Assembly (NCBI GenBank): GCA_040218735.1
Contig: JAVJQW010000022.1
Location: forward strand, 128,001-192,000
Origin: Deltaproteobacteria bacterium
GTDB lineage: Bacteria > Myxococcota > Kuafuiibacteriia > Kuafuiibacteriales > Kuafuiibacteriaceae
Length of the DNA stretch: 64,000 nt
Reading direction: 5' to 3'
Both the position numbers and the translations under genes were made by a program. The notes under the pieces were generated by a model. The model searched no databases. It was not told the DNA's origin and saw only the letters and a program-made list of their open reading frames with translations. This document shows, piece after piece, positions 1 to 64,000 of the stretch. Positions within the stretch are counted from its first letter, which is position 1. Each line of letters opens with the position of its first letter.

Positions 1-34
1 GGCACTCCCCCCCGCGGCGATCCGACAAACGCCC

Positions 35-1423
35 CTAGCTGTACGTCCGGCCGCGCTTGATGAACTGGCCGCGGCCCGGCTTCGCGAGGAAGGTGTTGTT
101 CTCGACGACCTTGTCGCCGCGCGAGAGGACGCAGCGCGGGCCGCCCTTGACGACCTTCCCGGGGAACGCCGCGTAGTCGACCTTCATGTGGAGGTTCTCG
201 AGCGACAGCTCCATCTCGCGCTCGGGATCCCACACCACGATGTCGGCGTCGGAGCCGATACCGATGCAGCCCTTCCGCGGGTACATGCCGAAGATCTTCG
301 CGGGCGCCGTGGACGTGATCTCCACGAAGCGGTTCCGCGAGATCTCCCCGCGCTGCACGCCCTCCCAGAGGAGGTACAGGCGCGTCTCGATGCCGGGCAT
401 GCCGTTCGGGATCTTCGCGAAGCTGTCCTTGCCGAGCTCCTTCTGCCCCTTCATGCAGAACGGGCAGTGGTCGGTCGCCACGACCTGCAGGTCGTAGTTC
501 CGAAGGCCACGCCACAGGTGCTCGTGGTGGTGCTTCGGGCGAAGCGGCGGCGTGCAGACGTACTTCGCGCCGTCGAACTCGTTGCCCTCCGTCCCTCGCA
601 GCGCGTCCTCGTCGAGGAACAGGTACTGCGGGCACGTCTCGGCGTACGTCATCAGCCCGCGGTCACGCGCTTCCGCGACCTTCTCCAACGCACGCTGCGC
701 CGACAGGTGCACGATGTACACCGGCACGTTCGCCATCTCCGCCAACGCGATCGCGCGCTCCGTGCCGGTCGCCTCTGCGACCTCGGGGCGGGTGAGGGCG
801 TGGTAGATCGGCGCCGTCTTCCCCTCCGCGAGCGCGCGCTCGATCAACACGTCGAGCGGCGCGCCCGTCTCGGCGTGCATCGTCACCAGCGCGTCGATCT
901 CCGACGCCCGCAGCATCGCGCGGAAGATCTTGTCGTCCTCCAGCAGGAACACGCCGGGGTACGCCATGAACATCTTGAAGCTCGTGACACCCTCGTCGCA
1001 GATCGACTTCATCGCCTCCAGCTCGCTCGGCGGTACGTCCGTCGCGATCATGTGGAAGCCGTAGTCGACGCCGGCCTTGCCCTCGGCCTTGCCGTGCCAC
1101 GTATCGAGCGCCTCCTTCAGCGTGCCGCCCTTCTTCTGGATCGCGAAGTCGACGATCGAGGTCGTCCCGCCGCACGCCGCGGCGATCGTGCCGCTCTCGA
1201 AGTCGTCCACCGAGGACGTCCCGCCGAACGGCATGTCGAGGTGCGTGTGGGCGTCGATGCCGCCCGGGAACACGTAGCACCCGGTGGCGTCGATCGTCTC
1301 CGCGTCCGCAGGCCCGGTGCCGGGCTGAATGATGCCGGTGATCTTGTCCCCGTCGATGATGACGTCGGCCGCGTACTCGTCCGACGCGGTGAGCACGGTT
1401 CCACCTACGATCTTCTTGGTCAC
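35..1423 (-). CDS. hydA: Dihydropyrimidinase (D-hydantoinase), amidohydrolase superfamily
   Basis: PGGIDAHTH metal motif, GGTTSIVDF, SFKMFMAY (carbamylated Lys), MHAE, VATDHCPF, IPNGMPGIE, STAPAKIFG. Confidence 0.93.
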   Translation of the reverse strand: MTKKIVGGTVLTASDEYAADVIIDGDKITGIIQPGTGPADAETIDATGCYVFPGGIDAHTHLDMPFGGTSSVDDFESGTIAAACGGTTSIVDFAIQKKGGTLKEALDTWHGKAEGKAGVDYGFHMIATDVPPSELEAMKSICDEGVTSFKMFMAYPGVFLLEDDKIFRAMLRASEIDALVTMHAETGAPLDVLIERALAEGKTAPIYHALTRPEVAEATGTERAIALAEMANVPVYIVHLSAQRALEKVAEARDRGLMTYAETCPQYLFLDEDALRGTEGNEFDGAKYVCTPPLRPKHHHEHLWRGLRNYDLQVVATDHCPFCMKGQKELGKDSFAKIPNGMPGIETRLYLLWEGVQRGEISRNRFVEITSTAPAKIFGMYPRKGCIGIGSDADIVVWDPEREMELSLENLHMKVDYAAFPGKVVKGGPRCVLSRGDKVVENNTFLAKPGRGQFIKRGRTYS

Positions 1424-1460
1424 TCGATGTCCTCCTCGGCCGACGACGTCGGCCCCCCTC

Positions 1461-2453
1461 TCAAAGCTTGCCCAGCGACTGCAGCACCCGATCGATCTCG
1501 TCGAGCGCGAGGTCCGCCGCGGACGAAGACGGCGGCGGCGTCACCCCCGGCGGGGGCGAGACGGGCGCGCCCGGCACGATCGTCGGCAGGTGGCTCTCAC
1601 CCGGATGCAGCTTGAAGTCGTGGTCGGTGATCGGCTCGTCGGTCGGCAACCCGAGGTTCGACGCGACCTGCCGCAGCAAGTCCTCGCCGATCGTCTCCTC
1701 GCGCGACAGCGCCCCCTCCAGGAGCGCGTTGTCGCAGACCGTGTTGATCAAACGCGGCACGCCACCCGACGCCTTGTGGATCAGGTTCATCGCCCCGCGG
1801 TCGAAGATCTGCCGCGGCGAGCCCGCCATCCGCAGGCGGTGCCGTGTGTACGACTCCGTGGAAGCGAGGTCGAACGGCTGCAGCCGCACCCGAAGCGCCA
1901 CGCGCTGCGCGAGCGGCGGGTCCTGCTTCAGGTTGTCCTCGATCTCCGGCAGCCCGAAGAAGACGAATGACAGCAGCTTCCGCTCCGGGACCTCCAGGTT
2001 GAGCAGCCCGCGGAACTCCTCCATGAGCTCCTGCGTGTCGAGCATCTGGGCCTCGTCGATCAGGACGACGGCCTTCTTCCCGGACTCGTAGATCTCGACC
2101 AGGCGCCGGTACAGCTGCGACAGCAGCACCAGCTTGTCCTTGTCCGGAGCCTCCACGCCGAGCTGGATGGCGATGCGCCGGAGCAGCCAGTCCGACGTGA
2201 TGTCGCGGTGGATGATGACGAGGAGCGCGGCCTCGTACTCCTTCTCGTCGAGGGCGTCGAGGAGGCGGCGGGCGAGGGTGGTCTTCCCGGCGCCGATGTC
2301 GCCGACCAGGATCGCGAGCCCCTTCATCGCGTTGAGCGAGAACATGAGCCGGACGAGCGCTTGGCTGTGCTGAGCGGAGTCGTAATAGAACCGGCTGACC
2401 GGCGCGTTCGAGAAGGGTTCTTGGTTCAGCTCGTAGAAGTCGAGGTAGTCCAT
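1461..2453 (-). CDS. ExeA/GspA-family AAA+ ATPase
   Basis: MDYLDFYELNQEPF start, Walker A GDIGAGKT, Walker B VLIDEAQ, GGVPRLINTVCDNAL. Confidence 0.9.
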   Translation of the reverse strand: MDYLDFYELNQEPFSNAPVSRFYYDSAQHSQALVRLMFSLNAMKGLAILVGDIGAGKTTLARRLLDALDEKEYEAALLVIIHRDITSDWLLRRIAIQLGVEAPDKDKLVLLSQLYRRLVEIYESGKKAVVLIDEAQMLDTQELMEEFRGLLNLEVPERKLLSFVFFGLPEIEDNLKQDPPLAQRVALRVRLQPFDLASTESYTRHRLRMAGSPRQIFDRGAMNLIHKASGGVPRLINTVCDNALLEGALSREETIGEDLLRQVASNLGLPTDEPITDHDFKLHPGESHLPTIVPGAPVSPPPGVTPPPSSSAADLALDEIDRVLQSLGKL

Positions 2454-2515
2454 TCAGAGCCCGCGGAGCGCGGCCACTCTCTTATTCGTTCGGCCGAGTG
2501 TCAAACCCTGGCGCC

Positions 2516-5500
2516 CTACAAGTACGAGATCTTGTTCTTCTTCGGGGCCGGATCGTCTTCCGGGCCATCCGACGTGTAGACGCCGTTCGACGGGATGTCG
2601 GTCGAAAGACTCACACCCATTTCGCGCAGACGGTCGCCGACGCCGCGGTGGTCCGGGTCGTCGCGCGCACAGTCGTAGAACCACTGGACCGCCTCGTCGA
2701 GCGCGCCGGCCTCTGCGTGGGCGGCGCCGATCTCGTACTTGAGGTTCACCCGCGCGGGGCCCTCGGCGCCCGCGTCCATCGCCATCGTGAAGTAGTCGAT
2801 GGCGCGCTCGGGCTCGTTCTTGTCCATGAAACACAGCCCGATCATCTCGAGCGACGTGATGCGTCGACGCTCCGAGCCGAGCGCGCCCTCGAATTCGCGG
2901 ATCGCGTCGTCGGTGCGCCCGAGCTCCTTGAATGCCATGCCCTGGTCGTAGTGGTCCTCGGCGGTCGTCTCGTCGTCGGCCGACCCCGCGGAGAGCGCGC
3001 CGAAGGCGTCGTCGAGCTCGTCGCCGCCGATGTCGCCGCCTGCGGCGAAGGCGTCGGCGGGCTCGTCGTCCGACGCATCGAAGGGGCCGCCCCCGGTGAC
3101 GTCGTCGATGTCGTCGTCCGCGATGTCGATCGGGCTCGCGTCCAAGCGATCGAGGGTCTCGTCCTCGACGTCGTCGTCGTCGTCGGCGGGGATCGACGCG
3201 AGCATCTCCTCGGCGCGCGCGTACCCCGGCGACTTGTTCAGCACCGCCTGGATCGCCTCGCGCGCCTCCGAGTACAGCTCGGTCTGCAGGAGGAACTCGG
3301 CTTCGTCGAGCTCGTCCTCGAGGTCCTCGTCGACCTCGGACGCGGCTTCCTCCGCCTTGGGCGTGGCTTCCTCCGCCTCCGGAGGATCGTCGAGGTACAG
3401 CTCGTCATCGTCGTCGTCCGGGAGGAGCGATGCGTCGGTGGAGGGCTCGTCCGTGAACTCCGGCTCCACGCGCTCACGGAGGCCGACCGGGGACGCCAAC
3501 GACAGCGCCTCGAGGTCCTCGGGGAGCGCCGCCTGCGTGACGCCTTCGTCGCCCCCCTCCCACGGCGCCTCGTTGTCCGCCATCTCCTCGCTCAGGATCA
3601 GCGGGTGCCGATCGGTGACGTTCTTGACGGGCGTCTCGGTCGGCTCGTCGAGGCTCACCACCTGCGAGTTCGTGACGAGCGGAATGTCGTCCGACATCGA
3701 GCTCGGCGCAGGGATGATCAGATCCTCGCTGTGCGCCGATGGCGGGAGCTGGAGCGCCGCCGGCTCGTCGGGCGGCTCCGGCATGTCGTCGAAGCCGGAG
3801 AAGTCGGGCGCTTCGTCGATTAGCGGCACGCCGCGCTGGAACGCCGCGACGCCCTCCTCGGAGATGTCGACCTCGAACTCGGAGCTGTCCTCCATGATGT
3901 CGATGGAGTCGAGGTCCTCTTCGTGGAGCGGAGCCGGGATCGCGCCGGGTAGCCCGCCCGCGACGAGCGGGTGTCCGGGGGCGAGCGCGCGGAGATCTTC
4001 GCGCGCGGCGCTCAACGCGTCGACGTCGCCGCGCCGCGCGTGGATGTGCAGGACGTTGGCGATCGCCTCGGCGGCGCGCGCGTTGCTGCCCATCGAGACG
4101 TAGATGTCGCGCATCTTGTAGTAGGCACCGACGTTGTCCGGGTCGATGTCGAAGATCGCCCGCAGGTGGTCCAACGCTTTTTCGCGGAGGCCGTACTTGA
4201 TGTAGACGTCCGTCTCCGTGAGCACCTTGCCGATCTGGTCTCGGTCCGGCCCCGGCGAAGCCACGGCCCGCGCGGGGGGCGCCGTGGGAACCGCATCGAC
4301 GTAGAGCTCTTCGGGCTCGTCGAGGATCAGGACCTCGTCGTCGCTCGGCACCGCGACGTCCGTCGGCGGGAACCGCGCGGGCGGCTCCATCGACGGGCGC
4401 GGCGCGAGGGATGGCGCCATCGCGTCGGGCGCCATCACGTCGGGCATGGACGGCGGCGCCGGGCGCGGCGCCAGCGAGGGCGCGAACGACGGCGCGGAGG
4501 AGGGCATCAGGCTCGGTGCGTCGATGAGCTGCGCCTCGTGCAACACCTCCGGCTCCTCGATGGGTGCGGGCGTGAAGATCGGCTCCTCGAACGTGGGCGC
4601 GGGCGGCGCGGCGTCGGGGTGCGGCGTGCCGTCGAGGCCGAGCGCGTTGCGCGCTTCGGCGTCGTTCGGGTCGACCTCCAGGATCATCTGGCGCACGCCT
4701 TGCGCATCTTCCGGTCGGCCGGCTTCGTCGTAGATCCGCGCGAGCTCGCGGTACACGAAGACGGTCTTTTGCGTCTGCCCGAGATCGTTGAACGCCTGCG
4801 CGAGGAGGCGAAGGGTCTCGATGTCGCGCGGGTTCGCCTTGAAACACAGCTGCAGCTTCGCGAGGCCGCGCTTGGTGTCGCCGCGCTGCAGGTAGAGCTT
4901 CGCGAGGTCCATCACGATCGCGAGGCGGTTGGGCGCGTGGTAGACGAGGCGCTCCGCGACCTTGATGTAGTCGTCGATGCGCGCTTGCCCCTTGAGGATC
5001 TCCGCCGCGCGCTCGAACTGCTCGGCGGCCTTGTCGGTCATGCCCTCGCGCGAGTAGCTCTCCGCGAGCTTGATACGCGACGCGACGTTCTCGGTGTCGA
5101 GCTCGACCATCCGCTCGAGCACCTCGAGCGATTGTTTGGTCTCCCCCAGGTCGTCGTGGATGGAGGCCGCGACCTGGTACTGCTGCATCGCCTCGGATTG
5201 GAGGCCGAGGTGCTCGTACAGCTCCGCGAGCTTGAGGGTGACCGCGAGGTGCTTCGGCTCGTGTTTGAGGATCTGTTTGTAGACCGCGACGGCCTTCAGG
5301 AAGAAACCTTGCTCACTGTAGGACTCGGCGACCTGTTTGTAGACCTTGGTCGCGTTCTCGCGGTCGCCCTTCTTGGAGTAGACGTCGCCCAGCTTGAGCA
5401 GCGTACGCACGTCGCTCGGGTCGTCGGCGACGAGCTTCTGCAGCTCTTTGATCGCCCGATCCCATTGGCCCTTCGCGATGTACTTCTGGGCCGAGCTGAT

Positions 5501-5521
5501 GATTTTGTTCTTGTTGGCCAC
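2516..5521 (-). CDS. sgmX: Large TPR protein, SgmX-like (type IV pilus/social motility activator)
   Basis: N-terminal TPR block (GFFLKAVAVYKQ, ENVASRIKLAE, AKLQLCFK), central ETDVYIKYGL TPR unit, acidic Pro-rich linkers, C-terminal TPRs (HYDQGMAFKELG) and KISYL tail; directly upstream of an ExeA ATPase. Symbol assigned from recalled similarity. Confidence 0.75.
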   Translation of the reverse strand: MANKNKIISSAQKYIAKGQWDRAIKELQKLVADDPSDVRTLLKLGDVYSKKGDRENATKVYKQVAESYSEQGFFLKAVAVYKQILKHEPKHLAVTLKLAELYEHLGLQSEAMQQYQVAASIHDDLGETKQSLEVLERMVELDTENVASRIKLAESYSREGMTDKAAEQFERAAEILKGQARIDDYIKVAERLVYHAPNRLAIVMDLAKLYLQRGDTKRGLAKLQLCFKANPRDIETLRLLAQAFNDLGQTQKTVFVYRELARIYDEAGRPEDAQGVRQMILEVDPNDAEARNALGLDGTPHPDAAPPAPTFEEPIFTPAPIEEPEVLHEAQLIDAPSLMPSSAPSFAPSLAPRPAPPSMPDVMAPDAMAPSLAPRPSMEPPARFPPTDVAVPSDDEVLILDEPEELYVDAVPTAPPARAVASPGPDRDQIGKVLTETDVYIKYGLREKALDHLRAIFDIDPDNVGAYYKMRDIYVSMGSNARAAEAIANVLHIHARRGDVDALSAAREDLRALAPGHPLVAGGLPGAIPAPLHEEDLDSIDIMEDSSEFEVDISEEGVAAFQRGVPLIDEAPDFSGFDDMPEPPDEPAALQLPPSAHSEDLIIPAPSSMSDDIPLVTNSQVVSLDEPTETPVKNVTDRHPLILSEEMADNEAPWEGGDEGVTQAALPEDLEALSLASPVGLRERVEPEFTDEPSTDASLLPDDDDDELYLDDPPEAEEATPKAEEAASEVDEDLEDELDEAEFLLQTELYSEAREAIQAVLNKSPGYARAEEMLASIPADDDDDVEDETLDRLDASPIDIADDDIDDVTGGGPFDASDDEPADAFAAGGDIGGDELDDAFGALSAGSADDETTAEDHYDQGMAFKELGRTDDAIREFEGALGSERRRITSLEMIGLCFMDKNEPERAIDYFTMAMDAGAEGPARVNLKYEIGAAHAEAGALDEAVQWFYDCARDDPDHRGVGDRLREMGVSLSTDIPSNGVYTSDGPEDDPAPKKNKISYL

Positions 5522-5611
5522 GCGCCTACCGAGTCGTTCTTCGGCGACCGCCGAGTATAGCGTCGGGCCCAGTGTGCCACAAACGCTCCGTAGTTCCGCA
5601 AATCGGCGAGA

Positions 5612-6661
5612 TCACTCGCGGCCTCTCTCTTCCGGGTGCGCCGAGGGGCCGCGCCCGAGCCTCCAGAACCCGACTAGCACGACGCCGCCAGCCACGGAAA
5701 GAACCGCGAGGATCCAAACCGCGGTCTCACGGGCGCTGATGCACACCAACAGGGCCGCTCCTCCCAGCGCGGCGGTGACGAGGTAGCTCCCGGTCGCGAT
5801 GACGCCGGCGGAGACGCCGTGGTTCCTCAGGCGCACGGCGAAGTGGTCGGGGCTCCCGCGCATCAGGGGGATGCGGCGGACGGCGCGGACCAGCATGACG
5901 AAGAAGGTGTCGAAGATCGGCACGCCGAGGATGATCAGCGGGGCCGCGGCGCCGAGCTCGTGATTGAATGTGTACCGGGGGCTCATGGCCAATGCGCCGA
6001 GCATGAACCCGAGGAACATCGAGCCGGCGTCTCCCAAGTAGATTCGGGCGGGCGGGCGGTTGTATGCGAGAAAACCCACCGTCGCGCCGACGAGGGCGAG
6101 GGTCAGCATCGCGATCGTGGTGTGACCGTTCCAGATCGAAACGATGTACAGGAAGATCCCCGCCACCGAGGCGACGCCGGCGGCGAGGCCGTCCGACACG
6201 TCGATCAGGTTGACGGCGTTCGTCATCCCCACGAGCCAGAATACGGTGAGCCCCAGCGCGAACCAGGGGGGCAGGAACGCGAGGCGGATCATGATGCCGG
6301 CCTTCACCAGCACCAGGGCGGCGACGATCTGACCGAGGAGCTTCACGCCGGGCGTGAGGACCTTGAGGTCGTCGAAGAGCCCGAGCATCACGACGATCGA
6401 CGCGGCGAGGAGGAGCCCGAGGACCTCGCCGGTGAACTCGTACGTGAACGCGAGCGCGAAGAGGAACGCGAGGTAGACCGCGATTCCGCCGAGATACGGC
6501 GTGGGCTCGGTGTGTTTCTTGAGCTTGCCGTCCGGGCGATCGACGACGCCGTAGGCGACGGCGCCCTTGCGGATCACCGGCGTGAAGTAGATCGAGAGGC
6601 CCAGCGCCGCGAGGAAGGCCGCGACGAACCGAAAGGGCCCCAGATCGAGGTTCAGCTCCAC
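5612..6661 (-). CDS. MraY/WecA-family undecaprenyl-phosphate GlcNAc-1-P transferase
   Basis: Multi-TM; TPYLGG, GLFDD, NAVNLIDVSDGLA, YLGDAGS, PIFDT. Start moved to GTG 6661 because the longer ORF overlaps the upstream gene. Confidence 0.88.
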   Translation of the reverse strand: MELNLDLGPFRFVAAFLAALGLSIYFTPVIRKGAVAYGVVDRPDGKLKKHTEPTPYLGGIAVYLAFLFALAFTYEFTGEVLGLLLAASIVVMLGLFDDLKVLTPGVKLLGQIVAALVLVKAGIMIRLAFLPPWFALGLTVFWLVGMTNAVNLIDVSDGLAAGVASVAGIFLYIVSIWNGHTTIAMLTLALVGATVGFLAYNRPPARIYLGDAGSMFLGFMLGALAMSPRYTFNHELGAAAPLIILGVPIFDTFFVMLVRAVRRIPLMRGSPDHFAVRLRNHGVSAGVIATGSYLVTAALGGAALLVCISARETAVWILAVLSVAGGVVLVGFWRLGRGPSAHPEERGRE

Positions 6662-6708
6662 GTCCGAGGGGTCTGTACCACCAAAGCCCGTCGCCGGCAG
6701 CTTTGTCG

Positions 6709-7740
6709 TCAGCCGAGGAGCGCCCGGTAGGCGTCGAGCGTGCGGGTCACCATGGCGTCGCGCGTCAGCCCGCGTTCGACGAGGCGTCGCCGGCCGCCCT
6801 CGCCGAGGGTTCGCCGCCGCGCGGGGTCGTCCAGGAGCGCCTCGAGGGCCGCGGCCAGCGCTGCGGGATCCTCCGGAGGGACCAGGAGCCCCGTGACGTC
6901 CGGCTCGACGACCTCGCGCAGCCCCGGCACGTCGGTCCCGACCACGGGTACACCGGCGGCCATCGCCTGCAGCGGGACTTGTGGGAACCCTTCGCTGCGC
7001 GACGGGCACACGACGATGTCGGCGGCGGCGAGGAGGCGCGCGGCGTCCTCGCGCGCCCCGAGCAGCTCGAGCGCGCCGAGGCGGTCGCGTTCGGGGCCGT
7101 CGCCGATCACCGCGACGCGTGCGTTCACCTTCGCCGCGGCGAGCACGTCGAAGCCCTTGATCGGCGCGAGGCGGCCCACGCCGAGGACGAGCTTTTCATC
7201 GTCGCCGACCCCGAGCGCGCGGCGCGCTTCGTCGCGGGCCATCGCGCCGTCGAGGTCCACGAGGCTGGGCGGCGCGACGACGACGTCGACCGGGAGCCCG
7301 GCGAGGGAGGCCTGCACCGAGTCGCTCACGGCTTCGATACGATCGAAGCGCCGCAGCGCGCGGTGCCACAGGGTTCGTTTGAATGTATCGAGCTCGATCC
7401 CGCGGTTGTGCACCGTGGCCATGATGCGCGCGCTCGGTACGAACGGTCGGGCCATCGCGGTCGCGATGTCCGCGACGGCGAGGTGAGAGTGCAGGACGTC
7501 GGGGCGAAACCGCCGCGCGACGTTTGCGATCTTCAGCGGGATCGCGAAGTCGACGCGCGAGCGGATCGACAGCACCGAGACGGGCACGCCGTGCCGGCGC
7601 AGGTTGTCGCGCACCGGACCGCCGCGGGTGGTCGCGACGACGTGGACGTCATGCGCTTCGTGCAACGCGAGCGCGAGGGCTTCGACGATGCGCTCCGCGC
7701 CGCCGTAGCCGAGCCCGTTCGTCACGAGCATCACGCGCAT
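6709..7740 (-). CDS. Glycosyltransferase family 4 (GT-B)
   Basis: MRVMLVTNGLGYGGAE, PDVLHSH, VGRLAPIKGFD, SRSEGFPQVPLQAMAAGVPVV; ATG at 7740. Confidence 0.9.
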   Translation of the reverse strand: MRVMLVTNGLGYGGAERIVEALALALHEAHDVHVVATTRGGPVRDNLRRHGVPVSVLSIRSRVDFAIPLKIANVARRFRPDVLHSHLAVADIATAMARPFVPSARIMATVHNRGIELDTFKRTLWHRALRRFDRIEAVSDSVQASLAGLPVDVVVAPPSLVDLDGAMARDEARRALGVGDDEKLVLGVGRLAPIKGFDVLAAAKVNARVAVIGDGPERDRLGALELLGAREDAARLLAAADIVVCPSRSEGFPQVPLQAMAAGVPVVGTDVPGLREVVEPDVTGLLVPPEDPAALAAALEALLDDPARRRTLGEGGRRRLVERGLTRDAMVTRTLDAYRALLG

Positions 7741-8789
7741 GATTCGAGCTGATCGGCGATGCGGTCCGCGCGCGTGCGGCCGAGCCCCTTGCGCGCGGCC
7801 TCTACGGCCCAGAACGGCAGCGGCCCGGCCTCGCGCTCCGTCGCAATCGCGCGCCGGGTCGCCTCGGCGAGCGCGTCCGCGACGGGCGGCGCGGTGAACA
7901 CCGTGTCGTGCGCCGGGTAGAGGCGAGCGACGTCCGCCGCCTCGGGCGCATCGAACATCACCTGCCGCCGACCGAGCGCCGCGAACAGGCGTGTCTCGGG
8001 GGCGTTCGGCGTGAGCGTGAGGCCGACGTCCGCAGCGCACGCCACGGCGAGCGCGACGGCCTCCGACTTGGGGCCCACGTGGATGACGGGCGCGGAGGGG
8101 CGGGTCGCGACCGTCATCGCGCCGATCTGGTTGGCGCCAGGACCGTCGCCCGCGACGAGGAGCCCCGTGCCGGCGGTCGCGCGGTGCGCGAACAGGAGCA
8201 GCTCGTAGGGGAGGTCGGACGTGAGGTCCGCGATCAGCGCGACGAAGCGCGTGCCTTCGGGGAGCCGCAGGGCGCGTCGCGCCTCGTCACGCGCGCCGAG
8301 CGGGAGGCGCGACAGGTCCAGTCCATCCTCCGCGATCGTCGCGGTCGGCACGCCGGTCTCCTGGTGCAGGTGACGCGCGATGCCGCGGTCGGGGACCACC
8401 GTCGCACGGGCGTTCTTCATCGACAGGCGTACGGCCTGACGACACAGCTCCACGGTGATCGGGAGGCGCTGCGGCACCAAGGCCGTCTCGGTGCCGTTTG
8501 CGGCGGGCGCAGCGAGGACCGCGCGGTCGACGCCGAGCACGTACGGGATCTTCGCGGCGGTGAGGGCGGCGGTGACCGCGGATGTGCGGTGCGTGCCTTC
8601 GACGTACGCGACGTCGACCTTCGAAGTGATCGCGCGGCGCGTGACGTCGGCGGCGAGCGCGAGCTCACGTCGTTTGCTCGCGTGCCGCCACGGGGCGCGC
8701 GCGAAGTCGACACGGTGACCGCGCGCTTCCAACGTGTTCGAGAGCGCGTCGTTCGTACGCGCCTCGGCCGGGACGATCAGGACGCGCAC
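7731..8789 (-). CDS. GT-B/GT4-like protein with degenerate donor-binding motifs
   Basis: GT4-like layout (MRVLIV, RDEARRALRLP, LLVAGDGP, AADV) but no EX7E motif; host-like codon usage; overlaps neighbours. Confidence 0.65.
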   Translation of the reverse strand: MRVLIVPAEARTNDALSNTLEARGHRVDFARAPWRHASKRRELALAADVTRRAITSKVDVAYVEGTHRTSAVTAALTAAKIPYVLGVDRAVLAAPAANGTETALVPQRLPITVELCRQAVRLSMKNARATVVPDRGIARHLHQETGVPTATIAEDGLDLSRLPLGARDEARRALRLPEGTRFVALIADLTSDLPYELLLFAHRATAGTGLLVAGDGPGANQIGAMTVATRPSAPVIHVGPKSEAVALAVACAADVGLTLTPNAPETRLFAALGRRQVMFDAPEAADVARLYPAHDTVFTAPPVADALAEATRRAIATEREAGPLPFWAVEAARKGLGRTRADRIADQLESCA

Positions 8790-8790
8790 G

Positions 8791-9408
8791 TCAGGACGGC
8801 CCCTTCTTCGCGAGTGAGCCGATCTGCACGAGCTGCTGCCCGTCGACCTCGAACGTCCCGACCTCTTCGTCCTCTTCCAGCTCCGCGTCGCGCGCGCCGA
8901 GCACCCGGCCGTAGACGATCTCGTAGGCGCCGAGGAGGTAGGGGAGGTCGGCGTCGCCCTTCGGCGTGCCGATGACGTACAGGTCCCGCTCGATCCCCAG
9001 CGCGCGGATCGCGTCGGTGACGCCGACGTCGTCGACGATCAGCGCGTCGACCCGCTCCGCCAGGCGCTGGCATCGCTTCGGGTCTCGCATGAAGTCCTCG
9101 GCCGCGAGGGTCACGATGAGCGGTTTGTTCATCCCGGAGGCGACGGTCGGGGCCGACTTCGCGTACCCCCCGACCCCGAACGCGTGCACGAGGTGCGGGT
9201 CCGTCCCGCGCGCGGCCTTGCCGGCGGTCATCACCGCGAGCGGGCCCGCGCGATCGGCGAGGAGCGTCACGTCGTGTCGCCCGTCCAGCGCGGCGGCGAG
9301 GTGTCGCCCGTCTTCGGCCCGATCCACGTCCGCGAGCAGGAGCACCCGCAGGGTGACGTTTTCGATCGTCCCCCAGCCGGTGCCTTCGCCGACGCAGTCC
9401 TTCGCCAC
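8791..9408 (-). CDS. Short protein resembling a GT4 N-terminal domain
   Basis: RVLLLAD, DPHLVHAFG, KPLIVTL, VDALIV; only the 3' third of ORF 8791..10767 looks coding; start uncertain. Confidence 0.6.
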   Translation of the reverse strand: MAKDCVGEGTGWGTIENVTLRVLLLADVDRAEDGRHLAAALDGRHDVTLLADRAGPLAVMTAGKAARGTDPHLVHAFGVGGYAKSAPTVASGMNKPLIVTLAAEDFMRDPKRCQRLAERVDALIVDDVGVTDAIRALGIERDLYVIGTPKGDADLPYLLGAYEIVYGRVLGARDAELEEDEEVGTFEVDGQQLVQIGSLAKKGPS

Positions 9409-9483
9409 GCGGAGTCCTCTGCCGGCTGCACCCCGTCGGGTCAAGCGATCGCAGACAAGTGCGCCCCGTGGTACCGATCGACC

Positions 9484-10572
9484 ATGCGGGTGGTCTCGGT
9501 GGTCGGCACCCGTTCCGACCTCGTGAAGTGCGCCCCCATCGCGCGTGCGCTGGGTGAGGACCACACGCTCGTCCACACCGGGCTGCCCTTCGACTACGGT
9601 ACCGACGACGGCTTCTTCGCGGACCTCGAGCTCCCGCCGCCCGCGTACGACCTCGGTGTCACGGGTGGCACGAACGCGCAGAACCTCCAGGCGATCCTCG
9701 CCGGGCTGCTCGAGCGCCTGACGGATCCGGTGGCGTGGTTGCTCGTGTACGGCGGGTCGGCGGCGACCATCGCGGGGGCCATCGTCGGGGCGAAGCGATC
9801 GATCCCCGTCGCGCACATCGGCGCGGGGCTGCGGAGCTACCGGCGTCGCACGCCCGACGAAGTGAATCACATCGTCGTCGACCACCTCTCGCGTCTGCAC
9901 TTCTGCCCGACGCCGCGCGCCGTGGAGGCGCTCGCGCGCGAAGGCCTCACCGAAGGCGTACATCAGGTTGGCGACGTCCTCCTCGACAACGTGGTGCGCG
10001 GGTTGGAGATCGGCAAACGTGCGCCGCTCGCGTCCCTCGCGGATCGCATCGGCGTCGACCCGGCGCAGCCGTTCGCGGTGGCGACGATTCACCACCACGA
10101 GAACCTCGAAGACGAGTCCCGCCTCGCGGCGCTGATTCGCGCGTTCTCGGCGCTGCCGTGGCCGGTGGTGTTGCCGCTCCATCCGCGGACGCAAGAGAGC
10201 TTGACGGAGCGCTGGGACGTCGCGAGCCAGATCGGCGCGAACATCTCGATCGTCGATCCCCTCCGCCCGATCGAGACGCTCCTGGCGGTCTCCCGCGCGT
10301 GGGTCGTGCTGACGGACTCCGGCGGCCTGCAGCGCGAGTCGTTCTTCCTCGGCGTCCCGTGTGTGACGCTGCGCGACGACTCCGAGTGGGTCGACACGAT
10401 CGACGTCGCCCACAACGTCGTCGCCGGCGCAGACCCCGAGGCGATCGAGCGCGCCGCACGCAGCGCAGCGCGCGCCCCCGATCCGAAACGGACCGTCCCG
10501 CTCGACACCCCGTTCGGCGACGGCACCGCGGGGCGCCGCATCGTGGACATCCTCAGGCGGGGTGTCGGCTGA
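9484..10572 (+). CDS. wecB: UDP-N-acetylglucosamine 2-epimerase-like protein (WecB family), catalytic residues altered
   Basis: GTRSDLVK, AGLRS, HHHEN, LPLHPRT, TDSGGLQRE, PCVTLR, PFGDG; ATG at 9484. Confidence 0.8.
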   Translation: MRVVSVVGTRSDLVKCAPIARALGEDHTLVHTGLPFDYGTDDGFFADLELPPPAYDLGVTGGTNAQNLQAILAGLLERLTDPVAWLLVYGGSAATIAGAIVGAKRSIPVAHIGAGLRSYRRRTPDEVNHIVVDHLSRLHFCPTPRAVEALAREGLTEGVHQVGDVLLDNVVRGLEIGKRAPLASLADRIGVDPAQPFAVATIHHHENLEDESRLAALIRAFSALPWPVVLPLHPRTQESLTERWDVASQIGANISIVDPLRPIETLLAVSRAWVVLTDSGGLQRESFFLGVPCVTLRDDSEWVDTIDVAHNVVAGADPEAIERAARSAARAPDPKRTVPLDTPFGDGTAGRRIVDILRRGVG

Positions 10573-12151
10573 ACACCCAGGCGGCGAGCCCGAGCCAACG
10601 ATCCAAGGTCGCGCGGTCGGCGCCCTCCGCAGGTGCGCCGTGCAGCGTCGTGCTCGCGGAGGTGAGCCAGTCGTCGAGCCGCAACGTGAGCGCGTCTGGC
10701 GCCGCGACGATCGGCGGCGGTTCGATCGGGACCCCGCCGTCGAGCAACCACATCGCGCGGCGGTCACGCACGAAGTAGCGCGTGGGGATGGAGAAGAGCA
10801 GCTCGATGACGTCGCGCGCGAGGAACGGCGCGACGGCGCGGCGCCCGTTGGTCTGCGCGAGTCGAATCAGCGCGGTGTGGGCGGCGGACAACGTGGCGTC
10901 CGTGGTCTCGGCGAAGCGGTGGTCGACGAAGACGTCCGTGGTCCAGCTCGGCGCGTCCGACGGCGCCTCGTCGAGGTACCCGGCGAATCGGCGCTGGACG
11001 ACGCCGGGGAGTCGCTTCGACCATCGCCGCGCGACGCCGCGTCCCACGTCGAGGACGTCGCGGTGCAGCTGCGGTGTTCCGAGTCGCCGGTCGACCGGCC
11101 ACGCGAGCCGCAGCAGATCGACGATCGCCTTGCTCCCCGGGTCGCGGTCCAGCGCGTGGGCGACCGCGCGGATCCACGCGCGCATCGCGGGCCCCGTGCC
11201 GCCGAGGGCTTCGCGGGCGCCCCAGTCGAACACGAGGTCGGTGCCGGGGTCGCGCACCAGCTTCGCGAGGGCGAGGAGGCGCGACAGCGGGACGGGGAGC
11301 TCAACGTGACGAGCGGCGCGGAGGATGGCGTCGGCGTCGGTCGTGACGAACTGTGCGTGCGCGCGTCTCTTCTTCGCGGCGAGGCGGCGGTCGAGGAAGG
11401 TCGTGAGCGCCGGCTCTCCGACCAACGCGACGTCGTTCTTGATGCGGGCGAGGGAGGTCTCGAGGAGATCGTCGAGCTCGGCGCGGGCCTCGTGCGCGGG
11501 GACCTCGCGCGGCACGCTGCGCGGCGCGAACGACCACACCGTGCGCTCGCGTTTCCGGCCGCTCTCGTAGATCACCACGGCGTGTCCGGGCGAGACGACT
11601 TCGACGTCGCGGTAGGGGCCGCGGTCGGCGGCGGGCCACCGCCCGTCCTCCGCCCAGCGGGTGAGGTCGTCGCGCGCGAGCTCGGGGTTCGGGACGTACT
11701 CGAGGCGCGTCGCGAAGACGGTGCGTTTGCCGTCGCGGACGTAGTGCAGGGCGGGGCTCCCGCCGGCGCCGCCCGAGCGCGCGAGCACGAGGCGTTTGTC
11801 GCGCCCGTCCCACACCACACATGCGTAGCGGCCGGTGAGGCGGAGGAAGGCGTCGGTGCCGAAGCGTGCATACGCGGCGGCGATCGACTGCGCGGCGTTC
11901 TTGGCGTTGGTGCCGAGGCTTCGGTCGATCGTCTCGCGGTTCGTCACGGGGCCGACGACGAACGCGATGACCTCGTCGTGCTCCCCGACGATGCGCGCGC
12001 TCGTCGAGTACCGCGCGGCGACGAACAGGGGCGCGACGTTCTTCTCGACGACGACGCCGTGGCGCCCGCCGACGCAGGCGAGCACCTCGGCGGCCCCCGG
12101 GGCGGGACCGCCATGGTGGAACACACCACCGACATCGACCGCACCCGCCAC
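10553..12151 (-). CDS. Degenerate asparagine synthetase (AsnB)-like protein
   Basis: Ntn-like segment (FLRLTGRYACVVWD, LVLAR, LHY, FAT, VSPGH) and C-terminal APFLARDVIE; no N-terminal Cys and no SGGxDS loop. Confidence 0.65.
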   Translation of the reverse strand: MAGAVDVGGVFHHGGPAPGAAEVLACVGGRHGVVVEKNVAPLFVAARYSTSARIVGEHDEVIAFVVGPVTNRETIDRSLGTNAKNAAQSIAAAYARFGTDAFLRLTGRYACVVWDGRDKRLVLARSGGAGGSPALHYVRDGKRTVFATRLEYVPNPELARDDLTRWAEDGRWPAADRGPYRDVEVVSPGHAVVIYESGRKRERTVWSFAPRSVPREVPAHEARAELDDLLETSLARIKNDVALVGEPALTTFLDRRLAAKKRRAHAQFVTTDADAILRAARHVELPVPLSRLLALAKLVRDPGTDLVFDWGAREALGGTGPAMRAWIRAVAHALDRDPGSKAIVDLLRLAWPVDRRLGTPQLHRDVLDVGRGVARRWSKRLPGVVQRRFAGYLDEAPSDAPSWTTDVFVDHRFAETTDATLSAAHTALIRLAQTNGRRAVAPFLARDVIELLFSIPTRYFVRDRRAMWLLDGGVPIEPPPIVAAPDALTLRLDDWLTSASTTLHGAPAEGADRATLDRWLGLAAWVFSRHPA

Positions 12152-12239
12152 CTCGAATCGTCATGGCGCGCCGCGAAGTCCGCGTCAACGCCGGCCGCTT
12201 TGACAGGCGTACGGCCCGACGCTACGCAGTCTTTCACCC

Positions 12240-13142
12240 ATGCGACGCAAAGGCATCATCTTGGCGGGGGGCTCCGGGACCCGCCTCCACCCCCTCACGC
12301 TGGCGATGAGCAAGCAGCTCATGCCGATCTACAACAAGCCGATGATCTACTACCCGCTGTCCGTCCTGATGCTGGCGGGCATCCGGGACGTGCTGATCAT
12401 CTCGACGCCGCACGACCTCCCGCACTTCAAGAACCTCCTCGGTGACGGCGCGTCGATCGGCATGCGGTTCGAGTACGCCGAGCAGCCGAAGCCCGAAGGG
12501 CTGGCGCAGGCGTTCACGATCGGCGCCGACTTCCTCGACGGCGCGCCCGCCGCGCTCGTGCTCGGCGACAACGTCTTCTACGGCCACGGTCTGCAGGAGA
12601 AGCTGTTCCGCGTGGCGTCCGGCGACGGCAACGCGACCGTGTTCGGCTACTACGTGAAGGACCCGGAGCGGTACGGCGTCGTGGAGTTCTCGCCCGACGG
12701 GCGGGCGGTCGGCCTCGAGGAGAAGCCGGCGGAGCCGAAGTCGAACTACGCGGTCGTGGGGCTGTACTTCTACCCGGAGGACGTCGTCGAGCACGCGCGT
12801 GCGCTGAAGCCGTCTAAGCGCGGTGAGCTCGAGATCACCGACCTCAACCGACGTTACCTGGAGGCCGGTCGCCTGAACGTCGAGCTGCTCGGGCGCGGCG
12901 TCGCGTGGCTCGACACGGGGACACACGCCAGCCTGTTGCAGGCGGCGACGTTCATCGAGGCGGTCGAGGAGCGGCAGTCCTTGATGATCGCGTGCATCGA
13001 AGAGGTCGCGTTCCGGATGGGCTTCATCGATCGTGAGGCGCTCGCGAAGCTGGGCGAGGCGCTCGGCAAGTCACCGTACGGTCAGTACCTGCTGCGCGTC
13101 GCGAAGGAGGAGAGCACGATGGACCTGGGGCGTCGGCCGTGA
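12240..13142 (+). CDS. rfbA: Glucose-1-phosphate thymidylyltransferase (RmlA)
   Basis: [46 protein letters not shown]. Confidence 0.97.
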
Positions 13143-14008
13143 AGCGCGTTGCGGTGATCGGGGCCGCCGGGCAGCTCGGCTCGGCGCTGGTGAAGGTGCT
13201 CGAAGAGCGCGGGTTGGAGCCGGTCCCGTTCACCCGCGGCGCGCTCGACGTCTGCGACCACGACGGGACGAAGGCGACGCTCGCCGAGGCGCGGCCGGAC
13301 GCGGTGATCAACACGGCGGCGTACCTCGCGGTCGACCTCGCCGAAGACGAGGTCACCCAGGCCTTCGCGGTCAACGCGATCGCGGTGAAGAACCTCGCGC
13401 TGGTGACGGCGGCGCTCGACGTCCCGCTGGTGCACGTCAGCACCGACTACGTGTTCGGCGCCGACGCCTCGCGGAGCACGCCGTACACGGAGACGGACGC
13501 GCCGGGGCCGCAGGGGGTGTACGGCAACTCGAAGCTCGCCGGGGAGTACTTCGTCCGCGAGTACGCGCCGAAGCACTACGTCGTGCGGAGCGCGGGGCTC
13601 TACGAGACGATCGGGAGCCGCAAGAAGGGCGGCAACTTCATCGAGACGATGTTGAAGCTCGCCGCCGCGGGGCGCTCGCTGAAGGTGGTCGAGGACCAGG
13701 TCCTCACGCCGACGTACACGCCGGATCTCGCGGCGGCGATCGTCGAGCTCCTGCGTACGGAGGCCTACGGGCTGTACCACGCGACGAACGGCGGAGACTG
13801 CTCGTGGTACGCGTTCGCCGGCGCGATCTTCGAGCTCGCGGGCGTCGAGGCCGACCTGTCGCCCACGACGACGGCCGAATACGGTGCGAAGGCGCCACGT
13901 CCGGCGTACTCGGTCCTCGACAACACCAAGCTGCATGCGGCCGGTGTCACGCCGCTACGGAGCTGGCGAGACGCGTTAGCTGCATATCTTTCGCGGCGAA
14001 ATGCGTGA
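13139..14008 (+). CDS. rfbD: dTDP-4-dehydrorhamnose reductase (RmlD)
   Basis: [18 protein letters not shown] (SDR YxxxK), [13 protein letters not shown]; GTGA overlap with rfbA. Confidence 0.94.
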
Positions 14009-14042
14009 TCGGTGCGTGCTGCGTAGGCACGCTTCTGGCAAA

Positions 14043-14078
14043 ACAACTTGCGGTATTGAGTGGATTATGCTAAGTTGT
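14043..14078 (+). promoter_or_regulatory. Putative sigma70 promoter overlapped by an inverted repeat
   Basis: -35 TTGCGG (14048-53), 17-nt spacer, extended TG (14068-69), -10 TAAGTT (14071-76); ACAACTT (14043-49) and AAGTTGT (14072-78) form an inverted repeat; locally AT-rich. Confidence 0.55.
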
Positions 14079-14291
14079 ATCCATTGAATAGACGGCAGGA
14101 TCAACCCATTCGATACCTCGAAAACATTTCGAAATCCTCCCAGCTCCTGCCCGGACCAACCTAGGCCCACGAGGCGCGTCCCTTCGACTTTCCCACCTCG
14201 GACGCGACCTCACGCAACACCACTCTCGAACAGACTGAACGCACTACGTGGCGCACCGCACGCGTGCGCCCTGGCCCAAGGAGGACCTATT

Positions 14292-15251
14292 TTGAGCACC
14301 GCCATCGATACCCACACCATGACCCCGCGCCTCTTCACCCACACGCTCCGTCCCGAGTGGGGCATGGGCCTCGTCGTCGCGGACGAGCCCGAGCGCCTGC
14401 GCCTGCAGTGGGAGGACGGCGAAAACCGCACCTTCGCGCGTGACTACCTGGGCCTGCTCGAGAACGTCGAGCCGGAGGCCGACGACACGGAGACCGAGCG
14501 CGTGCTCGAGAAGCTGATGCGCGCCGTCGGCGTCTCGCGGGTCCGCGCTCGCATCATGAAGCGCGGCGCGACCGACCGCCCGATGCAGCTCGACGAGCAG
14601 ATCGCCGCGTTCAAGGAGCAGTACCCGAAGGGGTTCTCGGACCCGGCGTGGCTGTCGGCCTCGCGCGGCGTCGGCGCCAAGCGTCAGCTGAAGCGTCATC
14701 GTGACCCGTCGATCGCCGACGCGCGTCGCATCTTTGCCCGCGACCGCATGAAGAGCCTCCGCGACGAAGGCAAGAGCGGCGTGCTCTGGAACGGCTTCAT
14801 CGAGGTGCTGAAGAAGACGGACCTCGCGACGATGAAGACCGACGTGAAGCCGCTGTCGGACGTCGGCGCCGCGGAGCAGGCGGTCGCCATGCGTCGCCTC
14901 TACGACTTGCTGTACGTGGACGGCTCGATGACGTCGCAGTTCAACCACTGGCTCGCGTCGATCACGTTCGGCGACAACACGCCGAGCTGGGCGCTCGCGA
15001 CGACGGTGCCGGCGCTCGTGCAGCCGGACCGCCACTTCTCGGTCCGCCCGACGAAGGTGCGTCAGCAGGCGAAGTGGATGGCGCCGAAGCTCAAGGTGGG
15101 GCGCTCTCCGATCGGCCAGACCTACCAGGAGATCGTGACGATGGCGCTCGCCGTGAAGACCTCGCTCGAGCTCGAAGAGGTCGAGCCCGCCGACCTGGTG
15201 GACGTCGCCGACTTCATGGCCGACACGCTCACCAACAAGCGCAAGAAGTGA
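14292..15251 (+). CDS. Hypothetical protein with a small N-terminal SH3/Tudor-like domain
   Basis: AAGGAGG RBS before TTG; strong host codon bias; HTLRPEWGMGLVV...WEDG N-terminus; followed by a hairpin. Confidence 0.8.
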   Translation: MSTAIDTHTMTPRLFTHTLRPEWGMGLVVADEPERLRLQWEDGENRTFARDYLGLLENVEPEADDTETERVLEKLMRAVGVSRVRARIMKRGATDRPMQLDEQIAAFKEQYPKGFSDPAWLSASRGVGAKRQLKRHRDPSIADARRIFARDRMKSLRDEGKSGVLWNGFIEVLKKTDLATMKTDVKPLSDVGAAEQAVAMRRLYDLLYVDGSMTSQFNHWLASITFGDNTPSWALATTVPALVQPDRHFSVRPTKVRQQAKWMAPKLKVGRSPIGQTYQEIVTMALAVKTSLELEEVEPADLVDVADFMADTLTNKRKK

Positions 15252-15259
15252 ATCACGCT

Positions 15260-15283
15260 CGCGCGGGGCGTCCGCCCCGCGCG
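15260..15283. terminator. GC-rich hairpin between convergent genes
   Basis: CGCGCGGGGCG-TC-CGCCCCGCGCG perfect inverted repeat, no long U tract. Confidence 0.6.
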
Positions 15284-15598
15284 TTACTTGCTGGCGAACT
15301 TGGCCGGGTCGGCCTTGAAGTCCTCGTCGCACCCCGCACAACAGAACGCGTAGTGGCGGGCTTCGTGCTCGATCACGACGGTGTCTTCCTCGACCTCGAA
15401 CACCTCGCCGCTGACCGGGCACTTGGCCTGCGTGCCGGCCTTCGGCTTCTCGGCGAACGACGTCGGGACCGGCTGGCTCGCGGCCTTCTCCGGCTGCGCG
15501 GCCTTCTTCGCCGAGTCCGTGGTCGGCGCCGCGGCCTCCTTGCAGGCGAAGCTCATCGCGAAGACGAGGGTGAACAGCGTGGCGATCAGGATGCGCAC
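15284..15598 (-). CDS. YHS/TRASH-domain lipoprotein (metal binding)
   Basis: Lipobox SFAC; CPVSG...YAFCCAGC...FKADP. Confidence 0.82.
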   Translation of the reverse strand: MRILIATLFTLVFAMSFACKEAAAPTTDSAKKAAQPEKAASQPVPTSFAEKPKAGTQAKCPVSGEVFEVEEDTVVIEHEARHYAFCCAGCDEDFKADPAKFASK

Positions 15599-15638
15599 GC
15601 CCCTTAACTAGCGACAACGACCCGGCGAGACAACGAAA

Positions 15639-16223
15639 TCAGGGCACGAGGGCGACGCAGGCGAGCGCGGTCATGACACCGCCGATCGCGGAGCCCAGGA
15701 GCGTCTCGAGCGGGGTGTGATTCTCGGTCCGAACGCGCGCCCACGCGACGATGGGGACGAGCACGAAGAGGGGCGCGGCGGTGAGGCCGTAGACCCACGT
15801 CGCGGAGGTCGCGACGCCCATCAGGCCGGCGCAGTGAATCGAGGGCTTCACGGTGCGGTTGAAGGCGAACAACGCGAGCGTGACCCCGAGCGCCGCCCAG
15901 CACATCGCGGTCGCGAGGGGAAAGGGGTACACCCAGGTGAAGATCGCGGCGGCGACGGCGAGCGAAATCGCCGCGACCGGGTAGAGGAAGCGCCGGTTCT
16001 CACGGCGCACCAGGTAGAGGTCGTCGCCGAGCCAGCCCAGCCGAAACGCGAGGCCCGTCGTGGCGAGCGGGAGCACCACGCAGACGCCGGTCACGAGCGC
16101 GGCGATGGACCAGAGCCGGGCCGTGAGGCCGCCTTCGTGCTCGATCGCCGCGTACAGCGCGACGAAGAACCCCGGCACGACCGGGTGGAAAACCAGCGCG
16201 AGGACGCGCGCGAAGGACCTCAC
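15639..16223 (-). CDS. Hypothetical multi-pass membrane protein (PAP2-like C-terminus)
   Basis: About 6 hydrophobic helices; KPSIH and WARV...HT motifs. Confidence 0.7.
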   Translation of the reverse strand: MRSFARVLALVFHPVVPGFFVALYAAIEHEGGLTARLWSIAALVTGVCVVLPLATTGLAFRLGWLGDDLYLVRRENRRFLYPVAAISLAVAAAIFTWVYPFPLATAMCWAALGVTLALFAFNRTVKPSIHCAGLMGVATSATWVYGLTAAPLFVLVPIVAWARVRTENHTPLETLLGSAIGGVMTALACVALVP

Positions 16224-17206
16224 CGCGCCACCGCGGCGTAGACCTCACGGTGCCGCTCCGCGACGGACGCCCACGACATCGTCTCGGCGCGCGCGCGTGC
16301 GATCGCGGGGGCGATGGGGTCGGCGAGTGCGGCGTCGAGCGCGTCGAGGTGGGCGTCGAGCGCGCCCGCCGGGGCGAAGCGTGCGACGTCTTCGTCCAGG
16401 TAGGTCGAGGCGCCCGCGTACGCGGAGGTCACGACGCCCAGCCCGCAGGCGAGCGCCTGCAGGACGGTGTTGCTCGCGCTGCCGCCGCGCAGCGGGAGGA
16501 AGAGGACGCCGGCGGACTGGAAGAGCTCGAGGAGCGACGCGTCGGAGATGTCGTGGTGGCACCGCACGTGGTCGTAGCCGGCGAAGCGACGACCGACCGC
16601 TTCGGGGATCACGAGGTCGAACTCGAGGTCGGGGCGGCGCGCGACGGCGGCGAGCAGGAGGTCGAAGTCGCGCAGGTGGTTGCCCACGGTGAGCACGTGG
16701 CGGCCGCGCGCTCCGCCGGGGCGCCAGTAGTCGACGTCCACACCGAGGGTCAGCCGGAACACCCGCGGGACGCGCGACGACCAGACCGCCTCGTTGTGTT
16801 CGTCGAGGACGATCACGGCGTCGAGCTGCGACCACACGCGGGGGGAGCGCACCAGCGCGTCGAAGCGCTCGGGGGGTTGGTGGAACGTCGCGACGACCTT
16901 GTGGCGCGGATCGATTCGCCCGGTCGCGAGCAACAGATCCTCGCCGTACATCACGTGCACCACGCCGGGCGCACCCCGCGCGCGCAACGCGAGCTCGAGC
17001 TCCGCGACGAGCGAAGGCGCGCCGTACCACGCCGTCCGCGTGAACGGCTTCCACAGCCGACGCGTCGCGGCGCCGGCCACCCGCCACAGGCGCCCGGACG
17101 GCGCGGTGACGACGGCGTCGGCGTCGAGGTGCCGCACGAGCTGGTTGTACCCCGCGCGGGTCTTGTGGTGCGGCATCCGCTTCGTGACGAGGTACAGCGG
17201 CGGCAC
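16220..17206 (-). CDS. Glycosyltransferase family 4
   Basis: ATFHQP, LGVDVDYW, VGNHLRD, SNTVLQALACG, MSW; overlaps neighbours. Confidence 0.8.
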   Translation of the reverse strand: MPPLYLVTKRMPHHKTRAGYNQLVRHLDADAVVTAPSGRLWRVAGAATRRLWKPFTRTAWYGAPSLVAELELALRARGAPGVVHVMYGEDLLLATGRIDPRHKVVATFHQPPERFDALVRSPRVWSQLDAVIVLDEHNEAVWSSRVPRVFRLTLGVDVDYWRPGGARGRHVLTVGNHLRDFDLLLAAVARRPDLEFDLVIPEAVGRRFAGYDHVRCHHDISDASLLELFQSAGVLFLPLRGGSASNTVLQALACGLGVVTSAYAGASTYLDEDVARFAPAGALDAHLDALDAALADPIAPAIARARAETMSWASVAERHREVYAAVAR

Positions 17207-17207
17207 G

Positions 17208-18335
17208 TCACGCTCCCAGCGCGCGGCGGACGGCGTCGATGATCGTGGTGCGCTCCTCCAGCGTCAGCGAAGGGCGAATCGGAAGCGCGAGCGTCTCGTG
17301 CGCGGCGCGTTCGGCGTGGACGAGATCCCCCTCGCGGTAACCGAGCGAGGCGAACACCGGCTGCAGGTGAAGCGGCGTCGGGTAGTAGATCTTCGTCTCG
17401 ATGCCCTCGGCGGTGAGCGCTTCGCGGACGCGGTCGCGCGCGGCGCCGAGGCGAACGACGTACTGGTGGTGCGCGTGACGCGCCGGCGGTGAGGGGCGCG
17501 TCGGGACGACGATCGACAGCTGAGCGAAGGCGTCGTCGTACGCGGCGGCGTTGAGCTCGCGTCGGCGTCGCTTCGAGTCGAGGTGCTCGAGCTTGACGAG
17601 GAGCGCGGCCGCCTGGAGCGCGTCGAGGCGGTGGTTGCCGCCGAGCCGTTCGTGGACGAGCCGATCCGACATCCCGTAGCTCCGGAGGCTCCGGATGCGT
17701 TCGGCGACTTCGTCGTCGTTCGTGACCACCGCGCCGCCGTCGCCCAGCGCGCCGAGGTTCTTGGTCGGGAAGAAGGAGAAGCAACCCAGCTTGCCGTGGG
17801 TGCCGACGTGGCGGCCGTCGTTGGCGATCGCGTCCACCCCCTGCGCGGCGTCCTCGACGATCCAGATCCCGCGCGGGCGCGTGAGCGCGCGGAGCCCCTC
17901 GAGGTCGGCGGCGAGGCCGAACAGGTGCACGGGGAGCACGACCTTGGTCCGCGCGGCGCGCGGGTCGTTCGCGAGGAAGTGGGCGAGGGCGTCGGGATCC
18001 AGGTTGAACGTGACGGGGTCGATGTCGACGAACGCGACCTCGGCGCCGAGCCGCGCGGCGACGCCGGCCGGGGAGTAGAACGTGTACGGCGTGGTGACGA
18101 CGACGTCGCCGGGGCCGACTTCGCGTTCGTGGAGCGCGAGGGTGAGGGCGTCGGTCCCGCTGGAGACGCCGATTGCGTGCGCGGCGCCGACGTAGCGGGC
18201 GAACGCGCCCTCGAAGGCCGACAGCGTCTCCCCCATGATGTAGCTGCCGCTGTCGATCGCGTCCTTCACCGCGGCGTGCAGCGCCTCGGCGAAGGGGGCG
18301 TGTTCGCGCGCCAGATCGACGAACGGGATCTTCAC
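17208..18335 (-). CDS. DegT/DnrJ/EryC1/StrS PLP-dependent sugar aminotransferase
   Basis: MKIPFVDL, SSGTDAL, PVHLFG, EDAAQ, SFFPTKNLGALGDGG, RLDALQAA. Confidence 0.95.
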   Translation of the reverse strand: MKIPFVDLAREHAPFAEALHAAVKDAIDSGSYIMGETLSAFEGAFARYVGAAHAIGVSSGTDALTLALHEREVGPGDVVVTTPYTFYSPAGVAARLGAEVAFVDIDPVTFNLDPDALAHFLANDPRAARTKVVLPVHLFGLAADLEGLRALTRPRGIWIVEDAAQGVDAIANDGRHVGTHGKLGCFSFFPTKNLGALGDGGAVVTNDDEVAERIRSLRSYGMSDRLVHERLGGNHRLDALQAAALLVKLEHLDSKRRRRELNAAAYDDAFAQLSIVVPTRPSPPARHAHHQYVVRLGAARDRVREALTAEGIETKIYYPTPLHLQPVFASLGYREGDLVHAERAAHETLALPIRPSLTLEERTTIIDAVRRALGA

Positions 18336-19096
18336 GTCTTCTTCTTCGCTCGGGTGAGCTCGGCGTACGCCTTCACGACGTCGGGGATGTCGCCCTGCGT
18401 GACGACCTCACCGCGCTCCAGGAGGATCATCCGCGTGCAGAGGCGCTTCAGCTCCTCCATGTTGTGCGAGACGATCACCACGGTGGCGTCCTCGTCCTTC
18501 ACCATCTCCTCGATGCGGTTCACGGAGCGCTGCCGGAACGCGGCGTCGCCCACGGCGAGGGCTTCGTCGATCAGCAGGATCTCCGGCTTCACGGCGGCGG
18601 CCACCGAGAACCCGAGGCGCGCGCGCATGCCGGAGGAGTAGGTGCGCAGCGGCTGGTGGATGAACTCGTCGAGGTCGGCGAACTCCACGATCTTGTCGGC
18701 GAGCTGCTCCATCTCCTCGGGGGCGTAGCCGCTGATCGCGCCGGAGAGTTTGATGTTCTCGTAGCCGGTGAGCTCGTCGCGGAAGCCCGCGCCCAGCTCG
18801 AGGAGCGAGGAGATGCGGCCCTTCGTCTCGACGTGCCCCTTGTCGGGCTCGTAGATGCCGCACACCACGCGCAACAGCGTGCTCTTCCCCGAGCCGTTGC
18901 GACCGACGAGGCCGATCACCTCGCCGCGCTGCACTTCGAACGACACGCCGTTGAGCGCCCAGAAGTCGCGCTTGCGGTCGGGGTGGCGGCGCCCGGTGAC
19001 GAGCTCGAGGAACGCCTCCTTCACGCCGCGCGCGCGGTAGCGGACGATCGGGAAGGAGAGGTGCACGTCCTCGACGGTGATGACCGCGGTGCTCAC
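18332..19096 (-). CDS. wzt: Polysaccharide ABC exporter ATP-binding subunit (Wzt)
   Basis: FWALNGVSF, GRNGSGKST, YSSGMRARLGFS, LLIDEAL, VSH; GTG at 19096 overlaps the wzm stop; no C-terminal carbohydrate-binding domain. Confidence 0.92.
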   Translation of the reverse strand: MSTAVITVEDVHLSFPIVRYRARGVKEAFLELVTGRRHPDRKRDFWALNGVSFEVQRGEVIGLVGRNGSGKSTLLRVVCGIYEPDKGHVETKGRISSLLELGAGFRDELTGYENIKLSGAISGYAPEEMEQLADKIVEFADLDEFIHQPLRTYSSGMRARLGFSVAAAVKPEILLIDEALAVGDAAFRQRSVNRIEEMVKDEDATVVIVSHNMEELKRLCTRMILLERGEVVTQGDIPDVVKAYAELTRAKKKT

Positions 19097-19863
19097 AGGA
19101 ACTTCACCGCCTTCTTCTCGTACTTCTTGAAGTACAGCGCGCCACCGACGAACGTGAGGATCGCGATGCCCACGCCGTACGCCATGTAGAGGTCGCTGAA
19201 CGCGTACGGCTCGTTCATGACGGCGCTGCGTCCGAGCGAGATGTAGATCGACAGCGGGTTCAGCAGGTACACGCCGAGGATCTCCTCGGGCACGCGCGTG
19301 ATCGGGTAGATGAGCGGCGACCCGTAGAACAGCAGGCGCAGCGTCACGCGAATGACGTAGCCGACGTCCCGGTACAGCGCGTTCACGCAGGCCACGAAGA
19401 ACGCGATGCCCGTCGCGAACAGCGTGATGAGGAGCGCCGCGATCGGGAAGAAGATGATCCGCCACCCCGGTACCGCCTCGTAGACGAAGAGGAACGGCAC
19501 CACCGCGAACATCGACAGGCCGAACACGACGAGGTTGCTGCCGACGTGTGCGTACACGAACACTTCGCGCGGGATGTAGACGCGGCGGATGAGCGAGGCG
19601 TTCGACGTGAGCGACACCGCGCCGGCCTGCACGATGGCGCCGAAGAGGTTGTAGGGCAGGACGCCGAGGATGACGATCAGCGCGTAGCCGGGCTCGTCGA
19701 CGCGCGCGATGACGTCGAACAGGAAGTAGTAGATGCCGACGAGCGACAGCGGCTCGAGCAGCGACCACAGGTAACCGAGCAGGGTGCCGCGGTATTTGAC
19801 CTTGAGATCGCGCTTGATGAAGTTCTCGAGAACGTACTGGTTCTCTTGGATGACGCGAAGCAC
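19093..19863 (-). CDS. wzm: Polysaccharide ABC exporter permease (Wzm)
   Basis: RDLKVKYRGTLLGYLWSLLEP, YRD, YGSPLIYP, LNP; about 6 TM helices. Confidence 0.93.
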   Translation of the reverse strand: MLRVIQENQYVLENFIKRDLKVKYRGTLLGYLWSLLEPLSLVGIYYFLFDVIARVDEPGYALIVILGVLPYNLFGAIVQAGAVSLTSNASLIRRVYIPREVFVYAHVGSNLVVFGLSMFAVVPFLFVYEAVPGWRIIFFPIAALLITLFATGIAFFVACVNALYRDVGYVIRVTLRLLFYGSPLIYPITRVPEEILGVYLLNPLSIYISLGRSAVMNEPYAFSDLYMAYGVGIAILTFVGGALYFKKYEKKAVKFL

Positions 19864-19903
19864 CCCGGACGGCCTTTCGCGCCCCTCATGTCACGAATCT
19901 CGT

Positions 19904-20257
19904 TCAGTCGGCAAACGTTCGACGCTGCAATAGACCTCGCGCCACGAACAGCAGCGCTGCCAGCACCCCGAACACCAGCGCGAGGCCGATGTTGTGCAGG
20001 GACTCACCGACGCCGAGGAGCGTGATCGGGTACTGGTCGGGCTGCGGCAGGCGCTGGATCGCCGAGAAGGTGCGGATGACCCCGGCCGTGAATCCGAGCA
20101 GCCCCGAGATCCCGGTCGCGACGAGCGCCGCCGGGATCGCCGAGCCCACGGGGCGAGACGGGCGGACGAGCGCGCGCACGAGGAGCGCCACGGCCAAGGT
20201 TCCGAAGACGGTGGTCGGGTACATCCCCCAGCCACCGAGTTGATAGGCATCGAGCAT
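19904..20257 (-). CDS. Small 3-TM membrane protein, MotA/TolQ/ExbB-like
   Basis: GGWGMYP, GLLGFTAGVIRTFSAI, GVGESL; only the last 117 codons of the long shadow ORF look coding. Confidence 0.65.
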   Translation of the reverse strand: MLDAYQLGGWGMYPTTVFGTLAVALLVRALVRPSRPVGSAIPAALVATGISGLLGFTAGVIRTFSAIQRLPQPDQYPITLLGVGESLHNIGLALVFGVLAALLFVARGLLQRRTFAD

Positions 20258-20359
20258 CGATAGGTTCCCTCCTAGCGGGAGGGACAGCGGGCGAGGCGTG
20301 GCGGTTCCCCGCGCGCGACGTTTCCCGAGGCGTATGTCATACTCTTCCACCGATCCCTC

Positions 20360-22297
20360 ATGGGCAGCGGAGACAACTCCGGCCGGGACGCCGGCCGTCG
20401 TCAGGGTCGGAACACGACCTTCGAGGCGGAGGCGTACAAGTCCGACGATCTGCCCCCGATCCAGCCGTCCGATCTGATCGACCCCGAGGTGACCGGCCAC
20501 GCGATGGTCGACGAGCAGATCGACGGGTACCACCAGCCCACCGCGATGTTCGACAAGGGCGAGTTCCTGGGGGAGCTCGCGCAGATCGTGGACGGGGCGC
20601 CCGAGACCCGGGCGCGGGTGGAGGCCGAGGAGGCCCCCCCGATGGGGTGCCGGCTGATCATCGTGGCGGGGCCGGACCTCGGGATGGAGTGGGCGTTCAA
20701 GACGCCCGAGATCGTCCTGGGGCGCGACGAGGACTGCGACCTGATGATGTCGGACATCGCGGTCTCCCGGCGCCACGCGAAGCTGGCGCTGGAGGGCGAT
20801 CACTTCGTCCTGCACGACCTCGGCAGCGGGAACGGCACCTACCTGAACGGGGCGCGCATCGAGCGCGAGGAGCTGTCCCCCGGCGACGAGATCACGGTCG
20901 GCGAGCGGACCCTGCGGTTCGTGGAGCTGAACGAGGCCCCGCCCACGGCGGCGGCGCACCCGGTGCCCAAGGACCTCCCGCAGGAGCCGTCCGTCGGGGA
21001 GCCGGCGGTCGACGACGAGGGGTTCGCGCCGCTGACGGGGCGGTCGGCGGTCGCGGTCGACGCGGCGGAGCCGGCGGTGGAGGTGGCGCCGGATCTCGAC
21101 GGGGCGCCGCCGTCCGACGTCCCGGCGCCGGGCGCTGCGCTGAAGCGGTTCGTGCGGATCGGCGGCGTGGTCGTGTTGCTGCTGGCGCTCGGCCTCGGCG
21201 GCTGGCTCGCGTACGACATGTACCAAGCCGGTGAGACGGAGGCGATGGCGCTCGCGCGTGCGAAGCGCGAGTTCCTGCAGGGCATCGAGCTGGTGAAGGC
21301 GAAGCGCTGCGGTGACGCCAACGTCCTGTTCCGTCGGGTGCTCGAGGTGCGCCAAGGGTACGCGCCAGCCGAGCGCTACCTCGTGCACTGCACGAAGGAG
21401 CTGTCGCAGTGGAACGAGCTGGAGGCGGCGCGGCTGCTCGCGCAGGACGGGCAGTACGCGGAGGCGATCGAGGCGCTCGAGAAGGTCGACCCGGACAGCG
21501 TCTACTCGTCGGACGCGCAGGACCGAAAGAAGAAGTACCAGCGCGTGCTCGCGGAGCGCACCGTGATGCGGGGGCGCGACGCGCTCGATCGCGGTGACTT
21601 CGACGCGGCGGACGAGCTCGCGGACCGCGCGCTGGATCAGTTCCCGGGGCTTCGGAGCGCGCTGCTGTTGAAGCAGGAGATCGAGGAGGCGCGCGCGGGC
21701 GCGAAGCCGAAGCCGCGTCCGAAGAAGAAGTTCACGATTCCGCCGATCCTCCTGCGCGCGGTCGCCCTCTACAAAAACGCGCAGATCAGCGCGGCGATCG
21801 ACGCGGCCGAAGCGGCGGGCGGCGACGAGGCGCGCGAGTACGCGCAGCGCATGAAGGAGCTGAAGACCTTGATGACGCGGGCGCGCGAGGCGCACCGCAA
21901 CAAGGCGGCCGCGGAGCTGCTGCGCATCGCGCCGCAGGCGCTGGACCTCGACAAACGGGTGGCCGGCGGCGAGGGCAAGGTGCGGCAGCGCCTGAAGAGC
22001 TACTACGCCGACGGGCTCTACCTGAAGGGGATCGAGGCGTACCAGGGCGGCGACGACGTGAAGGCGTTTCAGCTCCTGACGGAGGCCGTTCGCGCGAAGC
22101 CCGGGCACCGACTCGCGGAGACGCGGCTCGCCGAGCTCAACGGGAAGGCGCGGCAGATCTTCTGGGACGGGTACGTGCTGAAGGACTCCGATCCCGCGAA
22201 GACGCGACGGATCTTCTTGCGCCTCACGAGGATGACGCGCGCGTCGAACGAGTGGCACAAACGCGCGAAGCGCTGGTTGGCCGCGAATCCCGGATAG
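20360..22297 (+). CDS. FHA-domain membrane protein with C-terminal TPR repeats
   Basis: FHA motifs LGR, SRRHA, DLGSGNGTYLNG; Pro-rich linker; one TM helix; helical repeats. Confidence 0.88.
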   Translation: MGSGDNSGRDAGRRQGRNTTFEAEAYKSDDLPPIQPSDLIDPEVTGHAMVDEQIDGYHQPTAMFDKGEFLGELAQIVDGAPETRARVEAEEAPPMGCRLIIVAGPDLGMEWAFKTPEIVLGRDEDCDLMMSDIAVSRRHAKLALEGDHFVLHDLGSGNGTYLNGARIEREELSPGDEITVGERTLRFVELNEAPPTAAAHPVPKDLPQEPSVGEPAVDDEGFAPLTGRSAVAVDAAEPAVEVAPDLDGAPPSDVPAPGAALKRFVRIGGVVVLLLALGLGGWLAYDMYQAGETEAMALARAKREFLQGIELVKAKRCGDANVLFRRVLEVRQGYAPAERYLVHCTKELSQWNELEAARLLAQDGQYAEAIEALEKVDPDSVYSSDAQDRKKKYQRVLAERTVMRGRDALDRGDFDAADELADRALDQFPGLRSALLLKQEIEEARAGAKPKPRPKKKFTIPPILLRAVALYKNAQISAAIDAAEAAGGDEAREYAQRMKELKTLMTRAREAHRNKAAAELLRIAPQALDLDKRVAGGEGKVRQRLKSYYADGLYLKGIEAYQGGDDVKAFQLLTEAVRAKPGHRLAETRLAELNGKARQIFWDGYVLKDSDPAKTRRIFLRLTRMTRASNEWHKRAKRWLAANPG

Positions 22298-22347
22298 CGT
22301 CGGTTCGCTTTGCCGCGGTCGAGCGCATGGGTTAGGACTCCGCGTCC

Positions 22348-25065
22348 ATGCAGCGCATCGCGGCCACGCTCGAGCGCGCACGTGCGCTGAACACGGACGT
22401 CGAGCAAGGGCTCGACGACCAGGCGGTACGGGCGAGCCGGGCGGCACACGGGGCGAATCGCGTCCCCGAGGTGCCGCCGAAGCCGGTCTGGAAGATGTTC
22501 CAGGAGGCCCTCGCCGACAAGACGCTGCTCATTCTGATCGGCGCGGCGGTCTTGTCGCTGGGCGTTGAGCTGCTGCAGGCGCGCCTCGACCCGGCCTACG
22601 CGCCGCACTACATCGACGGGATCGCGATCCTCCTCGCGGTGCTGATCGCGTCGCTCGTCACCACGGTGAACGAGGCCGGCGCGGCGAAGCAGTTCTCGGA
22701 GCTCAACAAGATCCGTGACGACATCGAGGTGAAGGTCCTGCGGGCCGGGCACGTGAAGAAGGTGTCGATCCACGACCTCGTCGTCGGGGACGTCGTGTAC
22801 TTCGACGCGGGCGACAAACTCCCGGCGGACGGGTTGCTCCTGTCGGGGGCGGACGTCGCGATCGACCAGTCGACGCTCACGGGTGAGTCCGTCCCGGTCG
22901 ACAAGGACGCCGAGGACCCGCAGCTCAAGGGCGGGACGACGGTGACCGGTGGCTCCGGGTGCATGTTGATCGAGGCGGTCGGTGAGCAGTCGGAGATCGG
23001 CAAGCTCCAGCGTGCGCTCACCGACGACGAGGACGCCCCGACGCCTCTGCAGGAGCGCCTCGCGGTGCTGGCGGATCGCATCGGGTACTTCGGGTTGGGC
23101 GCGGCGATCCTCACGTTCGCGGCGCTGTCGATCTCGGCCGGAGTGCGGGGCGAGATGCCGGTCGCGATGACGCTCGAGACCGCGCGGCACCTGCTGACGT
23201 TCCTGATCGTCGCGGTGACGATCATCGTGGTCGCCGTGCCGGAGGGGCTGCCGCTCGCGGTGACGATCTCACTCGCCTACAGCGTCAAGAAGATGGCGCG
23301 CGACAACAACCTCGTCCGCAAGCTCGCGAGCTGCGAGACGATGGGCGCCGCGACGGTGGTGTGCTCCGACAAGACGGGCACGCTCACGAAGAACCGCATG
23401 AGCGTGGTGGCCGGGCACGTCGCCGGTCATTCGTTCGAGGAGGCCCCCACGAAGGACGCGCTGGGCGACGCGGCGCAGGCGTTCGCGGACGTCGCGGCGA
23501 TCGACGCGACGGCGTTCCTCGAGCGGGACGACGCGGGCCACGTCACGTACGTCGGTAACCCGACGGAGTGCGCTTTGCTCGCGCTGATCGAGACGTGGGG
23601 CTTCGACTATCGTGCGCTGCGCGACGCCGCGGATGTCGTTCATCAGCTCGGCTTCACGTCGGATCGGAAGCGCATGTCGACGTTGGTGAAGAGCGGGGAG
23701 GGGCATCGGCTCCTCGTGAAGGGCGCGCCCGAGGTCGTGCTGGAGCGGTCCACGCGGTTCGTCGCGGCGTCGGGCACGGAGCGGCTCGACGACGACCAGC
23801 GCGCGGCCCGCCTCGCGGACGTGGAGCGGTTTTCGTCGCAGGGGCACCGCACACTCGCGCTCGCGTACCGCGACTTCGGCGGGGCGGCGCCCGACGGCGC
23901 AGACGCGCTGGAGTCGGACCTCGTACTGCTCGGCGTCGTCGCGATCGCGGATCCGGTGCGGCCGGAGGTGAAAGAGGCGGTCGCGGAGTGCCGGCGCGCG
24001 GGCGTGGAGGTGAAGATCGTCACCGGCGACAACCCGCTGACCGCGCAGAGCATCGGCACGCAGATCGGTTTGATCGAGGACGGGGACCTGGTGATGGAGG
24101 GCGCCGAGTTCCGCGCGCTCTCGGACGAGGAGGTCGTCGCAAGGCTCCCGAAGCTCCGGGTGCTCGCGCGCTCCGTGCCGACCGACAAACACCGCTTGGT
24201 GTCGCTCCTGAAGGCCAACGGTGAGGTCGTCGCGGTCACCGGGGACGGCACGAACGATGCGCCCGCGCTGAAGGTCGCGGACGTCGGGTTCTCGATGGGG
24301 ATCACCGGGACCGAAGTCGCGAAGGAGGCGAGCGACATCGTGCTGCTCGACGACAACTTCGCGTCGATCGTCGGGGGCATTCAGTGGGGGCGCTCGATCT
24401 TCGAGAACATCCGCAAGTTCCTCCAGTTCCAGCTCACGGTGAACGTCGTCGCGCTCGGGACGGCGTTCCTTGCGGCGGTGCTCGGGTTCGGCATTCCACT
24501 GAATACCGTGCAGCTGCTGTGGGTGAACCTGATCATGGACACCCTCGCGGCGCTCGCGCTCGCGACGGAGCCGCCGACCGAGGAGCTCTTCGAGCAGCCC
24601 CCGCACGGGCGCCACGCGCCGCTCATCACGCGGGCGATGTGGACGTCCATCCTGACGATGGGGCTCGTGATGATCGGCGTGCTCGTCGCGACGATGTGGA
24701 CGGACTGGATCGTCCCGGGCACGACGGCGCACGCGGAGAAGCTCACGTTTGTCTTCAACGCCTTCGTGATGATGCAGCTCTTCAACGAGGTGAACGCACG
24801 CTCCACCCGCTTCGACCGCGGTGTGTTGCGCGGCTTCGCGGACAGCCCGCTGTTCGTCGCGGTGCTCGTGGTGACGTTCGGGCTGCAGATCGTGATCGTG
24901 CAGCTCGGCGGCGACTTCTTCCGCACCGTCCCGCTGTCGATGGACCTGTGGATTCGCAGCGTGGTGGTGGGCGCGTCGACGCTCGTCCTCGGGTTCGTGC
25001 TGCGCGCGGTGCTGCGCAACGCGCCGAAGGCCTGGTACGGAGAGGCAAGCCCGGACGCGACGTGA
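22348..25065 (+). CDS. Calcium-translocating P-type ATPase, PMCA type
   Basis: TGES, VAVPEGLPLAVT, DKTGTLT, KGAPE, TGDGTND, QFQLTVN, QLLWVNLIMDT. Confidence 0.95.
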   Translation: MQRIAATLERARALNTDVEQGLDDQAVRASRAAHGANRVPEVPPKPVWKMFQEALADKTLLILIGAAVLSLGVELLQARLDPAYAPHYIDGIAILLAVLIASLVTTVNEAGAAKQFSELNKIRDDIEVKVLRAGHVKKVSIHDLVVGDVVYFDAGDKLPADGLLLSGADVAIDQSTLTGESVPVDKDAEDPQLKGGTTVTGGSGCMLIEAVGEQSEIGKLQRALTDDEDAPTPLQERLAVLADRIGYFGLGAAILTFAALSISAGVRGEMPVAMTLETARHLLTFLIVAVTIIVVAVPEGLPLAVTISLAYSVKKMARDNNLVRKLASCETMGAATVVCSDKTGTLTKNRMSVVAGHVAGHSFEEAPTKDALGDAAQAFADVAAIDATAFLERDDAGHVTYVGNPTECALLALIETWGFDYRALRDAADVVHQLGFTSDRKRMSTLVKSGEGHRLLVKGAPEVVLERSTRFVAASGTERLDDDQRAARLADVERFSSQGHRTLALAYRDFGGAAPDGADALESDLVLLGVVAIADPVRPEVKEAVAECRRAGVEVKIVTGDNPLTAQSIGTQIGLIEDGDLVMEGAEFRALSDEEVVARLPKLRVLARSVPTDKHRLVSLLKANGEVVAVTGDGTNDAPALKVADVGFSMGITGTEVAKEASDIVLLDDNFASIVGGIQWGRSIFENIRKFLQFQLTVNVVALGTAFLAAVLGFGIPLNTVQLLWVNLIMDTLAALALATEPPTEELFEQPPHGRHAPLITRAMWTSILTMGLVMIGVLVATMWTDWIVPGTTAHAEKLTFVFNAFVMMQLFNEVNARSTRFDRGVLRGFADSPLFVAVLVVTFGLQIVIVQLGGDFFRTVPLSMDLWIRSVVVGASTLVLGFVLRAVLRNAPKAWYGEASPDAT

Positions 25066-25153
25066 TCGCCGTCGTGTCGCAACGAATCCACACGCGTGAA
25101 TCCGGGGCTCGGTCGTTCACCCGATTCGGGCGTCGCCGGGTGCGGTACGGAAC

Positions 25154-26023
25154 GTGCTCTCGTCGAGGCCCGTGCGGACCCGGGCGCTACTCCTCCTGAC
25201 CCTGCTCACGGCCTGCGGCTCCTCCGCGGTGGAGCAGGACGTCACCCTCCGGGTCGTCCGCGGCGGCGAGGTCGTGCACGCCGCCGGCACCATCACCGAA
25301 AACGCGGACTCCGGCGAGCCGATGCTCGCTGCGCGGTTCACGGTGGACGCCGGGCGGACCGCGACGCTCCTCATCGTCGGCGACCCGCCGACGGTCGCGA
25401 TGTACGAGGAGTGGCGCGGCGAGAAGAAGCTCTTCGCGGGCCAGATCCGCGACGAGGAGATCGCCGGCCGCCTCACGCGTGCGGAGATCGGCGCGCGCAT
25501 CCAGTTTGCCTTCATGGCGGTGGATGGCAGCCAGGCGATCAAGATCGAGGGCGCCGCCACCGTCATCGAGGTGCGCGGAGCGCCGCAGCCCGAGGCGAGT
25601 GGGCAGGTCGTCGTGACGTACGACGATGACCCGACCTACGAGGACCCCTACTACGACGACACGACGTACGACGAACCGTCGGGTTGTGAGTCGTACGAGC
25701 CGGAGCCGGAGCCTGAGCCGGAGCCCGAGTACGAAGACGAGACCTGGGAGGACAGCAGCGGCGGCGGCTGCGGCGGCGTCGAGGGCGACACCGTCGAAGA
25801 CGACTGGGACGAGGAAGAGGAGTGGGAGGGCGACGACTGGGAGACGGACGAGTCCTACGAAGGGGACGACTCCGCGGCCGGCTGCGAGGGAGACACCTAC
25901 GAGGCCTCCGTCTCCTACGACCGGCGTCGCACGCGCCGCATCGTCCGCGGTGCGTGGCTGTGGCTCTGGCCGCTCGGCGTCGTCGCGTTCTTCAACCGCC
26001 GCGCGCGCCGCGCTCGTTCCTGA
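25154..26023 (+). CDS. Lipoprotein with acidic low-complexity region and C-terminal membrane anchor
   Basis: Lipobox LTAC; D/E/Y/W-rich tract with GC motifs; hydrophobic segment followed by an Arg-rich tail. Confidence 0.75.
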   Translation: MLSSRPVRTRALLLLTLLTACGSSAVEQDVTLRVVRGGEVVHAAGTITENADSGEPMLAARFTVDAGRTATLLIVGDPPTVAMYEEWRGEKKLFAGQIRDEEIAGRLTRAEIGARIQFAFMAVDGSQAIKIEGAATVIEVRGAPQPEASGQVVVTYDDDPTYEDPYYDDTTYDEPSGCESYEPEPEPEPEPEYEDETWEDSSGGGCGGVEGDTVEDDWDEEEEWEGDDWETDESYEGDDSAAGCEGDTYEASVSYDRRRTRRIVRGAWLWLWPLGVVAFFNRRARRARS

Positions 26024-26083
26024 AACCCCTCGGCGCGACGAGTCCGTCGACGACGCTCCGCGTATCGCGCATCATGCGCCGCG

Positions 26084-26863
26084 ATGCGCCTCGACCGAAC
26101 GCTCCGCGACCGCTGGTCTCGAGAAGACGACGCCTGGACGTTCACCATGCCCGAGGGGTGGGGGCAGGGCCGCTCCGTGTTTGGTGGCTTCACGGCGGCC
26201 GCCGCCGTGGCCCTCGCGCACCGCGACGCGGGTGACGACCGCCGCCTCCGCACCGTCTCGATGCAGCTCATCCGCCCGACGAAGCCCGGCCCGACGAAGG
26301 GGCGGTGCACCGTCGTACGCGAAGGCGCGAACGTTCGCTTCGTCGAGGTGCGCCTCGCGCAGGATGACGCCGACGTCGCCGCGGTGAGCGCCGTGTTCGT
26401 CGCCCCGCGCGCGGGCTCGACCGACGCGCCCCCGCTCCCCGCGTGGGACGGGCCCGACGTCGAGTCGCTCGTCGACCTCCCGTACATCGAAGGCGTCATC
26501 CCCGAGTTCACGCAGCACGTTCAGATGCGCTGGGCCGACGGCCTCCCGCCGTTCTCCAACGGAAAGGAGGCCCGCTTCCGGGGGTACTGCCGCGGACCGT
26601 TCGGCGACGCGGAGGGCCTCGTCGCGCTCCTCGACGTGTGGCCGTCCCCGTCCCTCGCGCTGCTCTCGGGCCCCGCGCCCGCGAGCACGGTGAGCTGGAC
26701 CGCGCACCTGTTGGAGGTGCCTGCGGACTTCGAACGGTGGTTCCGGTTCTCGTACGAGACCGTCGCGGGGCGCGACGGGTTCCACACCAGCGTCGGCGCG
26801 CTGCACGACGCCGACGGTCGACTCGTCGGCTGGACGGAGCAGCTCGTCGCGGTGTTCGGCTGA
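26084..26863 (+). CDS. TesB-like acyl-CoA thioesterase (double hot-dog fold)
   Basis: WGQGRSVFGG, PEFTQH, LLDVWP, ASTVSW, QLVAVFG. Confidence 0.88.
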   Translation: MRLDRTLRDRWSREDDAWTFTMPEGWGQGRSVFGGFTAAAAVALAHRDAGDDRRLRTVSMQLIRPTKPGPTKGRCTVVREGANVRFVEVRLAQDDADVAAVSAVFVAPRAGSTDAPPLPAWDGPDVESLVDLPYIEGVIPEFTQHVQMRWADGLPPFSNGKEARFRGYCRGPFGDAEGLVALLDVWPSPSLALLSGPAPASTVSWTAHLLEVPADFERWFRFSYETVAGRDGFHTSVGALHDADGRLVGWTEQLVAVFG

Positions 26864-26866
26864 GCG

Positions 26867-27649
26867 CTACATCGCCGGCTGCGTCGGCTGCGCCTCGTCC
26901 GGCGGGGTCACGGTGAAGATAACCAGCGAGTGCGCGTCGAGCGAGGTCCACGCGCCGGGGAAGAGCGGCTCGCTCGCGACGACGCGCCCGGAGACCGGGA
27001 CCACGGAGCCCTCCTCCGCGACGATCGTGTACAGCGGCGGCGGCGTCCCGCGCGTGGCGGTGCGGAGCGTCAGGAGCGACGACCCGTCCGTCGCGACGAT
27101 CGCAAACGACGCCGCGGCGCCCGCGCGCGTCGCGAGCTGGGTGACCTTGCCGACGAGCGTCTCCAGCGCGCCCGCCATCGCGTCGGCGTCGGTGCGCCCC
27201 TGCAGGGCGTCGAGCCACGTCGCGAACAACAGCTGCGACGGGCTGCCTCCCGAGGCCGCGGCGAACGCGCCGTCCGAGAGGCCCTCGGTGAGCGGGCGAC
27301 GGAAGACGTCGTCGAAGCGCTCGAGCTCTCCGTCGTGCGCGAACAAAAACGGCGTCGCGGCGAACGGCTGCAGGCCCGACAGCTCCGCGGGGTGCGCGTC
27401 GGCGCGTCGGATCTCGGCGATCGCACACTCGGCGGGGTAACGGCGCGCCGCCTCCAGCGCGTGCCCCTCGCTCCACAGCGGCATCCGCGAGCGCACCCGG
27501 ACCGGGTCGGGGTGGCCGTCCAGGGGGAACCATCCGAGCCCGAACCCGTCCGCGAACTCCGCCGCCTGCCGCACGAGCGCGTACGATCCGCCCTCCAGCA
27601 ACGTGGCGGGGCTCATCTGAGGTCCGAGGTAGGCAGCGATTCGACCCAT
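26867..27649 (-). CDS. Class II glutamine amidotransferase / EgtC-like protein lacking the N-terminal Cys
   Basis: MGRIAAYLG, ADGFGLGW, QPF, FAHDG, VVASEPL. Confidence 0.75.
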   Translation of the reverse strand: MGRIAAYLGPQMSPATLLEGGSYALVRQAAEFADGFGLGWFPLDGHPDPVRVRSRMPLWSEGHALEAARRYPAECAIAEIRRADAHPAELSGLQPFAATPFLFAHDGELERFDDVFRRPLTEGLSDGAFAAASGGSPSQLLFATWLDALQGRTDADAMAGALETLVGKVTQLATRAGAAASFAIVATDGSSLLTLRTATRGTPPPLYTIVAEEGSVVPVSGRVVASEPLFPGAWTSLDAHSLVIFTVTPPDEAQPTQPAM

Positions 27650-27697
27650 GGCGCAGCTTCCATACCGGATGCTCCGCCCGCAGTCACTGCGCGAGCG

Positions 27698-29158
27698 TCA
27701 ATCGGGTTCGGCGATGACACTCACCGCGCCGTCGTCGGCGTGCAGAACGTAAGCCCGCCGCATGTCACTGATCGCGATGGCGCCGAGTCGCAACGACGGC
27801 AGCCGCACCGTCGACTGCACGCGAGGTCGCATCACCGGTCCACGGTCGATGAACGCCACCCGCCCCGCCGAGCTCGACAGCACGACGCGATCCGTTGCGA
27901 GGTCGTAGGCGAGGTCCGAGAGCTGCTCGACCTCCGGCACACCGACACGCCGCACCGCGGTCTCGTTCGTCGCCGCCGCGTCGTACTCGAAGTAGCAGTG
28001 CCGCTCGCGCGCCGCGCCCATGTAACACGCGCCGAGGAAACCGAGGGTCTGCCGCTCGATCTGCACGAGGCGCGTCGGCACGATGCTGCCCAGCGACAAC
28101 CCATCCGCGCGCGACAGGTCGGTCAGCAGCGCCATCGTCATCGTCGCGGTCACCGAGAACAGCGACGATGAACCTTCGGCGGTCGCGGCCGCGATCGCGG
28201 TCGTCGTGTCCAACGCCGCGAGGCTCGTGATGCGCTCCGCCTGCGTGCGCGGCGCGTCGCGCGGCGTGAGCGTCGCGGCCTCGTAGACGATCAGCGCGCT
28301 CGTCGCGCCCTCCGTCACCGCGACGAGCACACCTTCGCTCGTCACCGCCATCGCGTCGGGGGCGCTCGGGAGCGTCGCGCGGTACTGCACGGCGTTGTCG
28401 TTGGTCTCGACGCGGACGAGCTCGTTGCCGGCCACGAACACCGCCGCGCCGCCCGGGGCCGCCGCGATGAACCGCGCCCCCGGGACGCTCACCATCGTGT
28501 CGACCGCCGTGTTCCCGTTCGGGTCGATGCGGTAGACGGAGCTCTCCACGAGGACCCAGACCGACCCCGCCGCGAACACGGCGTCCGACGCGCTGGCGCC
28601 CTGGCGCAGCGTGACCTCGGCTTCCTTCTTCGTGTTGGGGTCGACGCCGTCGACGAGCTCCAGGTACAGGCCGGTGTGCTCGGTGTCGAAGCGCTCCTCG
28701 CACGAGCTGCTGTGACAGGCGAGCATTGCGTAGGTCGGTGAGAAGTCGACGGCGCGCGGGTAGAGCCCGCCGCGACAGCACACGGGCTCCCGAGAGAGGC
28801 GACCGCCGCCGCTGCGCTTCACGACGAGCGTGATGCTCGGCTCGTAGTCGTTCTCGACCGCGGGGTCCGCGCCGACGAAGCCCTGCCACTCGCGGGGGTT
28901 CGCCGATGCGTCCGTTGCGTCGTGGTAGATGCCGATGGCGCACTCGTCCTGCTCGACGAACACGTTGCGCGCGACGCCCTGGTCGAGGTCCGCGAAGACG
29001 AACCAGTCCTGCGCGAAGTTCATCGGGAAGGGCGGGTCGCAGTTGTCACCCACCGCCGGCGGCGGGCCGATCAGGTTCGGATCCGCGTACTCGGGATCAC
29101 CGGGGCCGGCACAGCCCGCGAGCATCGCGAGCGTCGCGGCCCCGATCGTCCAGCGCAT
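27698..29158 (-). CDS. Hypothetical lipoprotein with probable beta-propeller C-terminus
   Basis: Lipobox LAGC; Cys-containing N-domain; repeated short beta-strand blades. Confidence 0.72.
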   Translation of the reverse strand: MRWTIGAATLAMLAGCAGPGDPEYADPNLIGPPPAVGDNCDPPFPMNFAQDWFVFADLDQGVARNVFVEQDECAIGIYHDATDASANPREWQGFVGADPAVENDYEPSITLVVKRSGGGRLSREPVCCRGGLYPRAVDFSPTYAMLACHSSSCEERFDTEHTGLYLELVDGVDPNTKKEAEVTLRQGASASDAVFAAGSVWVLVESSVYRIDPNGNTAVDTMVSVPGARFIAAAPGGAAVFVAGNELVRVETNDNAVQYRATLPSAPDAMAVTSEGVLVAVTEGATSALIVYEAATLTPRDAPRTQAERITSLAALDTTTAIAAATAEGSSSLFSVTATMTMALLTDLSRADGLSLGSIVPTRLVQIERQTLGFLGACYMGAARERHCYFEYDAAATNETAVRRVGVPEVEQLSDLAYDLATDRVVLSSSAGRVAFIDRGPVMRPRVQSTVRLPSLRLGAIAISDMRRAYVLHADDGAVSVIAEPD

Positions 29159-29161
29159 GGC

Positions 29162-30031
29162 TCAATCGTCTTGCACGAGTGAGATCGAATCGCCAGCCGC
29201 AGCCGACGCACGGGCGGGCTCGCGGCGGGGTTTCTCGGAGGGGATGTCCTCGTCGTCTTCCTCGATCTCGGCGTCCACCGCGTCCTCGACGTCGTCGAGC
29301 GCGTCCATCTCGCCGCTCGTGAGCGCGGCGCGTTCGCCGGCTTCGAGCATGCCCATGTCGTTCATCTTCGCCTTCAGCGCGGCGAGGTCGTCCGACAGCG
29401 GACCGGCCTCGAGCATGTCGATCTCGGACGCGAGGTCGCGGTCTTCGTGCCCGCTCGCGTACGCCGCGAGCTCCCACGTCGCCTCCGCCTCTGCCTCCGC
29501 GCGCTCCACGCGTGCCTCGAGTCGTTCGAGTCGTTCGCTCGCGCTGTTCTCCGACACCGCCGAAAGGGTGGAGGCGATGTGGCGCTGCGCCTCGGCACGC
29601 TTCGCGCGCGCGAGGAGGAGCGAGCGCTTGCGCTTGGTCTCTTGGAGCTTCGCCGTCAGCTCGGACAGTGCAGTGTTCAGCTCCTGCACGGCCTTCTTCT
29701 GGCCTTCGAGTTGATCTTCGAACTGCGCCGCCGCAGCGATGTTCTCCTTCTTGCGCGCGAGCGCTTCGACCGCGAGATCGTCGCGCCCCGCCCGCACCGC
29801 GGACATCGCCTTCTTCTCCCAGTCCTCGGCCTTCGCCTGGTGCCGCTCGTACTGCTTCGAAAGACGCTTCTCGTCGGCGATCGACATCGCGACGCGACTC
29901 TTCGCCTCGATGATCTGCTTCTGCATCTCCTGGATGGCGGCGTTCAGCATCTTCTCCGGGTCTTCGGCCTTCGAAATCAGGTCGTTGATGTTCGACCGGA
30001 GGAGGTCGCTGATTCGCTGAAAGAGCCCCAT
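29162..30031 (-). CDS. pspA: PspA/IM30 family protein
   Basis: MGLFQRISDLLRSNINDLISKAEDPEKML, coiled coil, DDLAVEAL; start moved to ATG 30031. Confidence 0.92.
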   Translation of the reverse strand: MGLFQRISDLLRSNINDLISKAEDPEKMLNAAIQEMQKQIIEAKSRVAMSIADEKRLSKQYERHQAKAEDWEKKAMSAVRAGRDDLAVEALARKKENIAAAAQFEDQLEGQKKAVQELNTALSELTAKLQETKRKRSLLLARAKRAEAQRHIASTLSAVSENSASERLERLEARVERAEAEAEATWELAAYASGHEDRDLASEIDMLEAGPLSDDLAALKAKMNDMGMLEAGERAALTSGEMDALDDVEDAVDAEIEEDDEDIPSEKPRREPARASAAAGDSISLVQDD

Positions 30032-30142
30032 GTTCGCTCGACCCATTGTAGCACCGCGGCGAGGGCTTCGCGCCCCTCCCCATACCCTTCTACGAACTTG
30101 CAACGGCCGAGGGCGCGTCGGTGTTCCGATACGTGCTCGCCG

Positions 30143-32140
30143 TCAAAGGTACTTGTCCAACCATCGGAACATCTCGCCGTACCAGAAGACGTAGTTGTGT
30201 GATTTCAGCACCCAGTGCCCTTCGTCCGGGAAGTAGACGAAGCGGGCCGGGACGCCCTGGGTCCTCAGGGCCGTGAACATCTGCTGGCCCTGCGAGAGGT
30301 GCACCCGGTAGTCCAGCTGGCCGTGGATCACGAGCGTCGGGGTCTTGGCGTGCTGGATGAACCGGTGCGGCGACCACTTGTCGTAGAGGTCCCGCGACCG
30401 ATGGGGCGGCCCGCCGAACTCCCACTCGGGGAACCACAGCTCCTCGGTGTCCCCCCAGAACGACTCCAGGTTGTAGACCCCGGCGTGTGAGATCAGACAC
30501 GCGAAGCGGTCCGTGTGCCCCGCGATCCAGTTCACCAGGTACCCGCCGTACGACGCTCCCCCGGCGCAGGTCGCCTTGGGCTTGATGAACTTGTTGGCCT
30601 CGACGGCGTCCGTGTACGCGAGGACGTCCGCGTACGGTCCCCCGCCCCAGTTCTTCGTCACCGCGTCGACGTAGGCCTGCCCGTAGCCGACCGACCCCCG
30701 CGGGTTCGGCATCGCCACCACGTACCCCTGAGCCGCGAACAGCTGCGGGTTCCAGCGCGGGTGCCACTGGCTGATCCAGGCCCCCTGCGGGCCCCCGTGG
30801 ATCAGCATGAAGAGCGGGTAACGACGCTTCGGGTTGAATCCGGGCGGCGTGAGGACGAACCCGTGGACCTTCGTCCCGTCGTTCGCCGTCGCGACCTTCT
30901 CCTGCGCGCGGCCGAGGAAGTAGTGCTCGACGAAGCTGCGGTTGAGCGAGGTGATCGGCGTGGCCTTCTTCGTCCGCGGGTCCCAGCGCCAGACTTCGGG
31001 GGGCGCCTCGAACGTCGTCGCGACGAACACCACCTCGCCGTTCGGCCCCGCCGACGGGTACTTCACGGAGCGGTCGCCCACGATGCGCTCCGCCGCGCCC
31101 GACGCGCGGGGCAGGCGGAAGAGCGCCTTGAAGCCGCGGTCGTACGCCGTCACGAACAGGGTGTCCTCCCCCGACCACACGATGTCGCGCACGCCGCGGT
31201 CCCAGTCCTTCGTCCGCGCGACGGTCTTCTTGGTCTCGCGGTCGTAGATGTGCAGCACCGGCCGGTCCGCCTCGAACCCGGGCCGCGCGAAGGCGGTGTA
31301 CGCGACGTAGCGTCCCGACGGCGACGCCACCGGGTTCGCGTCCCACGCTGGGTTGTCGGTGAGCTTCGCGGGGCGCCCGGAGAAGAGGCGTTTTTCGTAC
31401 AGGTCGTTGTTGGTCGACCGCGCGCGGTCCTCGCCCTGGTGCCGGGCGAACACCACGCTGTCCTTCGTGAGCGTCCAGCCGGCGCCCGCGTTCAGGACGT
31501 CCGTCGGGACCGCGAGAGGCCCCGGGGTCAGGTCCTTGGGGGCCGCGCTCTTGTCGACGGGCACCACGAACAGGTGCGATCGCGTGCCTTCGTCCCATCC
31601 GGACCAGTGACGGTACAGGAGGTCGTCGTAGACCCGCGCCTTCACCGGGTCGTCCGCCTTCTTCTTCTCGGCGGCCGCGTGGCACTCGGCGTCGCGGCAG
31701 GCCGGGTCGATCTGGCCGACGAACACGATGAACCGCCCGTCGGCCGTGAAGCGGGGCTCCGCGATGCCCGGCCCGAAGGTGAACAGCACCGTCGGCTCGC
31801 CGACCTGACCGACCTCGAACACCATCAGCGCCGCTTCGCCGTCCGACTTCCCGACGAACGCGAGGCGGCGCCCGTCCGGCGACCACGTCGGGCTGTGACC
31901 GCCCGAGCGGGTGATTGCCCGCGGCGCGCCGTCGTTGGCCGGCATCAGGTAGAGCTGGGTGTCGGAGGCCTTCGTGGGGTGTTTGTCGGTGATCGCGAGC
32001 GCGACCCAGCGCCCGTCGGGCGACAGCGCGGGGGCCCCCGGCCAGCGGACTTCGAGGGAGGCCTCGGGGGTGAGCGGCTTCTTCGCGAGCGCGGGGGTGC
32101 AGACGAACGAGAGCGCGAGCGCGAGCATCCAACGGGTCAT
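30143..32140 (-). CDS. S9 family peptidase (dipeptidyl aminopeptidase/acylaminoacyl peptidase)
   Basis: Signal peptide, SPDG propeller repeats, IHGGP, GASYGG nucleophile, DYRV, DEGH. Confidence 0.95.
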   Translation of the reverse strand: MTRWMLALALSFVCTPALAKKPLTPEASLEVRWPGAPALSPDGRWVALAITDKHPTKASDTQLYLMPANDGAPRAITRSGGHSPTWSPDGRRLAFVGKSDGEAALMVFEVGQVGEPTVLFTFGPGIAEPRFTADGRFIVFVGQIDPACRDAECHAAAEKKKADDPVKARVYDDLLYRHWSGWDEGTRSHLFVVPVDKSAAPKDLTPGPLAVPTDVLNAGAGWTLTKDSVVFARHQGEDRARSTNNDLYEKRLFSGRPAKLTDNPAWDANPVASPSGRYVAYTAFARPGFEADRPVLHIYDRETKKTVARTKDWDRGVRDIVWSGEDTLFVTAYDRGFKALFRLPRASGAAERIVGDRSVKYPSAGPNGEVVFVATTFEAPPEVWRWDPRTKKATPITSLNRSFVEHYFLGRAQEKVATANDGTKVHGFVLTPPGFNPKRRYPLFMLIHGGPQGAWISQWHPRWNPQLFAAQGYVVAMPNPRGSVGYGQAYVDAVTKNWGGGPYADVLAYTDAVEANKFIKPKATCAGGASYGGYLVNWIAGHTDRFACLISHAGVYNLESFWGDTEELWFPEWEFGGPPHRSRDLYDKWSPHRFIQHAKTPTLVIHGQLDYRVHLSQGQQMFTALRTQGVPARFVYFPDEGHWVLKSHNYVFWYGEMFRWLDKYL

Positions 32141-32253
32141 GACGGCGGCAGGTGTATCAGGCTCGGTCGGCGATGCGTAGGTGAGCGGTGTGATCGCCCG
32201 AACGCCGCCCGGAGAACTGTACGGGCGGCGCGCGTGCGTGCGATGTTCGACGC

Positions 32254-33600
32254 GTGCGCATAGCCGCGATGTTGCTGGTGCTCCTCTTCGCCGTGCCCGC
32301 CCAGGCCGCCGGCTCGGGGACGCTCCTGGACTTCGTGAAGGGTCGCAACGATCTGTCGAAGCGCGAGCGCGCGCGCTGGACCCGCGCGGTGAAGCTCCGC
32401 TTCGGGGGCGCCGCGCTCAACGACGAGGCCGAGGACCGCCCGGAGATCGGGGTCGCGAAGGCCATCCTCTCCGCGGCGATCTTCATGGGCGTGAAGCCGA
32501 AGAAGGCCGTCGACGCCGCGTGGGAGGGCTGGCGCGGGGCGCTCGGTTACGTCCCGCCGCCGATCGCCATTCACTACGAGATCCTGACCCTCCAGGGGCG
32601 CAAACCCCGGGGGCGGGCCATCGACCTCGCGTTCAAGTTCCCGGACTACTACAACGAGGAGATCGCGCCGGAGCTGGTCGCGTACTGGGAGGAGAACCTC
32701 GCCGCCGGGAAGATCCCCGATGCGGCCCTCGAAGAGACCAAGGAGGCCCTCGTCGCCACCCGCATCAAGATGCGGCCTCTCCTCCTGGACAAGCTCCGGC
32801 TGATGGCGGCGCTCGCCCGTGAGCTGGAGACCGCCGACGGCGCGCGCCGCGCCGAGATCGAGAAGGACCTCGGCGAGCTCGACGACGAGCTGAAGCGCGC
32901 CTTCTCCCGCGTCGCCCGCCGCCCGGAGGTCCTGGACCGCCGCAAGAAGCCGTACGACCGCCTCCGCATCCAGCTGGAGGACATGGGGCTGAGGCCGACC
33001 CCCGAGGATCGCCTCCTCGACCCGCGCGCCGCGCCGCCGCCCCGCAAATCCGTCCCGCAGGTCACCGAGAAGCCCGTCGAGCGCGGCGACGACGGGACGG
33101 TGCTCGCGGAGCCCGACGAGGCGCCGCCCGCGGTGCTCCCCCCGCAGCCGCGGCCCGGCGATCGGGGCAAGTTCGAGGACATCGTCCCCGGGCGCACCCT
33201 CGCGGAGCTGGTGAAAGCCTACAAGCAGCGCCTGGAACGCGCGGTCCAGGGGTGGCTCGGGACCCCGTATCGGTGGGGGAACGGGACGCCGAAGGTGGGC
33301 ACCGACTGTTCGGGGTTCGTGCAGGCGCTGTTCGGCAACGTGTTCGAGATCCGGCTCCCGCGTGTCAGCCGCGATCAGTACCGGACGGGCCGGTCCGTCT
33401 CGCGGAAGGATCTTCGCCCCGGCGACCTCGTTTTCTTCGACACACGCGACGCTGGGCGTATAAATCACGTCGGCGTCTACGCCGGAAAAGGGATGTTTGC
33501 GCACGCCAGCTCGAGTCGTGGCGTGGTCTACGACAAGCTCGCGTCGCGTTACTTCGCGCGAGCCTACCGCGGCGCGCGTCGACTGCTCGCTTATCCGTGA
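32254..33600 (+). CDS. NlpC/P60 (C40) peptidoglycan endopeptidase with a long helical N-terminal region
   Basis: Signal peptide; LGTPYRWG, DCSGFV, LPRVS, PGDLVFF, HVGVY, FAHASSS. Confidence 0.92.
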   Translation: MRIAAMLLVLLFAVPAQAAGSGTLLDFVKGRNDLSKRERARWTRAVKLRFGGAALNDEAEDRPEIGVAKAILSAAIFMGVKPKKAVDAAWEGWRGALGYVPPPIAIHYEILTLQGRKPRGRAIDLAFKFPDYYNEEIAPELVAYWEENLAAGKIPDAALEETKEALVATRIKMRPLLLDKLRLMAALARELETADGARRAEIEKDLGELDDELKRAFSRVARRPEVLDRRKKPYDRLRIQLEDMGLRPTPEDRLLDPRAAPPPRKSVPQVTEKPVERGDDGTVLAEPDEAPPAVLPPQPRPGDRGKFEDIVPGRTLAELVKAYKQRLERAVQGWLGTPYRWGNGTPKVGTDCSGFVQALFGNVFEIRLPRVSRDQYRTGRSVSRKDLRPGDLVFFDTRDAGRINHVGVYAGKGMFAHASSSRGVVYDKLASRYFARAYRGARRLLAYP

Positions 33601-33621
33601 GGCGGCGGCGCACGAGGCAGC

Positions 33622-36600
33622 ATGACGGAGACTGGCGTTCGGCCCGAGCCCCTGGTGAAGCGGGGTTTGGTGCGCCGAGTCCTCAAGGGCATCGCCGTCA
33701 CGTTCGGCTTCTTGTTCATCTTCGCCGTCGGCTTCCTCTACTGGGCGTTCAAGACGGGGCGCGCCGTGGAGGCCGTGCGGCAGGAGATCGCGGTCGAGCT
33801 CGATCGGCGGTGCGGGGTCGAGGCGGAGTTCAGGAAGCTCACGCTCGACCCGCTCGCCCGGAAGATCAACCTCGAGCAGCTGTCGATGCGGCACAAGGGC
33901 GGCGACGAGATCGTCGCGGTCGAGGAGGCGATCGTCCGCCTGGATCTGCTGCCGCTGTTCTACGGGCGGCTGCAGCTCGACGCGATCGATCTGCTGCGTC
34001 CGCGCGCGCGCATCGCGTTCGTCGACGGCGTGCCGGTGAACCTGCCGGAGTGTGTGCGCCCGAAGGACGACACCGAGTCCGCGCCGATCGTGCTCGGCAT
34101 CTCGGGGCTGTCCGTCGAGGACGGTGAGGTGCAGCTCGCGGTCGACGACATCACGCAGATCGACGTCGCCGACCTCAACGTTCAGCTCAAGCCGGGCGTG
34201 TCGAGCGGCGTGGACCTGACGATGTCGATCGACGACGGCTCGGTGCAGGTCGGGACCGCGACGCACGCGCTGACGCGCGTTCGTTTGAATGGACACCTGG
34301 AAGGGCTCTTGTCGCGGCCGCGCGCGATCGTACTGGAGCAGCTCGCGGTGGGCATCGGTCGCGTCGACGCATCGGGGTCGGGGTCGATCGATCTTCTCGG
34401 ACCGGTCTACGAAGCAAAGCTGGGGCTCGAGCTCCCGCTCGACGCCATCGAGGACTTCGTGCCCGGCGTCCCGAAGATGAAGGGGGCGGCGCGGTTCGAC
34501 GTCGCCGTGGCGGGGACGTTCCTCGACCCTCGGGGTGCAGGCTCGGTGCGCGTGAAGGGCGCGAAGATCGACGCGTTCTCGCTCGGCGACACGCTGGAGG
34601 TCGACTTCTCCGCGGACCGACGCGGCGTGAAGATCAACGAAGTCGAAGTGCGCCTCGCGGACGGCGCGATCCGGGGGAAGGGCGGCATCAACTTCGACGA
34701 CCACTACTCGGCGTCCTTCGACACCACGCAGGCCGACGTCTCCCTCGCGCGGGTCTTCGAGTCCCTCGGTGTGACGGGGCCGTGGGTCGATCTGATCGGG
34801 AGCGGGACGACTCAGCTCTCCGGGACGCTGGACCCGGTCGTGCTCACCGGACCGTTCGAGTACGACGTCGTGAACGCACGTGTGTACGACGGCGCGTGGG
34901 ACCGGCCGGTGGTGTTCGGCAAACCTCGGGAGTCGATACCGCCCGAGAACCTGATGCTCGCGATCGACGCGGCGCACGCGACGGGGATCTGGCACTTCGG
35001 TCTGGACGGCGTGCGGCTGGAGGACATTAGGCTGACGTCGGGCGCGACGGAGGGGCACGCGGACGTCGCCGTGCGCTTCGGCGAGCAGGGCGGCGTGTCG
35101 ATCACCACGAACTTCCCGTCGTTCGACTTCGTCGACCTCGGTCCGATCGCGGGGCTCGCGTTCTCCGGGGTGGGGACGATGTCCGGCGAGCTGTCGGGGC
35201 CGTTCGAGGAGCTCGTCGGCGTCGGCGCGTTCGAGTTCGCGGACATCGAGATCGGCGGCATCCCGTTCGGCGGGGGGACCGGGACGGTGCGGTGGCACGA
35301 CATCGTGTCGCTCGACGTGAGCGGCATCCAGGGGCGCCTCGGCGAGTCGAGCTACGAGGGGCAGGTGCAGGTCACGCTGACCGACGACGTCCCGCTGAAC
35401 ATCTTCGGCGAGGTCACGCGCGGTCGCATCGAGGACCTGTTGATACCGTTCGGCGTCGACGGCCGGGAGTGGGGCGACCCGACCGGGAAGATCGCCGCGA
35501 AGTTCGATCTCACGGGGCCCGTGACTGCGCTGACCGGCCCGATCGACATGCAGGTGGAGTCGGCCGCGATCGTCGGCGAGACGACGCAAGGTGGGCGGCT
35601 GATCGGGCGCATGGAACGCGGACGAGTGGTCGTCGACTCACTCCAGCTCAAGAAACACGAGGGGCGCATCTTCGGGAGCGGCTGGATCGACCCGAACCTC
35701 GGCAACCTGCAAGCGAACTTGCGCACCGCGGGCGCGAAGCTCCAGTCCATCGATTTGATTCGCACCACGCAGCCGAAGCTCGACGGTGACTTGGCGCTGA
35801 CCTTCGAGGTCGGCGGGTCGTTCATGGGCGTGACGGGCACGATCGCGGCGGACCTCGAAGAGGTCGCGGCCGGCCCCGTGAAGCTCGGGCGCGGGCGCTT
35901 CGACGGGAAGCTCCGCGGCGCGAACATGGAGTACGTCGCGTCGGCGCTCCGCGACCGCCTGAAGTCGACGGGCGTCATCGGCCTCGGCAGCGGCATCCCG
36001 TACACGGCGAAGATCACGTACACGGACGTCGCCGCACCGGACATCGTGAGCGGCCTGCAGGGCCACCGCGACTACCGCGGGACGACGACCGGCACCGCGG
36101 ACCTGTCTGGCTCGCTCGTCGACTGGCACCTGTCGAGCGGCAAGGTCTACCTCGAGAAGGGCGTGCTCGATCTCGACGGCGTGCACCTCGAGACCTCGGC
36201 GCCCGCGCGCTTCACGATGACCCGGGGCGTGCTCGAGACGAAGCGCCTCAGCATCACCGGTCCACGCACTCGCCTCACCGGCGAGGGGCGCTTCGGGTCG
36301 CAGGCGATCGACATGAAGGTGTCGGGCCGCATCGACCTCGCGATCGCGGAGCTGCTCAACGAAAACGTGGTGAAGGCGGGCGGCAACCTCCTCGTCGACG
36401 CGACGCTCGGCGGGCGCCCCGACGCGCTGACGCTGGTCGGCGCGGGCCGCATCGAGCGAGGTCTGCTGGAGTGGGCGGGCTTCGACAATCGCATCACCGC
36501 GATGACGGCGGACCTCACGTTCTCGCAGTCCACGATCCTGATCGAGCGCGCCGTCGGGCAGTGGGCGGGTGGCAAGATCGCGATGAACGGCAACGTGCTC

Positions 36601-37584
36601 CTGGAGAGCTACCTGCCGCGCCGCTTTACGCTGAACCTCAACCTCACGGACGTCGCGCCGCGCATGACCTACCCGACGCTGGACGTCTACGGCGTGCTGA
36701 CCGGCGCGGTGCAGATCTTCGGGACGCAGGACCGTATCAAGGTGCGCGGTGACCTCGACGTGCGCCGCGGGCGTGCGCGGCCGAAGATCGATCTGCAGAG
36801 CCTCGTTGGCTCGAACCGCATCGCCGATGTGTACGACCCGTCGCGGGAGGTCGTGGACCTCGACGTGCACTTCCACGCGAAGGACAACGTCCGCATCAAG
36901 AACGACGATGTCGATCTGGAGGCCACGGGTGACCTGCGGCTGACCGGCACCAACGAGCGCTACGGCATGCTCGGCACGGCGTCGCTGATCCAGGGCGGCC
37001 GCGTCGCGTTCATCGGACGCGAGTACACGATGGAGAGCGGCACGGTGACCTTCAAGGATCGCTACCGCTTCGACGTGGGTTACGACCTCATCATGAGCGC
37101 GCAGGCGTGCCAGGCGCGCATCCGCGTGAACCTCGTCGGCTCGTTCGAGGACGTGAGCACGACGTACTCCAGCAACCCGGAGATGGACGAACGCAACATC
37201 GTGTCGTGCCTGATCCGCGGCGTGAAGGTGACGGACCTCGACCGCGACCTCGCGTCGTTCGCGGGGAGCGCGCTGCTGAAGCTGTCGGGTGTGGACCGAC
37301 AGGTGAAGAAGGTGCTTCCGATCGATCAGATCGACGTGACCACCGAATACTCGTCCCAGGCGCGCGCGTACGAGCCGCGCGTGCTCGTCGCGAAGGACCT
37401 CTCGGTGCTCGATCGCCCCGCGCGCCTCGAGTACTCGAGCTCGCTCCTCAGGACGAACGACCAGCGCGCGGCGCTCCGCGTGCGGCTCACGCCGCGCCTC
37501 AACCTCCAGTTCGGTTGGACGTCCTCCGAGGACGTGCCCTACGGCGACTGGGGTCTCGACCTCAAGCAGCGCTGGGAGTGGTGA
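33622..37584 (+). CDS. tamB: Translocation/assembly module TamB (AsmA-like)
   Basis: N-terminal TM anchor, about 1300 aa of beta-rich Gly repeats, DUF490-like C-terminus; 4 bp upstream of an Omp85 gene. Confidence 0.85.
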   Translation: MTETGVRPEPLVKRGLVRRVLKGIAVTFGFLFIFAVGFLYWAFKTGRAVEAVRQEIAVELDRRCGVEAEFRKLTLDPLARKINLEQLSMRHKGGDEIVAVEEAIVRLDLLPLFYGRLQLDAIDLLRPRARIAFVDGVPVNLPECVRPKDDTESAPIVLGISGLSVEDGEVQLAVDDITQIDVADLNVQLKPGVSSGVDLTMSIDDGSVQVGTATHALTRVRLNGHLEGLLSRPRAIVLEQLAVGIGRVDASGSGSIDLLGPVYEAKLGLELPLDAIEDFVPGVPKMKGAARFDVAVAGTFLDPRGAGSVRVKGAKIDAFSLGDTLEVDFSADRRGVKINEVEVRLADGAIRGKGGINFDDHYSASFDTTQADVSLARVFESLGVTGPWVDLIGSGTTQLSGTLDPVVLTGPFEYDVVNARVYDGAWDRPVVFGKPRESIPPENLMLAIDAAHATGIWHFGLDGVRLEDIRLTSGATEGHADVAVRFGEQGGVSITTNFPSFDFVDLGPIAGLAFSGVGTMSGELSGPFEELVGVGAFEFADIEIGGIPFGGGTGTVRWHDIVSLDVSGIQGRLGESSYEGQVQVTLTDDVPLNIFGEVTRGRIEDLLIPFGVDGREWGDPTGKIAAKFDLTGPVTALTGPIDMQVESAAIVGETTQGGRLIGRMERGRVVVDSLQLKKHEGRIFGSGWIDPNLGNLQANLRTAGAKLQSIDLIRTTQPKLDGDLALTFEVGGSFMGVTGTIAADLEEVAAGPVKLGRGRFDGKLRGANMEYVASALRDRLKSTGVIGLGSGIPYTAKITYTDVAAPDIVSGLQGHRDYRGTTTGTADLSGSLVDWHLSSGKVYLEKGVLDLDGVHLETSAPARFTMTRGVLETKRLSITGPRTRLTGEGRFGSQAIDMKVSGRIDLAIAELLNENVVKAGGNLLVDATLGGRPDALTLVGAGRIERGLLEWAGFDNRITAMTADLTFSQSTILIERAVGQWAGGKIAMNGNVLLESYLPRRFTLNLNLTDVAPRMTYPTLDVYGVLTGAVQIFGTQDRIKVRGDLDVRRGRARPKIDLQSLVGSNRIADVYDPSREVVDLDVHFHAKDNVRIKNDDVDLEATGDLRLTGTNERYGMLGTASLIQGGRVAFIGREYTMESGTVTFKDRYRFDVGYDLIMSAQACQARIRVNLVGSFEDVSTTYSSNPEMDERNIVSCLIRGVKVTDLDRDLASFAGSALLKLSGVDRQVKKVLPIDQIDVTTEYSSQARAYEPRVLVAKDLSVLDRPARLEYSSSLLRTNDQRAALRVRLTPRLNLQFGWTSSEDVPYGDWGLDLKQRWEW

Positions 37585-37588
37585 GCTG

Positions 37589-40500
37589 ATGGGTCTCGGC
37601 ATCGCGGCGTTGGTCGCGCTCACCGTCGCGCAGTCGCCGGCACCGGAGCCCGAGCGCATCACGGGGCTGGTGATCGATCGCGTGACGTTCGAGGCGGCGC
37701 CGACCGAGGACATCGACGACCTCCGTCAGCTCGCGGGGCTCGTGGAGGGGGAGGCCTTCTCACCGTCGGCGGTTCGCCGCGCGGTGAAGGTGTTGTTCCG
37801 GGTCGGTCGCTTCGAGAACGTGCTGGTGTACGCGACGCGCGACGACAATCGCGTGCGGGTTCGCGTGGTGCTGCCGCCGCGCGGCATCGTGCGTGCGCTG
37901 GAGGTGATCGCGAGCGAGGAGCTGACGCAGGAGGAGATCGAGGAGGCGATGGGGGCGACGGCCGACAGCCCGATCGATCCGCGTCGGTTCCCGCAGATGC
38001 GCGACGCGCTGGAGGAGGTGCTGCGCGACCGAGGTTTTCGGCAGGCCGCGGTGGGGTTGGCGTTCGAGCCGGCCGACGACAGCGGTGGGCTTCGCGTCCT
38101 GGTGCGCATCGACGAGGGGCCGCAGACGGTCGTGCGAGCGATCGCCCTGAACGGAGAGACGAAGCTGCCGCGGTGGGAGGTCGAGCGACGGCTCGGCGTT
38201 CGGCCCGGGGACGTCGTGGACCTCCGCGAGATTCGCGCGGCGCTCGAGAAGCTGACGCAAGACTACAAGCGGGCGGGCTTCTGGGACGCGCAGATCGCGT
38301 TGACGGACGTGGTGGCGAAGCGCGCGACGCGTGAGGGCTCGCCGCTGGCGGACGTGGTGTTCACCGTGGCGCCCGGGCCGGCGGTGAAGGTCGAGCTGGT
38401 CGGCAACGCGGTGATGCCGACGCGGATGCTGGAGCAGGACACGGTGCCGTTGGTGTCGCTGGGGACGGGGCCTTCGATCGTCGCGGAGGTGAAAGAGCGG
38501 ATCGTCAATCGCTACCACCGGCGCGGACACTTCGCGGCGCGAGTGCGCGAGCGGGTGACGACTTCGCCGGACGACAAGCAGCGTACCGTCGCGTTCTTGA
38601 TCCACGAGGGGCCGGTGGGCCGGGTGGGACGCTTGGCGTTCCCCGGCAACACGGAGGTGGACCGGGAGACGCTGGAGCGTCAGGTGGAGGACCTCGTGTC
38701 GAACGCGATGGCCGACGAGCTGAGTCGGCCGGGTGCGGATCCGGCGGAGGTCTCGGCGCTGTTCGGGGACCACTCCACGCAGCGCCCGCGGACGCCGGCG
38801 CAGCCGGACAGCACGGCGCCGAAGCCGGACCGGCTGTACATCGCGCGGGCGTACCAGCAGGCGGGTGACGTCATCGCGGACATGTATCGCGCGCGTGGTT
38901 ACCAGACGGTGAAGGTCGCGGAGCCGGACGTGCGACCGCGCAAGAACCCGACGCTGTTGGACGTGTCGATCGCGATCGAGCCGGGGATGAAGTGGACGAT
39001 CGGGGCGCTGTCGTTCTCGGGGAACGACGCGGTGACGGCGGGTGCGTTGTTCGAGCTGTCCGGGATGGATCCGACGGTGGTCGGTGGGACGGCGGTTTCG
39101 TTCGATCAGGTGGAGGAGGCGCGCCGGGCGATCCTCACGAAGTACCGGAACGACGGCTATCTGTACGCGTCGGTGTCCGAGAGCCTGCGTCAGGTGCCAC
39201 CGCGGGGTTCGTTGGGGAGCTTCGGGTTCGTCGACACATCCACGAGCGCGCCGCTGGACGTGCGCGCGGTGTGTCAGCGCGCCGAGGAGGCGGGCGAGGA
39301 CACGTGTCCGGTGGAGCTGGTGTTCCGGATCGACGAGGGGCCGCAGGTGAAGACGCGCGAGGTGATCGTGCGCGGGGTGAACATCACGCAGGGCGGGGTG
39401 GTGCGGAGTGAGTTGCTCGTGAAGGACGGGAAGATCCTGAGCGAGGACGACATGGTTCGCACGCGCGACAACCTGTTGCGGGTCGGGGTGTTCGAGCGGG
39501 TGACGGTGAGTCCGTTGGACGAGGATCAGGTGGCGTCGGAGAAGGACGTGATCGTCGATGTTCGCGAGCGGAAGAACTACTCGCTGGAGCTCGGGATTGG
39601 TGCGTCGACGGAGGAGGGCGTGCGCGCGTTTGCGGGGTTCGGTGACTCGAACCTCGGCGGGAGCGCGTTGCGGCTTCAGCTCCTCGGCAAGGTGAACGTT
39701 TGGTTGCCGCAGCTGTTGGTGCTGTACGACTCACAAATCCGTGAGCGGATTCAGTCGTTCTACAATGACTTCTCGACGTTCGAGCGCATGGAGTACGAGG
39801 TCGCGGCGGGGTTGAGTTACCCGCGCATCTTCGGGTTGCCGCCGGGGTTCACCGCGGGGCTCGATGTCATCGCGTTGCGCGACTACGATCCGGCGTTCGC
39901 GGAGAACACGCAGAAGATCACGTTGATCGGAAACTACAAGGGGTGGCGCCCGGTGGTGGCGGATGCGCCGCGCCCGGTGGCGATTCAGGTGCGCACCGAC
40001 TTCGAGCGTGCGGACCTGGACTGTAACAACGACCTGGATCGTCCGGAGCTGTGCAGCACGGAGCTGTTCGATCCGAACCGGCCGCGCGTCGAGGGTTCGA
40101 ACATCTACATCTCGGCGGGGCCGTCGGTGAGTTGGGATTTGAGGGACGAACCGCTGAACCCGTCGGCGGGGGCTTATCTGGAGGTCTCCGGAAATTACGC
40201 GAAGGGGTTGGATTCGAACTCACCCGACCACGTGACGGTGGAGGGTCGGGCGAACGTCTATCTGCCGGCGCCGTACATGCGGGGGGTGGTGTTGGCGGTG
40301 TCGTTGCTCGGCGGGAAGATCTTCCCGATCAGCAGCGACGAGGTGCCCGTCAACCGCCGCTTCTTCGCGGGCGGCCGGCGCACGGTGCGTGGGTATCCGG
40401 AGAAGACGCTGCTGCCGCAGGACACGACGCTCGACGCGGACGGCGTGCCGACCGTGACGATCTCCCCCGGCGGTAAGTTGATGCTCGCGCTGAAGTCCGA

Positions 40501-40777
40501 GGTGCGCATCGCGCTGTTCGGCCCGCTGTCGATGGCGATGTTCTACGACGTGGGTGACCTGTGGTTCGACGGTAACTTCTCGCTGTCGACGGAGCAGACG
40601 ATCGGCCCCGCGGACGCGCCGCGCACGGCGACACGAACCCTGGCGCAGGGGATCGGGCTCGGCGTGCGCGTCGCGACGCCGATCGGACCGCTGGCGGTGG
40701 ACTTCGCGGTGCCGCTGAACCAGCGCGACCCGGGCGCCACGGACCCGCAGCTGCACTTCGCGGTGGGGACGTTCTGA
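37589..40777 (+). CDS. Omp85-family (TamA/BamA) outer membrane protein with multiple POTRA domains
   Basis: Repeated POTRA motifs (Y..AGFWDA, RIDEGP), RFFAGG..TVRGY, TPIGPLAVD, terminal Phe. Confidence 0.9.
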   Translation: MGLGIAALVALTVAQSPAPEPERITGLVIDRVTFEAAPTEDIDDLRQLAGLVEGEAFSPSAVRRAVKVLFRVGRFENVLVYATRDDNRVRVRVVLPPRGIVRALEVIASEELTQEEIEEAMGATADSPIDPRRFPQMRDALEEVLRDRGFRQAAVGLAFEPADDSGGLRVLVRIDEGPQTVVRAIALNGETKLPRWEVERRLGVRPGDVVDLREIRAALEKLTQDYKRAGFWDAQIALTDVVAKRATREGSPLADVVFTVAPGPAVKVELVGNAVMPTRMLEQDTVPLVSLGTGPSIVAEVKERIVNRYHRRGHFAARVRERVTTSPDDKQRTVAFLIHEGPVGRVGRLAFPGNTEVDRETLERQVEDLVSNAMADELSRPGADPAEVSALFGDHSTQRPRTPAQPDSTAPKPDRLYIARAYQQAGDVIADMYRARGYQTVKVAEPDVRPRKNPTLLDVSIAIEPGMKWTIGALSFSGNDAVTAGALFELSGMDPTVVGGTAVSFDQVEEARRAILTKYRNDGYLYASVSESLRQVPPRGSLGSFGFVDTSTSAPLDVRAVCQRAEEAGEDTCPVELVFRIDEGPQVKTREVIVRGVNITQGGVVRSELLVKDGKILSEDDMVRTRDNLLRVGVFERVTVSPLDEDQVASEKDVIVDVRERKNYSLELGIGASTEEGVRAFAGFGDSNLGGSALRLQLLGKVNVWLPQLLVLYDSQIRERIQSFYNDFSTFERMEYEVAAGLSYPRIFGLPPGFTAGLDVIALRDYDPAFAENTQKITLIGNYKGWRPVVADAPRPVAIQVRTDFERADLDCNNDLDRPELCSTELFDPNRPRVEGSNIYISAGPSVSWDLRDEPLNPSAGAYLEVSGNYAKGLDSNSPDHVTVEGRANVYLPAPYMRGVVLAVSLLGGKIFPISSDEVPVNRRFFAGGRRTVRGYPEKTLLPQDTTLDADGVPTVTISPGGKLMLALKSEVRIALFGPLSMAMFYDVGDLWFDGNFSLSTEQTIGPADAPRTATRTLAQGIGLGVRVATPIGPLAVDFAVPLNQRDPGATDPQLHFAVGTF

Positions 40778-40779
40778 GG

Positions 40780-40804
40780 CGGCCCGCCCGTGACGGGCGG
40801 GCCG
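40780..40804. terminator. Hairpin between convergent genes
   Basis: CGGCCCGCCCG-TGA-CGGGCGGGCCG perfect inverted repeat just after the Omp85 stop. Confidence 0.65.
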
Positions 40805-40817
40805 GGACGAGGCGGGG

Positions 40818-42779
40818 CTAGAACTCTTCGACCGCGACTTCGGAGGCGGTGACGATAGTCTCACCGTCCACGACGAACGAGGTCTCGAGCACTGCCGAGT
40901 CGACGAAGTCGAAGTTGAACTCCGATCCGAGGTCGACGACGAACTCCTCGTCGGGGTTCTCGACCTCGATTTTGATGCCCCCCATCGTCGGGTCGCACCA
41001 CGCCGGCTGGCACGGCGTCATGCGTAGAACCATCGTGTCGAGGTCCTCGGTGGCCGCGTCGTACTCGATCTTTCCGGAGAACATCGACTGCCAACCCATA
41101 CAGGCTGGACAAGACGGTTTCCCGGGCTGAGGTCCGACCCAGGGACGCTCGATGTTCTGGTCGATCAGGGGGACCGTCGGAAGGTTCGTCAGCGTCGCCG
41201 GCGTCAGCGGGCCGCTGAGGAGTCCCGGGAACTCGATGTCGATCACGGCGCTCATGTCGACGACGACGTTCGCACCGGCCGGGCGTGCGGGGCACGTGGC
41301 CGGGCACGCGGCGCCCGCGCACACGGCGTGAATCGTGTTGCAGATGTCGATGCGGCGTTGACTGAAGGTCGTGGAAAGGCCCGTGGCACCCTGCTGGAAG
41401 TCCGCGGGTTCGGGCAGCAGAACACCGTTGTCATAGACGAGGTCCACGATATCTCGACGTTCGGCCTGCGAGTCGTAGCGCCAGATGAGCGCGGCGAGCC
41501 CGGAGAACGCCGCCGCCGAGACCGACGTTCCAGAGCGAGCGAGCGTGGGGGGCGAGCCGATGATGTTCTGCGCAAAGGTATCCACGACGCCGAACGCAGC
41601 CGGGCCGACGATTCGTGGCGTGCCGCCGTTGCGCGCAACGCCGAGCGTCTCGTCGCGGCCACTCACAGCTCCGATTGCGTAGAGCGCTGGGCGGTAGCTC
41701 GAGGTCGCGCCGTCGCTACACAGCGTGTCTTCGAACTCCCATCCTCCCGGGTAGAGCGGTCCGGTCTGAGTGGTCACCTGTGCGCGGTTGCCGGCGGCCG
41801 CGACGACGAGCGCGCCTGCGCAGGCCGCGTGCTGGATCGACAGCCAGGCCGCGAGCCCGGTCGTTCGCATGTCGGGGCCGTGAAGACCGGAGTACCTTTC
41901 GTGCCAGCCGATGCTCATGTTCATGACGAGGTTTGCGGAGCTGGCGCTATACTTCCAGTCGTACAGAGCGCGGTCGATGGCGTCGGCCACGTCACTCGGG
42001 TAGCCGTGGGCGCCGCCGTCGAGCGTGAGCGCCTGGTAGGTGAGGATGTCCCCCGCACAGTCGATCTCGGTACCGTTGCGGGAGATGCAGCTCGCATCTC
42101 GTGCGATGGAGCTGACGATCATCCCGTGGTCGGAGTCACCAGGGGGGGGGGCGACGGGGCTCCCATCGGGGGTCGAGTCGATGACCGCAATACGTACCGG
42201 GTGGCCCCCGGGGATCTGCGCACCAGGCCCGAAGTTGGCGTGGTTGAGTTGCGCGCGATACGCATCGCGCAAGAGCGTCGCGGACGCAGGCTGCGTCGGG
42301 AGGAACTGCGGCGCGACGACTCGGCAGTCACGTTCCAACCGCATCCTGCCGGTGTTCGGGAGAGCCGAGATGACCGGAGGCCCCGGGTTGGACGAGGACT
42401 CGATCCACTCGTATTTACAGAACCGATCGAGCTCTTCGGGGTGCTCGGGGAAGTTGCCGCCAACCCAGTTGCTCGTGAACAGGGGGCTGACCTGCCAGGA
42501 GCCCCCCGGAGTCAGCCGACCGGCGGCTGGGCACGTGAATTTGCTGCTGATCGCCGTGAGGTAGTACCCGATCCACCGCTCGTCCACGCACGCGTCCTGC
42601 AACTCCGGCGGGAGGGCGCCCTCGCGTCCCCCGCACGAGTAGCTCCCGCCGCCAGGCGGACACGGTGGAGGCGTGAAGCCCATCGTCGAGATCGACGACG
42701 TCGCGACGCGGAGCGTCTCGGGCTGTTCGGGACCGCAGGCCACGAGGGGCAGCAGCGCGAGGAAGTAGGTTCTGTTCAT
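40818..42779 (-). CDS. Subtilase (S8) lipoprotein, Cys-rich
   Basis: Lipobox LVAC; catalytic D (IAVIDS), H (DHG), oxyanion N (AAAGN), S (SGTS); ATGA overlap with the upstream gene. Confidence 0.85.
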   Translation of the reverse strand: MNRTYFLALLPLVACGPEQPETLRVATSSISTMGFTPPPCPPGGGSYSCGGREGALPPELQDACVDERWIGYYLTAISSKFTCPAAGRLTPGGSWQVSPLFTSNWVGGNFPEHPEELDRFCKYEWIESSSNPGPPVISALPNTGRMRLERDCRVVAPQFLPTQPASATLLRDAYRAQLNHANFGPGAQIPGGHPVRIAVIDSTPDGSPVAPPPGDSDHGMIVSSIARDASCISRNGTEIDCAGDILTYQALTLDGGAHGYPSDVADAIDRALYDWKYSASSANLVMNMSIGWHERYSGLHGPDMRTTGLAAWLSIQHAACAGALVVAAAGNRAQVTTQTGPLYPGGWEFEDTLCSDGATSSYRPALYAIGAVSGRDETLGVARNGGTPRIVGPAAFGVVDTFAQNIIGSPPTLARSGTSVSAAAFSGLAALIWRYDSQAERRDIVDLVYDNGVLLPEPADFQQGATGLSTTFSQRRIDICNTIHAVCAGAACPATCPARPAGANVVVDMSAVIDIEFPGLLSGPLTPATLTNLPTVPLIDQNIERPWVGPQPGKPSCPACMGWQSMFSGKIEYDAATEDLDTMVLRMTPCQPAWCDPTMGGIKIEVENPDEEFVVDLGSEFNFDFVDSAVLETSFVVDGETIVTASEVAVEEF

Positions 42780-43543
42780 GGATCGTCTCCCGGAGACGGC
42801 ACCCCGGGCGGGGTACCTGAGCTAGTTGGTTCGAGCTGGAACCGATGCTCGACGACGCGTGCGCCCGTTGGTGGCGTCGCCCAACTCGCCGTCGGATCCG
42901 CGATCGGATCCGAGCTGACGACGAGGACGAGCCTCCACGCCCCCGGTTCGAGATTCACGTCCTCACCGAACGTGCCCCCCACCCGAAACGCGCCATCCCG
43001 CGTGACCACCGGGCCCGTCCACGAGTGGGCGGTCCCGTCGGCGTCGACGGCGACTGCGCTCAGGTGCGCGGTCCCCTCGACGGTCACTCGGGGGCGGACG
43101 ATGACGTCGACCTGACTGCCCGCCACGTAGCGGTAGTCGTCCGTCGTCGGCGTATCGCCGCGCACCACCTTCTCCCCCGAGCGCACGACCATCGCGTACT
43201 CGGGGAGAGCGGGGGTGCTCGGCGCCGTGACGAAGAGGACGACCGCCGCTGCTGCGGCCGCCGCAAATCCCGCGGCGGCGCCCAGCCGGATTCGGTTTCG
43301 CCGCTTGGCCGCGAGGTCGACGACCTCCGCCTGCGGTGCGACACCGAACAAAGCCTCGGTCATTCGTGCCCGTTCGTCATCGTCCAGTGGCTTCAACGCT
43401 TCCACCGGTGGAGCGCCGTCGGGGAGCCGATCCTGTCGGCCCTCCTTCGCGGCGTCCCACCAGTCATCCGCTTCGTGCGATCGCGCCTCGACCATCTGTC
43501 CCAGCTTTCGGAGGAGGTCGTCTCGGCCATCGTGGTCCGTCAC
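42776..43543 (-). CDS. Putative single-pass anti-sigma factor
   Basis: Cytoplasmic N-terminus, VVDLAAKRR then Ala-rich TM helix, Ig-like extracytoplasmic domain; 4-bp overlap with the ECF sigma gene. Confidence 0.7.
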   Translation of the reverse strand: MTDHDGRDDLLRKLGQMVEARSHEADDWWDAAKEGRQDRLPDGAPPVEALKPLDDDERARMTEALFGVAPQAEVVDLAAKRRNRIRLGAAAGFAAAAAAAVVLFVTAPSTPALPEYAMVVRSGEKVVRGDTPTTDDYRYVAGSQVDVIVRPRVTVEGTAHLSAVAVDADGTAHSWTGPVVTRDGAFRVGGTFGEDVNLEPGAWRLVLVVSSDPIADPTASWATPPTGARVVEHRFQLEPTSSGTPPGVPSPGDDP

Positions 43544-44181
43544 AACGCCCCCCGCTGCTTCCTTCCGGGTTCAGTGGCCGGATCTGACTCGATTTGCTCG
43601 AAAACTTTCATCAGGGTCTTCCGAATGCGCGAACGCCACGCATAGACCGCGTCTCGGGACATCTGATGGTGCTCCATGATCCACGCGACGTCTCGCTGTT
43701 CGACGAACAGGAGTCGAAACATCTCGAATCCCTGGTCCGAGAGCTCGCGTTGGAGGCCCTCCAGGAGCTGCGAGAGCTGCTGTTTGGAGATCGCACGCAC
43801 CTCGGGCGTGGGGCCCTCCGCGATGTCCTGATCGAAGTCGGCGGGGTCCTGCGCGTCCTCGGCGTGGCCGCTTTGGCGCCCGCTCGTGAGGATGTTCAGG
43901 ACTCTGCGCTCCGCGACCATTCCGACCCAGCCCTCGAGGGTCGCGCCCCGCTTCGGGTCCCAGCCGCGGAGGATTCGTCCGTCGTCGTCGAGGAGGATAC
44001 GAAAGACCTCCTGGGTGAGGTCGAGGACGTCCTGGCGCGCCCCCCGACGCCGTCGCACGAGGGCCGCGTTGACCTGGCGTTGAATCGCGGGCGTCAGACG
44101 ATCGACGAGCGCGCGGCAGGCCGTGGGATCACGCGCGAGGGCTCGTTCGATGAGCTGGAGGTCGGAGCCGTGCGGCGCCAC
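43540..44181 (-). CDS. ECF-type RNA polymerase sigma factor
   Basis: DLQLIERAL, region 2 DVLDLTQEVF...WDPKRG.TLEGW, region 4 FRLLFVEQ...AVYAWRSRIRK. Confidence 0.87.
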   Translation of the reverse strand: MAPHGSDLQLIERALARDPTACRALVDRLTPAIQRQVNAALVRRRRGARQDVLDLTQEVFRILLDDDGRILRGWDPKRGATLEGWVGMVAERRVLNILTSGRQSGHAEDAQDPADFDQDIAEGPTPEVRAISKQQLSQLLEGLQRELSDQGFEMFRLLFVEQRDVAWIMEHHQMSRDAVYAWRSRIRKTLMKVFEQIESDPATEPGRKQRGAL

Positions 44182-44298
44182 TTACACGACCGCCGTTGGG
44201 GTCTCAGTCTGCATCTTGTGCTCCCCGCACATCCAAGTCCCCTGCCATGAGTGGCCGTTGATGGTCGAATCCTTCGTTCGGCTCGGGCAAGTGGAGGA

Positions 44299-46827
44299 TC
44301 AGCGGACGAGGAGCACGAAAGCGTCCGCGGCCTCACCGACGGCGCGTAGAGCGACCTGGTGAGCGGCTAGCAGGTTGCTCTGATCGGCGGAGATCCGGCC
44401 GTGCAGTGCTGTCGCATATGCGAGAGCATCAGCGCTATCGACTTCGCGATGTGTTGCGATGACAACCTCGGAACCCGCGATCGCAAAGGCCTGAGCAACC
44501 CCTATGCCACCCTCGTCAAGCGTCCCGGTCTTGGCGGTCTCACACCCAGATAAGATCACTCGGCGCGGTACTGATCGCAGCAGAAGAACGTCACCCACGC
44601 TCAGTTCCGTGTCAGCTAGGAGCAAGGCAGAGTCCCATCCCTCCGGTCCCGCACTTCTTCCGTGTCCTGCGAAATGAAAGGCGTCCGCGTTCTGCACCGC
44701 TTCAATGACGGCACTACGGGTCGCGGATCGGCCGGAGATATGGACCAAACTACGCTGCGGGTAGAGGTGTTCGATCTGCGATGCTTCGCGTCGCGCTGCC
44801 ACGAGGTCCCGGCGAGGATCGGATACGATTAGCTGGTTGCTGGCCCGTGTAGGTGCATGGCTAGGACCAAGGTCGAGACCAAAAGCTACAGGTATCTGCA
44901 CACGGAGGTCTCGCGCTAGAGATGCGGCGGTCTCGGGGCGATCAGCGAGGACTAGGATTCTCGCTGCCTCAGAGAGCTCGACGTCGTCGATAGCGGCCGC
45001 TATCCCTTTGTCTAACGGACGAACGGAGATGCCGTTCGCGGTTCGTACGAACAATGTGGGGCCTCGATCTGTTTCGATTGGAAGTGTGACCAGGTCGCCC
45101 GCGGCGAATGCAGGGTCGCGGGTTGGCGTTCGAGGTCTGAGCAGTGCCAACGCTGTCTCCATCGTGTGGTCGACGGCGGTAGCGAGGGCACGTTCTTTTG
45201 CGTCTGCCCGACCGACGTCTTGTTCGGCGGTCGCCCAAGCTTCGTTAGCCCGATAGGAAGCCAAGGCTTCTCGGGCCTCTTCGACAGCAGCAACGCTGTG
45301 AGCCCACTCGGAACCGTCAGCGCCGTGTAGCCGGTGGACCTCCGCGATTGCCGCGAGCGTTAGGTAGGCGCGCCGTCGCGCTCGCCGAGCCACCGTGAAC
45401 GCTTCCAAATCGGCGCCTCGCCCGAGAAGCACTGTAACAAGTTCGCGGGCGCTTTCACTTCGCTCGTTGAGCCAGGCAAAACGCCCTTGTCGGGCAGGCA
45501 TGAGGAACGCCTGCCTTCCAAGAATATCTTCAGCGAGTCGATACTGTTCCTCGGCCTTCGTGACCTTCAAACCTTCGCGGTATGCACGCCCCGCCCCGAG
45601 TCGGGCTCGCCATTCTAGAGCTTCGTAGCGAGTACGCGATGCTCGTTGAGCAAGCCGCACGAACGCATCAGCCGCTGACTCGGTCTGGCCGAGCGCAAGT
45701 TCCAGGCGGGCTCCAAGCAGTGCAATCCAAAGTCGCTGAACTGGGTCCTGTGTCGCGTTGGCTTGCTCGAGCCATACGCTCGCTTCGGCCGAATCCTGCA
45801 GTTCAAGATGTGCGAGAGCCAGGTTGATGATGTGGTGATTTCGAGTGTCCTCGTCCGCGCAGCTACGCTTGGAGGCGTGAATGCCAGCCTCGAAGAGGCG
45901 GGCCGCGGCGCGGGTGTCGTCTGGCCGCTTGAGCATCAGTCGAGCCCACCCAGCGTTGAGTATGTCCGTCGACCATTGGCATCCGCCTGGAGTTGACAGA
46001 CGACTAAGCTCGTCAAAGATCTCTACGGCCTCGGCTGCACGGCCTGATTCCAAAAGAAGCAAGCCACCGAGACTCGCAGCGTCTCGGAGCGCAGGATCTC
46101 CGAGTCGGCGGGCCCACCGAATCGCGTCATCGAGCTCGCGGTGCGCGGTCCGGCGATCTCCGAGGCGCCAAGCAACGAAGCCGCGAAGCCAGCCCATCAA
46201 GACTCGAGATCGACCATCGAAGGACGCTCCGAGGGGAAGGTCACGTCGACGACGCTCCGCCTCCGAGAGTTGTCCAAGAGTCGTGATTTCCAGGTACGTC
46301 AGCGCGTACGCGATTTCTCTCCACCTGTGCGCCAACTTGGAGTTGCGCGCGAGGTCTTCCGCTTCCTCGAGGAGGTGGTGCGCCTTCTCCGCGTCCCCCC
46401 GCCTCAGTGCCCTGAGCCCCGCCTGGTGCAGCCGGTACGCCTCCCTCGGGCCCGCTTCCGCCGGGGTCGCGGTCTGAACCCACTTCAGCGGGAGCTCGAA
46501 CCTCCCGCCCTTCATGTCCACGCGCACGCGCTCGGCGTGGTCCTCGAGCGGCAGCTCCAGCCTCGCGCCGTCCTCCGCGGGGATGAGCTTCGTGGCGACC
46601 TCGTCGCCGTCGATCTGGACTTCGACCTTCGAGGAGGCCGAGGCGTCGAACCACACCGTCAGCGTCGAGCCCGAGGTGTAGAGGCAGGTGCGGTCGGCCT
46701 TGATCTCCGTGCAGCCGCGGAAGACGCCGAAGAGCTCGGGTTTGGGGGGCGACGCCTTGCAGGCGAGCGCCGCGCTCGCCAGCGCGACGAGGGCGAAGCC
46801 CATCGAGGTGGCGCGGTCGCGGCGCAC
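44299..46827 (-). CDS. Lipoprotein with TPR-like repeats and C-terminal CHAT (caspase-like) domain
   Basis: Lipobox ALAC; helical repeats; DPRRDL.AA..E, FHFAGHG (His), ILSGCET (Cys), AQAFAIAG. Confidence 0.87.
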   Translation of the reverse strand: MRRDRATSMGFALVALASAALACKASPPKPELFGVFRGCTEIKADRTCLYTSGSTLTVWFDASASSKVEVQIDGDEVATKLIPAEDGARLELPLEDHAERVRVDMKGGRFELPLKWVQTATPAEAGPREAYRLHQAGLRALRRGDAEKAHHLLEEAEDLARNSKLAHRWREIAYALTYLEITTLGQLSEAERRRRDLPLGASFDGRSRVLMGWLRGFVAWRLGDRRTAHRELDDAIRWARRLGDPALRDAASLGGLLLLESGRAAEAVEIFDELSRLSTPGGCQWSTDILNAGWARLMLKRPDDTRAAARLFEAGIHASKRSCADEDTRNHHIINLALAHLELQDSAEASVWLEQANATQDPVQRLWIALLGARLELALGQTESAADAFVRLAQRASRTRYEALEWRARLGAGRAYREGLKVTKAEEQYRLAEDILGRQAFLMPARQGRFAWLNERSESARELVTVLLGRGADLEAFTVARRARRRAYLTLAAIAEVHRLHGADGSEWAHSVAAVEEAREALASYRANEAWATAEQDVGRADAKERALATAVDHTMETALALLRPRTPTRDPAFAAGDLVTLPIETDRGPTLFVRTANGISVRPLDKGIAAAIDDVELSEAARILVLADRPETAASLARDLRVQIPVAFGLDLGPSHAPTRASNQLIVSDPRRDLVAARREASQIEHLYPQRSLVHISGRSATRSAVIEAVQNADAFHFAGHGRSAGPEGWDSALLLADTELSVGDVLLLRSVPRRVILSGCETAKTGTLDEGGIGVAQAFAIAGSEVVIATHREVDSADALAYATALHGRISADQSNLLAAHQVALRAVGEAADAFVLLVR

Positions 46828-46878
46828 GATCCCCTACGAGGTATCACACGTGGGCCGCGACCGGCCATGGGGCCCAGG

Positions 46879-47451
46879 TCAGCTGCTGCACTCGGACATC
46901 GTGCACTGCTCGAAGCGCTGCTCGCACTGCAGGGAGCACGCGGGGAAGCCGCTCGGACCCTTGACCGCGCACCACGACACGCACGCCACCAGCTTCAAGC
47001 TACACTTCGTGCAGTCCCACTCGCCGCCGTGGGACCCGCCCGACGGGGGCGGGTTCGGGAGCGGCGCCGGGTTGTAGCAAGGCTGGTCGAGCGCCTCGAA
47101 GAACGCGCAGTACGGATCCTGGAACGGCGCCGGGTGGAACGGATCCGGGAAGTACTGCTGCCCCGGCACGCCGATCGTGAACGCCGCCTGGCGCGCGTTC
47201 TCCTTCGTCAGCGCGTAGCCGACGCCCTGGTGCTCCACCACGCACCCGTCGCCGCCGCAGATCACCGGCAGGTCGCGACAGTACTCGGGCATCACGTCTT
47301 CGACGCACGAAACCGCGTCGCAGCACATCGCCACCTCCGATTCGAACCTCGCCGCCGCCGTCTTCTCCGCGAGCTCCGGCTCCGCGCCCGCGCACGCCGT
47401 GAAGCCCGTCGCGAAGAGCGCGAGCGCCATCATCTTCTTGTCGTTGGTCAT
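46879..47451 (-). CDS. Cys-rich hypothetical lipoprotein
   Basis: AAGGAGAG RBS; lipobox FTAC; many Cys, with a C-terminal Cx3C-spaced cluster after a Pro/Gly linker. Confidence 0.75.
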   Translation of the reverse strand: MTNDKKMMALALFATGFTACAGAEPELAEKTAAARFESEVAMCCDAVSCVEDVMPEYCRDLPVICGGDGCVVEHQGVGYALTKENARQAAFTIGVPGQQYFPDPFHPAPFQDPYCAFFEALDQPCYNPAPLPNPPPSGGSHGGEWDCTKCSLKLVACVSWCAVKGPSGFPACSLQCEQRFEQCTMSECSS

Positions 47452-47475
47452 CGTCTCTCTCCTTCTTTCTTCGAC

Positions 47476-49470
47476 TCAGTTCGCGAAGCCGGCCTGAACG
47501 GTGAACTCGTTCAGCGACTCCGCGGAGTTGTTCGACAGCACCGACTCGTTGTCCGTCTCGACTGACATCCGAATGCGCCACGTCCCGTTGTTGAGCGCGC
47601 CAAGCGGCAGGAACTCGACCGACGAAAACGAGCTCCCCGCCGGCAGCGACGGCGCGCTGCCCGAACCCAGGCTCACGATCGCGCCCCCCGCGTTCACCGC
47701 GAAGAAGTGGGCCGTCCACGTGCCCGCGCCTGCGCTGGTGTTCGTGACCGAGAACGTGACGGGCAAGTCGTCTTGCGGTTCGTAGGTCCCCGGGTAGGCC
47801 TCCACGAAGTCGACCTCGAGGTTGGGCTGCGGCCCCTGGAACGTCAGCGTCTGAACCTCGAATCCGATCGGAGCGACCCTCCGGTTCGAGGACAGGAGGG
47901 ACTCCGGATCACTCGGATCCGCTTTGACTTCGATCGCGAGCCAGTACGTGCCAGCCGGGACCCCCGAGAGCGACACGGCGTCGGATCCCGAGTACGTGTC
48001 GCCGGCGTCCAGCGAGGGGCCGCTGCCGGTGCCGACGAGGAGGGCGTCCTCCGTGAAGAACGGACTCGGGCTGAGGTAGATGTCGGCCGACCAGGGCTTC
48101 GCATCGAGCTTGCCCTTGTTCTTCACCTCGAACGTGAAGTTCACGGCGCCCGAGCTCGAGTACACACCCGGCGTCGCCTCGACCTCCAATACTTCGAAGT
48201 CGACCTCGTGATTTTCGATGACGATGATGTCCATATCCATGAGGATCTCGTCCCGACCCTCGTTGTTCGATTGATTCGCGTCGGGCGCTTCGACCCAGAT
48301 GCCGATGAAATAAGTTCCCGGCGTGACCGAGCCGGGCACGGTGATCGTCGCCGCCGGGACGGCCAGCATCCCGAGCGCGTCGATCGTGACGTTGGGGTCC
48401 TGCCACGACCACAGCGTGGTGTCGCTCGCGCTGATCGAGCCGTTGTTGGAGAGCTTGATGTGTACCTTGACCGGACCGCTGTAGTCCGCCTCCGAGTAGT
48501 TGTGGACGTAGATGCCGTTCACCTCGAGCTTGTCGCCGGCGGCCGGAGCAATCGACTTGTCCTCGATGTGCAAACCCACCGGAGTCAGATCGGGGACGTC
48601 GGGGCGCTCCTCGTAGATGACCTCTCGCAGGACGTCGAAACGCGTCCCGTTGATTCGGACGTAGCGAATCCCTTCGGGCCAGATTGGGTACACCGTGCTC
48701 GCGACCGCACGTGCCGTGTGGTCGTCCTTGTCGGCGAGCGAGCTGCCGCTCATGCCTCCGTAGCCGGCGATGTTCACCTGCACGCGGTGCGCGGTCGGAC
48801 ACCAATCAGCGTCGCCGCTGGTGTACACCATGCTGCCTGCGAGCGGACCGAGCGTCGGGAACGAGTAGCTCTCGTAGTCACCGTGCGTGAGGGCGTGACA
48901 CGAAGCCTCGCCGTAGCCGTACCAACCCGTCAGCGCTCCGATGGGACGATCCAGCGTCACGATCGCCATGTCCCAGTTCCACAGGCCGTGGACCGTCCAG
49001 CCCTCGAACGCCGTGACCTTCTCGATCTCCGCGGTTCCGTACGCCAACGTACCGGGCGTGGCCGTTCCGTGTTCGATTCCGAACCAGCCGAAGTCGGGAT
49101 CGTGAAAACAATGCGCCGCGGTGAGTACGTGGCGTGCGTCGATCATCGTTCCGCTGCACTCGCCGACGTTGACCGTCGCGCGCGCCGGCCACTGACCGGG
49201 GTCGTCCACGGGAGCGATCTCACCCATTCCGAACAGGGTCCCGTAGAGGTCACCGCCGAGCTGGCCGCTCTCTTCGCGTGGACCACCTCCGTTCATGACC
49301 AGGCGTCGCGTCGTCTCGCGGCCCGTCCTGACGTCGTAAGTGAGGACGTTGCCCACACCCTTGGGTTCCTCGGGCGCCGTGAGTTGGGCCGTCGATGACT
49401 GGGCGCTCGCTGGGTTTGGGCATACGAGGGCCACTGCGGCGACGGCCGCGCATTTCGAGAGCGTTTTCAT
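47476..49470 (-). CDS. Secreted trypsin-like (V8-type) serine protease with CARDB/Ig-like repeats
   Basis: Signal peptide; CSGTMI, LTAAHC, WDMAIV, GMSGS; three C-terminal modules ending in E..xNN/SNR. Confidence 0.85.
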   Translation of the reverse strand: MKTLSKCAAVAAVALVCPNPASAQSSTAQLTAPEEPKGVGNVLTYDVRTGRETTRRLVMNGGGPREESGQLGGDLYGTLFGMGEIAPVDDPGQWPARATVNVGECSGTMIDARHVLTAAHCFHDPDFGWFGIEHGTATPGTLAYGTAEIEKVTAFEGWTVHGLWNWDMAIVTLDRPIGALTGWYGYGEASCHALTHGDYESYSFPTLGPLAGSMVYTSGDADWCPTAHRVQVNIAGYGGMSGSSLADKDDHTARAVASTVYPIWPEGIRYVRINGTRFDVLREVIYEERPDVPDLTPVGLHIEDKSIAPAAGDKLEVNGIYVHNYSEADYSGPVKVHIKLSNNGSISASDTTLWSWQDPNVTIDALGMLAVPAATITVPGSVTPGTYFIGIWVEAPDANQSNNEGRDEILMDMDIIVIENHEVDFEVLEVEATPGVYSSSGAVNFTFEVKNKGKLDAKPWSADIYLSPSPFFTEDALLVGTGSGPSLDAGDTYSGSDAVSLSGVPAGTYWLAIEVKADPSDPESLLSSNRRVAPIGFEVQTLTFQGPQPNLEVDFVEAYPGTYEPQDDLPVTFSVTNTSAGAGTWTAHFFAVNAGGAIVSLGSGSAPSLPAGSSFSSVEFLPLGALNNGTWRIRMSVETDNESVLSNNSAESLNEFTVQAGFAN

Positions 49471-49560
49471 TCCTACTTCCCTCCGAACTCAGTTCGGGCC
49501 GTTGATGGTTTCGATGGTTGTCCCTTCAGGACGAACCACCGCGGTCTGACAGCTCGGAGG

Positions 49561-52359
49561 TCAGAAAGTCGACAGCTGCAGACGGTTGCCGCGCAAGATG
49601 ACTTGCCGCGGCCGAATGTTCAGCGTCTCCAGGACAGGCACCCGAACCGCGATCGGGTTGTTGACGATGCTCCCCTGCGACAGATCGATCTCGCCATCCT
49701 CGTGTCGCTCTTGCTCCACCTCGAGCGCCAGCGTCTCGTTGTCGCGGAGTGTGAACGCCTCGAGGCGCAGCTTCGCCTCGCTGATCCGCAGCGCCGCCGC
49801 CCCCGGCAGCTCGCCCGTCGTGCTCCGGGCGACGATGAGGTTCTTGATGACGGCCAGTGGAGTGTCCCGCAGGATGACTCCGGTTCCGCGTGTCCGGGTC
49901 ACCTGGAGTCGGTCCAGCGTCACGTCATACTTCATCCCGTCGAGCAGCACGCCGTAGCCGGCGGCGTTGTCCACCAGCAGGTCGTTGACCGTGATCTCCA
50001 GGTGTACGCCGATGAACGCCGCTCGACCCGCGTCCAACTGCGACACCTCGAACGCGCTCGTCGCGGTCGTGACGCGGACCCGATCGAGGCGCGCAACCAT
50101 GTCGGGGAGCACGGAACCATCGTCGAGCTCGAAGCCGGGGTCGTTCGTCAGCGAGACGCCCCGGACGAGCGGCTTCGTCTCGACGACGAGGTCGTCGATG
50201 TCGATGTCGAACGCGCCGTAGCCCAGGAAGCCGTGGCGATCGAACTCCGTGAGCGACGCGCGCGCGAGCCTCACCGTCGACAGCGGACCCGCACCGAACG
50301 CGCCGCCCGGTTTGTCTTCTTGTCCCAACGGCGCGCGCACGTTGCGGACGATGACGTCCTCGAAGTCGCCCCGCGCGTCTCTGAACGCGACGTCGATGCC
50401 GTTGCCGACCACACCCTCCACCCGCACGCGCCGCGCCGTGATCGCGCCGCCGCCCGCGACGATGATCGCTTGGGCGCCGGTGGCGTCGTTGCCGACGTCC
50501 TCGATCGTGAGGTTCGTGACCGTCGCCGTCGTGCTCGGCTCCAGCACCGCCAAGGCCTCGTCCCAGATCCCTCGCAGGTGCACGCCGTTCAGCGTCACCG
50601 CGGCGGCCGCCTGCGCGCGGACGCCGTAGCGCCCGGTCGCGTCGAGCGCGCCCTCGACCACGAGGTTCTCCGTGACGAGCGCGCCTCCGACGACGAGCAG
50701 ACCCGCGGCGCCGCCGCGCACGTGGAGGTTGCGGAGCGTGACGTCCGCCGACTCGAAGAACCCCGACAACACCCCCACGCCGTCGACGGACCGCGTGTCT
50801 TCGACGACGACCTCGTCGAGCTGGGCCGCCGCGTTTGCGACGCGTAGGCCGGTGACGAGCGGCCGCTCGATGTACAACCGGCGGCCTTCGAGTCGGCCGT
50901 TGGCGAAGACCAGAGCCGCTGGGAGGTCACGCCCGCGTTGCCGGTCGAGGCTCGAGTCGCGGATCGCGACGCGATCCACGTCGACCGTAGCGCCCTCGAC
51001 GAAGAGCGCCGAGCCCGCTACCCGATCGAAGGAGACGTCGATCAGCATGACGGTCGCGCCATCGCGCGCGACGATCCCCATGCCCGCGTTGGCTGTGGTC
51101 ATCACGTCGAACACCGTCACACGTACGAGCTCCGCTTCGCCCGCGAACGCCGCGAGCGCGTTGCCGGTGACCGGCCCGATCGTGACGTCTTCGAGCACGG
51201 CGCGTCCCGTGATGGAGAGGAGGTCGGCGTCCCCGGGGTCGGTGTCGCGCACGCGCGCCCGTCGCAGCTCGAGCACGCCGTCGACCGGTACATGGTTCGT
51301 CGCGAGGACGACGTCTTCGAGGATCGCGGTGGCGTCGACGGGGACGTCGAGCTGGGTGGCTTCGAACGTCACGCCCTGAGCGCGAGCGCGCAGCTCGATG
51401 CGCGGCGCCGCGACGGTGGTCTGCGCGGCGCACTGACCGACGAGCGCGACGTCGAGGGTCCACTGCGCGGCGGAGTAGACACCGGGGGCGAGCGCGATCG
51501 TCGCGCCCGGCGCTGCGGTTGCGAGCGCGTCCATGAGGTCGTCGTAGGGGAGGGTGGAGGTGCCGTTCCCGTTGGGCATCGCGTCGTCGTCGACGTAGAC
51601 GGCGTCGGGCGGGAGCGTCGGCCACGCGCAGGTCGCGCCGACCTCGACGCAGGCGCCGGCCTCGATGCGCTCGCCGTCGCCGCAGGTCGGAACGTCCGGA
51701 TCGAACGGCGCGCAACCGACGACGCCGCTGTCGAAGGTCTTGGAGGATTCGCCGTCCGTGCACGTGAAGACGACCGGGCTCGGTGGTATCGGTTCCATCG
51801 GGCTCATCGGTGTCGCCGGGAGGTCGGGGAGGCGGTCACAGCTGACGTCGAGGACACGAAGGGCGGGCTCCGGGGCGCCGATCAGCTCGCTGCAGGACCG
51901 GTTCGTGTCGACCTTCAGGCGAACGTCGGAGAACTCCTTCGGCGTCTCGTCGACCTGCTCCCAGTCGCCGGTTTCCTCGGCGAGGCGCGTCCACCCTACG
52001 AGGAACGGGGCGAGGGTGCGGCCTTCGTCTTCGGTGAGGAGGCGCACCAGCCTGTTGGCGTCGGGCTCGGCGACGATGCCGAGGTCGATCAGGGACTCCT
52101 CGTAGTAGCCGACGAAGAGCCGCTCGCCGCCTTCGACGCCGAACATGCGATAGAAGGCGTCGATGGGGCCGCCGTAGACGGTCACGGGGGCGCCCTCGAC
52201 CGCGAGGATGACGGTTTGGGCGCCGAGCGGCGGCTCACGCGCACGGAGCTCGAAGGCCGCGTCGCAGCCCGATGTGAACCACGCGCATACGATACCGAGG
52301 CCTGTGGCTAACGTTGTTCGCACAGCGTCCGATGAGAGGATCCAGCGCACCAGGGTCAT
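49561..52359 (-). CDS. Large secreted/lipoprotein with right-handed parallel beta-helix repeats
   Basis: Possible lipobox TSGC; Cys-rich segment; VYVD...GNGT..LPY, IALAPGVY, then repeating beta-helix rungs; start moved to ATG 52359. Confidence 0.78.
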   Translation of the reverse strand: MTLVRWILSSDAVRTTLATGLGIVCAWFTSGCDAAFELRAREPPLGAQTVILAVEGAPVTVYGGPIDAFYRMFGVEGGERLFVGYYEESLIDLGIVAEPDANRLVRLLTEDEGRTLAPFLVGWTRLAEETGDWEQVDETPKEFSDVRLKVDTNRSCSELIGAPEPALRVLDVSCDRLPDLPATPMSPMEPIPPSPVVFTCTDGESSKTFDSGVVGCAPFDPDVPTCGDGERIEAGACVEVGATCAWPTLPPDAVYVDDDAMPNGNGTSTLPYDDLMDALATAAPGATIALAPGVYSAAQWTLDVALVGQCAAQTTVAAPRIELRARAQGVTFEATQLDVPVDATAILEDVVLATNHVPVDGVLELRRARVRDTDPGDADLLSITGRAVLEDVTIGPVTGNALAAFAGEAELVRVTVFDVMTTANAGMGIVARDGATVMLIDVSFDRVAGSALFVEGATVDVDRVAIRDSSLDRQRGRDLPAALVFANGRLEGRRLYIERPLVTGLRVANAAAQLDEVVVEDTRSVDGVGVLSGFFESADVTLRNLHVRGGAAGLLVVGGALVTENLVVEGALDATGRYGVRAQAAAAVTLNGVHLRGIWDEALAVLEPSTTATVTNLTIEDVGNDATGAQAIIVAGGGAITARRVRVEGVVGNGIDVAFRDARGDFEDVIVRNVRAPLGQEDKPGGAFGAGPLSTVRLARASLTEFDRHGFLGYGAFDIDIDDLVVETKPLVRGVSLTNDPGFELDDGSVLPDMVARLDRVRVTTATSAFEVSQLDAGRAAFIGVHLEITVNDLLVDNAAGYGVLLDGMKYDVTLDRLQVTRTRGTGVILRDTPLAVIKNLIVARSTTGELPGAAALRISEAKLRLEAFTLRDNETLALEVEQERHEDGEIDLSQGSIVNNPIAVRVPVLETLNIRPRQVILRGNRLQLSTF

Positions 52360-52394
52360 CGTCAATCGCCCGTGGCTGCGCCGGAGTCGCCTGG

Positions 52395-52742
52395 ATGAGC
52401 ATCGCACGAGGAGCGCCCCGAGTGGACGTCGAACGGCTGCGGGTCGGGTACGGCGGCGGCGTCCACCGCGTCCGCGGGAACGTCTCCGCGACGGGCGTAG
52501 GCTTCTGGATCGACACCGTGAGCCCGCCGCTCGTGAACGACGCACTCCTCGTCGAGGTCGAGGCCGTCAACGAGGAGCCGGTGCTCGTCCCGGCCCGTGT
52601 GCGGCATGTGCGCTACGACAACACGCGCAAGGCGTACTACGTAGGTGCGGCGTTCGTGCCCACCGACGAGCTCGTCGACGCGTCCCTGTACCGGTACGTC
52701 GAGGAACGCATGTTGTCGTCGCGGACCGGCGTCATCTGCTGA
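52395..52742 (+). CDS. Single-domain PilZ protein
   Basis: RGAPR (RxxxR) and NVSATG (D/NxSxxG) c-di-GMP motifs, ARVRHV, VGAAF. Confidence 0.8.
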   Translation: MSIARGAPRVDVERLRVGYGGGVHRVRGNVSATGVGFWIDTVSPPLVNDALLVEVEAVNEEPVLVPARVRHVRYDNTRKAYYVGAAFVPTDELVDASLYRYVEERMLSSRTGVIC

Positions 52743-52785
52743 CCGTCCTTCGACAAAGCGGTTTTCGTGGGATAGTGGGTGCTGA

Positions 52786-55416
52786 ATGGCCCTCACGTTT
52801 TCTCTGAACGGACACCAGCGCACCGTGGAGGACGTCCCCCAGGGGTCGTCGCTCCTGAACGTGTTGCGCGAGGATCTGGGCCCCGACCGGACCATCTCGC
52901 TCAAGGACGGGTGCGCGCCGCAGGGGCAGTGCGGGTGCTGTCTGGTGTTGATCGACGGCAAGCCGCAGGTGTCGTGCGCGATGCCGGCCGAGAAGGTCGA
53001 CGGCAAGTCGCTGCTGACGCTCGAGGGTGTGCCGCACGAGGAGAAGCGCCTGTACGGCGAGGCGTTCGCGCGCACCGGCGGGTTGCAGTGTGGTTTCTGC
53101 ATCCCGGGCATCGTGCTGCGGGCGAAACACGTCCTCGACAACAACCCGAACCCGACCGACGCGGAGCTCAGGAAGAAGCTCGACGTCCACCTGTGCCGGT
53201 GCACCGGCTACCAGCGGATCATCGAGGCGATTCAGCTGGTGGCGGCGGTGAAGCGCGGGGAGGCGATGCCGCCCGCGGACACGTCGGGGAAGGTCGGGAC
53301 GAACCTGGATCGGTACGAGGGGATCGAGCTCGCGCTCGGCGAGCGGCCGTACGTCGACGACATGTACCCGGAGGGGATGCTGCACGGCGCGGTGCGGTTG
53401 TCGGATCACGCGCGGGCGCGCGTGGTGAAGATCGACGCGACGAAGGCGCTCGCGATGCCCGGCGTGGAGCGCGTGGTGACCTACAAGGACGTGCCGGGGG
53501 ATCGGTTCTACGGGCTGATCGTCCCGGACTGGCCGGGGTTCATCGCGGAGGGCGAGGTCACGCACTGCGTGGGGAGCTTCATCGCGGCGGTGGCGGCGGA
53601 TGACCTACGCACGGCGCGTGCGGCGGCGGCGGCGATCGAGATCGAGTACGAGGTGCTGGAGCCGGTGTTGGATCCGGAGAAGGCGCTCGAAGAGGACGCA
53701 CCGAAGGTGCACCGGCGCGGGAACAAACTGTCGCACTCGCGCATCGAGCGCGGCGATGTGGAGAAGGCGCTCGCGGAGGCGACGCACGTCGCGACGGGGG
53801 TCTACGAGACGCAGCGCATCGAGCACGGTTACCTCGAGCCGGAGAGCGCGCTGGTGGTGCCGCAGGACGGCGGGACGCTGAAGCTCTACTCGCAGGGGCA
53901 GGGCATCTTCGACGACCAGCGGCAGGTGGCTTCGTTCCTCGACATGTCGACGGACCAGGTGCAGGTCGCGCTGGTCCCGAACGGCGGTGCGTTCGGCGGC
54001 AAGGAGGACATGTCCGTGCAGCCGCATGCTGCCTTGCTCGCGAAGGTGACGGGCAAGCCGGTGAAGGTGACGTTGACGCGCGAGCAGTCGATCCGCGTGC
54101 ACCCGAAGCGGCACCCGATCAAGATGTATTACACGGCAGGGTGTGATGCGGACGGTCGAATCCTCGCGATCAAGGCGAAGATGATCGGTGACACCGGCGC
54201 GTACGCGAGCGTGGGCGCGAAGGTGTTGGAGCGCGCGGGTGGGCACGCGTGCGGGCCGTACCGCGTGGACAACGTGTTGGTGGAGGCGACGGCGGCGTAC
54301 ACGAACAACCCGCCGGCCGGGGCGATGCGTGGGTTCGGTGCGAACCAGGCGAACTTCGGGTTGGAGTCGATCATCGATCAGCTCGCGGAGAAGTGCGGCA
54401 AGGACAAGTGGCAGTTCCGCTACGACAACGCGGTGCAGGTCGGGGACATCTTCTCGACGGGGCAGGTGCTGGAGAAGTCGGTCGGGATCAAGAAGACACT
54501 CGAAGCGGTGAAGCCGCACTACGACGACGCCAAGGCGCGCGGGCGCGCGGTGGGGCTCGGGTGTGGGATCAAGAACAGCGGTATCGGCAACGGCGCGTCG
54601 GAGTGGGGCAAGTGCCGGCTGGTCGTCGAGGACGACGGGACGATCTCGCTCTACAACGGCTACACGGAGATGGGTCAGGGGCTCCTGACGATCCTGATTC
54701 AGTTCGCGTGTGACGTGACGGGGCTGTCGCCGGATCTGTTCCGCGCGAAGGTGGACACGACGTTTGCTTTGCAGTGCGGTCAGACGACGGGCTCGCGTGC
54801 GACGTTGTTCGGCGGCAACGCGGTGATCCTCGCGGCGGAGGACATGAAGAAGGCGCTCGAGGCGGTGAACGGGGACTTGGATCAGTTGAAGGGGCGCGTG
54901 TTCGTCGGTGAGTTCCTGTGTAACGACACGGTGCCGCTCGGGGCGCCGGTGGAGAATCCGAAGACACACACCGCGTTCGGGTACGCGACGCAGCTGGTGA
55001 TCCTCGACGAGAAGGGTCAGCTGGAGAAGGTCGTCGCGGCGCACGACGTCGGCAAGGCGATCAACCCGGTGTTGTGCAGCGGGCAGATCGAGGGGTCGCT
55101 GCACATGGGGCTCGGGTACGCGCTGTCCGAGGAGCTGCCGTGCGGTGACGACGGGATGCCCGAGAACATGACGATGCGTGGCCTTGGGATCCTGCGCGCG
55201 CGGCACACGCCGCCGATGGAGATCATCTTGGTCGAGGAGCACGAGCCGGAGGGGCCGTACGGTGCGAAGGGCGTCGGGGAGATCGGCTTGGTGCCGACGG
55301 CCGGCGCGGTGCAGGGTGCGTTGTACGACTTCGACGGCGAGCGCCGCTACGTGCTGCCGATGAAGACGTCGCCGGCGGCGGCGCCGATCGTGGGGCGCCG
55401 CGCTTCGAAGCGATGA
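52786..55416 (+). CDS. xdh: Selenium-dependent xanthine dehydrogenase-type molybdenum hydroxylase (2Fe-2S + Mo domains)
   Basis: GCAPQGQCGCC, QCGFCIPG, CRCTGY, GGAFGGKED, HPKRH, AMRGFG, TEMGQG, TTGSR, AKGVGE; no FAD domain. Confidence 0.88.
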   Translation: MALTFSLNGHQRTVEDVPQGSSLLNVLREDLGPDRTISLKDGCAPQGQCGCCLVLIDGKPQVSCAMPAEKVDGKSLLTLEGVPHEEKRLYGEAFARTGGLQCGFCIPGIVLRAKHVLDNNPNPTDAELRKKLDVHLCRCTGYQRIIEAIQLVAAVKRGEAMPPADTSGKVGTNLDRYEGIELALGERPYVDDMYPEGMLHGAVRLSDHARARVVKIDATKALAMPGVERVVTYKDVPGDRFYGLIVPDWPGFIAEGEVTHCVGSFIAAVAADDLRTARAAAAAIEIEYEVLEPVLDPEKALEEDAPKVHRRGNKLSHSRIERGDVEKALAEATHVATGVYETQRIEHGYLEPESALVVPQDGGTLKLYSQGQGIFDDQRQVASFLDMSTDQVQVALVPNGGAFGGKEDMSVQPHAALLAKVTGKPVKVTLTREQSIRVHPKRHPIKMYYTAGCDADGRILAIKAKMIGDTGAYASVGAKVLERAGGHACGPYRVDNVLVEATAAYTNNPPAGAMRGFGANQANFGLESIIDQLAEKCGKDKWQFRYDNAVQVGDIFSTGQVLEKSVGIKKTLEAVKPHYDDAKARGRAVGLGCGIKNSGIGNGASEWGKCRLVVEDDGTISLYNGYTEMGQGLLTILIQFACDVTGLSPDLFRAKVDTTFALQCGQTTGSRATLFGGNAVILAAEDMKKALEAVNGDLDQLKGRVFVGEFLCNDTVPLGAPVENPKTHTAFGYATQLVILDEKGQLEKVVAAHDVGKAINPVLCSGQIEGSLHMGLGYALSEELPCGDDGMPENMTMRGLGILRARHTPPMEIILVEEHEPEGPYGAKGVGEIGLVPTAGAVQGALYDFDGERRYVLPMKTSPAAAPIVGRRASKR

Positions 55417-56054
55417 GCACGTACCGCTCGGCGCTGCTCGCGGGAGCGGAGGCGATGGGGTTGGCGATCTCGGACGAGGTCGCGGACGGGCTGGCGGTGC
55501 ACCACGCGCTCGTCGAGAAGTGGGCGAAGAAGATCAACCTGACGACCGTGGTCGAGCCGACGCGGGCGGCGTCGGTGCACGGGTTGGACTCGCTGCTGTT
55601 CGCGGAGCTGGTGGAGGACGACGGGGGTGTCACGGTGGATGTGGGATCCGGCGGCGGGTTCCCGGGGATCGCGGTGGCGTTGATGCGGCCTTCGCTTTCA
55701 CTGGTGTTGCTGGAGCCGATTCGGAAGCGTGCTTCTTTTCTGCGCACGGTGTTGGCGGAGCTGGGGCTGAAGCAGGTGCGCGTGGTGGAGGGGAAGCTGG
55801 AAGCGGCGCCTTTGCCGGGGCGTATCGCGTGGCCGGTGGACCGGATCGTGTCGCGGGCGACGATCCCGCCGGTGGAGCTGGCGACGCGGGCGGTGAAGCA
55901 CTTGCGGCCGGGTGGGGTGCTGGTGTTGTCGGGGGGGGCGGGGGCGCCTTCGGTGGAGGCGTTGGCGGCGTCGGGGTTGGTGCACGAGGAGCGGCGTAGG
56001 TATGCGCTGCCGGGTGGCGAAGGGCGGGTGCTCGATCGGCTCCGGGCGCAGTAA
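55413..56054 (+). CDS. rsmG: 16S rRNA m7G527 methyltransferase RsmG (GidB)
   Basis: W.KKINLT, HGLDSL, DVGSGGGFPGI, LLEPIRKRASFL, VSRA. Confidence 0.92.
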   Translation: MSTYRSALLAGAEAMGLAISDEVADGLAVHHALVEKWAKKINLTTVVEPTRAASVHGLDSLLFAELVEDDGGVTVDVGSGGGFPGIAVALMRPSLSLVLLEPIRKRASFLRTVLAELGLKQVRVVEGKLEAAPLPGRIAWPVDRIVSRATIPPVELATRAVKHLRPGGVLVLSGGAGAPSVEALAASGLVHEERRRYALPGGEGRVLDRLRAQ

Positions 56055-56071
56055 TTGGGTGAGTCGGAACC

Positions 56072-57127
56072 TCATTCTCCGTCGTCTCGAGGAGAACGTC
56101 GGGCTTGAACGCCAACGATCGCGTCCTCGCTACGGCTCGTTCGGAGGGGCTGGGTCGTGAGGATCGCTCCGTCTTCAGTCGTTTCACACCGAACGACCGC
56201 GCTCCCATTTTCTGCCGAGCGGCCAATGAGCTCGTACCCATTCTCGTGACTGAGAACATCTGCCCGCTGGAGTGGGCAGTTCGCTCGCTCAACTCGGGAG
56301 GTGATCTCGCCGGTCGAGATATCGATGACGAACAGAGACTGCGGACTCCATACCCAGGCGATGCGATCGTCCGAGGCGACGGCAACGAAATGCACGTCCT
56401 CGGAGAACGAGATGATCTCTCGGGCCCGTATCTCGTCGTTCTGGACCTCGAGCACCTGAACCCCCGGGCGGTTCGAGAGCGGGACCAGGATGCGGCTGGA
56501 CCCCATCGACGGCATTCCGAGCCGATCGTCGGTCGTCCACGCGTCCAACCGCCGCCATTCGGTCCCCGAGCGCCAGAGCTCGACTCGGCCAAACGCCGAG
56601 CCGACCAGGACATCTCTGCCCACCTGAGGTGTCTGCAGGAAGTCCGGCCCGGTGAGCATGACACCGGTGTCGAAGACCTCGTCCCGAGCCTGGATGAGCG
56701 AGCGACCGCTGACCTCGTAGGTGCGCACGCGCTGACCGAACGTGGAGATGACCAGGGGAGATCCGCTTGCATCGACGGTACACGCCTCGATGTCGATGTC
56801 CTCGATCGGCGCACTCACGCTCGTGAGCGTTGCGGTCGATGCTTCGAACACACGAACGCGGCGGTCCTTGGCGTACGTACACGTGAACTCGCCTCGCAGT
56901 CCGAGCCCCCACCGCTCGAGCGCCCGGTTTGTGTTGGACGCGAACAGCCGGCGCCCAGCGTCAGCGGCGCCATCACGTCCGAGCGCAACCAGCTCGATGT
57001 CGGAGTCGGTCCAGCGGACCGCGACGAGCGCCTCGTCGCGACCGGAGGCCGCGTCGCCGGTACACGCGACCATCGACAGTCCGAGGGCGACGAGGCCGCC
57101 GCGGAGGCGTCTACCGTCCGTGCACAA
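56072..57127 (-). CDS. Hypothetical lipoprotein, probably beta-rich
   Basis: Lipobox MVAC; weaker host codon bias; no family recognised. Confidence 0.55.
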   Translation of the reverse strand: MCTDGRRLRGGLVALGLSMVACTGDAASGRDEALVAVRWTDSDIELVALGRDGAADAGRRLFASNTNRALERWGLGLRGEFTCTYAKDRRVRVFEASTATLTSVSAPIEDIDIEACTVDASGSPLVISTFGQRVRTYEVSGRSLIQARDEVFDTGVMLTGPDFLQTPQVGRDVLVGSAFGRVELWRSGTEWRRLDAWTTDDRLGMPSMGSSRILVPLSNRPGVQVLEVQNDEIRAREIISFSEDVHFVAVASDDRIAWVWSPQSLFVIDISTGEITSRVERANCPLQRADVLSHENGYELIGRSAENGSAVVRCETTEDGAILTTQPLRTSRSEDAIVGVQARRSPRDDGE

Positions 57128-57252
57128 GGTACTGCCAATTTAGTCGAGCCCACCCCACCGTGTCTCGGACCGGCGTCCTGACGCCGCCGACGCGCGTCGT
57201 GGATCGGCTGCGGTGGGCGTGAGCCGGGGCCTCGCCGTGGTATCTTCGTTTC

Positions 57253-57468
57253 GTGGAAGCCGACGCTCGCGAGCGCCGGGCGATAGCCCAGCGCGAGGCC
57301 AACGCGCGGGCCGCCGCCCGCGGTGAGCCGCTTCCGTTTCCCAACCCCTGGGACACGCTCGACCCGACGAAGGTCGGCCCCGACGCGACGCCCGAGGAGA
57401 TCACGGCGAGCTACCGGGAGTTTCGTAGGCGATGTCGGACGAAGACGAGGCGGCAGCTTACACTTTAG
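57253..57468 (+). CDS. Small hypothetical protein
   Basis: 71 aa, GC3-rich codons, fills the gap between two minus-strand genes. Confidence 0.5.
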   Translation: MEADARERRAIAQREANARAAARGEPLPFPNPWDTLDPTKVGPDATPEEITASYREFRRRCRTKTRRQLTL

Positions 57469-57636
57469 ACCATGACGACGCTCCGCTTCGCGGACCGTCT
57501 TGGCACAGCCGTCTGACCGACCGCTTCGCGCTCGGACTCCGTCTAGAAGCGTTCGTCGAGGTGCTGCGGCGCCGGTCCCCATCGCCGACCCATTCGAGCT
57601 CCTTCGGAACAAGCTCGCGAACCGTGCGCTCTAGCG

Positions 57637-58515
57637 CTACTGAAGCTCCGCCTTGGTGACGAGCTTCTTGAGAACTTCGTTTCTGTCGTCGGTCATGACG
57701 AGCTCCTCCATGTCGGAACGATCGACGAGCACCAGACGAAGTCCATGCGTTCGCTTGGTCCGAGCCACGTCGTAGACCGGACCTGTGAACCCCCCTGCGG
57801 CAAAGAAGAACCCGAGCGCACCGGGTCGGTCCTGCACTTTCGTGGCGAACCATCCGACCTCAGGGGTACCGACGGACTTGGTCCAGTTCTTCGCCTCGCA
57901 CAGGATGAACGCGGGTTGCTTGGACCAGAACGGGTCCGTCGATTCGTTGCGGATCGCGACGTCGAGCTCTTCGGCCGGCGTGCGCAGGTTGCGCCCCGCT
58001 TCGAGGAGTCCGGGCACCGAGGTCATGAACATCAGAATGAGCTCTTCGAGACGCCGACCCTTCGCGTGCGCCGAGCCCTCCCCGAGCTTCGACCACAGCT
58101 GGCGGATCAGCGCGTCCGCGACGGGGCGACCGCGCTGTTGGGCGCGCACGGTCTCTCGGATCTGGCTCAGCTTTGCGGTCAGCAGCGTCGGGAGTAGCGG
58201 GTCCTTGACGAGGTAGTCGTAGGCGCCGCCGCGGAACGCGCGGCGGATCGAACCTTCGTCCGCGAATCCTGTCACGAGCAGAACCTTGGCCGTGGAGAAG
58301 CGCGCGGACTCCAGAAGATCGACGCCGTCATCGGGACCCGATCCGCCCTGGAGACGTTTGTCGAGCAGGACGACGTCGAAGTCGCCGGTCTCCCACGTCG
58401 CCTTTGCCTCCGCGCTCGACCCGACGATCGTGCCCACGTAACCCTCGTCGGCGAGGATCTCGGCGTACGTCTCCTGCATCGCAGGATCATCTTCCACGAC
58501 CAGCACGTTGAGCAT
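57637..58515 (-). CDS. Response regulator receiver fused to an Mrr-like PD-(D/E)XK restriction endonuclease domain
   Basis: REC: VVEDD, LLD(52), LVTG, YDYLVK. Nuclease: KGRRLEELI, ELDV, CEAKNW, GFFFAAGGFT, LVLVD. ATG 58515 lies 10 bp after the kinase stop. Confidence 0.87.
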   Translation of the reverse strand: MLNVLVVEDDPAMQETYAEILADEGYVGTIVGSSAEAKATWETGDFDVVLLDKRLQGGSGPDDGVDLLESARFSTAKVLLVTGFADEGSIRRAFRGGAYDYLVKDPLLPTLLTAKLSQIRETVRAQQRGRPVADALIRQLWSKLGEGSAHAKGRRLEELILMFMTSVPGLLEAGRNLRTPAEELDVAIRNESTDPFWSKQPAFILCEAKNWTKSVGTPEVGWFATKVQDRPGALGFFFAAGGFTGPVYDVARTKRTHGLRLVLVDRSDMEELVMTDDRNEVLKKLVTKAELQ

Positions 58516-58525
58516 GATGGCTACC

Positions 58526-60070
58526 TTACGCCGTCGGCAGCTCGAGGACGAACCTCGCACCACCCAGGCCTGACTCTTCCACTCTCACGGTTCCGCGGTA
58601 CTCGCCACACACGACCTCTTGAAGGAGTGCGAGCCCCTGCCCGGTGCCGTCCGGCACCGTGCTGAACCCTCGCTCGAACACGCGGGTCCGAAGGTCGGGG
58701 TCGACCCCGCGGCCGTCGTCGTCGACGTGAATCACCACGGTGCTGTCCGTCCGATGGCCGGAGACGACGACCGCGACTCGTCCGTCGGGTCGACCGTGGC
58801 GCCGGGCGTTTCGAATGACCTCGGCGAGCGCGTGTACGAGTCGGAGCCTTTGACCGTGGAGCTCCGTCCCGCGGATGGCGTCGAGCGATCGTCCCACGTC
58901 GGAGCCGTTGGCGATCGCGATCGCGTCCTCGACGACCGCGGCCGCATCGAACGTTTGTGGAGGCGATTGGGAGCTCCCGTAGAGCGCGACGAGATCTTCC
59001 ACGAGCTTGAAGGCGCGCTTCACGCCGGTTCGCGCTCGCGCGAGACGCTGGGTTTCGGTCTCGCTCCAGTCGGGCGCGGAGGTCATCTGGTCGAGCGCGA
59101 AGTTTGCTGGGCCCAGCGCGTTCCTGAGCCCGTGCGCCATTGTCTCGACCACCCATTCGGCCGCCCGTCGCTCGGTTCCGGGCACCACGCTCGAGTCGTC
59201 CATGCGCGCCGCCGACGCCTGTTCGAGGAGTGCGCCAAGCACGGCTTGGGCGGGATGGTCGCCGGAGCGGAGCTCCTCGAGGAGGGCCAGCCCTTCCGGC
59301 CAGACTTCGTACTGTTGGAGTTCGGGGTCTGAACTCGTCCACAGGAGCCCCAACCGTTCGAGTCGAAGAATCGACGTCCAGGCGTACGGAAACCATGGCC
59401 CCTCCTCCGCGTCCAGGCCGCCCTGCCAAACGACCATTTGCGGGGTAGCGATGAGGTGCTCGATGGTCGCTCGACTCAATCGCCACGCGTCCTTTGCGCC
59501 GGTTGACTGCAGAAGCTCGTTCGTGAGGATCCAGCGGACGGCATCGCGTCCGGTGAGTCGCGTCAGAACACGTCCTGCCGCGGTCGTGATACCGCGATCC
59601 ATGATGCCGACCTCTTCCGCGTACCGCAGAACGTCGGTGTCTTCGCTCCACTGGTTGACCGTCTGGAGCGCCGCCTCGATCACGGACCACTGGAGTCCAT
59701 CCGGAGGCTCCACGGGCAGGTTGAGCAGAGCGCGCAGGGCGGCGTCGAGGAACCTACGGGCTTCGGCTGGCGCTTCGACGCCCGCGGCCAGGATGCGCCG
59801 GTATACCCTCCGCAGGACGGCCCGCCTCGGTCCCGGGCCCAGCCACTCACGAACGAGGTTCGCGCGCACCTCACTGGGGTCCGGAGGAACGAAGAGCGCA
59901 TTCATGTGCTCTTCCTGCTGCGCTTGCCGAGCCAAGGCGACTCGCTCTTCGACCCCCGCCGTGACTTGCGCGCGGTAGTCGGCCGGCGGCATCACGTCGT
60001 CGAAGTTCGGCCACGCTGTCGTCCGGTGTAGCCCGTCGCGTAGCGCGGATTGCAGCTCGTCCAGCCACAC
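58526..60070 (-). CDS. Soluble histidine kinase with an unrecognised N-terminal region
   Basis: H-box AHGLRNAL, N-box VIRNA, G1 DDDGRG, F-box VFERGFST, G2 GTGQGL, GGARF; no TM. Start GTG 60070 uncertain; the ORF further upstream is a shadow of the divergent gene. Confidence 0.85.
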   Translation of the reverse strand: MWLDELQSALRDGLHRTTAWPNFDDVMPPADYRAQVTAGVEERVALARQAQQEEHMNALFVPPDPSEVRANLVREWLGPGPRRAVLRRVYRRILAAGVEAPAEARRFLDAALRALLNLPVEPPDGLQWSVIEAALQTVNQWSEDTDVLRYAEEVGIMDRGITTAAGRVLTRLTGRDAVRWILTNELLQSTGAKDAWRLSRATIEHLIATPQMVVWQGGLDAEEGPWFPYAWTSILRLERLGLLWTSSDPELQQYEVWPEGLALLEELRSGDHPAQAVLGALLEQASAARMDDSSVVPGTERRAAEWVVETMAHGLRNALGPANFALDQMTSAPDWSETETQRLARARTGVKRAFKLVEDLVALYGSSQSPPQTFDAAAVVEDAIAIANGSDVGRSLDAIRGTELHGQRLRLVHALAEVIRNARRHGRPDGRVAVVVSGHRTDSTVVIHVDDDGRGVDPDLRTRVFERGFSTVPDGTGQGLALLQEVVCGEYRGTVRVEESGLGGARFVLELPTA

Positions 60071-60178
60071 GAGGCGGACGCTACCGCCGCCTGGGGGGAG
60101 AGGCCAGCACTCGAGCGTAGGACTTGCCCTCGCGGTCAGTTGCGCGCGCGCCGGGTCCGGCGGGATTCTCCCCGGTCT

Positions 60179-60976
60179 ATGGCACTCAAAGATCTCACCA
60201 TCGAATCCATGGTCACCATCGTCGGGGCGTGGGTCGACGCGAAGCGCGACCGGCCGGTGATCGAGAAGTATCCGAAGCTGGCGCCGTTCCTCCCGGACCT
60301 CGGCGGGTTGCAAGATGCCTTGCTCTCGGCGGGGCATCGCGAGCCCTCGAATACGTCGGAGGAGCTCGAGCGCGTGCGCGCGGAGCTCAAGGAGCTGGAC
60401 CGCCGGCACGACGCGGTCGTGCGCGGCATCGACCAGGTGCTCGCGGGGCTGTCGCAGCTCGCGGCGAAGGAGTCCACGGCGTCGACGCTGGAGCGCCTGC
60501 GCGAGACGTTGCTCCCGGAGGGCCGGCGCGTGGTCACGTGGAGTATGCGACGGCAGGGCGGCGCCGCGGAGCGCGCGGCCTCGCGGCTGACGTCGGCCCA
60601 GAAGAAGGCGCTGCGCGAGATGAAGATCCCGGGCGGGACGCTGATGGGCTTCTTCAACGAGCGCGTGACGCTCGCGCGGAAGTTGGTCGAGCTGGACCGC
60701 CAGCGCGTCGCGCTGTTGGCGGCCCTGGACGGCGACGGACCGACGATCGCGAACTACGACGCGACGCTGAAGTTCGTGCGCACCGTGGGGTTGTTCGTGT
60801 CGATCGCCGAGGTGAGCGACATGGAGGACGCGGACCGGGAGCGGTTGCTCGGCGACCTGGAGGCGGCGCTGGAGAACGCGGAGGCGCGGCGGTCGGCGCA
60901 CGTGGAGCGGGCGATCGAGGAGGCGCTGGAGGACCTGGACGCGTCGGCGGAGGCCCAGCCGGCGGGGGATGCTTAG
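60179..60976 (+). CDS. Hypothetical all-helical protein
   Basis: ATG 60179 (MALKDLTIESMV); strong host codon bias; amphipathic helices, LKELDRRHD motif. Confidence 0.8.
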   Translation: MALKDLTIESMVTIVGAWVDAKRDRPVIEKYPKLAPFLPDLGGLQDALLSAGHREPSNTSEELERVRAELKELDRRHDAVVRGIDQVLAGLSQLAAKESTASTLERLRETLLPEGRRVVTWSMRRQGGAAERAASRLTSAQKKALREMKIPGGTLMGFFNERVTLARKLVELDRQRVALLAALDGDGPTIANYDATLKFVRTVGLFVSIAEVSDMEDADRERLLGDLEAALENAEARRSAHVERAIEEALEDLDASAEAQPAGDA

Positions 60977-60982
60977 CCGGGG

Positions 60983-61219
60983 TCAGCCTGCTTGTCGAAG
61001 ATGAAAGACCGGGGCGGTTGCGATCGGCTTCCGTCCGCCGTCCTGAAGTAGTCGTTCGATCCGTTCGACCGTCTCCGGCTCGAACTCCACGTCGCCACAG
61101 CTGTCGCAGACGAGCGCCGGGACGTCGTCGATGACGATCAGCTCGCCACCAGGTCGAACGGTGTGGGGCACGAGCTTGCGGTCGTAGGCTCCCGGACAAT
61201 CGTTGATAGAGCACTTCAT
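60983..61219 (-). CDS. YgiT-type zinc-finger protein (MqsA-like antitoxin family)
   Basis: MKCSINDC...LIVIDDVPALVCDSCGD..FEPETV..IE; ATG 61219. Confidence 0.87.
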   Translation of the reverse strand: MKCSINDCPGAYDRKLVPHTVRPGGELIVIDDVPALVCDSCGDVEFEPETVERIERLLQDGGRKPIATAPVFHLRQAG

Positions 61220-61267
61220 CTGCGACCTCGCTGCGTTGGCGTCAACCACTTCGGAGCGGAGGGTACA
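61216..61267 (-). pseudogene. 3' remnant of a probable DUF4258-type toxin gene
   Basis: Frame reading VPSAPKWLTPTQRGRR* ends in an ATGA overlap with the YgiT start and is cut at the repeat junction. Confidence 0.55.
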
Positions 61268-61477
61268 ACGACGCGACGCTGTGGTTCGCGCGGCGCCGAG
61301 GTGAGCGAGATGGAGGGCGCGGACCGGGACCGCGTGCTCTCGGACCTGGAGTCGGCGCTGGAGAACGCGGAGGCGCGGCGGTCGGCGCAGGTGGAGCGGG
61401 CGATCGTGTAGGGGTTGGAGGACCTGGAGGCTTCCGTGGAGGCCCAGCCGCCGGATGATCGGTTGGCAGCGCCTTAG

Positions 61478-61645
61478 CGGGTGCCGTGAAAGGGGGTTCG
61501 GAGGCTGTGACAGGCTCAAGATTGGGTTTGAAATCCGATTTGGAGTCTGTCGGAGGGTCGAGATTGGGTTTGAAACCCGATTCGGAGGCTCTCGGAGGGT
61601 CGGATCTGGGTTTGAAACCGGATTTGGAGCCTACGCGGACTCGAC
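61478..61645. repeat. 42-bp tandem repeat, 3 clear copies plus 1 degenerate copy
   Basis: Units start at 61520, 61562 and 61604 (consensus near GATTGGGTTTGAAACCCGATTYGGAGKCTSTCGGAGGGTCGR); degenerate unit at 61478. Confidence 0.9.
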
Positions 61646-61975
61646 TTCGGCCTCGCCGACGCGCGCCTCCAGGTCGCCGAGGGTGTCGCGCATCTGTTCG
61701 CGTGCGGACTCAAGGACCCGTCGCTCGACCTGGTCCTGGACGACCGCCAGTGGCACCAGGCGGCTGTCCCGCGATCCTTGATGCTCCTGGATGGTTCGAT
61801 TGGCTCAGCGACTCGAGGCGTTTGGGCATCCTATCCGCCCGGTGAGCCGCCGGCTTGGCTCGCGAGTCGCTTCTTCGCGGATACGGCCGCTGCCCTCGCT
61901 TCTGCATCGCGCAGGCGCTACCCGTGGGCGATCAGCCTGTCATGGGGGCTCGGGCGAGCACGTCTCGCCACCTTT

Positions 61976-62090
61976 GCCGATGAAGTCCGCGCAGCCTTCG
62001 TGGAGTGTGCGCCAGAAGCGCTCTATCTTGCCCTCGGCTGTGGCTTTTTAGGGCCGCGTGTGGATGAGCGTGAGGTCAGGCGAGTACGCA
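61976..62090 (-). mobile_element. DDE (rve/integrase-core) transposase remnant
   Basis: Manual translation: LTLIHTRP*KATAEGKIERFWRTLHEGCADFIG, matching the PY....GK.ERF..TL motif with the Tyr codon replaced by TAA. Confidence 0.7.
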
Positions 62091-62124
62091 CCTCGCGCGT
62101 GTATGAATGTGGCCGCCAGTGCCC

Positions 62125-62208
62125 AGCCGTTTCCTCTTTCCATCGGGCACCGGAACGCTTCATCCGGACCGCCACGAGGCTTCCAGGTTGCCTCCATGTT
62201 GTTGGACC
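62125..62208 (-). mobile_element. ISKra4-family transposase C-terminal remnant
   Basis: SNNMEATWK, frameshift, SLVAVRMKRSGARWKEETAGH, matching the GSG.VE..CK.LV..RMKRSG.RW motif. Confidence 0.7.
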
Positions 62209-62237
62209 AGGAGGCCCAGGGCGGTGATGCGGTCGGC

Positions 62238-63998
62238 TCAGACCGCGAGCACCTCGACGACCTCGGCGATGACGCGCAGCTCGTCGGGATCTGCGGAGGT
62301 GAAAGTCAGGGGCTCGAACTCCGGGTTCGCGGGCCGGAGCACGATGCGCTTCGCACCGTCGGATCCCTGCTCTTCCCTGTAGAGCTTGATGGTGTACTGG
62401 CCGCCGGTGTCGGGATCGGTGGGCCCCGCGTGGCGCACGAGGACGGGGCGCTCGGGAGAGGATGGGAGGGAGACGCGGCGGAAGAGGCAGTAGGCTCCGT
62501 CGGGGATGGTGGGCTCCATCGACCGGCCGGTGACCTGGGCGACGAACATGCCCCGTGCGAGGGGCTTGGCTGCGCTCGGGGTCACCCATTCGAGGCTGTC
62601 GTCATCGAGATCGGGGACGTCTTCCTGGAGCTCGCTCCAGGCGGTTGCCGCGATCTCGAACTCGATCAGCGGCACACAGGTACTGTAGCGCTCCTGCGAC
62701 GCGGGCTCGACCCGGCGGAACGGAAGCACCTTCGCGGCGCCACCAGTCGGCTCGGCCTCGTCGAGGAGGTCGAGGGCCGGGAGGCTCTGCACCAGCTTCA
62801 GCGTCTCGAGGCTCACGGTGATCACCCGGAGCAGGAGGGAGAGCGGGTAGCGTGGGTCGCCCATGGTCTCGGTGGCCCAGGCGTTGGCGTCCTTCTCGAT
62901 GCCGCTCGCTTTGTCCGTGGTGACGCTCTGGCACTTCATCACCCACCCTATCGCGGGCTTGCCGTTGACGACGTAGTCATACGCCTCCAGGGGGATGTCG
63001 CGGACGGTGATGAAGTCATTGTAGTGGATAACGGTCTTGTCCTTGCCCTTCCCGAACCGCATCTTCTCGACCCGGTAATGGTTGGCGGTGCGGCTGGCCG
63101 ACTCTTCGACCTTGGCCTTGTACTCGGGCACCTTCTCGTAGCCGACGTGCAGCTCGCCCAGGGTGCGGCCGGCCTTGCTGAAGGCCCAGAAGTCTGCAGC
63201 GGTCCTCACGCGAGGGATGCGCGGAAGCTCCTTGCCAAGGTTGTCGGCGTAGCGAGTGCGGTAATCCGGGGCGTGTAGGATGCCGTAGACGTAATAGAAT
63301 AGGTCTTCCTTGGTGATGGGCTCACCCGGGTAGGCGGACTGGAAGTGGGCGAGGCCGGCGTCGGTGATGCCGTCGCGGCGAGTGGTAGCGGCTGAAGGCT
63401 TGTTTGGGGCGGGGAACATTGCGCCAGCCCCATCAGCTTCCTCCGGACCGGTGTCGGCGGAATCGTAGACGAAAAGCGGGAAGTACTGAGATCCAACCAT
63501 ATCCGTCGCATGCAGGCTCGGGACAACATCTGCCATCATCACCGAGAAGGCGCTTCGCGACTCGCCAGCGGTGACCCCGATGACGCGGTTTGCCACGTCA
63601 ACGCGAGGAAAGAGGCGTGGCATCTGGTAGACCATCTCGTTGAGCTTGCGGTCGAAGTATAGCCAGCGGCGCGAGAAGGGTCGGTACAAGCTCGGCACTA
63701 TACGCATTGCGTCGAAGCGCAGCCGTCCTCCCTTCGCAAATTCGTTCTTAAGGGCTCTCGTCCAGGAGATCTTCGAAGGGTCTGTGTCTATGAAACCTTT
63801 GAGCAGTCCTTTCCGCCCCTTCTTGTGGAGCTCGCGATGGGCGCCATCGAAGCGAGACAGCTCCGCGTTGTAGAACCTGATCATATTGCCCATGTTGTGG
63901 CTGAGGCCGGGTTTCGATGGGTTCGAAGCCCACGCATCGCGATTCGTAACCACGCCTAGCGAGAACATTGAGAAGACGCGGGCCGAGGACTCCTCCTT
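62238..63998 (-). CDS. Type ISP restriction-modification enzyme (C-terminal part; 5' end outside window) fused to an S24 LexA-like peptidase domain
   Basis: LGVVTNRDAW, ISWTRAL, SLYRPF, ITKEDLFYYVYGILH..DYR.RYA.NL.KELPRIP, YDYVVNGKPAI; then VTGRSMEP and YTIK. Frame stays open to the window edge. Confidence 0.9.
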   Translation of the reverse strand, partial: KEESSARVFSMFSLGVVTNRDAWASNPSKPGLSHNMGNMIRFYNAELSRFDGAHRELHKKGRKGLLKGFIDTDPSKISWTRALKNEFAKGGRLRFDAMRIVPSLYRPFSRRWLYFDRKLNEMVYQMPRLFPRVDVANRVIGVTAGESRSAFSVMMADVVPSLHATDMVGSQYFPLFVYDSADTGPEEADGAGAMFPAPNKPSAATTRRDGITDAGLAHFQSAYPGEPITKEDLFYYVYGILHAPDYRTRYADNLGKELPRIPRVRTAADFWAFSKAGRTLGELHVGYEKVPEYKAKVEESASRTANHYRVEKMRFGKGKDKTVIHYNDFITVRDIPLEAYDYVVNGKPAIGWVMKCQSVTTDKASGIEKDANAWATETMGDPRYPLSLLLRVITVSLETLKLVQSLPALDLLDEAEPTGGAAKVLPFRRVEPASQERYSTCVPLIEFEIAATAWSELQEDVPDLDDDSLEWVTPSAAKPLARGMFVAQVTGRSMEPTIPDGAYCLFRRVSLPSSPERPVLVRHAGPTDPDTGGQYTIKLYREEQGSDGAKRIVLRPANPEFEPLTFTSADPDELRVIAEVVEVLAV

Positions 63999-64000
63999 GT

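Follow-up and report, generated by a model that had tools for sequence, protein, structure and literature searches.

A histidine kinase gene paired with a receiver–Mrr nuclease fusion: a predicted two-gene phosphorelay module of Myxococcota

Detocs is a tested defensive two-component system, which consists of the DtcA kinase, the DtcB receiver and the DtcC receiver-effector, and in the Vibrio system that was tested defence is lost in the H-to-A and D-to-A mutants, according to the available part of its published description. The effector types named there are PNP, a restriction endonuclease of the PF18742 (DpnII-MboI) type, TOPRIM and a TM hydrolase, and about 20% of Detocs operons are stated to carry other effectors, a restriction endonuclease among them. 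Type 1F Shedu, as presented in the accessible passages of its report, combines a receiver with a DUF4263/SduA_C nuclease and is often located beside a histidine kinase; 39 instances are given there, none of them tested, and the authors propose that activation occurs via phosphorylation-induced dimerisation.

Here we analyzed a locus in a Deltaproteobacteria bacterium (assembly GCA_040218735.1), located in a 64,000-nt stretch of contig JAVJQW010000022.1, which is referred to below as the window. At this locus the gene of a histidine kinase (HK) precedes that of a response regulator (RR), in which a receiver and a helical linker are followed by an Mrr_cat nuclease domain. The arrangement resembles the available description of Detocs in that a histidine kinase is accompanied by a response regulator with a cell-damaging effector, here a predicted one, in the place of the DNA-binding output. 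It also resembles Type 1F Shedu, to the extent that the latter is described in the accessible passages, in having a receiver N-terminal to a PD-(D/E)XK-type nuclease and an adjoining kinase gene. An earlier note on this DNA knew of no characterised defence system with this two-gene architecture, and at the level of design this claim of novelty fails, because Detocs variants with restriction endonuclease effectors and Type 1F Shedu are already in print, as seen from the available parts of both reports.

Relation to described phosphorelay and Mrr-type systems

In the available text Detocs comprises three genes, including the stand-alone buffer receiver DtcB, while the present pair comprises two. 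Using Pfam, no receiver-only gene was found adjoining the pair in the window, or within three genes in 16 related loci. DtcA is drawn, in the part of the report that could be consulted, with TPRs and with its histidine at position 645, while HK is 514 aa long and has no TPR match; a scan of HK and 46 N-terminal domains at E ≤ 1 detected no TPR families. The PF18742 family, which is given there as the Detocs restriction endonuclease, has no match in the source genome, and the nuclease of RR belongs instead to PF04471 (Mrr_cat). PADLOC 2.0.0 returned no Dtc-named match, with the reservation that it is uncertain whether it includes Dtc models. In contrast to Type 1F Shedu as described in the accessible passages, the nuclease is Mrr_cat and not SduA_C, and a genome search with PF14082 found no match even with the loose cut-off of E ≤ 10. 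DUF4263/SduA_C was also absent from the Pfam matches of RR at E ≤ 0.1, and the PADLOC SduA model PDLC00405 aligned to residues 3-63 of the receiver only. By the features tested the pair belongs to neither Detocs nor Type 1F Shedu, and the available descriptions set it apart from both; it therefore appears to be a new variant and not a new principle.

The catalytic domain of RR is of the same Pfam family as that of the Mrr-family type IV enzymes, but, unlike E. coli Mrr, RR has no N-terminal winged-helix DNA-recognition domain, and a receiver stands in its place. Mrr-like effectors are used by Avs and short-Argonaute systems. Relatives of the RR nuclease that lack the receiver are fused to NACHT and HEAT (1235 aa), HEPN_Toprim_N, AP2 or HSDR_N_2, and in the NACHT–HEAT protein this close relative forms the C-terminal effector, as in Mrr-like STAND/NLR-type effectors. 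An Agrobacterium plasmid carries a standalone relative, which is located next to NTase-HEPN and a pair of DUF1837 and helicase genes. A separate search for "longer" proteins sharing the nuclease domain found none, which is weak evidence. The control proposed here is a phosphorelay, in contrast to modified-DNA recognition or NTPase oligomerisation in the Mrr and STAND types. The regulators of the NtrC1/DctD type have a sigma-54 AAA+ ATPase as their output, while the output of RR is a nuclease; the RR family profile nevertheless matches the NtrC1 receiver-plus-linker structure 1zy2 across profile positions 6-156. By analogy, we infer that the linker may control the dimer geometry of RR. No prior description of a REC-Mrr protein was found in the literature searched, including the available passages on defence discovery and on myxophages. 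Hence, the REC-Mrr/HK family is apparently undescribed, while its design is known from two other nuclease families.

Domains of the kinase and the regulator

The HK gene (58526..60070, minus strand) encodes 514 aa from a GTG start, which coincides in the alignment with the Met starts of homologues, to a stop codon at 58526-58528. The RR gene (57637..58515, minus strand, 292 aa) follows after a 10-nt spacer (58516..58525, minus strand). The junction, read directly from the sequence, has the order TAA, 10 nt, ATG, and an AAGG motif resembling a Shine-Dalgarno ribosome-binding site overlaps the HK stop codon. The gene calls and the junction sequence match the coordinates and anatomy given for the pair in the earlier note, including the 10-bp gap. 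The divergent intergenic region of 108 bp between the HK start and the neighbouring ORF (60071..60178) is the presumed promoter region; a scan with the sigma-70 consensus, which says little for a myxobacterium, found no promoter. One terminator-like site was detected within the RR gene, which corresponds to chance level. A search for RNA records that contain the 2.4-kb pair listed none. The pair is single-copy in the source genome, has an atypical composition and is under purifying selection. In a related strain it is kept at 96.6% identity, and the adjoining 1.6 kb is swapped for 57 other letters.

The DHp and catalytic ATP-binding core of HK (58529..59185, minus strand) covers residues 296-514 and contains the phospho-acceptor H313. 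The Pfam HATPase_c domain was detected at residues 407-513 with 66.7 bits against a cut-off of 26.4, while HisKA stayed under its cut-off (14.4 bits versus 26.9). A profile built from 47 HK homologues matched solved DHp+CA kinase cores (ZraS, E 1e-34). The kinase had been described as soluble, which agrees with the hydropathy data, since the highest 19-residue Kyte-Doolittle mean was 0.87 and no membrane segment was indicated. By sequence and model, HK is a cytoplasmic HisKA-type kinase, whose His/N/G1/G2 catalytic set is intact. The residue at H+1 is G in the source-genome HK and in locus L002, and E in 44 of the 47 homologues. The presence of Gly in place of Glu after the phospho-histidine could mean that the autokinase rate of the source-genome HK is low.

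The N-terminal sensor region of HK (residues 1-295; 59186..60070, minus strand) is modelled as a helical bundle followed by helix/beta-hairpin modules and belongs to no named family. No Pfam family was common to more than 3 of 46 members, and a comparison with PDB sequences gave no match besides two weak winged-helix ones, the PadR-like 4ejo (E 0.013) and the MarR protein 2rdp (E 0.016). The ESM Atlas provided no usable match, and a word-based search retrieved 3 relatives only. The profile of this region matched 365 clusters at E ≤ 1e-3, and the best 150 of them were almost all 480-560 aa long, with the domain at residues 1-300; the domain appears to be confined to this architecture. The model of the region is confident, with block pLDDT values of 77-97, except near the 218-221 loop, where they are 73 and 67. 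The list from a PDB fold search with whole HK was filled by the kinase core, and a BFVD search listed kinases only. The mean pairwise identity was 27% for the N-terminal domain, 39% for the kinase core, 43% for the nuclease and 50% for the receiver, and dN was highest in the N-terminal domain in 9 of 10 close pairs. In two close pairs its dS was about three times that of the rest, which suggests exchange. The L017 kinase row, whose N-terminal half is mis-framed, was excluded from the N-domain alignment and from the HK–RR correlation. As judged from these alignments, the N-terminal sensor is the fastest-evolving part of the pair.

The receiver of RR (residues 4-106; 58198..58506, minus strand) was recognized as Response_reg over its full extent, with 59.5 bits against a Pfam cut-off of 30.2, and contains E8-D9, D52, T82, Y101 and K104. 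It is followed by the linker (residues 107-148; 58072..58197, minus strand), which forms helices at 108-127 and 132-142 in the AF2 secondary structure. The PD-(D/E)XK nuclease domain (residues 149-292; 57640..58071, minus strand) was delimited from Pfam, the invariant residues and the model topology. The Mrr_cat match covers residues 178-272 (29.8 bits versus a cut-off of 21), and PF04471 is also precomputed on 17 of 19 database homologues. The phospho-acceptor residues E8-D9, D52, T82 and K104 and the intact Mrr motifs, both of which the earlier note had claimed, are all present, with LEE at 156-158, ELD at 183-185, EAK at 207-209 and GFT at 242-244. Moreover, none of the 61 aligned homologues, with identity down to 33%, departs from D9, D52, T82 and K104, or from E157, D185, E207 and K209. 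No helix-turn-helix was detected in the regulator with Pfam.

The AF2 model of RR had a mean pLDDT of 88.9 and a pTM of 0.73. In this model the C-terminal domain has the alpha-beta-beta-beta-alpha-beta order of elements, with E157 in helix 149-165, D185 in strand 183-190 and E207-x-K209 in strand 203-209. The catalytic residues are thus on the elements expected of a PD-(D/E)XK fold, on which the nuclease assignment of the earlier note depended. When the nuclease domain alone was compared with PDB sequences, the matches were at chance level only, and PDB fold searches with whole RR gave lists filled by receiver-domain matches, which left viral models as the sole comparison for the nuclease fold. 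Among the best 36 matches in the BFVD fold search with whole RR, 6 were viral proteins that carry the name restriction endonuclease or Mrr (E 3.9e-5 to 2e-3), and the matches of that search also included one RecB-family nuclease; no aligned ranges accompany these matches. The homodimer prediction for RR gave a median score of 0.38, short of the 0.42 mark; the controls scored 0.00, and the result was counted neither for nor against a dimer. The profile match, the invariant residues and the model topology indicate an Mrr-type PD-(D/E)XK nuclease as the output, its catalytic residues intact, for which cleavage is predicted. Both proteins are predicted to be catalytically competent, which is consistent with the invariant residues, the confident models and an RR dN/dS of 0.08-0.11.

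Conservation, distribution and surroundings of the pair

To describe the family, near-full-length RR loci were compared. Of 60 such loci, 56 have HK immediately upstream in the same orientation, three are without HK and one is without upstream sequence, so that HK is present in 56 of the 59 that are informative. A 4-nt overlap between the two genes was seen in 46 of 55 related pairs, versus the 10-nt spacer observed here. The identity matrices of HK and RR were correlated with r 0.92, a value reached in 0 of 2000 permutations (Mantel). The pairing of homologues with the same kinase, which the earlier note had made a point of possible refutation, was therefore observed both in gene order and in co-divergence. 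These data show that HK and RR are a genuine two-component pair, a conserved operon of a cognate kinase and regulator, with predicted phosphotransfer between them.

The family is almost confined to Myxococcota. Full-length RR occurs in 29 of the 401 phylum genomes sampled and in 3 of the 20 that belong to its own family, with a patchy distribution within genera. It is absent from about 93% of the sampled phylum genomes and, in the genera that carry it, from most species. Several paralogous clades combine members of different families. GC3 was below the flank median for HK in 37 of 38 loci and for RR in 29 of 38, and the flanking genes differ and are unrelated between loci. Searches of 72,556 plasmids and 50,697 phage records recovered no full-length copy, which was counted against the anti-phage explanation given below. 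The patchiness, the paralogous clades, the low GC3, the unrelated flanks and the replaced 1.6 kb in the related strain point to an accessory, mobile character of the pair. Three Archangium loci are orthologous; two of them, L012 and L020, have each had the HK gene alone replaced, while RR remained intact, and dN/dS between these two RR copies was 0.106. The kinase-less loci are from metagenome bins, and RR there may use another kinase or may be freshly orphaned. In L012 the DNA that took the place of HK contains an IS in addition to DUF6310 and DUF5953 genes; the two DUF genes resemble what we take to be myxobacterial toxin/immunity cassettes.

In the source contig the pair is head-to-head with an ORF of 265 aa (60179..60976, plus strand, GC3 0.95), which has no Pfam or PADLOC match. 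Two paralogues of this ORF are present in the genome, one of them head-to-head with a cas3/Cas_GSU0053 operon, and beside the pair at other loci it was seen only as one weak match in L049. A type ISP restriction-modification gene is located 2 kb from the pair. The claim that such a gene was nearby proved right, as it is full length (1822 aa, 62238-67706), with its 3′ part at 62238..64000 on the minus strand and the remainder beyond the window. Its Pfam domains are Mrr_cat_2, ResIII, ISP_coupler, N6_Mtase and Type_ISP_C, plus an extra C-terminal Peptidase_S24, and PADLOC assigned it to REase_MTase_IIG with 2289.7 bits. The coverage of this gene was thin in two runs of a related strain, and no contig joined across in four DNA runs. 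For the toxin–antitoxin debris also reported here, a weak YokU-like zinc ribbon (E 1e-3) was the only basis. The reported IS remnants were not found; the stretch consists of a duplicated 55-aa fragment of the neighbouring ORF and a 42-bp tandem repeat.

PADLOC (2023) assigned no system to HK or RR. Among the related loci, 3 of 36 have a true defence system no more than three genes away on either side, namely Septu in L024, NsnAB in L040 and type III RM in L017, while most flanks consisted of housekeeping or metabolic genes. The association of homologues with defence islands, which had been suggested as a check, is thus weak. The PD-T4-6 matches in L004, L030, L055 and L059 were Ser/Thr kinases, and the ZorB (OmpA domains), RtcR (sigma-54 activators) and SspA/DndA matches were likewise at domain level and were not counted as defence systems. 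The second PADLOC run left out L009, L016, L029, L073 and L082. A defence role of the pair is no more than plausible.

Possible functions of the pair

We propose, with the balance of our judgement about even, that the pair is a two-gene phosphorelay module ending in DNA cleavage, with an accessory conflict or anti-phage role in Myxococcota. The fast-evolving N-terminal domain of HK, with its helical bundle and winged-helix-like modules, would sense an intracellular cue, HK would autophosphorylate at H313, and the phosphate would be passed to D52 of RR. Phosphorylation would rearrange the dimers formed by receiver and linker, and at least two nuclease domains would then meet and cut DNA, while unphosphorylated RR would be harmless. 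The phosphatase activity of HK itself would probably give the safety that is supplied in Detocs by the separate buffer receiver. The outcome could be restriction or abortive infection, analogous to nuclease-effector Detocs and Type 1F Shedu with other kinase and nuclease families. The loss of HK in L012 and L020 with RR intact fits a logic in which the kinase switches the nuclease on, and the type ISP gene and the neighbour-ORF paralogue beside the cas operon were also counted in favor of this explanation. More tentatively, the pair might be an independently evolved, Myxococcota-centred immune module, in which the hypervariable, winged-helix-containing sensor directly senses a cue from phage or foreign DNA and HK phospho-activates the Mrr-type nuclease, with no buffer receiver.

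The same molecules could instead serve a housekeeping or developmental role, with a phospho-gated nuclease acting on own or incoming DNA and a kinase that reads a physiological cue in the social life of myxobacteria, for example in developmental cell death, kin conflict, or DNA turnover or repair. The near confinement of the family to Myxococcota, the mostly metabolic or housekeeping neighbourhoods with defence neighbours in only 3 of 36 loci, the strong purifying selection and the cassette-like genes that, with an IS, replaced HK in L012 are all consistent with this role. However, a core developmental function would not be expected to be missing from about 93% of the sampled genomes of the phylum and from most species of the carrier genera. 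The atypical composition, the paralogous clades, the hypervariable sensor and the effector-type relatives of the nuclease fit conflict systems better, and we consider a housekeeping or developmental role rather unlikely.

The sign of the control could also be the opposite, as in a guard or toxin–antitoxin-like system, with HK keeping RR phosphorylated and silent until loss of the kinase or of ATP in infection frees the nuclease. Some other safety is needed where there is no separate buffer receiver, and the closest solved relatives of the receiver and linker are of the NtrC1 type; in regulators of this type the receiver represses the output domain. Yet RR is kept intact under purifying selection at two natural loci without HK; if RR cut DNA when unphosphorylated, this state would kill the cell. 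Phosphotransfer is also required for defence in Detocs, the one tested analogue, according to the available part of its description. Such inverse control therefore seems improbable to us. Lower still we place an ordinary transcriptional two-component system with Mrr_cat as a non-cutting, DNA-binding output, which appears very improbable. Non-catalytic, DNA-binding versions of the PD-(D/E)XK fold do occur, and the flanking genes are often ordinary. This is opposed by the invariance of E157, D185, E207 and K209 in all 61 homologues, by the lack of a conserved neighbouring target gene and by the lack of a detected helix-turn-helix in the regulator.

If the proposed phosphorelay-gated nuclease is correct, phosphorelays would have become connected to nucleases on three or more separate occasions, and two-component signalling would be a general trigger of immune effectors and not a curiosity of Detocs. 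In the more tentative case of an independent immune module, nuclease immunity gated by a phosphorelay would have arisen here separately from both Detocs and Type 1F Shedu, as the third such origin. With its single phosphorylation site as the switch, the nuclease might also serve as a useful tool. Because this version is a minimal one of two genes, with a cytoplasmic sensor domain, it could reveal what such kinases sense, in a phylum whose phage defence has been little studied. Should the pair not serve in defence, it would still be of interest as a nuclease under kinase control that acts on the DNA of its own cell in social bacteria.

The kinase and regulator as a conserved unit

The kinase gene (514 aa, 58526-60070, minus strand) is followed, after its TAA stop codon and ten bases, by the regulator gene (292 aa, 57637-58515, minus strand), and this pair is present in a single copy in the window's genome. 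Pfam matches above the curated cut-offs placed HATPase_c at the C-terminal end of the kinase, and Response_reg and Mrr_cat at residues 4-106 and 178-272 of the regulator, respectively. All receiver and nuclease residues named in the earlier note were found in the regulator sequence, and, with coordinates, Pfam domains and residues in agreement, its core observation of a kinase paired with a receiver-Mrr protein stands. The highest 19-residue hydrophobicity mean of the kinase was 0.87; the lack of any hydrophobic segment indicates that it is cytoplasmic.

To describe the pair across genomes, the best 80 of 119 regulator relatives from a scan at one genome per species were kept (79 loci), and three extra near-full-length regulator loci were added from metagenome contigs. 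The regulator was near full length in 60 loci, and in 56 of these a homologue of the kinase on the same strand ended no more than 150 nt upstream, which bears out the proposed two-gene arrangement; three of the remaining loci were without kinase and one without upstream sequence. A 4-nt overlap between the two genes was seen in 46 of 55 pairs. Pairwise identity among the kinases was correlated with that among the regulators (r 0.92, reached by none of 2000 permutations), which indicates that the two genes were inherited or moved together. In one bin (L044:4662-7163) the regulator frame extends 834 aa beyond the match to residues 3-273, through a frameshift or else a fusion at the C terminus.

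Among 61 aligned regulators (33-72% identical to that of the window) the receiver residues D9, D52, T82 and K104 and the nuclease residues E157, D185, E207 and K209 were unchanged throughout. Across 47 aligned kinases the phospho-His was conserved, as were the N, G1 and G2 boxes. One flaw is that Gly follows the phospho-His in the window's kinase and in the relative closest to it, against Glu in 44 of the 47. The regulator model (mean pLDDT 88.9, pTM 0.73) consisted of the receiver, linker helices 108-127 and 132-142, and an alpha-beta-beta-beta-alpha-beta core. In this model E157 lies on helix 149-165, D185 on strand 183-190, and E207 and K209 on strand 203-209, which is the placement expected of the PD-(D/E)XK active site that had been proposed for this domain. 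Both the sequence profile and the motifs assign this C-terminal domain of the regulator to Mrr_cat. The match lists of fold searches against the PDB were taken up by receiver domains; in a search of viral models, six of the top 36 matches carried the name restriction endonuclease or Mrr (E 3.9e-5 to 2e-3, listed without aligned ranges). Judged by their residues and models, both proteins look active. The best viral fold match to the whole regulator was a 298-aa phage "response regulator protein" (BFVD A0A8S5LY51; 301 columns, E 9.6e-7, TM 0.35), possibly a phage-borne receiver-nuclease of like build.

Mobility of the pair and probable direction of the switch

The named regulator matches among the best 80 of 119 were nearly all from Myxococcota, with three bins labelled otherwise, and the carriers were Sorangium, Polyangium, Chondromyces, Corallococcus, Pyxidicoccus, Archangium, Hyalangium, Cystobacter, Haliangium, Nannocystis, Enhygromyxa and Kofleriaceae. 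Of 401 genomes sampled evenly across the phylum, 29 contained the full-length regulator (E<=1.2e-43); one genome of the sample is unpublished and lacks a full-length match. It was present in 3 of 20 sampled genomes of the window's own family and was not found in the only other sampled genome of its genus (75% complete), while other genera were also patchy, e.g., 5 of 12 and 6 of 22 genomes. No full-length copy was found in the plasmids and phages searched. The regulator tree contained several well-supported clades, each with mixed families, and single genera (Archangium, Polyangium), even single bins, were spread over two or three of them. The GC3 was below the flanking-gene median in 37 of 38 loci for the kinase (0.78 versus 0.88) and in 29 of 38 for the regulator, which is descriptive only, as the loci are related. 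The flanking genes varied between loci, and in a related strain (96.6% identical; contigs from two public runs) the pair was kept and the 1.6 kb separating it from gidB (55994-57627; L161:1994-3627) was swapped for 57 other nucleotides. The patchy spread, mixed clades, low GC3, differing flanks and this replacement mark the pair as an accessory module, mobile within the phylum, and not core. The stretch absent from the related strain holds a 351-aa beta-propeller-like ORF (56072-57127, minus strand), and also two small overlapping ORFs (57253-57659, plus strand).

Orthologous loci in three Archangium bins bear on the direction of the switch. One of them carries the pair, and in the two others exactly the kinase gene is replaced, at L012:798-7970 by 7 kb with an IS (DDE transposase), DUF6310 and DUF5953 genes, and at L020:6837-7966 by 1.1 kb with an unrelated, lower-GC 292-aa ORF of no family on the opposite strand; the site acts as an accessory-gene hot spot. 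The regulator is intact in both kinase-less loci, with all key residues present, and its dN/dS was 0.08-0.11 in all six comparisons (0.106 for the two kinase-less copies against each other). Because a nuclease firing when unphosphorylated should not outlive the loss of its kinase, phosphorylation most likely activates the nuclease, even though the loci are metagenome bins and the regulator might have another kinase as its partner. The receiver and linker are closest to NtrC1, and the linker may set the geometry of a putative dimer.

Sensor domain, neighbors and a possible defence role

No Pfam family was found in the sensor (kinase residues 1-295), and its only relatives among PDB sequences were two weak winged-helix matches (PadR-like, E 0.013; MarR, E 0.016); an Atlas search gave no lead. 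In the confident model, residues 2-140 form a helical bundle, after which come helices and two beta-hairpins (211-215; 243-248 with 251-256); these helix and hairpin parts could, as modelled, be winged-helix modules. A profile search returned 365 clusters at 50% identity, 200 of them at E<=1e-30. Since almost all of the best 150 were 480-560 aa long with the domain at the N terminus, it is known only in kinases of this type. The sensor is the fastest-changing part, with mean pairwise identity of 27%, compared with 39% for the kinase core, 50% for the receiver and 43% for the nuclease, and with the highest dN in nine of ten close pairs (dN/dS 0.11-1.0). In two close pairs its dS was about threefold that of the remaining operon, suggesting that the sensor is exchanged through recombination.

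The earlier note proposed an antiphage nuclease; the function of the pair is one that we infer, and we put the chance of a defence role at about one half. In its favor are the accessory distribution, the diversification of the sensor and the type ISP restriction-modification gene reported near the pair, which is indeed present 2 kb away (62238-64000, continuing to 67706; L001:2238-7706; minus strand) and full length (1822 aa). Relatives of this Mrr_cat domain have NACHT+HEAT, HEPN_Toprim_N, AP2 and HSDR_N_2 as fusion partners, and a stand-alone nuclease relative lies on an Agrobacterium plasmid among NTase-HEPN, an IS, and a DUF1837 and helicase pair, which also count for defence. Head-to-head with the kinase, at 108 bp, lies a 265-aa ORF (60179-60976, plus strand) that belongs to no known family. 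It has two paralogues in the same genome (73% and 67% identity; G000:C29:4111-4941 and G000:C20:274786-275571), and one of these is head-to-head (78 bp) with a cas3/720-aa/Cas_GSU0053 operon, which is a further point for defence; the ORF may regulate or accompany defence loci. Against a defence role, no more than 3 of 36 related loci had a true defence system within three genes on either side (Septu at L024, NsnAB at L040, type III RM at L017), and a PADLOC check named no system for the pair.

Several further features were observed around these genes. The other paralogue of the 265-aa ORF is convergent with a UvrD-like helicase and a gene of unknown kind. A 55-aa C-terminal fragment of the 265-aa ORF is duplicated (61295-61459, 75% identity), with 2.8 tandem copies of a 42-bp repeat after it (61512-61629), and no transposase was found at 61295-61629. 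A 78-aa zinc-ribbon ORF (60983-61219, minus strand) gave a weak, below-cut-off match to the putative antitoxin YokU (E 1e-3), and no partner toxin gene was seen beside it. At its C terminus the type ISP enzyme has an additional Peptidase_S24 (LexA-like) domain (residues 1679-1817, E 4.9e-8), outside the PADLOC type IIG/ISP model (residues 7-1649), and such a self-cleaving tail looks unusual. In a Blastocatellia bin, a 1235-aa NACHT and HEAT-repeat protein (L063:4782-8486) ends in a close relative of the regulator's Mrr_cat, an NLR-like build in which the effector is a nuclease.

Relation to Detocs and Type 1F Shedu

According to the accessible part of its description, Detocs consists of three genes, encoding a kinase with TPRs, a receiver that acts as a buffer, and a receiver joined to an effector, its defence requires the His and the Asp, and its effectors are PNP in about 80% of operons and REase (PF18742), TOPRIM or membrane proteins in a minority (Detocs preprint). 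Type 1F Shedu joins a receiver to the SduA_C nuclease and is often encoded beside a histidine kinase; for its 39 instances, dimerisation upon phosphorylation is the proposed means of activation (Shedu preprint). The design is common to Detocs, Type 1F Shedu and the window's pair. However, as far as the accessible descriptions of both systems go, the pair lacks their testable features: it has no buffer receiver, TPR or PF18742, unlike Detocs, and no match to the SduA_C nuclease of Type 1F Shedu even at E<=10. The literature search, which covered texts other than the Detocs and Shedu supplementary tables, where such variants could be listed, found no description of a receiver-Mrr regulator. DefenseFinder includes "Detocs_REase"-type subtypes, and Mrr-like effectors are used by Avs and short-Argonaute systems. 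The claim that no characterised precedent was known holds for the receiver-Mrr family, which is apparently undescribed, but not for the principle, which has been published for two further nuclease families. The family is real and conserved, and its sequences and models point to a kinase-gated Mrr-type nuclease of myxobacteria; what appears to be new is this Mrr-type family, while the kinase-gated nuclease principle was already known.
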